Shown: in pieces, positions 1 to 32,797 of the stretch
Layout of the letters: every line of letters starts with the position of its first letter
Position numbering within the stretch: position 1 is the first letter of the stretch
Origin: Octopus bimaculoides
Lineage: Eukaryota
Assembly (NCBI RefSeq): GCF_001194135.2
Contig: NC_069009.1
Location: forward strand, 650,661 to 683,457
Length of the DNA: 32,797 nt
Direction of reading: 5' to 3'
The notes under the pieces: generated by a model
What the model saw: only the letters and a program-made list of their open reading frames with translations
What the model was told of the DNA's origin: nothing
Databases searched by the model: none
Program-made: the position numbers and the translations under genes

Positions 1-44
<44 letters not shown>

Positions 45-72
45 GCATATATATATATATGTACATATATAT
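1..72. repeat. (AT)n microsatellite
   Basis: Pure AT dinucleotide run at the window start, decaying into ATAC/ATGC variants. Confidence 0.95.
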
Positions 73-590
73 GCATATACTCATATATTATTTGTACTAC
101 ACGATCGAACGCATGCCTCATCATTGCAAGTAAATTTTGAACTTTATACCAATAATGTATACAGACATATATGTTCTTACCAAAGTAATTAGGGGTTTGT
201 CCTTCCAGGTATGTAAAAGTTTGATAGTTGTCATATAGACTTTAGTCTCTCTCTATCACCTTTCAACAGCATTATTGATGAAGAGACAATAGAACAATTT
301 TACAACATAATAAAAATAAGTTTTATTTTTTTGATGATGCTTGGTTTCACAATTCCTGTCATTCAGCTTAGCAGCCACTGATTGAGTTGTAGTTTGGTAT
401 TGGAAGGTTAAGGGCTTCCTTGATGCCTGCCAGAGACGCAAGTAGCTATCACCATCGAAGGCATCGAGGTGAAGAGTGCTTCGTCGAGGAGCGAAGAGTT
501 GTCATGTAGAAGGTCTGTCGCGCAACTGCCTAACAAAATGAAACTCACTCTTTAAGTACCAGTTTTACTACACATGCACAACTCGAGGAG

Positions 591-622
591 CTTCCGGTGG
601 TGATGTCCCCTGCGCATGCGCA
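591..622. promoter_or_regulatory. Candidate housekeeping-type promoter core (ETS + NRF1-type motifs)
   Basis: CTTCCGG (reverse complement of ETS CCGGAAG) at 591-597 and the perfect palindrome TGCGCATGCGCA (NRF1 consensus) at 611-622, in a locally CpG-containing patch. Motif match only. Confidence 0.45.
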
Positions 623-905
623 GAATAGTACTTCCTCAATGGCGGTTATAATTTCGCGCCTCTACACATACATCCACAAGTCACTGACTGAATACACTAT
701 GTGTGATCTAAGTCATACTGGACTACACTCGCTACACGTATTCCAGTTTGATTACAGACTCCAAATCCAAACGAGTGTAAGTTTCCGAGTTAGGCAGAGA
801 ATAATTAATAACAAAGATGGTTTGTGGTCCACTACTGTTGTGTCAGACATATTCTTTAATGATGAACAAAAGTGTGACATCCTGCAAAACAACTGTTTTA
901 GTCTA

Positions 906-1232
906 GTTGCCAGTACCGCCTGACTGGCCTTCGTAGGATTTTCGAGTGAGATCATTGCCAGTGCCCCTGGACTGGCTCTTGTGCGGGTGGCACATAAAAT
1001 ACACCATTTTGAGCGTGGCCGTTGCCAGTACCGCCTGACTGGCCTTCGTGCTGATGACACGTAAAAGCACCCACTACACTCTCGGAGTGGTTGGCATTAG
1101 GAAGGGCATCCAGCTGTAGAAACTCTGCCAAATCAGATTGGAGCCTGGTGTAGCCATCTGGTTTCACCAATCCTCAGTCAAATCGTCCAACCCATGCTAG
1201 CATGGAAAGCGGACATTAAACGATGATGATGA
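906..1232 (+). mobile_element. Non-LTR retroposon 3' portion / SINE-like element with (GAT)n tail
   Basis: 29-bp direct repeat GTTGCCAGTACCGCCTGACTGGCCTTCGT at 906-934 and 1021-1049. GC-richer body ending AACCCATGCTAGCATGGAAAGCGGACATTAAACGATGATGATGA, a simple-repeat tail typical of TPRT products. Family not assigned and no TSD seen. Confidence 0.65.
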
Positions 1233-1736
1233 ACTTCTCAGAAAACAGAACATAATGCCAGGAGAGTGAGTAGCTTCTGCTGTTAATAAGTTTATATTAA
1301 AGACCACGTTAGAAAGGTCTCCAGAATGTGGTGGTAGATAGGCGATGCAGCATGCGGTGAGAGAAATGAAGGGAAGAAAAACGGAGGAAAGGGATGGCTT
1401 CACAAAGATTTGTAGTACAAATCTAAGAGTTGTGAATACAATTTACGTTGGGAACCAACGCAACACTACACTAAATGGAGCCTAAGATTCTTTCAAGGAG
1501 ACAAAAACAGCAATTAAGATAGGGGAGGGGGTGACATCCTTCCATATATACTTGTATACACAAATACATAAACAGATAAATATACCGACACACATACATG
1601 CCCATACTCCTATACACACATACAGTACCAAGCAAGGGTGTTTGTTTGACAGTTTGAAACATCAAGAACATTTTCATTTTGCCTGAGTGTCAAACACACA
1701 TACGTATGTATATATATTTGGATATATACACATGAT

Positions 1737-2107
1737 GTGGAAGTGCAATGGCCCAGTGGTCAGGGCAGCGGACTTGCGGTTTCGATTCCCGGACCGGGCG
1801 TTGTGATTGTTTATTGAGTGAAAACACCTAAAAGCACCACGAGGCTCCGGCAGGGGATGGTGGCGAACCCTGCTGTACTCTTTCTCCACAACTTTCTCTC
1901 ACTCTTACTTCCTGTTCCTGTCGTGCCTGTAATTCAAAAGGATCAGCCTTGTCACATTCTGTGTCACGCTGAATATCCCCGAGAACTACGTTAAGGGTAC
2001 ACGTGTCTGTGGAGTGCTCAGCCACTTGCACGTTAATTTCACGAGCAGACTGTTCTGTTGATCGGATCAACTGGAACCCTCGACGTCGTAAGCGACGGAG
2101 TGCCAAC
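1737..2107 (+). mobile_element. tRNA-derived SINE, family A (near full length)
   Basis: Pol III A-box TGGCCCAGTGG and B-box GGTTTCGATTCCC. Body matches the copies at 17323, 20361/20598 and 28374-29820. Perfect 13-bp TSD ATATACACATGAT at 1724-1736 and 2108-2120. Confidence 0.92.
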
Positions 2108-2649
2108 ATATACACATGATATATATCCAAATATACAAACACATGGACATGGTAATGTATTCTTGTACTGACATATACGCCAACACATCTACATATTTAC
2201 GCATGTATGTATCACACTTTTCTAAGATTTTGCCATTTTGTTGAATATGTTGCACAAATAGCACATGTGAAAAATTTGAAGTTTTTTAATTTGTCTGTAG
2301 AAGGGACTCCATGCTTCTACCCCATACAAAAGTATGTTCAAAATACAAGAAATGTATACACTTATTTGAGTTATCAGACTGATATCGTGTTCACACAAAC
2401 ACACATACATGTATATATAAAATTAAATACACATCCGAAAGGGCTACTACTAGTTTCATGCTATTAGGATACGTGAACAAGCATATTTATAAACTATGCC
2501 ATGTATCTTAAGGGTATACAGCCAAATCTGGGTGGAACTTGGAGCAGCACTGGCTTTCTACCTCATGCCTGCATATGAAATGGACCTTAAAGTATGATAA
2601 TGATGATGATGAAAACACAACAAAGACAAAATCAATATCACTTAAAACT

Positions 2650-2655
2650 TTTATT
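2650..2655 (-). other. Candidate polyadenylation signal of the minus-strand ZNF gene
   Basis: TTTATT on plus = AATAAA on minus, ~245 nt downstream of the stop at 2898. A common hexamer in AT-rich DNA. Confidence 0.3.
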
Positions 2656-2897
2656 CATTATTTTCCAAGAAATTCCTCAAAAATCCAGCACGATCATCTT
2701 CAGAAATCAAAGTCATTTCTGTGTTGATATATTTAAATACATACATGATGTTAAGGTTGATATTCATGAATCTCATATTGATATTGATGCAATTGAAGTT
2801 GATAATGTCAAGCTTGGAGAGGAATAAACCCTGTCTTTTAGCAGACAAAATATTCATAATTGTTGTCCTGTTGTAATAAATTTTGATATTGATACTG

Positions 2898-4554
2898 TTA
2901 CACCTGTGTATGAATATTCAGATGTTTACTTAAGTGGCCTTTTGCATGGAATGATTTACCACAGATATTACAAGGATATGGCTTCTCTCCTGTATGAATA
3001 AATTTGTGGTTTGTCAAGACATAATTTCTAGAGAAAGATTTACCACAGATATTACAATGAAATGGCTTCTCTCCTGTATGAATACGCTTGTGTTTTGTCA
3101 AGACACCATTTGTAGAGAAAGATTTACCACAGATATCACACTGATATGGTTTTTCTCCTGTATGAACACGGTTGTGTATAGTTAAAGCGCGATTTTCGGA
3201 AAATGATTCACCACAGATATCACATTGATATGGTTTTTCTCCAGTATGAATACGTTTGTGTGTAGTCAAGGAATTATTTGAAGACAATAATTTACCACAG
3301 ATATCGCATTCATATGGCTTCTCACCTGTATGTGTACGTTTGTGTTTAGCCAAGTCACCACTTCGAGAGAATGATTTACCACAGATATCACACTGATATG
3401 GTTTTTCCCCAGTATGGATACGTTTATGACTAGTTACACTGCTATTTTCAGAAAATGATTTACCACAGATATTACAATGATATGGCTTCTCTCCTGTATG
3501 AATACGCTTGTGGTTTGTCAAGACATCATTGCTAGAGAAAGATGTACCACAGATATTACAATGATATGGCTTCTCTCCTGTATGAATACGCTTGTGTTTT
3601 GTCAAGACACCATTTGTAGAGAAAGATTTACCACAGATATCACACTGATATGGTTTTTCTCCTGTATGAACACGGTTGTGTATAGTTAAAGCGCAATTTC
3701 CGGAAAATGATTTACCACAGGTATCACACTGATATGGTTTTTCTCCTGTATGAACACGGTTGTGTATAGTTAAAGCGCAATTTCCGGAAAATGATTTACC
3801 ACAGGTATNNNNNNNNNNNNNNNNNNNNNNNNNNNNNNNNNNNNNNNNNNNNNNNNNNNNNNNNNNNNNNNNNNNNNNNNNNNNNNNNNNNNNNNNNNNN
3901 NNNNNNNNNNNNNNNNNNNNNNNNNNNNNNNNNNNNNNNNNNNNNNNNNNNNNNNNNNNATTTACCACAGATATTACACTGATATGGTTTTTCCCCAGTA
4001 TGAGTACGTTTGTGCCTGATCAAGTGACTATTAGAAGACAATGATTTACCACATATATTGCATTCATATGGTTTTTCCCCAGTATGAATACGGTGATGAC
4101 TAGTCAAGTGACTACTACGGGAGAATGATTTGCCACAGGTATTGCAATGATATGGCTTCTCTCCTGTATGTGTACGTTTGTGTCTAGTCAAGTCACCACT
4201 TTCAGAGAATGATTTACCACAGATATCGCAATGATATGGCTTCTCTCCTATATGTGTAAGCTTGTGTCTAGTCAAGTGACCAATCTGAGAGAATGATTTA
4301 CCACAGATATCACAGTGATATGGTTTTTCACCAGTATGAATACGCTTGTGACAAGCCAAGTGACTACTACAAATGAATGATTTACCACAGGTATCACAAT
4401 GATATGCTTTCTCTCCTGTATGAATACGTTTGTGTACTGATAACTCACTGCTTTGACAAAATGATTTACCAGAGATATCAAAGTAATATGGCTTCTCTCC
4501 TGTATCAGGGATTTTTGGTTTAGTTATATTCATTCTAAGAGAATAATTTGTCAT
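2898..4554 (-). CDS. Tandem C2H2 zinc-finger protein (ZNF-A), about 18 fingers, no KRAB/SCAN/BTB; interrupted by assembly gap 3809-3959
   Basis: Repeating CxxC-x12-Hx3H with TGEKPY linkers at an 84-bp period. Five complete fingers plus one partial before the gap, 11 (first partial) after it, stop at 2898. CGK-to-CGK spacing across the gap is 166 nt versus 168 for two fingers, so the frame offset fits gap mis-sizing. First in-frame ATG is at 4554 (MTNYS...); the track's 4677 start is TTG. Confidence 0.9.
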
Positions 4555-4922
4555 ACATGTCACAATGATAATGTTTCTGTCATTCCTATGAATATGTTTG
4601 TGATTGGTTGTGTCACTATTCCCAGAAAATAATTTAATCTTATGTTTCTTTCGTCTGTGATCTTGCGTAATATCCAAAACAGATGTAAAACTGTCAAGTC
4701 CTTTGTAAAGTTAACCAAGTTTAATTAACCTGTAAAGCAATCACCTCCTCTACATTCCAGACAGCGAAGACAAGAAAATGTTGCTGTTAATACCATCGTC
4801 CAGAAGAAATATTTTCCAATTGTTCATCATAGATTTTACTTATATAAAGTAGTTGATTTATTGATGAATGTGCTTTGTAGATGCCTCGTCTTCCTTGGAA
4901 TAAAAGTCTCAGATGTGATATT

Positions 4923-4936
4923 CTGAAATAGGAAAA
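4923..4936 (-). other. Candidate splice acceptor for the ZNF-A coding exon
   Basis: Minus strand reads TTTTCCTATTTCAG|AATATC, a pyrimidine tract plus CAG, upstream of the finger array. Confidence 0.5.
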
Positions 4937-5114
4937 GAATGTAGTAAGAAACAGAGGATAGATGGTGAATTGACAGATTAATTCAACATTGCAAATATTA
5001 CAACATTAAGTGTCACCCATTTAATATGTATGTTTACATGGGTAAGAATGGCACATTGGGTATCCACAATGCATCCCCTCCCCGTTTCCGGGTAATATTG
5101 TAAAACCGACTTAC

Positions 5115-5143
5115 GCCCTCCTACCAATGTTCAGACCTTGTGC
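5115..5143 (-). other. Candidate 29-nt 5'UTR micro-exon of ZNF-A
   Basis: Minus strand TCCTTTGTACTTTAG|GCACAAGG...GGAGGGC|GTAAGT, with good acceptor and donor consensus on both sides. No transcript evidence. Confidence 0.35.
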
Positions 5144-5188
5144 CTAAAGTACAAAGGATTATCATTATTATTATTGCATTAAATAATA

Positions 5189-5784
5189 CAATAATAATAA
5201 TGTCTTGCAAACAACTCGCACATGCTACCAGTCGAGAACTCCCCTTACCGGAAGCTAGCAAGTGTATGGGGTCATCAGGAGAAAATGCGCGCCGTTTCGG
5301 GCCTTTTTCACGACGGCATAAATGCGCACAGACCCCCCCCCCTCACTAATATGAAGCCCCGCTTGCTAGATCAACTGGTTATTAAAAACAAAGCTCAATA
5401 TTTCTCTAGCCATCGCCTCTTTTTAACCAAATCCAGTGGTTAGCCTTCTCCACTGTATTTGAGATATCGGTCAAGGCGGTATTTACCTTACAGTGAGTTA
5501 GGCCTAACAAGAACAACAGTCGTTTCACACTGTGTCCTACAAACCCTCTACATCCAACTTCGATTGGAAAATGCTCCGCTTTCCCGCCTGCGTCTTCATA
5601 TTTCTCGAGGAGGTTTACATAACGGTCAATCTTTCGAGCCCGCGCGCCGTCCACATTATCTTCATGAGGAACCGTTAACTCGACTAGATTTACAACTTTC
5701 CTTCTTTCACACCACATTAAAATGTCCGGTTTTTCCGTAACTGGGGTGGGGAAAGAATGCTTGGCACACAGGTAGATCTGCAGT
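5189..5784 (-). mobile_element. 5'-truncated non-LTR retrotransposon with restriction-like endonuclease (Hero-like clade), C-terminal fragment plus 3'UTR
   Basis: Minus translation TADLPVCQAFFPHP, a frameshift, then VTEKPDILMWCERRKVVNLVELTVPHEDN...RKIDRY...IEVGCRGFVG...VEKANHWIWLKR (stop at 5406). The PD..ELTVP..VEVGCRGF..WLWLKR pattern matches Hero-type RLE domains. The 3'UTR ends in ATTATTATTATT at ~5189-5201. Degraded sequence may extend to ~5945. Confidence 0.8.
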
Positions 5785-6730
5785 TAAAAGGGATTAAAGG
5801 CAAAATTGACCGCGGTGCTAAGTCCTGACTTCAAATACGGTCTAGGTCGTGTTTCATCCCTTTCCGGAAATACTGGGTTCCATGTATTCGACTTCCCCCT
5901 CACATCAAAGATTTCTGGCCCTGGGCCAGAACTTGAAACCATCATCTCCCTTACTATTATTAATATAACCTTAAAGCAAATCTTTGTCAACTTCATGTTT
6001 TATCAATGCTTCATAAAGATCAGGACAACATTAATTAATGTGGCATTCTTCAATCGATTTCTTCTCATTTTACTAATTAATTACGACCATTTAATTTCTT
6101 TTATATCCCATGAAACAATCGATCGTAGGTCTTCATAAAGAACAGATCAACATTTCAGTTTACAAGCTATTATTTAAGACGAGCAAATATATTTTCCTAA
6201 TGTGGTTTTCGCTTCAAAAAGTAATTAATTTACGATCGAAAGGTTCACATAATTCTATTATTTACATTATTATTATTAATAGTATTATCATCATCATTAC
6301 AGCCTTAAAATAAATCTTTGTCAGCTTACCGTATTCAGATATAAACGAGCCAGTGATCGTTAATTAAGCACCTTAATTAAGAATCGAATTAGACCACGAT
6401 GGAAGTGGTGTATAAGTTATTTCCCTTGTTATGTTTATATTCAATTTTCCAGTAGATGGCTCTCCTGACTGGTCGGTTTCGTTCCAGTGGTTTTTTTCTT
6501 TGTCCCATTCTGTCAACAACTTCATCTTCAAGTTTTCACCAGATTATTGATATATAGGGTGATTATTTGAATTAATAGATATATATAAAAGTTTTTTTAT
6601 TATAAAGTAGTGGGTATAGAAATATTTTTGTTTGTTGTACTGAAGAGGAGAAATTGTTTGGTTTAGTTTTAAGTATAGTAAAATTTAAATTTTGTACCTT
6701 TTGCATAAGGGTTTAATAATATTATTAGGT

Positions 6731-7145
6731 GGTAATCTTCCAGTTTCGAGAGGTTAAAAAAATAAATAAAATACAAGGGAAATAACAACGTTTTACCAGT
6801 ATTATCCGTACTACTTTGTTTATGAATAAATCACGTGATTTGATTGACGTTAACTGTTTATAATATAAATCACACACGTGATTGAATATCATAGTTTCTT
6901 ATGAGAAATCAAAAAATGCCTCGTAGAAGACCGGCTGCACAACATCTTATTGTTGCTGAAAACGAAATCCTGACTCCTGAATTAATATTAGAGGAAAAAT
7001 GGATAATGCTGTTTTAGATTCTTTTCTGCCTGTTAAAATTCCGTCGCATGCTGTTTTAGAGAAAAAGTAGTACGGATAATACTGGTAAGTCGTTCAGTTA
7101 TTTCCCTTGAATATTTCTTTTACCCCTCGAAACTGGAAGATTACC
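6731..7145. mobile_element. 415-bp non-autonomous TIR element (MITE-like) flanked by a 15-bp direct repeat
   Basis: Imperfect TIRs at 6731-6817 and 7064-7145 (GGTAATCTTCCAGTTTCGAG... / ...CTCGAAACTGGAAGATTACC; inner block TTACCAGTATTATCCGTACTACTTT). The identical 15-mer ATAATATTATTAGGT lies at 6716-6730 and 7146-7160. Confidence 0.88.
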
Positions 7146-7180
7146 ATAATATTATTAGGTATATATTGTTTTCTCGAAAT

Positions 7181-7948
7181 ATAAAGCTTGGACCCTTATG
7201 ATTTGACGGGCAACATTTTTTTTATGTAGTGTTTTTGGTACCGAAACACTTTCAAACTTCGTATACTTGTATATTTTGTGGTATAGAACAGATAAAAAAT
7301 TTTGTATTCGAAGTTATTTCACGTTAAAAATTGTCTTATTTCGATAATTTCAACTAATCATTGACGTCTATTCAGTTGAATACAGTTACTGCTGTGACGG
7401 TGTATATGGTATTAATCCCCGTTAGTTCTGACATTTCCGATTAACTAGACTGTTCGTAAACAAAGGGGGAAAAGCCATCAAAATACTTGAATATTGCCTG
7501 CACTTGTTATTGGAGCTGCTACAATTATTAATGGACCTCCACCAAGTGCTTCATTTCCTAGAAATAGCAGCCAAATCTTCTTCAAATCAAACTCTAGTTT
7601 GGGGTTAGGGTTAGGGTTAATTTATTATATAAACAATATATGCGTATAAATTACGATTAAACCGGATGAAATATGTCACAGGGAATAACATTTTTATGAC
7701 CGGCCAAAAATGATTGTTTACGAAAGAGCGCTGACTGTATTCAGCTGAATAGACGTCAGTGATTGGTTGAAATTACAGAAATACGACAACTTTAACATGA
7801 AATAACTTGCGATGTACAACTTTTTGTTAAGAAGGCTAAGAGAAAAAGTTGTTTTGTATGACGCATTCTACCAGTGTCCCAAGTTTGAAAGTGTTTCGTT
7901 AAGAAAACAAGTGTTGCCCGTCAAATCACAAAGATCCTAAAGCTTTAT
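7181..7948. mobile_element. ~770-bp non-autonomous element with ~210-bp imperfect TIRs (MITE-like)
   Basis: Arms 7181-7386 and 7734-7948 share inverted blocks: ATAAAGCTT/AAGCTTTAT, TGATTTGACGGGCAACA/TGTTGCCCGTCAAATCA, CGAAACACTTTCAAACTT/AAGTTTGAAAGTGTTTCG, and TGACGTCTATTCAG.TGAATACAGT. No clear TSD. Confidence 0.8.
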
Positions 7949-8003
7949 TTGCTTTATTATATTCAAGAAGAGTGGGTGCACTCGCGCATCCGCGGTAGCG
8001 AGT

Positions 8004-8188
8004 CGTGACTAGTCGATCCTACGACTACCTAGTGTGAGTGCGCATCATGTGCAGAAATAGATCTGACACCAAAATACACCCTGGAAGGACGTAAAACAAC
8101 ATTTTAAGAGTAAGATGGGGGAAGATTCAACGAAAAGAAAATTATTTACTTTGTGTTTATTTACTTTGTTTGGGATCGACTAGTCACG
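8004..8188. repeat. Perfect 16-bp inverted repeat (153-nt spacer) abutting the start of the CpG array
   Basis: CGTGACTAGTCGATCC at 8004-8019 is the exact reverse complement of GGATCGACTAGTCACG at 8173-8188. Confidence 0.9.
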
Positions 8189-11100
8189 TTCGTTCGTTCG
8201 TACGTACGTTCTTTCGTTATTTCCATCCTACGTACGTACGTTCGTTTGTTCGTTCGTTCCTACGGATGTTCGATCGTTCGTTTGTTTGTACTTATGCACG
8301 TTTGTTCGTTCATACGTACGTTCGTTCGTTATTTTCTGCCTACGTACGTTTGTTCGTACGTACGCATTTTTGTTCGTTCAATTGTTCATACATACGTACG
8401 TATATATGTACGTTCGTTCGTTATTTCCTGCCTACGTACGTTTGTTCGTACGTACGCATTTTTGTTCGTTCAATTGTTCGTACATACGTACGTATATATG
8501 TACGTTCGTTCGTATTTACGTACGTACGTTCGTTCTTTTATTCGTTCGTACGTACGTTCGTTCTTTTATTCGTTCATACGTACGTACGTAAGTTCGTTCG
8601 TACGTTCGTTCGTTTGTTCGTACTTATGCACGTTTGTTCGTTCATACGTACGTTCGTTCGTACGTACGTTCGTTCGTTCGTACGTTCCTTCGTACGTATG
8701 TTCCTTCGATCGTTCGTTCGTTCCTTCATTCGTACGTTCGTTCGTTTGGTCGTTCCTCCGTACATATGTACGTTCGTTCGTACGAACGGAACTACGTTCG
8801 TTCTTTCGTTCACTCGTACGTACGTGCGTTCGATCGTTCGTTCCTTTGTAAGTACGTTCGTTCTTTCGTTTGTTCGTACTTACGCACGTTTGTTCGTTCA
8901 TACGTATATTCGTTCGTACGTTCAGTCGTTCGTACGTACGGACGTTCTTTCGCTATTTCCTGCCTACGTACGTACGTTCATTCGTTAGTTCGTTCCTTCG
9001 TACGTACGTGCGTACGATCTTTCGTTCTTACCTAAGTTCGTTCGTTCGTACGTTTGTTTGTACGTACGTACGTCCTTTCGTTATTTCCTGCCTACGTGCG
9101 TACGTTCGTTTGTTCCTTCCTTCGTTCGTACGTACGTTCGTTTGTTCGTATGTACGATCGTTTGTTCGTACGTACGTATGGACGTACTTACGTTCGTTAG
9201 TACGTTCGATCGTTCGTTCCTTCGTAAGTATGTTCGTTCTTTCGTTTGTTCGTACTTACGCACATTTGTTCGTTCATACGTATGTTCGTTCGTTCGTACG
9301 TTCATTCGTTCGTACGTACGTTCTTTCGTTATTTCCTGCCTACATACGTACGTCCGTTCATTCGTTAGCTCGTTCGTTCCTTCCTACGCACATTCGTACG
9401 TACGTTCGTTCGTAAGTACGCTCGTTTGTACGTATGTTCGTTCGATCGTTCGTTCTTTCGTTCGTTCATTCGCACGGTCGTTCCTATGTACGTACGAACG
9501 GAACTCTGTACGTACGTACGTTCGTTCATTCGTTCGTTCTTACTTACGTAACTGCGTTCGTTCTTTAATTTGTTGGATTGTCCCTTCGTACGTACGTACG
9601 TTCTTTCGTTATTTCCTGCCTACCGACGTACGTACGTTCGTTTGTTCGTACGTACGTATGGACTTACGTTCGTTCGTTCGTACTTACGTTCGTTCGATCG
9701 TTCGTACGTTCTTTCGTCATTTCCTGCGTACGTAATACGTACGTACGTTCGTTCGTACGTAGTTCATTCGTTCAATCGTTCGTACGTACGTACGTATATA
9801 TGTACGTTCGTTCGTACTTACGTACGTACGTTCGTTCATTTGTTCGTTCTTACGTCCGTACATTCGTTCCATCGTTCTTGTTCGTTCTTTCGTTCGTACG
9901 TACGTTCGCACGTTTGTTCGATCATACGTACGTACGTTATTTCGTTATTACCTGCCTACGTAATACGTACGTTCGTACGTACTTTCATTCGTACGTACGT
10001 ACTTACGTTCTTTCCTGCCTGCGTACGTATGTACGTTCATTCCTTCCTTCGTTCGTACGTACGTTCTTTCGTCATTTCCTGCCGACGTAATACGTACGTA
10101 CCTTCTTTCGTTATTTCCTGTCTACGTACGTACGTACCTTCTTTCGTTATTTCCTGTCTACGTACGTACGTACGTTCGTTCGTACGTACGTACGTACGTT
10201 CGTTCGTACGTTCGTACGTACGTACTTTATTTCTTGCCTGCGTACGTACGTACACTCATTCGTTAGTTCCTTCGTATGTACGTTCGTTCGGACGTATGTT
10301 CGTTCGATCGTTCGTTCTTTCGTTCGTTCGTTCGTTCGTTTGGTCGTTCCTACGTGCGTGCGTTCGATCGTTCGTTAATTCGTTCGTCCTTACTTACGTA
10401 AGTGCGTTCGTTCTTTAATTCGTTCGATTGTTCCTTCGTACGTGCGTACGTTCGTTCTTACGTACGTTCTATCTTTATTTCCTGCCTACCTACGTACGTT
10501 CGTTCGTTCCTTCCTTCGTACGTTCGTTCGTTCCTTCCTTCGTACGTACGTTCGTTTGTTCGTTCGTACGTACGTATGCACGTAATTACGTTCGTTCGTT
10601 CGTATATACGTTCGGTCGTATATACGTTCGTTCGTTCCTTCGTACGTACGTTCGTTCGTACGTAAGTTCTTTCGTGCGTACGTACTTCTTTTGTCATTTC
10701 CTGCCTACGTAATACGTACGTACGTTCTTTCGTTATTATCTGCCTATATACGTACGTTCGCTCTTACGTACGTTTGTTCGTTCGTATGTTGGTACGTACG
10801 TACTTTCTTTCGTTATTTCTTGCCTACGTACGTACGTTCGTTAGTTCGTTCGTTTGTTCGTACGTACGCACGTTTGTTCGTTCTTATGTACGTTCGTACG
10901 TAAGTTCGTTCGTTCAATCGTTCGTACGTACGTACGTACGTATATATGTACGTTCGTTCATTCGTACGTACGTGCGTTTGTATATACGTGCGTTCGTATA
11001 TACGTGCGTTCGTTCGTTCGTTCGTTCGTACGAATGGAACTACGTACGTGATTACGTAACGAAGAAACGAACATACTTACGTACGTTCGTTCGTACCAAC

Positions 11101-14042
11101 GTACGTAAGTATGTTCGTTTCTTCGTTCGTACGTACGTACGTTCTTTTGTTCGTTGGTTCCTTCGTACGTAGTTCGTTCGATCGTTCGTTTGTTCGTACG
11201 TACGCACGTTTGTTAGTTCATACGTACGTTCGTTCGTCATTTCCTGCCTACGTACGTACGTACTTTCGTTCGTTATTTCGTTCGTTCCTTCGTACGTACA
11301 TTCGTTCGTACGTATGTTCATACGATCGTTCGTTCGTTCATTCGTAAGTACGTACGTTAGTTCGTTCGGTTGTTCCTACATACGTATATATGTACGTTCG
11401 TTTGTTCATACGAACGGAACTACGTACGTACGTAATTACGTACGTTCGTTCGTTAATTCGTAGGTACGTGCGTACGATCGTTCGTTAATTCGTTCGTTCT
11501 TTAACTCGTTCGATTGTTCGTTCGAACGTACGTACGATATTTCGTTATATCTTGACTGCGTACGTACGTTCGTTCATACGTACGTTGGTTCGGTCGTACG
11601 TACGTAAGTTATTTCCTTATTTCTTGCCTGCTTATGTACGTTCGTTCGTACGTAGGCTCGTTCGTACGTACGTATATATGTACGTTCGTTCGTACTTACG
11701 TACGTACGTACTTTCGTTGGTACCTACGTTCGTTCTTTCATTCGTTCGTACATACGTTCGTACGTTCGTTCTAACGTACGTACGTAAGTTCGTTCGTACG
11801 TACGTTCGTTTGTTCGTTCGTTCCTTCGTACGTACGTTCGTTCGCTCCTTTGTTCATACGTACGCACGTGTGTTCGTTCGTACGTACGTTCTTTCGTTAT
11901 TTCCTGCCAACGTACGTACGTAAGTTCATTCGTTAGTTCGTTCGTTCCTTCGTACGTACGTTCGTTCGTACTTACATTCGTTCGTACGTATGTTCGATAG
12001 TTCTTTCGTTCGTTCATTCGTACGTTCGTTCGTTTGGTCGTTCCTACGTACGTATGTACTACGTTCGTTCGTACGAACGGAACTACGTAGTACGTACGTT
12101 CTTTCTTTCGTTCATTCGTACGTACGTGCGTATGATCGTTCGTTAATTCGTTCGTTCTTACTTATGTAAGTGCGTTCGTTCTTTAATTCGTTCGATTGTT
12201 CCTGCCTACGTACGTACGTTCTTTCGTTATTTCCTGCCTATGTACGTACGTACGTTTCTTCCGTCCTTCGTAGTACGTTTGTTTGTTTCTTCGTTCGATC
12301 GTACATACTTACGTTCGTTCGCACGTACTTTCGTTCGTTCGTACGTACGTACGTATATATGTACGTTCGTTCGTACTTACGTACGTACGTTCGTTCTTTT
12401 ATTCGTTCGTACTTACGTACGTACGTTCGTTCTTTTATTCGTTCGTACGTACGTATGTTCGTTCGATCGTTCATACGTACGTACGTACGTAAGTTCGTTC
12501 TTTTGTCCGTCCGTACGTAAGTACGTTCGTTTTTTCGTTCGTACGTACGTACGTTCGTTTGTTCGTTCGTTTCTTCGTACGTACGTTCGTTCGTTTGTTC
12601 GTACGTACGCATGTTTGTTCGTTCATACGTACGTTCGTTCGTACGTACGTACTTTTTTTCGTCATTTCCTGCCTACGTACGTACGTTCGTTCGTATTTCC
12701 GTACGTACGTTCGTTCGTATTTCCGTACGTACGTACATTCGTTTGTACTTCCGTACGTTCGTTCGTTCGTTCGTTCATACGTAAGTACGTTCATACGTAC
12801 GCACGTACGTAAGTTCGTTCGTTTTATCGTTCATACGTACGTACGTTCGTTTGTTCGTTCGTTCCTTCATAAGTACGTACGTTCGTTTGTTCGTTCGTTC
12901 CTTTGTAAGTACGTTCGTTCTTTCGTTTGTTCGTACGTACGTTCGTTCGTTTGGTCGTTCCTACGTACGTATGTACGTACGTTCGTTCGTTCGTTCATAC
13001 GAATGGAACTACGTACGTACGTTCGTTCTTTCGTTATTTACTGCCTACCGACGTACGTTCGTTCCTTCCTTCGTTCGTATGTACGTTCGTTCGTTCGTTC
13101 GTTTATTCGTTCGTACGTACGTATGCACGTACTTACGTTCCTTCGATCGTTCGTTCGTACGTACGTTCTTTCGTACGTACGTTCTTTCGTACGTACGTTC
13201 GTTCGTACGTACGTTCTTTCGTACGTACGTTCGTTCGTACGTACGTACGTTCTTTCGTCATTTCTTGCCTACGTAACACGTAATTACGTCCGTTCGTACG
13301 TACGTTCTATCGTTATTATCTGCCTACGTAGTACGTACGTTCGTCCGTACGTACGTAAGTACGTTCGTTCTTACGTACTTTCGTTCGTTCGTTCGTACGT
13401 ACGTTCTTTCGTTATCTCCTGCCTACGTACGTACGTTCGTTCATTCGTTGGTTCGTTCCTTCGTACGTTCGTTCGTTTGTTCGTACGTACGCACGTTTGT
13501 TCGTTCTTACATACGTTCGTTCGTTTGTACGTATGTTCTTTTGTTATTTACTGTCTACGTACGTACGTTCGTTCGTACGTAATTTCGTTCGTTCAATCGT
13601 TCGTACGTACGTACGTATATATGTACGTTCGTTCGTACTTACGTACGTACGTTCGTTAGTACTTACGTACGTACGTTCGTTCGTACTTACGTACGTACGT
13701 TCGTTCTTTTATTCGTCCGTACATAGGTACGTACGTTCTTTTGATCGTTCATACGTACGTACTATCTTTATTTCTTGCCTGCGTACGTACGTTCGTTCGT
13801 ACGTAACTTTGTTCGTTCAATCATTCGTTCTTTCGTACGTACGTTCGTTCGATCGTTCGTTTGTTCATACGTACGCAGGTGTGTTTGTTCATACGTACGT
13901 TCGTACGTTCGTTTGTACGTTCGTTCGTACGTACGTGCGTTCTTTCGTCATTTCCTGCCTACGTACGTACGTAAGTTCGTTCGTTATTTCGTTCGTTCCT
14001 TTGTACGTACGTTGGTTTGTTCGATCGTTCATTCTTTCGTAC
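8186..14042 (+). repeat. Complex CpG-rich tetranucleotide array (TACG/TTCG), T-rich orientation
   Basis: ~5.9 kb of mixed TACG and TTCG units with a recurring longer motif TTCTTTCGTTATTTCCTGCCTACGT (ATTTCCTG at 8423, 8955, 9083, 9331, 9611 and elsewhere). Confidence 0.97.
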
Positions 14043-15733
14043 CTACGAACAAAAGAAAGAACGTACGTACGAACGAACGTACGTACGTACGTAGGCAAAT
14101 AATAACGAAAGAACGAACGTACGTACGTATTACGTAGGCAGGAAATGACGAAAGAACTTACGTACGCACGAACTAAGTTACGTACAAACGAACGAAAGAA
14201 CGTACGTACGAACGAACGTACATACGTAGGTAAGAAATAACGACACAACGTAAGTACGAACGAACGTACGTACATATTTCGTAGGCAGGATTAAACGAAA
14301 GATCTACGTACGTACGAACGAAGAAACGACCGAACGCACGTACGTACGAAGGAACGTACGTACGTAAGAACGAACGTTCGTACGTAAGAACGAACGTACG
14401 TAAAAACGAACGTACGAACAAAAGAATGATTGAACGAACAAACGTACATACGTAGATAAGAAATAACGACAGAACGTAAGTACGAACGAACGTACGTACG
14501 TATTTCGTAGGCAGGAATTAACGAAAGATCGTACGTACGTACGAACGAAGAAACGAACGTACGTACGTATTACATAGGCAGGAAATAACGTACGTGGACA
14601 GGAAATAACGAAAGAACGTACTTACGTACGAAGGAACGAACGAACGTACATATTACGTAGGCAGGAATTAACGAAAGAACATACGTTCGTAGGTAAGAAC
14701 GATCGGACGTACGTAACAATGAACGTACGTTCGTAAGAACGAAAGTATGTACGTAAAAACGTACGAACGAAAGAACGATTGAACGAACGAACGTACATAC
14801 GTAGGTAAGAAATAACGACAGAACGTAAGTACGAACGAACGTACGTATTTCATAGGCAGGAATTAACGAAATATCGTACGTACGTACGAAAGAAGGAATA
14901 AACGAACGTACGTAAGTACGAACGAACGTACGTACGTACGTATTACATAGGCAGGAAATAACGAAAGAACGTACGTACGAACGAACGTACGTACGTAGAC
15001 AGGAAATAATGAATGAACGTACTTACGTACAAAGGAAAGTACGTACGAAGGAACGAACGTACATATTACGTAGGTAGGAAATAACGAAAGAGCATACGTA
15101 CGTACGTAAGAACGAACGTACATACGTAGGTAAGAAATAACGACAGAACGTAAGTTCGAACGTACGTACGTATTTCGTAGGCAGGAATTAACGAAAGATC
15201 GTACGTTCGTACGAAAGAAAAAATAAACGAACGTACGTACGTATTACATAGCCAGGAAATAACGAAAGAACGTACGAACGAACGTACGTATGAACGAACG
15301 TATGTACGTACGTGGACAGGAAATAACGAAAGAACGTACTTACGTACGAAGGAACGAACGAACGAATGTACATATTACGTAGGCAAGAAATAACGAAAGA
15401 ACGTACGTACATAAGAACGAACGTATGTAAGAACGAACGTACGTACGTACGTACGTAAAAACGTACGAACGAACGAAAGTACGAACAAAAGAACGATTTA
15501 ACGAACGAACGTACGTAAGCAGGTAAGAAATAACGACACAACGTAAGTACGAACGAACATACGTACGTATTTCGTAGGCAGGAATTAACGAAAGACCGTA
15601 CGAACGAAGAAATGAACGAACGTACGTACGTATTACGTAGGCCTAAATTAACGAAAGATCGTACGTACGGAGAAAAGAACGAACGTACATATGAACGAAC
15701 AAACGAACGTACCTACGTACGAACGTACGTACG

Positions 15734-15735
<2 letters not shown>
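14043..15735 (-). repeat. Same CpG-rich array in inverted (A-rich, CGAA/CGTA) orientation, with higher-order repeat
   Basis: Reverse-complement units including ACGTAGGCAGGAAATAACGAAAGAA. The marker TAAGAAATAACGACA recurs at 14231, 14457, 14806, 15131 and 15524. Confidence 0.97.

Positions 15736-15736
<1 letters not shown>

Positions 15737-15767
<31 letters not shown>
15737..15767. repeat. (AT)n microsatellite adjoining gap 15768-16035
   Basis: Pure AT run followed by Ns. Confidence 0.95.
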
Positions 15768-16185
15768 NNNNNNNNNNNNNNNNNNNNNNNNNNNNNNNNN
15801 NNNNNNNNNNNNNNNNNNNNNNNNNNNNNNNNNNNNNNNNNNNNNNNNNNNNNNNNNNNNNNNNNNNNNNNNNNNNNNNNNNNNNNNNNNNNNNNNNNNN
15901 NNNNNNNNNNNNNNNNNNNNNNNNNNNNNNNNNNNNNNNNNNNNNNNNNNNNNNNNNNNNNNNNNNNNNNNNNNNNNNNNNNNNNNNNNNNNNNNNNNNN
16001 NNNNNNNNNNNNNNNNNNNNNNNNNNNNNNNNNNNCGTATATATGTATACATAATGATATATACATATTTTCATTTATATATATACACATATACATACAT
16101 ACATATATTTAAATACATAAATATGGATATGTCCCCCTTTATCTTAAAACTTAGGTGTATATTTTTACGTATCTATCTATCTAGA

Positions 16186-16904
16186 GGGGTAAAGAGAGAT
16201 ACGTAGTAGTAAACAGAGGAAGAACGAGAGGGGGGAAAATTGAAGAGAAAGAGAAGGAGTAGCGTCGGAAAATATAAAGTTGCGAAAACTACTTACAGAT
16301 TGGTGACGCTGCGTTCGGTCATACGTACAGGCATGTGCATACCGACATCCACCTGTATGTATAGGTGCATATCTGGGTACAGGACATTGCAAACAAAACG
16401 TAGACGAGAAAACACACAAGCCACATAGAGAACATTCTTCTTCATCAGCTACCCCCGTTTTAACACCGNNNNNNNNNNCGGCTCTTCCCATGGAGGAATG
16501 TAGTGGCGGACAAAAAACAAGACAGGAAAACAAACAGAAAAGGCTATACGGCCAGACGGGAAAAATTATGTGTATGAACGCTGTGAGGCACGAACTTGAA
16601 AGTGGGGACGAAGTAAGTTCGCGTGTTTGCTCGGCGATAGCCAAGGAAGAAAAGGATTATTGACTGGAAGCATGTGACCATGCCGGTGTAAGGGGAAGAG
16701 AGAGAGAGTGGTAGAGGGAGAAACAAAGGGAGGAAATAGAAGAATAGGTGAGCAACGAGAGGAAGAGAGGAGGTAAGAGGGGGCAAAAGGAGATACGTAG
16801 TAGTAACAGAGGAAGAACGAGAGGGGTAAAGAGAGATACGTAGTAGTAAAGTGGAAGAACGAGAGGGGGGGAAATGATAGAGGAAGAGAAAGAGATAGAG
16901 TAGC
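16186..16904. repeat. ~640-bp tandemly repeated unit (second copy cut by a gap), containing a dispersed repeat
   Basis: GGGGTAAAGAGAGATACGTAGTAGTAAA...GAGTAGC at 16186-16263 recurs at 16823-16904. Segment 16321-16405 recurs inverted at 24263-24347. Confidence 0.65.
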
Positions 16905-17004
16905 NNNNNNNNNNNNNNNNNNNNNNNNNNNNNNNNNNNNNNNNNNNNNNNNNNNNNNNNNNNNNNNNNNNNNNNNNNNNNNNNNNNNNNNNNNNNNNNN
17001 NNNN

Positions 17005-17280
17005 TCTGCGTGTGCGTGTGTGCTTAATCTAGCCTCCGCGTCCGTGCTGCTTTTTGTCTCTGTGTCTGTGTGTCCGTACCGCTGTTTGCCTCTGTGTCAG
17101 TGTGCGTGCTTGTTCTTGCCTCTGTCTGCGTGTGCGTGTGTGCTTGTTCTTGTCTCTGTGTTTGTGTGTCCGTGCCTGTTCTTGTTCTTGCCTCTGTGTC
17201 TGTGTGCGCGTGCGTGCGTGCGTGCTTGTTCTTGCCTCTGTATCTGTGTGCGTGCGCGCGCGCTTGTTCTTGCCTCTGAT
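17005..17280. repeat. GT-rich complex micro/minisatellite (TGTG/GCGT with a CTTGTTCTTGCCTCTG module)
   Basis: Repeated CTTGTTCTTG(C/T)CTCTG modules embedded in TG/CG dinucleotide runs. Confidence 0.85.
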
Positions 17281-17322
17281 TCTAACAATTTTTAAATCAA
17301 TAAACACGCGTAACCATATATG

Positions 17323-17632
17323 TGTTGGCAGTCAGTCGCTTACGACGTCGAGGGTTCCAGTTGATCAGATAAACGGAACAGCCTGCTCGTGAAATGAACG
17401 AGCACTCCACAAACACGTGTACCCTTAATGTAGTTCTCGGGGATATTCAGCGTGACACGAAGTGTGACAAGGCTGAACCTTTGAATTACAGGTACAACAG
17501 AAACAGGAAGTAAGAGTGAGAGAGAAAGTTGTGGTGGAAGAGTACAGCAGGGTTCGCCACCATCCCCTGCCGGAGCCTCGTGGAGCTTTAGGTGTTTTCG
17601 CTGCCTTAACCACTGGGCCATTGCGCCTCCAC
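17323..17632 (-). mobile_element. tRNA-derived SINE, family A, internally deleted (B-box lost)
   Basis: Reverse complement of family A. The head GGAGGCGCAATGGCCCAGTGGTTAAGGCAGCG is joined directly to AAAACACCTAAAG via AGCG microhomology. Tail ...GCCAACA. Confidence 0.9.
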
Positions 17633-17639
17633 ACCATGT

Positions 17640-17884
17640 CATTCATACACATCCAACAAAGCATGCTTGCTTCACATCTTTCCAGTCTTCACAAATCCTC
17701 TGCATTTTAAGGCTCATGTTTTACTACTATGCATTATTGCAATCTGCTCTTCTGTCTAAGAAAAGATCGTTTCCAGCAACAGTAGTGTCTCCTTGAACTC
17801 TCTCCAAACTACCCCTCTTGCTAATTGAATCTAGGTAACAAAACTATCAATTGCTTCTAGTGAACCATCCAGGCATTTAAAACC
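17640..17884 (-). mobile_element. Degraded RTE-like LINE fragment (region C-terminal to the RT core)
   Basis: Frameshifted minus translation GFKCLDGSLEAIDSF..WREFKETLLLL..AIMHSSKT*A(fs)LNAEDL*RLERCEASMLCWMC resembles the RTE pattern LEVVDSFCYLG..GWKKFRELLPLL..MLHGSETWAL..RLERNEASMLRWMC. Multiple stops. Confidence 0.65.
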
Positions 17885-18541
17885 ACCTGCTTCTGGCGTG
17901 CTCATTGTATGTATAGCTCTACTTTTTACATATTTTTTATATCTTACAATTTTCTTTCTCAATTATTTCAGAATGCCAGAAACAGCAAAGAACTGTTTTC
18001 TCATACACCATCAATATCGATCATCTTTTCAAAACTAAAGGAAAATGTTCCACAAAATGGATATACACCCTGTTATATAAATCTATGTTAGAATTTCTGC
18101 TAAATATTTCTTCAGAACGAAGATGAATATCATTGTTTGTCTTGTTGAATTCCTGAAAACTTTACAAGATCACTTTGCATTTTAATAAAAATTTGGATTG
18201 CAAAGGAGTTTGCAGCAACTTGAGATAATCAGCAAAGATCTCTGTTGACGGAAATATAACGATTGTGATATTTGTTGAGAATATGATACAAACACAAAGA
18301 GAAGCAAACTTGTGTATAAATTCAAATTACGACAAACATAAATAAACAAACGAAGTTTGCTTTTAGAAGCGTTGAGATGTCTTAGAAAGTTAAAGAAGTG
18401 ATTTTAAATTCTCAAACGCAGAATAATGCTAATAATATAGCCTGAACAGGATAAACTACCCCTATTTTGCAGAGAAAAGTGTAGGTGGCTAGCTGTTGAG
18501 AATTTAAACTTGTGTATATTTGTGGTAAGAAAAGGAAAATT

Positions 18542-20149
18542 ATGGAAAATGATTTAAGTGACAATGAAACACAGACTGAAAAGATTGACTTTCCTGATGA
18601 TGTGAAGATTGAGAAAGGTAAAAAATCATACCATTGTGATATCTGTGGCAAACCATTCTCTCACAGTAGCAACTTAACTAAGCATAAATCTGTTCATACA
18701 GGAGAGAAACCATATCGCTGTAACATCTGTGGTAAATCATTCTCCCGGAAGGATAACTTGATTACTCACCAGCGTATTCATACAGGAGTGAAACCATATC
18801 ACTGCGACACCTGTGGAAAAGCCTTCTCTCAAAAGGACAACTTGATTACTCACCAACGTATTCATACAGGAGAAAAACCGTATCACTGTGATATCTGTGG
18901 TGAATCGTTTTCTCAAAGTGTTCATTTGAATAAACACAAACGCATTCATACAGGAGAGAAACCATATTGCTGTGATGTCTGTGGTAAATCATTCTCCGCA
19001 AACGGTACCTTAACTAGACATAAACGTATCCATACAGGAGAAAAACCTTATCACTGTGATGTCTGTGGTAAATCATTCTCCGATGGAAGTCGTTTACATA
19101 AACACAAACACATTCACACAGGAGTAAAACCATATCATTGTGATATCTGTGGTAAGTCATTCTCTAGTACATATGCCCTTTCTAGTCACAAACATATTCA
19201 TACAGGAGAGAAACCATATCACTGTGACATCTGTGGTAAATCATTTTCTCATGGTCATACTTTAACTATTCACCGACACATTCATACTGGAGAGAAACCA
19301 TATCACTGTGAGATCTGTGGTAAATCCTTCACTGAAACCAGTCACTTAACTAAGCACAAGCGCATTCATACAGGAGAGAAACCATATCACTGTGATATCT
19401 GTGGCAAATCATTCTCTCAGAAAGATAACCTAATTCCTCACCAACGTATTCATACAGGAGAAAAACCATATCACTGTGATATCTGTGGGGAAACATTCTC
19501 TCAAAATGGTAATTTAACTAAACACAAATGCATTCATACAGGAAGCCAACTATATTTCTGCAATATCTGTGGTAAATCATTCTCTCAAAAGAGCTCCTTG
19601 AAAAGACATATTCGCATTCATACTGGGGAGAAACCATATCACTGTGATATCTGTGGTAAATTATTTTCTGAGAATGGGACTTTAACAATCCACAAACGCA
19701 GTCATACAGGAGAGAAACCGTATCATTGTGACATCTGTGGTAAATCATTCTCCGACACTGGTCATTTATCTCGGCATGTACGTATTCATACGGGAGACAA
19801 ACCACATCACTGCGATATCTGTGGAAAGTCCTTCTCTGAAAATGGAGATTTAACAAGACATATCCGCATTCATACAGGAGAGAAGCCATATCAGTGTGAC
19901 ATTTGTAGTAAATCATTCTCTCATGGACATGCCTTAACTGCTCACAAACGCACTCATACAGGTGAGAAACCATATCACTGTGATATCTGTGGAAAATCTT
20001 TCTCCGAGACTGGCCACTTAACTAAACACAAGCACATTCATACAGGACTGAAGCTACATCACTGTGATATCTGTGGCAAATCATTCTCTCATGGACATGT
20101 TTTAACTAGACACAAACGCATTCATACAGGAGAGAAACCATATCACTAA
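18542..20149 (+). CDS. Tandem C2H2 zinc-finger protein (ZNF-B), 535 aa, 18 fingers, short acidic leader, no KRAB/SCAN/BTB
   Basis: Uninterrupted ORF from ATG 18542 ([21 protein letters not shown]...) with 18 CxxC-x12-HxxxH units and TGEKP linkers. Preceded by the acceptor-like CCCCTATTTTGCAG at 18459-18472. Confidence 0.95.

Positions 20150-32797: not shown

What the first reader, a model, noticed from the sequence alone, without database searches (positions are those of the whole stretch)
8186..15735. 7.5-kb ultra-CpG-dense TACG/TTCG array between two divergent ZNF genes
Seen: roughly one CpG per 4-5 nt over 7.5 kb in otherwise AT-rich DNA, built from self-complementary TACG runs mixed with strand-asymmetric TTCG. 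CpGs appear largely retained rather than decayed to TpG/CpA, although some CATA/TATG variants occur. Inference: the array is young, homogenised or unmethylated. Possible roles include an artificial CpG island or methylation sink, a massive ACGT-core (bZIP/bHLH) binding platform, a cruciform/hairpin-prone fragile element, or a satellite recognised by the neighbouring ZNFs.
Basis: partly seen in the sequence, partly recalled or inferred. Interest (0 to 1): 0.72.

Follow-up and report, generated by a model that had tools for sequence, protein, structure and literature searches.

The report
Degenerate CpG-rich tetranucleotide satellite in octopus
The 7.5-kb CpG-dense stretch is a real but old and degenerate non-coding repeat built on a 4-base T-(A/T)-C-G lattice in the Octopus bimaculoides genome, and its CpGs most likely survive because octopus intergenic DNA is largely unmethylated, not because the array is young or has a shown function.

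Summary
The window is Octopus bimaculoides chromosome CM046629.1, about 0.65 Mb from one end, in a short-read assembly later scaffolded with Hi-C.

**What is there**
- The array sits exactly at 8186-15735.
- It holds 1168 CpGs where base composition predicts 349 (o/e 3.35; flanks 0.76-0.79). That is one CpG per 6.5 nt, not per 4-5.
- It is a 4-nt lattice T-[A/T]-C-G. In the left arm, 97.6% of CpG-to-CpG distances are multiples of 4.
- TTCG and TACG are finely intermixed, with pure runs of at most 5 units.
- A 26-nt core block, TTCTTTCGTYATTTCCTGCCTACGTA, occurs 40 times and only inside the array.

- There are two inverted arms, 8186-14047 and 14048-15735, that switch strand within a TACG tract.
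- Copies are only about 70-73% alike, and no exact repeat reaches 71 nt.

So the array is old and degenerate, not young or homogenised.

**CpG retention.** Only 42% of lost CpGs became TG or CA. The published methylome reports under 10% of CpGs methylated, mostly in gene bodies. Both fit an unmethylated array.

**Function.** Nothing supports one. The neighbouring zinc-finger genes' crude predicted binding sites do not resemble the lattice.

**Still open.** Genome-wide copy number, conservation in other octopuses, and long-read confirmation could not be tested.

The parts
8186..14047 (+). Left arm: 5.9 kb of T-rich T-[A/T]-C-G tetramer lattice (TTCG/TACG mosaic). 932 CpGs, one per 6.3 nt.
   Evidence: TRF period 4 with 1460 copies, and weak 32/36-nt periods. 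909 of 931 CpG-CpG distances are multiples of 4. Of 1415 tokens, 411 are TTCG and 403 TACG, with only 22 phase shifts. Identity is 0.52 at lags that are multiples of 4 and 0.21 at other lags.
14040..14053 (.). Strand-switch junction TTCGTAC|CTACGAA, inside a self-complementary TACG tract and within a gap-free contig.
   Evidence: Sequence read directly. The AT-skew sign flips here. No N run is nearby. Arm complementarity next to the centre is 75-79%, no higher than the array-wide background.
14048..15735 (-). Right arm: 1.7 kb of the same lattice on the minus strand. 236 CpGs, more frequent phase shifts, 63-71-nt sub-units and a higher-order period of about 345 nt. It carries arm-specific core variants.
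   Evidence: TRF rows 14045-15237 (period 345) and 15157-15557 (period 71). Token analysis. Core-context listing shows recurring AATTCC...AAATACG and ATTTCTTACC variants. It is 72-78% complementary to left-arm segments.
8209..15596 (.). 40 dispersed copies of a 26-nt core block, TTCTTTCGTYATTTCCTGCCTACGTA (25 on +, all in the left arm; 15 on -, all in the right arm). The block stays in the 4-nt register, as TTAT-TTCC-TGCC-TACG. The spacing of its 14-nt sub-motif is 32-660 nt in the left arm and about 20-281 nt in the right arm.
   Evidence: Pattern search with up to 3 mismatches: 40 matches, all inside the array, 0 expected from shuffles. The 14-nt sub-motif has 46 copies, again only in the array.
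15737..16035 (.). (AT)15 followed by a 268-N assembly gap. The right boundary of the array is unresolved.
8004..8188 (.). 185-bp segment bounded by a perfect 16-nt inverted repeat (CGTGACTAGTCGATCC), directly abutting the left end of the array. Possibly a small inverted-repeat element. Its relation to the array is unknown.
   Evidence: 2 matches against 0.01 expected. No copy in the other octopus loci sampled.
2898..4677 (-). Context: left flanking C2H2 zinc-finger ORFs, split by a 151-N gap, transcribed away from the array.
   Evidence: ORFs. Pfam zf-H2C2_2 at 3.3e-94 and 1.6e-49.
18512..20149 (+). Context: right flanking 18-finger C2H2 zinc-finger gene, transcribed away from the array. A called gene of 535 aa.
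   Evidence: The O. vulgaris orthologue is 93.7% identical at the DNA level.

Best explanation
This is a real, non-coding, old and degenerate satellite-like array in an intergenic region of the Octopus bimaculoides genome. It was built on a tetranucleotide lattice T-[A/T]-C-G.

Inferred origin. Replication slippage and unequal exchange in steps of 4 nt expanded TTCG/TACG-type units. Point mutations then accumulated to about 30% divergence. A mutated in-register block, the 26-nt core, was spread through the array by further duplication. An inversion or inverted duplication, with its breakpoint in a self-complementary TACG tract, produced the two opposed arms. The right arm later underwent some local homogenisation, giving the ~345-nt higher-order period and the arm-specific core variants.

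CpG density. The extreme density is a direct consequence of the repeat unit. It has persisted because this DNA is probably not methylated in the germ line, so CpG is not hypermutable. This step is inferred from the mutation spectrum and the published methylome.

Function. No sequence-specific function is indicated. The long ORFs across the array exist only because the lattice lacks stop codons.
For: Shown:
- Identity and placement. The window is O. bimaculoides CM046629.1. The array is contiguous with a ZNF exon in one gap-free contig.
- Lattice. 97.6% of CpG spacings are multiples of 4. The per-position consensus is T 93%, A/T 95%, C 82%, G 75%. There is a strong 4-nt autocorrelation.
- Age. 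Self-identity is 70-73% at all offsets. No exact repeat reaches 71 nt. Pure runs are at most 5 units.
- Core block. 40 copies, only in the array, in register.
- Inverted arms, with no excess identity near the centre.
- CpG-loss spectrum. TG 50, CT 48, CA 35, AG 18, CC 17 of 202.
- Coding and RNA. No Pfam domain in the longest array ORF, no Rfam family, and no gene called across the array in the public annotation.

From the literature: the octopus methylome has under 10% of CpGs methylated, concentrated in gene bodies, with intergenic DNA and repeats largely unmethylated (PMC9476566).

Context: kilobase-scale tetranucleotide arrays occur elsewhere in octopus genomes. An example is (TGGA)~660 in the long-read O. 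sinensis assembly.
Against: - The sequence comes from a short-read shotgun assembly (PMC9068888). The right end is a gap, and neither the length nor the inversion has been checked with long reads.
- The same methylome paper notes relatively higher methylation on satellites. The array has no CCGG site, so RRBS is blind to it.
- CpG positions have diverged 2.4-3.4 times more than the lattice T position. Some CpG-specific decay has therefore occurred.
- Variant counts are not independent events, because variants are copied along the array.
- Absence of function cannot be shown from sequence.
- Genome-wide copy number and conservation are unknown.
Confidence: 0.7

Rival explanations
1. Functional DNA element. 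The array would act as a binding platform (for neighbouring or other C2H2 ZNFs, or for ACGT-core bZIP/bHLH factors). Alternatively it would act as a non-B-DNA (Z-DNA or fold-back) or boundary element between the two divergently transcribed ZNF genes.
For: - It lies between divergent ZNF ORFs.
- Each arm presents the same A-rich (CGAA/CGTA) strand as the sense strand of its adjacent gene.
- There are 533 ACGT cores.
- 116 alternating pyrimidine-purine tracts of at least 12 nt, all containing CpG, cover 23.5% of the array. The 25 kb of flanks hold 7.
- The single strand across the junction is predicted to fold strongly (z = -12.9).
- A 2025 paper states that the repeat targets of cephalopod C2H2 genes are an open question (PMC12513265).
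Against: - Crude recognition-code sites for the three flanking ZNF ORFs show no TWCG periodicity and only 1-3 CpGs.
- The array is degenerate, with no more-conserved sub-region apart from the core block.
- Perfect palindromes are at most 20 nt.
- No array was seen in the 2.2 kb upstream of the orthologous O. vulgaris ZNF.
- No occupancy, expression or conservation data are available.
Confidence: 0.08
2. Assembly artefact or chimera. Part of the length, the internal inversion, or the placement next to the right-hand ZNF would result from mis-assembly of low-complexity short reads.
For: - The assembly is the 2015 short-read shotgun assembly re-scaffolded with Hi-C.
- The window has nine N gaps totalling 2691 N, and one of them directly abuts the array.
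- No independent assembly of this locus could be retrieved.
Against: - The array lies in one gap-free 11.8-kb contig together with ZNF coding sequence.
- 99% of 51-mers and all 71-mers are unique within it, so a de Bruijn path is well defined.
- The junction is not a near-perfect palindrome of the kind made by chimeric reads, being 75-79% complementary.
- Mis-assembly normally collapses repeats rather than creating 7.5 kb of unique degenerate sequence.
Confidence: 0.1
3. Array carried by or derived from a transposable element. The lattice with its core block would be the internal or tail tandem repeat of a mobile element, dispersed at many loci.
For: - A perfect 16-nt inverted-repeat pair bounds a 185-bp segment exactly at the array's left edge.
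- A conserved 26-40-nt core block recurs 40 times.
- The octopus genome is rich in interspersed repeats. SINE-like copies are present in the window.
Against: - The inverted repeat flanks the 185-bp segment, not the array.
- No target-site duplication was seen.
- The right end is lost in a gap.
- Neither the border segment nor the array occurs in 136 kb of other octopus loci.
- No transposase or reverse-transcriptase ORF adjoins the array.
Confidence: 0.12

Closest known systems
Compound or imperfect microsatellites and 'cryptically simple' DNA produced by slippage (general knowledge, not tested against a database)
   Same: A 4-nt unit iterated in a constant register. Indels are almost always multiples of the unit. 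Two related motifs, TTCG and TACG, differ by one base. The sequence is non-coding.
   Different: It is 7.5 kb long, with no pure tract longer than 5 units. It also has a recurring 26-nt core block and a higher-order period, features of satellites rather than microsatellites.
Satellite or minisatellite DNA with higher-order repeats
   Same: A kilobase-scale tandem, non-coding array. There is a recurring core, a ~345-nt higher-order period in the right arm, and arm-specific variants that suggest local homogenisation.
   Different: The monomer length is irregular: the spacing of the core's 14-nt sub-motif is 32-660 nt in the left arm. Copies are only about 70% alike. Multi-locus abundance is unknown.
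Crustacean (hermit crab, Pagurus) tetranucleotide satellites interrupted by a longer 'punctuation' sequence (recalled from memory, a lead only)
   Same: A simple tetranucleotide repeat interspersed with a longer conserved block.
   Different: Different motif and taxon. Those satellites make up a large genome fraction, and abundance here is unknown. The comparison was not tested.
The (TGGA)~660 array of 2.6 kb downstream of the chondroitin-synthase homologue in O. sinensis (L002:28789-31411)
   Same: A kilobase-scale tetranucleotide array in an octopus intergenic region, here in a long-read assembly.
   Different: The motif has no CpG, the array is much purer (79% matches at period 4), and there are no inverted arms.
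Vertebrate CpG islands
   Same: CpG o/e is far above the genome background, and the array lies between two divergently oriented genes.
   Different: G+C is 43%. It is a simple-repeat lattice rather than complex promoter sequence. The host genome has mosaic gene-body methylation, so CpG islands in the vertebrate sense are not expected.

Membership tests
Microsatellite (simple sequence repeat) | Head-to-tail iteration of a 1-6-nt unit in a constant register | tested here: met
   909 of 931 CpG-CpG distances in the left arm are multiples of 4. Autocorrelation is 0.52 at multiples of 4 and 0.21 elsewhere.
Microsatellite (simple sequence repeat) | Long uninterrupted tracts of one motif; total length tens to hundreds of bp | tested here: not met
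   The longest pure run is 5 units for either TTCG or TACG. The array is 7550 nt.
Satellite / minisatellite DNA | Kilobase-scale tandem non-coding array | tested here: met
   TRF. No Pfam domain, Rfam family or called gene.
Satellite / minisatellite DNA | Definable monomer repeated at a regular period | tested here: inconclusive
   The 26-nt core has 40 copies. The spacing of its 14-nt sub-motif is 32-660 nt in the left arm. The right arm shows 63-71-nt units and a ~345-nt period at only 70-88% matches.
Satellite / minisatellite DNA | Homogeneity among copies (concerted evolution) | tested here: not met
   Self-identity is 70-73% at all offsets. Only arm-specific core variants hint at local homogenisation.
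Satellite / minisatellite DNA | Presence at many loci or high genomic abundance | not testable with these tools
   No searchable octopus genome was available. None was seen in 25 kb of window flanks plus 136 kb of O. sinensis and O. vulgaris loci. Metagenome hits were short microsatellites only.
CpG island (Gardiner-Garden and Frommer type) | Length over 200 nt and CpG o/e over 0.6 | tested here: met
   o/e 3.35 over 7550 nt.
CpG island (Gardiner-Garden and Frommer type) | G+C above 50% | tested here: not met
   G+C is 43.0%.
CpG island (Gardiner-Garden and Frommer type) | Unmethylated in the germ line; promoter-associated | not testable with these tools
   No methylation or transcript data were available. 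There are 0 CCGG sites, so published RRBS cannot cover the array.
Long inverted repeat / palindrome (cruciform or fold-back element) | Two adjacent arms in inverted orientation without a spacer | tested here: met
   Strand switch at about 14047. 1350 inverted pairs.
Long inverted repeat / palindrome (cruciform or fold-back element) | Near-perfect arm-to-arm complementarity | tested here: not met
   72-78% complementary and 75-79% next to the centre. Perfect palindromes are at most 20 nt.
Transposable-element-borne tandem array | Terminal repeats and target-site duplication bounding the array; copies elsewhere | tested here: inconclusive
   The 16-nt inverted repeat bounds a 185-bp border segment, not the array. 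The right end is in a gap. No copies in the sampled loci.
Satellite targeted by the adjacent C2H2 ZNFs | Predicted ZNF binding sites match the repeat | tested here: not met
   Crude recognition-code prediction gave 3, 1 and 1 CpG in 54, 30 and 15 nt, with no 4- or 12-nt periodicity. The method is weak, so this counts only as lack of support.

The most novel reading that the evidence does not exclude
The array could be one member of an octopus-specific family of CpG-dense TWCG satellites with a chromatin or topological role. It might be a landing pad for expanded C2H2 zinc-finger proteins or for the methylation machinery. It might instead be a Z-DNA or fold-back 'supercoil sink' or boundary between divergently transcribed ZNF genes, with the 26-nt core block as the recognised unit.
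Probability: 0.05. Interest if true: 0.6.

Novelty: new member of a known kind. Interest (0 to 1): 0.25.

Why it matters
**If it is just a degenerate satellite,** its value is practical.
- It is a natural gauge of CpG mutability in unmethylated invertebrate DNA: about 1800 lattice slots with a known ancestral CpG state.
- It is a region that RRBS cannot see, because it has no CCGG site.
- It is a place where the short-read O. bimaculoides assembly needs long-read validation.

**If instead** such arrays prove to be a family enriched in the cephalopod C2H2 clusters, they would give a concrete candidate. The question of which repeats the expanded cephalopod zinc-finger genes bind is still open (PMC12513265).

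Tried and rejected
1. **Translating an array ORF and searching the protein collection** for other arrays. Only generic (TTCG/TTCA)n-type low-complexity ORFs from unrelated eukaryotes came back. The best TACG/TTCG-like hit (P0048, L012) is a ~330-bp (TACGTTCG)n tract in a GC-rich protist-like contig. This gave no information on octopus copy number.
2. **Searching with the right-hand ZNF** to collect octopus ZNF loci. The output was swamped by vertebrate ZNFs and no octopus hit was listed, so the plan to sample ZNF clusters failed.
3. **Orthologous locus.**
   - O. vulgaris L009 is syntenic (CHSY exon 90%, ZNF 93.7%), but it ends about 2.2 kb beyond the ZNF's 5' end. That is just short of where the array would lie.
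   - O. sinensis L002 has no ZNF downstream and may not be collinear.
4. **Metagenome and viral scans** with a 22-nt lattice word gave six short microsatellites and no viral hits.
5. **Perfect-palindrome or chimeric-read artefact at the junction:** rejected, because complementarity near the centre equals the background.
6. **Recent segmental duplications or a higher-order repeat in the left arm:** none found.
7. **Inverted duplication including the flanks:** no similarity between 5000-8190 and 16036-18500.
8. **Rfam** over the whole window and **Pfam** on the array ORF gave nothing.
9. **Literature searches** for octopus or cephalopod satellites or tetranucleotide arrays found no description of this repeat.
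Full report
**Origin of the window**

A chondroitin-synthase-like exon at 22103-23502 (-) matches a protein from assembly GCA_001194135.2 at 100%. It matches Octopus sinensis, O. bimaculoides and O. vulgaris paralogues or orthologues at 81-87%. Look-ups place the window on O. bimaculoides chromosome record CM046629.1 (11.99 Mb), at about 650,661-683,457.

That assembly is the earlier short-read shotgun assembly re-scaffolded with Hi-C (PMC9068888). This explains the nine N runs, 2691 N in total.

**Checking the observation**

- Region 8186-15735 (7550 nt, 43.0% G+C) holds 1168 CpGs against 348.8 expected from composition. That is o/e 3.35, one CpG per 6.46 nt.
- The flanks have o/e 0.76 and 0.79.
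- TpG (194) and CpA (148) are rare inside the array.
- TRF finds a period-4 array at 8187-14040 and a complementary one at 14038-15739.

The dense CpG array is therefore real and at the stated coordinates.

The flanking ORFs at 2898-4677 (-) and 18512-20149 (+) are C2H2 zinc-finger arrays, with Pfam E-values from 1e-49 to 1e-147. They point away from the array. The array shares a gap-free contig (3960-15767) with part of the left ZNF ORF. On the right it ends in (AT)15 and a 268-N gap.

**Anatomy: a 4-nt lattice**

In the left arm, 909 of 931 distances between successive CpGs (97.6%) are multiples of 4. Read in that register, the 1415 tetramers have this consensus:

| Lattice position | Consensus |
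|---|---|
| 1 | T, 93% |
| 2 | A 41% / T 54% |
| 3 | C, 82.5% |
| 4 | G, 75% |

- TTCG (411) and TACG (403) dominate.
- The next most common tetramers are single-base variants: TTCT 63, TTTG 62, TTCC 55, TTCA 46, TATG 37.
- The two main units are finely interleaved, and no pure run exceeds 5 units.

**Anatomy: two inverted arms**

AT skew flips from about -0.5 to +0.4 near 14,045. The sequence reads ...TTCGTAC|CTACGAA... at the switch, inside a self-complementary TACG tract and with no gap nearby. The right arm (14048-15735) is the same lattice on the other strand.

**Anatomy: a punctuating core block**

The core TTCTTTCGTYATTTCCTGCCTACGTA occurs 40 times with up to 3 mismatches. Twenty-five copies are on + in the left arm and 15 on - in the right arm. 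None lies elsewhere in the window, and shuffles predict 0 (14-nt version).

The block stays in the 4-nt register, as TTAT-TTCC-TGCC-TACG. It therefore looks like a mutated stretch of lattice that was later copied along the array (inference).

- In the left arm, the spacing of its 14-nt sub-motif is irregular, at 32-660 nt.
- In the right arm there are 63-71-nt sub-units, a ~345-nt higher-order period, and arm-specific core variants: AATTCC...AAATACG, ATTTCTTACC and ...TAATACG.

**Age and homogeneity**

- Self-comparison gives a flat 70-73% identity at every offset, with no younger duplicated segments.
- 99% of 51-mers are unique within the array, and no exact repeat reaches 71 nt.

The array is therefore old and degenerate. 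This contradicts the 'young' and 'homogenised' options. It also makes a de Bruijn-graph assembly of it plausible.

The junction is not a near-perfect palindrome. Complementarity in the first 200 nt either side of the centre is 75-79%, no better than the array-wide 70-76%. A chimeric-read palindrome artefact is therefore unlikely.

**CpG retention**

Where a single CpG has been lost between two in-register CpGs (n = 202, left arm), the replacements are as follows:

| Replacement | Count |
|---|---|
| TG | 50 |
| CT | 48 |
| CA | 35 |
| AG | 18 |
| CC | 17 |
| others | 34 |

Deamination-type products (TG + CA) are only 42% of losses. If the CpGs were methylated, such products would be expected to dominate (own knowledge).

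CpG positions have diverged more (17.5% and 24.7%) than the lattice T (7.2%), so some extra CpG decay exists. Variants are copied within the array, so these counts are not independent events.

The published O. bimaculoides methylome reports the following (PMC9476566):
- Under 10% of CpGs are methylated, clustered in gene bodies.
- Over 85% of CpGs are intergenic and depleted of methylation.
- Repeats are largely unmethylated, although satellites are somewhat higher.

In such a genome, an intergenic CpG-rich repeat needs no special mechanism to keep its CpGs. The array contains no CCGG site, so MspI-based RRBS data cannot address it.

**Structural potential**

- (TACG)n is both self-complementary and strictly alternating pyrimidine-purine.
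- The array holds 116 alternating tracts of at least 12 nt (longest 31), all with at least 2 CpGs. They cover 23.5% of its length, against 7 such CpG-containing tracts in 25 kb of flanks.
- Perfect palindromes are short, at most 20 nt.
- Because the arms are inverted, a single strand across the junction is predicted to fold strongly: -109.6 kcal/mol for 301 nt, against a shuffle mean of -58.2, z = -12.9.

These are potentials only. Nothing shows that they are used.

**Tests of function and of relatives**

- The longest array ORF (366 aa) has no Pfam domain. The ORFs exist because the lattice lacks stop codons.
- No Rfam family is present in the window.
- No gene is called across the array in the public annotation.
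- A crude C2H2 recognition-code reading of the 18, 10 and 5 fingers of the flanking ORFs gives sites with 3, 1 and 1 CpG and no 4- or 12-nt periodicity. This is weak evidence, but it does not support recognition by the neighbours.
- The syntenic O. vulgaris locus (L009) keeps the CHSY-ZNF arrangement, with 90.3% and 93.7% DNA identity. It ends about 2.2 kb beyond the ZNF's 5' end with no array seen, just short of the expected position.
- About 136 kb of O. sinensis and O. vulgaris loci contain no TWCG array.
- One of those loci carries a 2.6-kb (TGGA)n array, so kilobase tetranucleotide arrays as a class are not rare in octopus.
- A metagenome scan with a 22-nt lattice word found only short microsatellites, and the viral scan found nothing.
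- Literature searches found no description of this repeat.

**Conclusion**

The best-supported reading (confidence about 0.7) is a neutral, slippage-derived tetranucleotide-lattice satellite that has aged to about 70% self-identity. It acquired and spread a 26-nt core variant and suffered an inversion within a TACG tract. It keeps its CpGs because the DNA is probably unmethylated.

The rivals are a functional element (about 0.08), an assembly artefact (about 0.1) and a TE-borne array (about 0.12, not exclusive of the main reading).

It is a new member of a known kind, satellite or cryptically simple DNA. Interest is modest unless a genome-wide scan shows a family tied to ZNF clusters.

Noticed in passing
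window 8186-14047 vs 14048-15735, with ZNF ORFs at 2898-4677 (-) and 18512-20149 (+): Mirror symmetry. Each arm presents the A-rich (CGAA/CGTA) strand as the sense strand of the ZNF gene next to it, as if a [ZNF + upstream array] unit had been duplicated in inverted orientation. No similarity was found between the unique flanks, so this may be coincidence.
   Followed up: partly
window 8004-8188: A 185-bp segment bounded by a perfect 16-nt inverted repeat (CGTGACTAGTCGATCC; 0.01 expected by chance) ends exactly where the array starts. Possibly a miniature inverted-repeat element. No copies in the other sampled loci.
   Followed up: partly
L002:28789-31411 (O. sinensis CM016885.1): A 2.6-kb (TGGA)n array of about 660 copies at 79% matches lies 4.7 kb downstream of the chondroitin-synthase homologue in a long-read assembly. 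Kilobase-scale tetranucleotide arrays of other motifs therefore exist in octopus genomes.
   Followed up: no
window 17319-17500, 1918-2112, 20794-20982, 29615-29806, 29354-29455; also 21531-21971, 27768-28087, 31897-32281: Two families of short interspersed (SINE-like) repeats, 80-93% alike, with many further copies in the O. vulgaris and O. sinensis loci.
   Followed up: partly
window 17040-17278: A GT-rich minisatellite with 32-50-nt units (GTGCGTGC... / CTCTGTGTC...) containing CpGs, between the array and the right-hand ZNF. It adjoins a 100-N scaffold gap at 16905-17004.
   Followed up: no
window 16183-16263 and 16780-16904: A purine-rich ~42-nt repeat (AAAGAGAGATACGTAGTAGTAAA...GAAGAACGAGAGGGG), duplicated about 600 nt apart just right of the gap. 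It contains ACGTAG and GAACGA words reminiscent of the right arm but has no significant alignment to it.
   Followed up: partly
window 24378-24568 and 24854-25186: (ATAG)48 is followed by a CAC/ACC-rich tract that would encode a His/Thr/Pro-rich low-complexity peptide. Both lie inside the chondroitin-synthase-like gene region. The O. vulgaris locus aligns across the tract (L009:22106-22951, 85%).
   Followed up: no
L009:34328-34839 (O. vulgaris OX597842.1): A partial extra copy of the 5' part of the ZNF (91.8% to window 18506-18996) lies between the chondroitin-synthase gene and the full ZNF orthologue in O. vulgaris. There is no counterpart in the window.
   Followed up: no
window 2949-3808, 3960-4603, 18623-20176: The ZNF ORFs show the expected 84-nt finger period. 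The left gene also shows 252-nt (three-finger) higher-order duplication, and a 151-N gap (3809-3959) splits that gene.
   Followed up: no
L012:1170-1500 (ENA metagenome contig k119_158210): A ~330-bp (TACGTTCG)n-type tract in a GC-rich eukaryotic contig that ends in CCCTAA-like telomeric repeats. This shows that short TACG/TTCG compound microsatellites occur in unrelated taxa.
   Followed up: no
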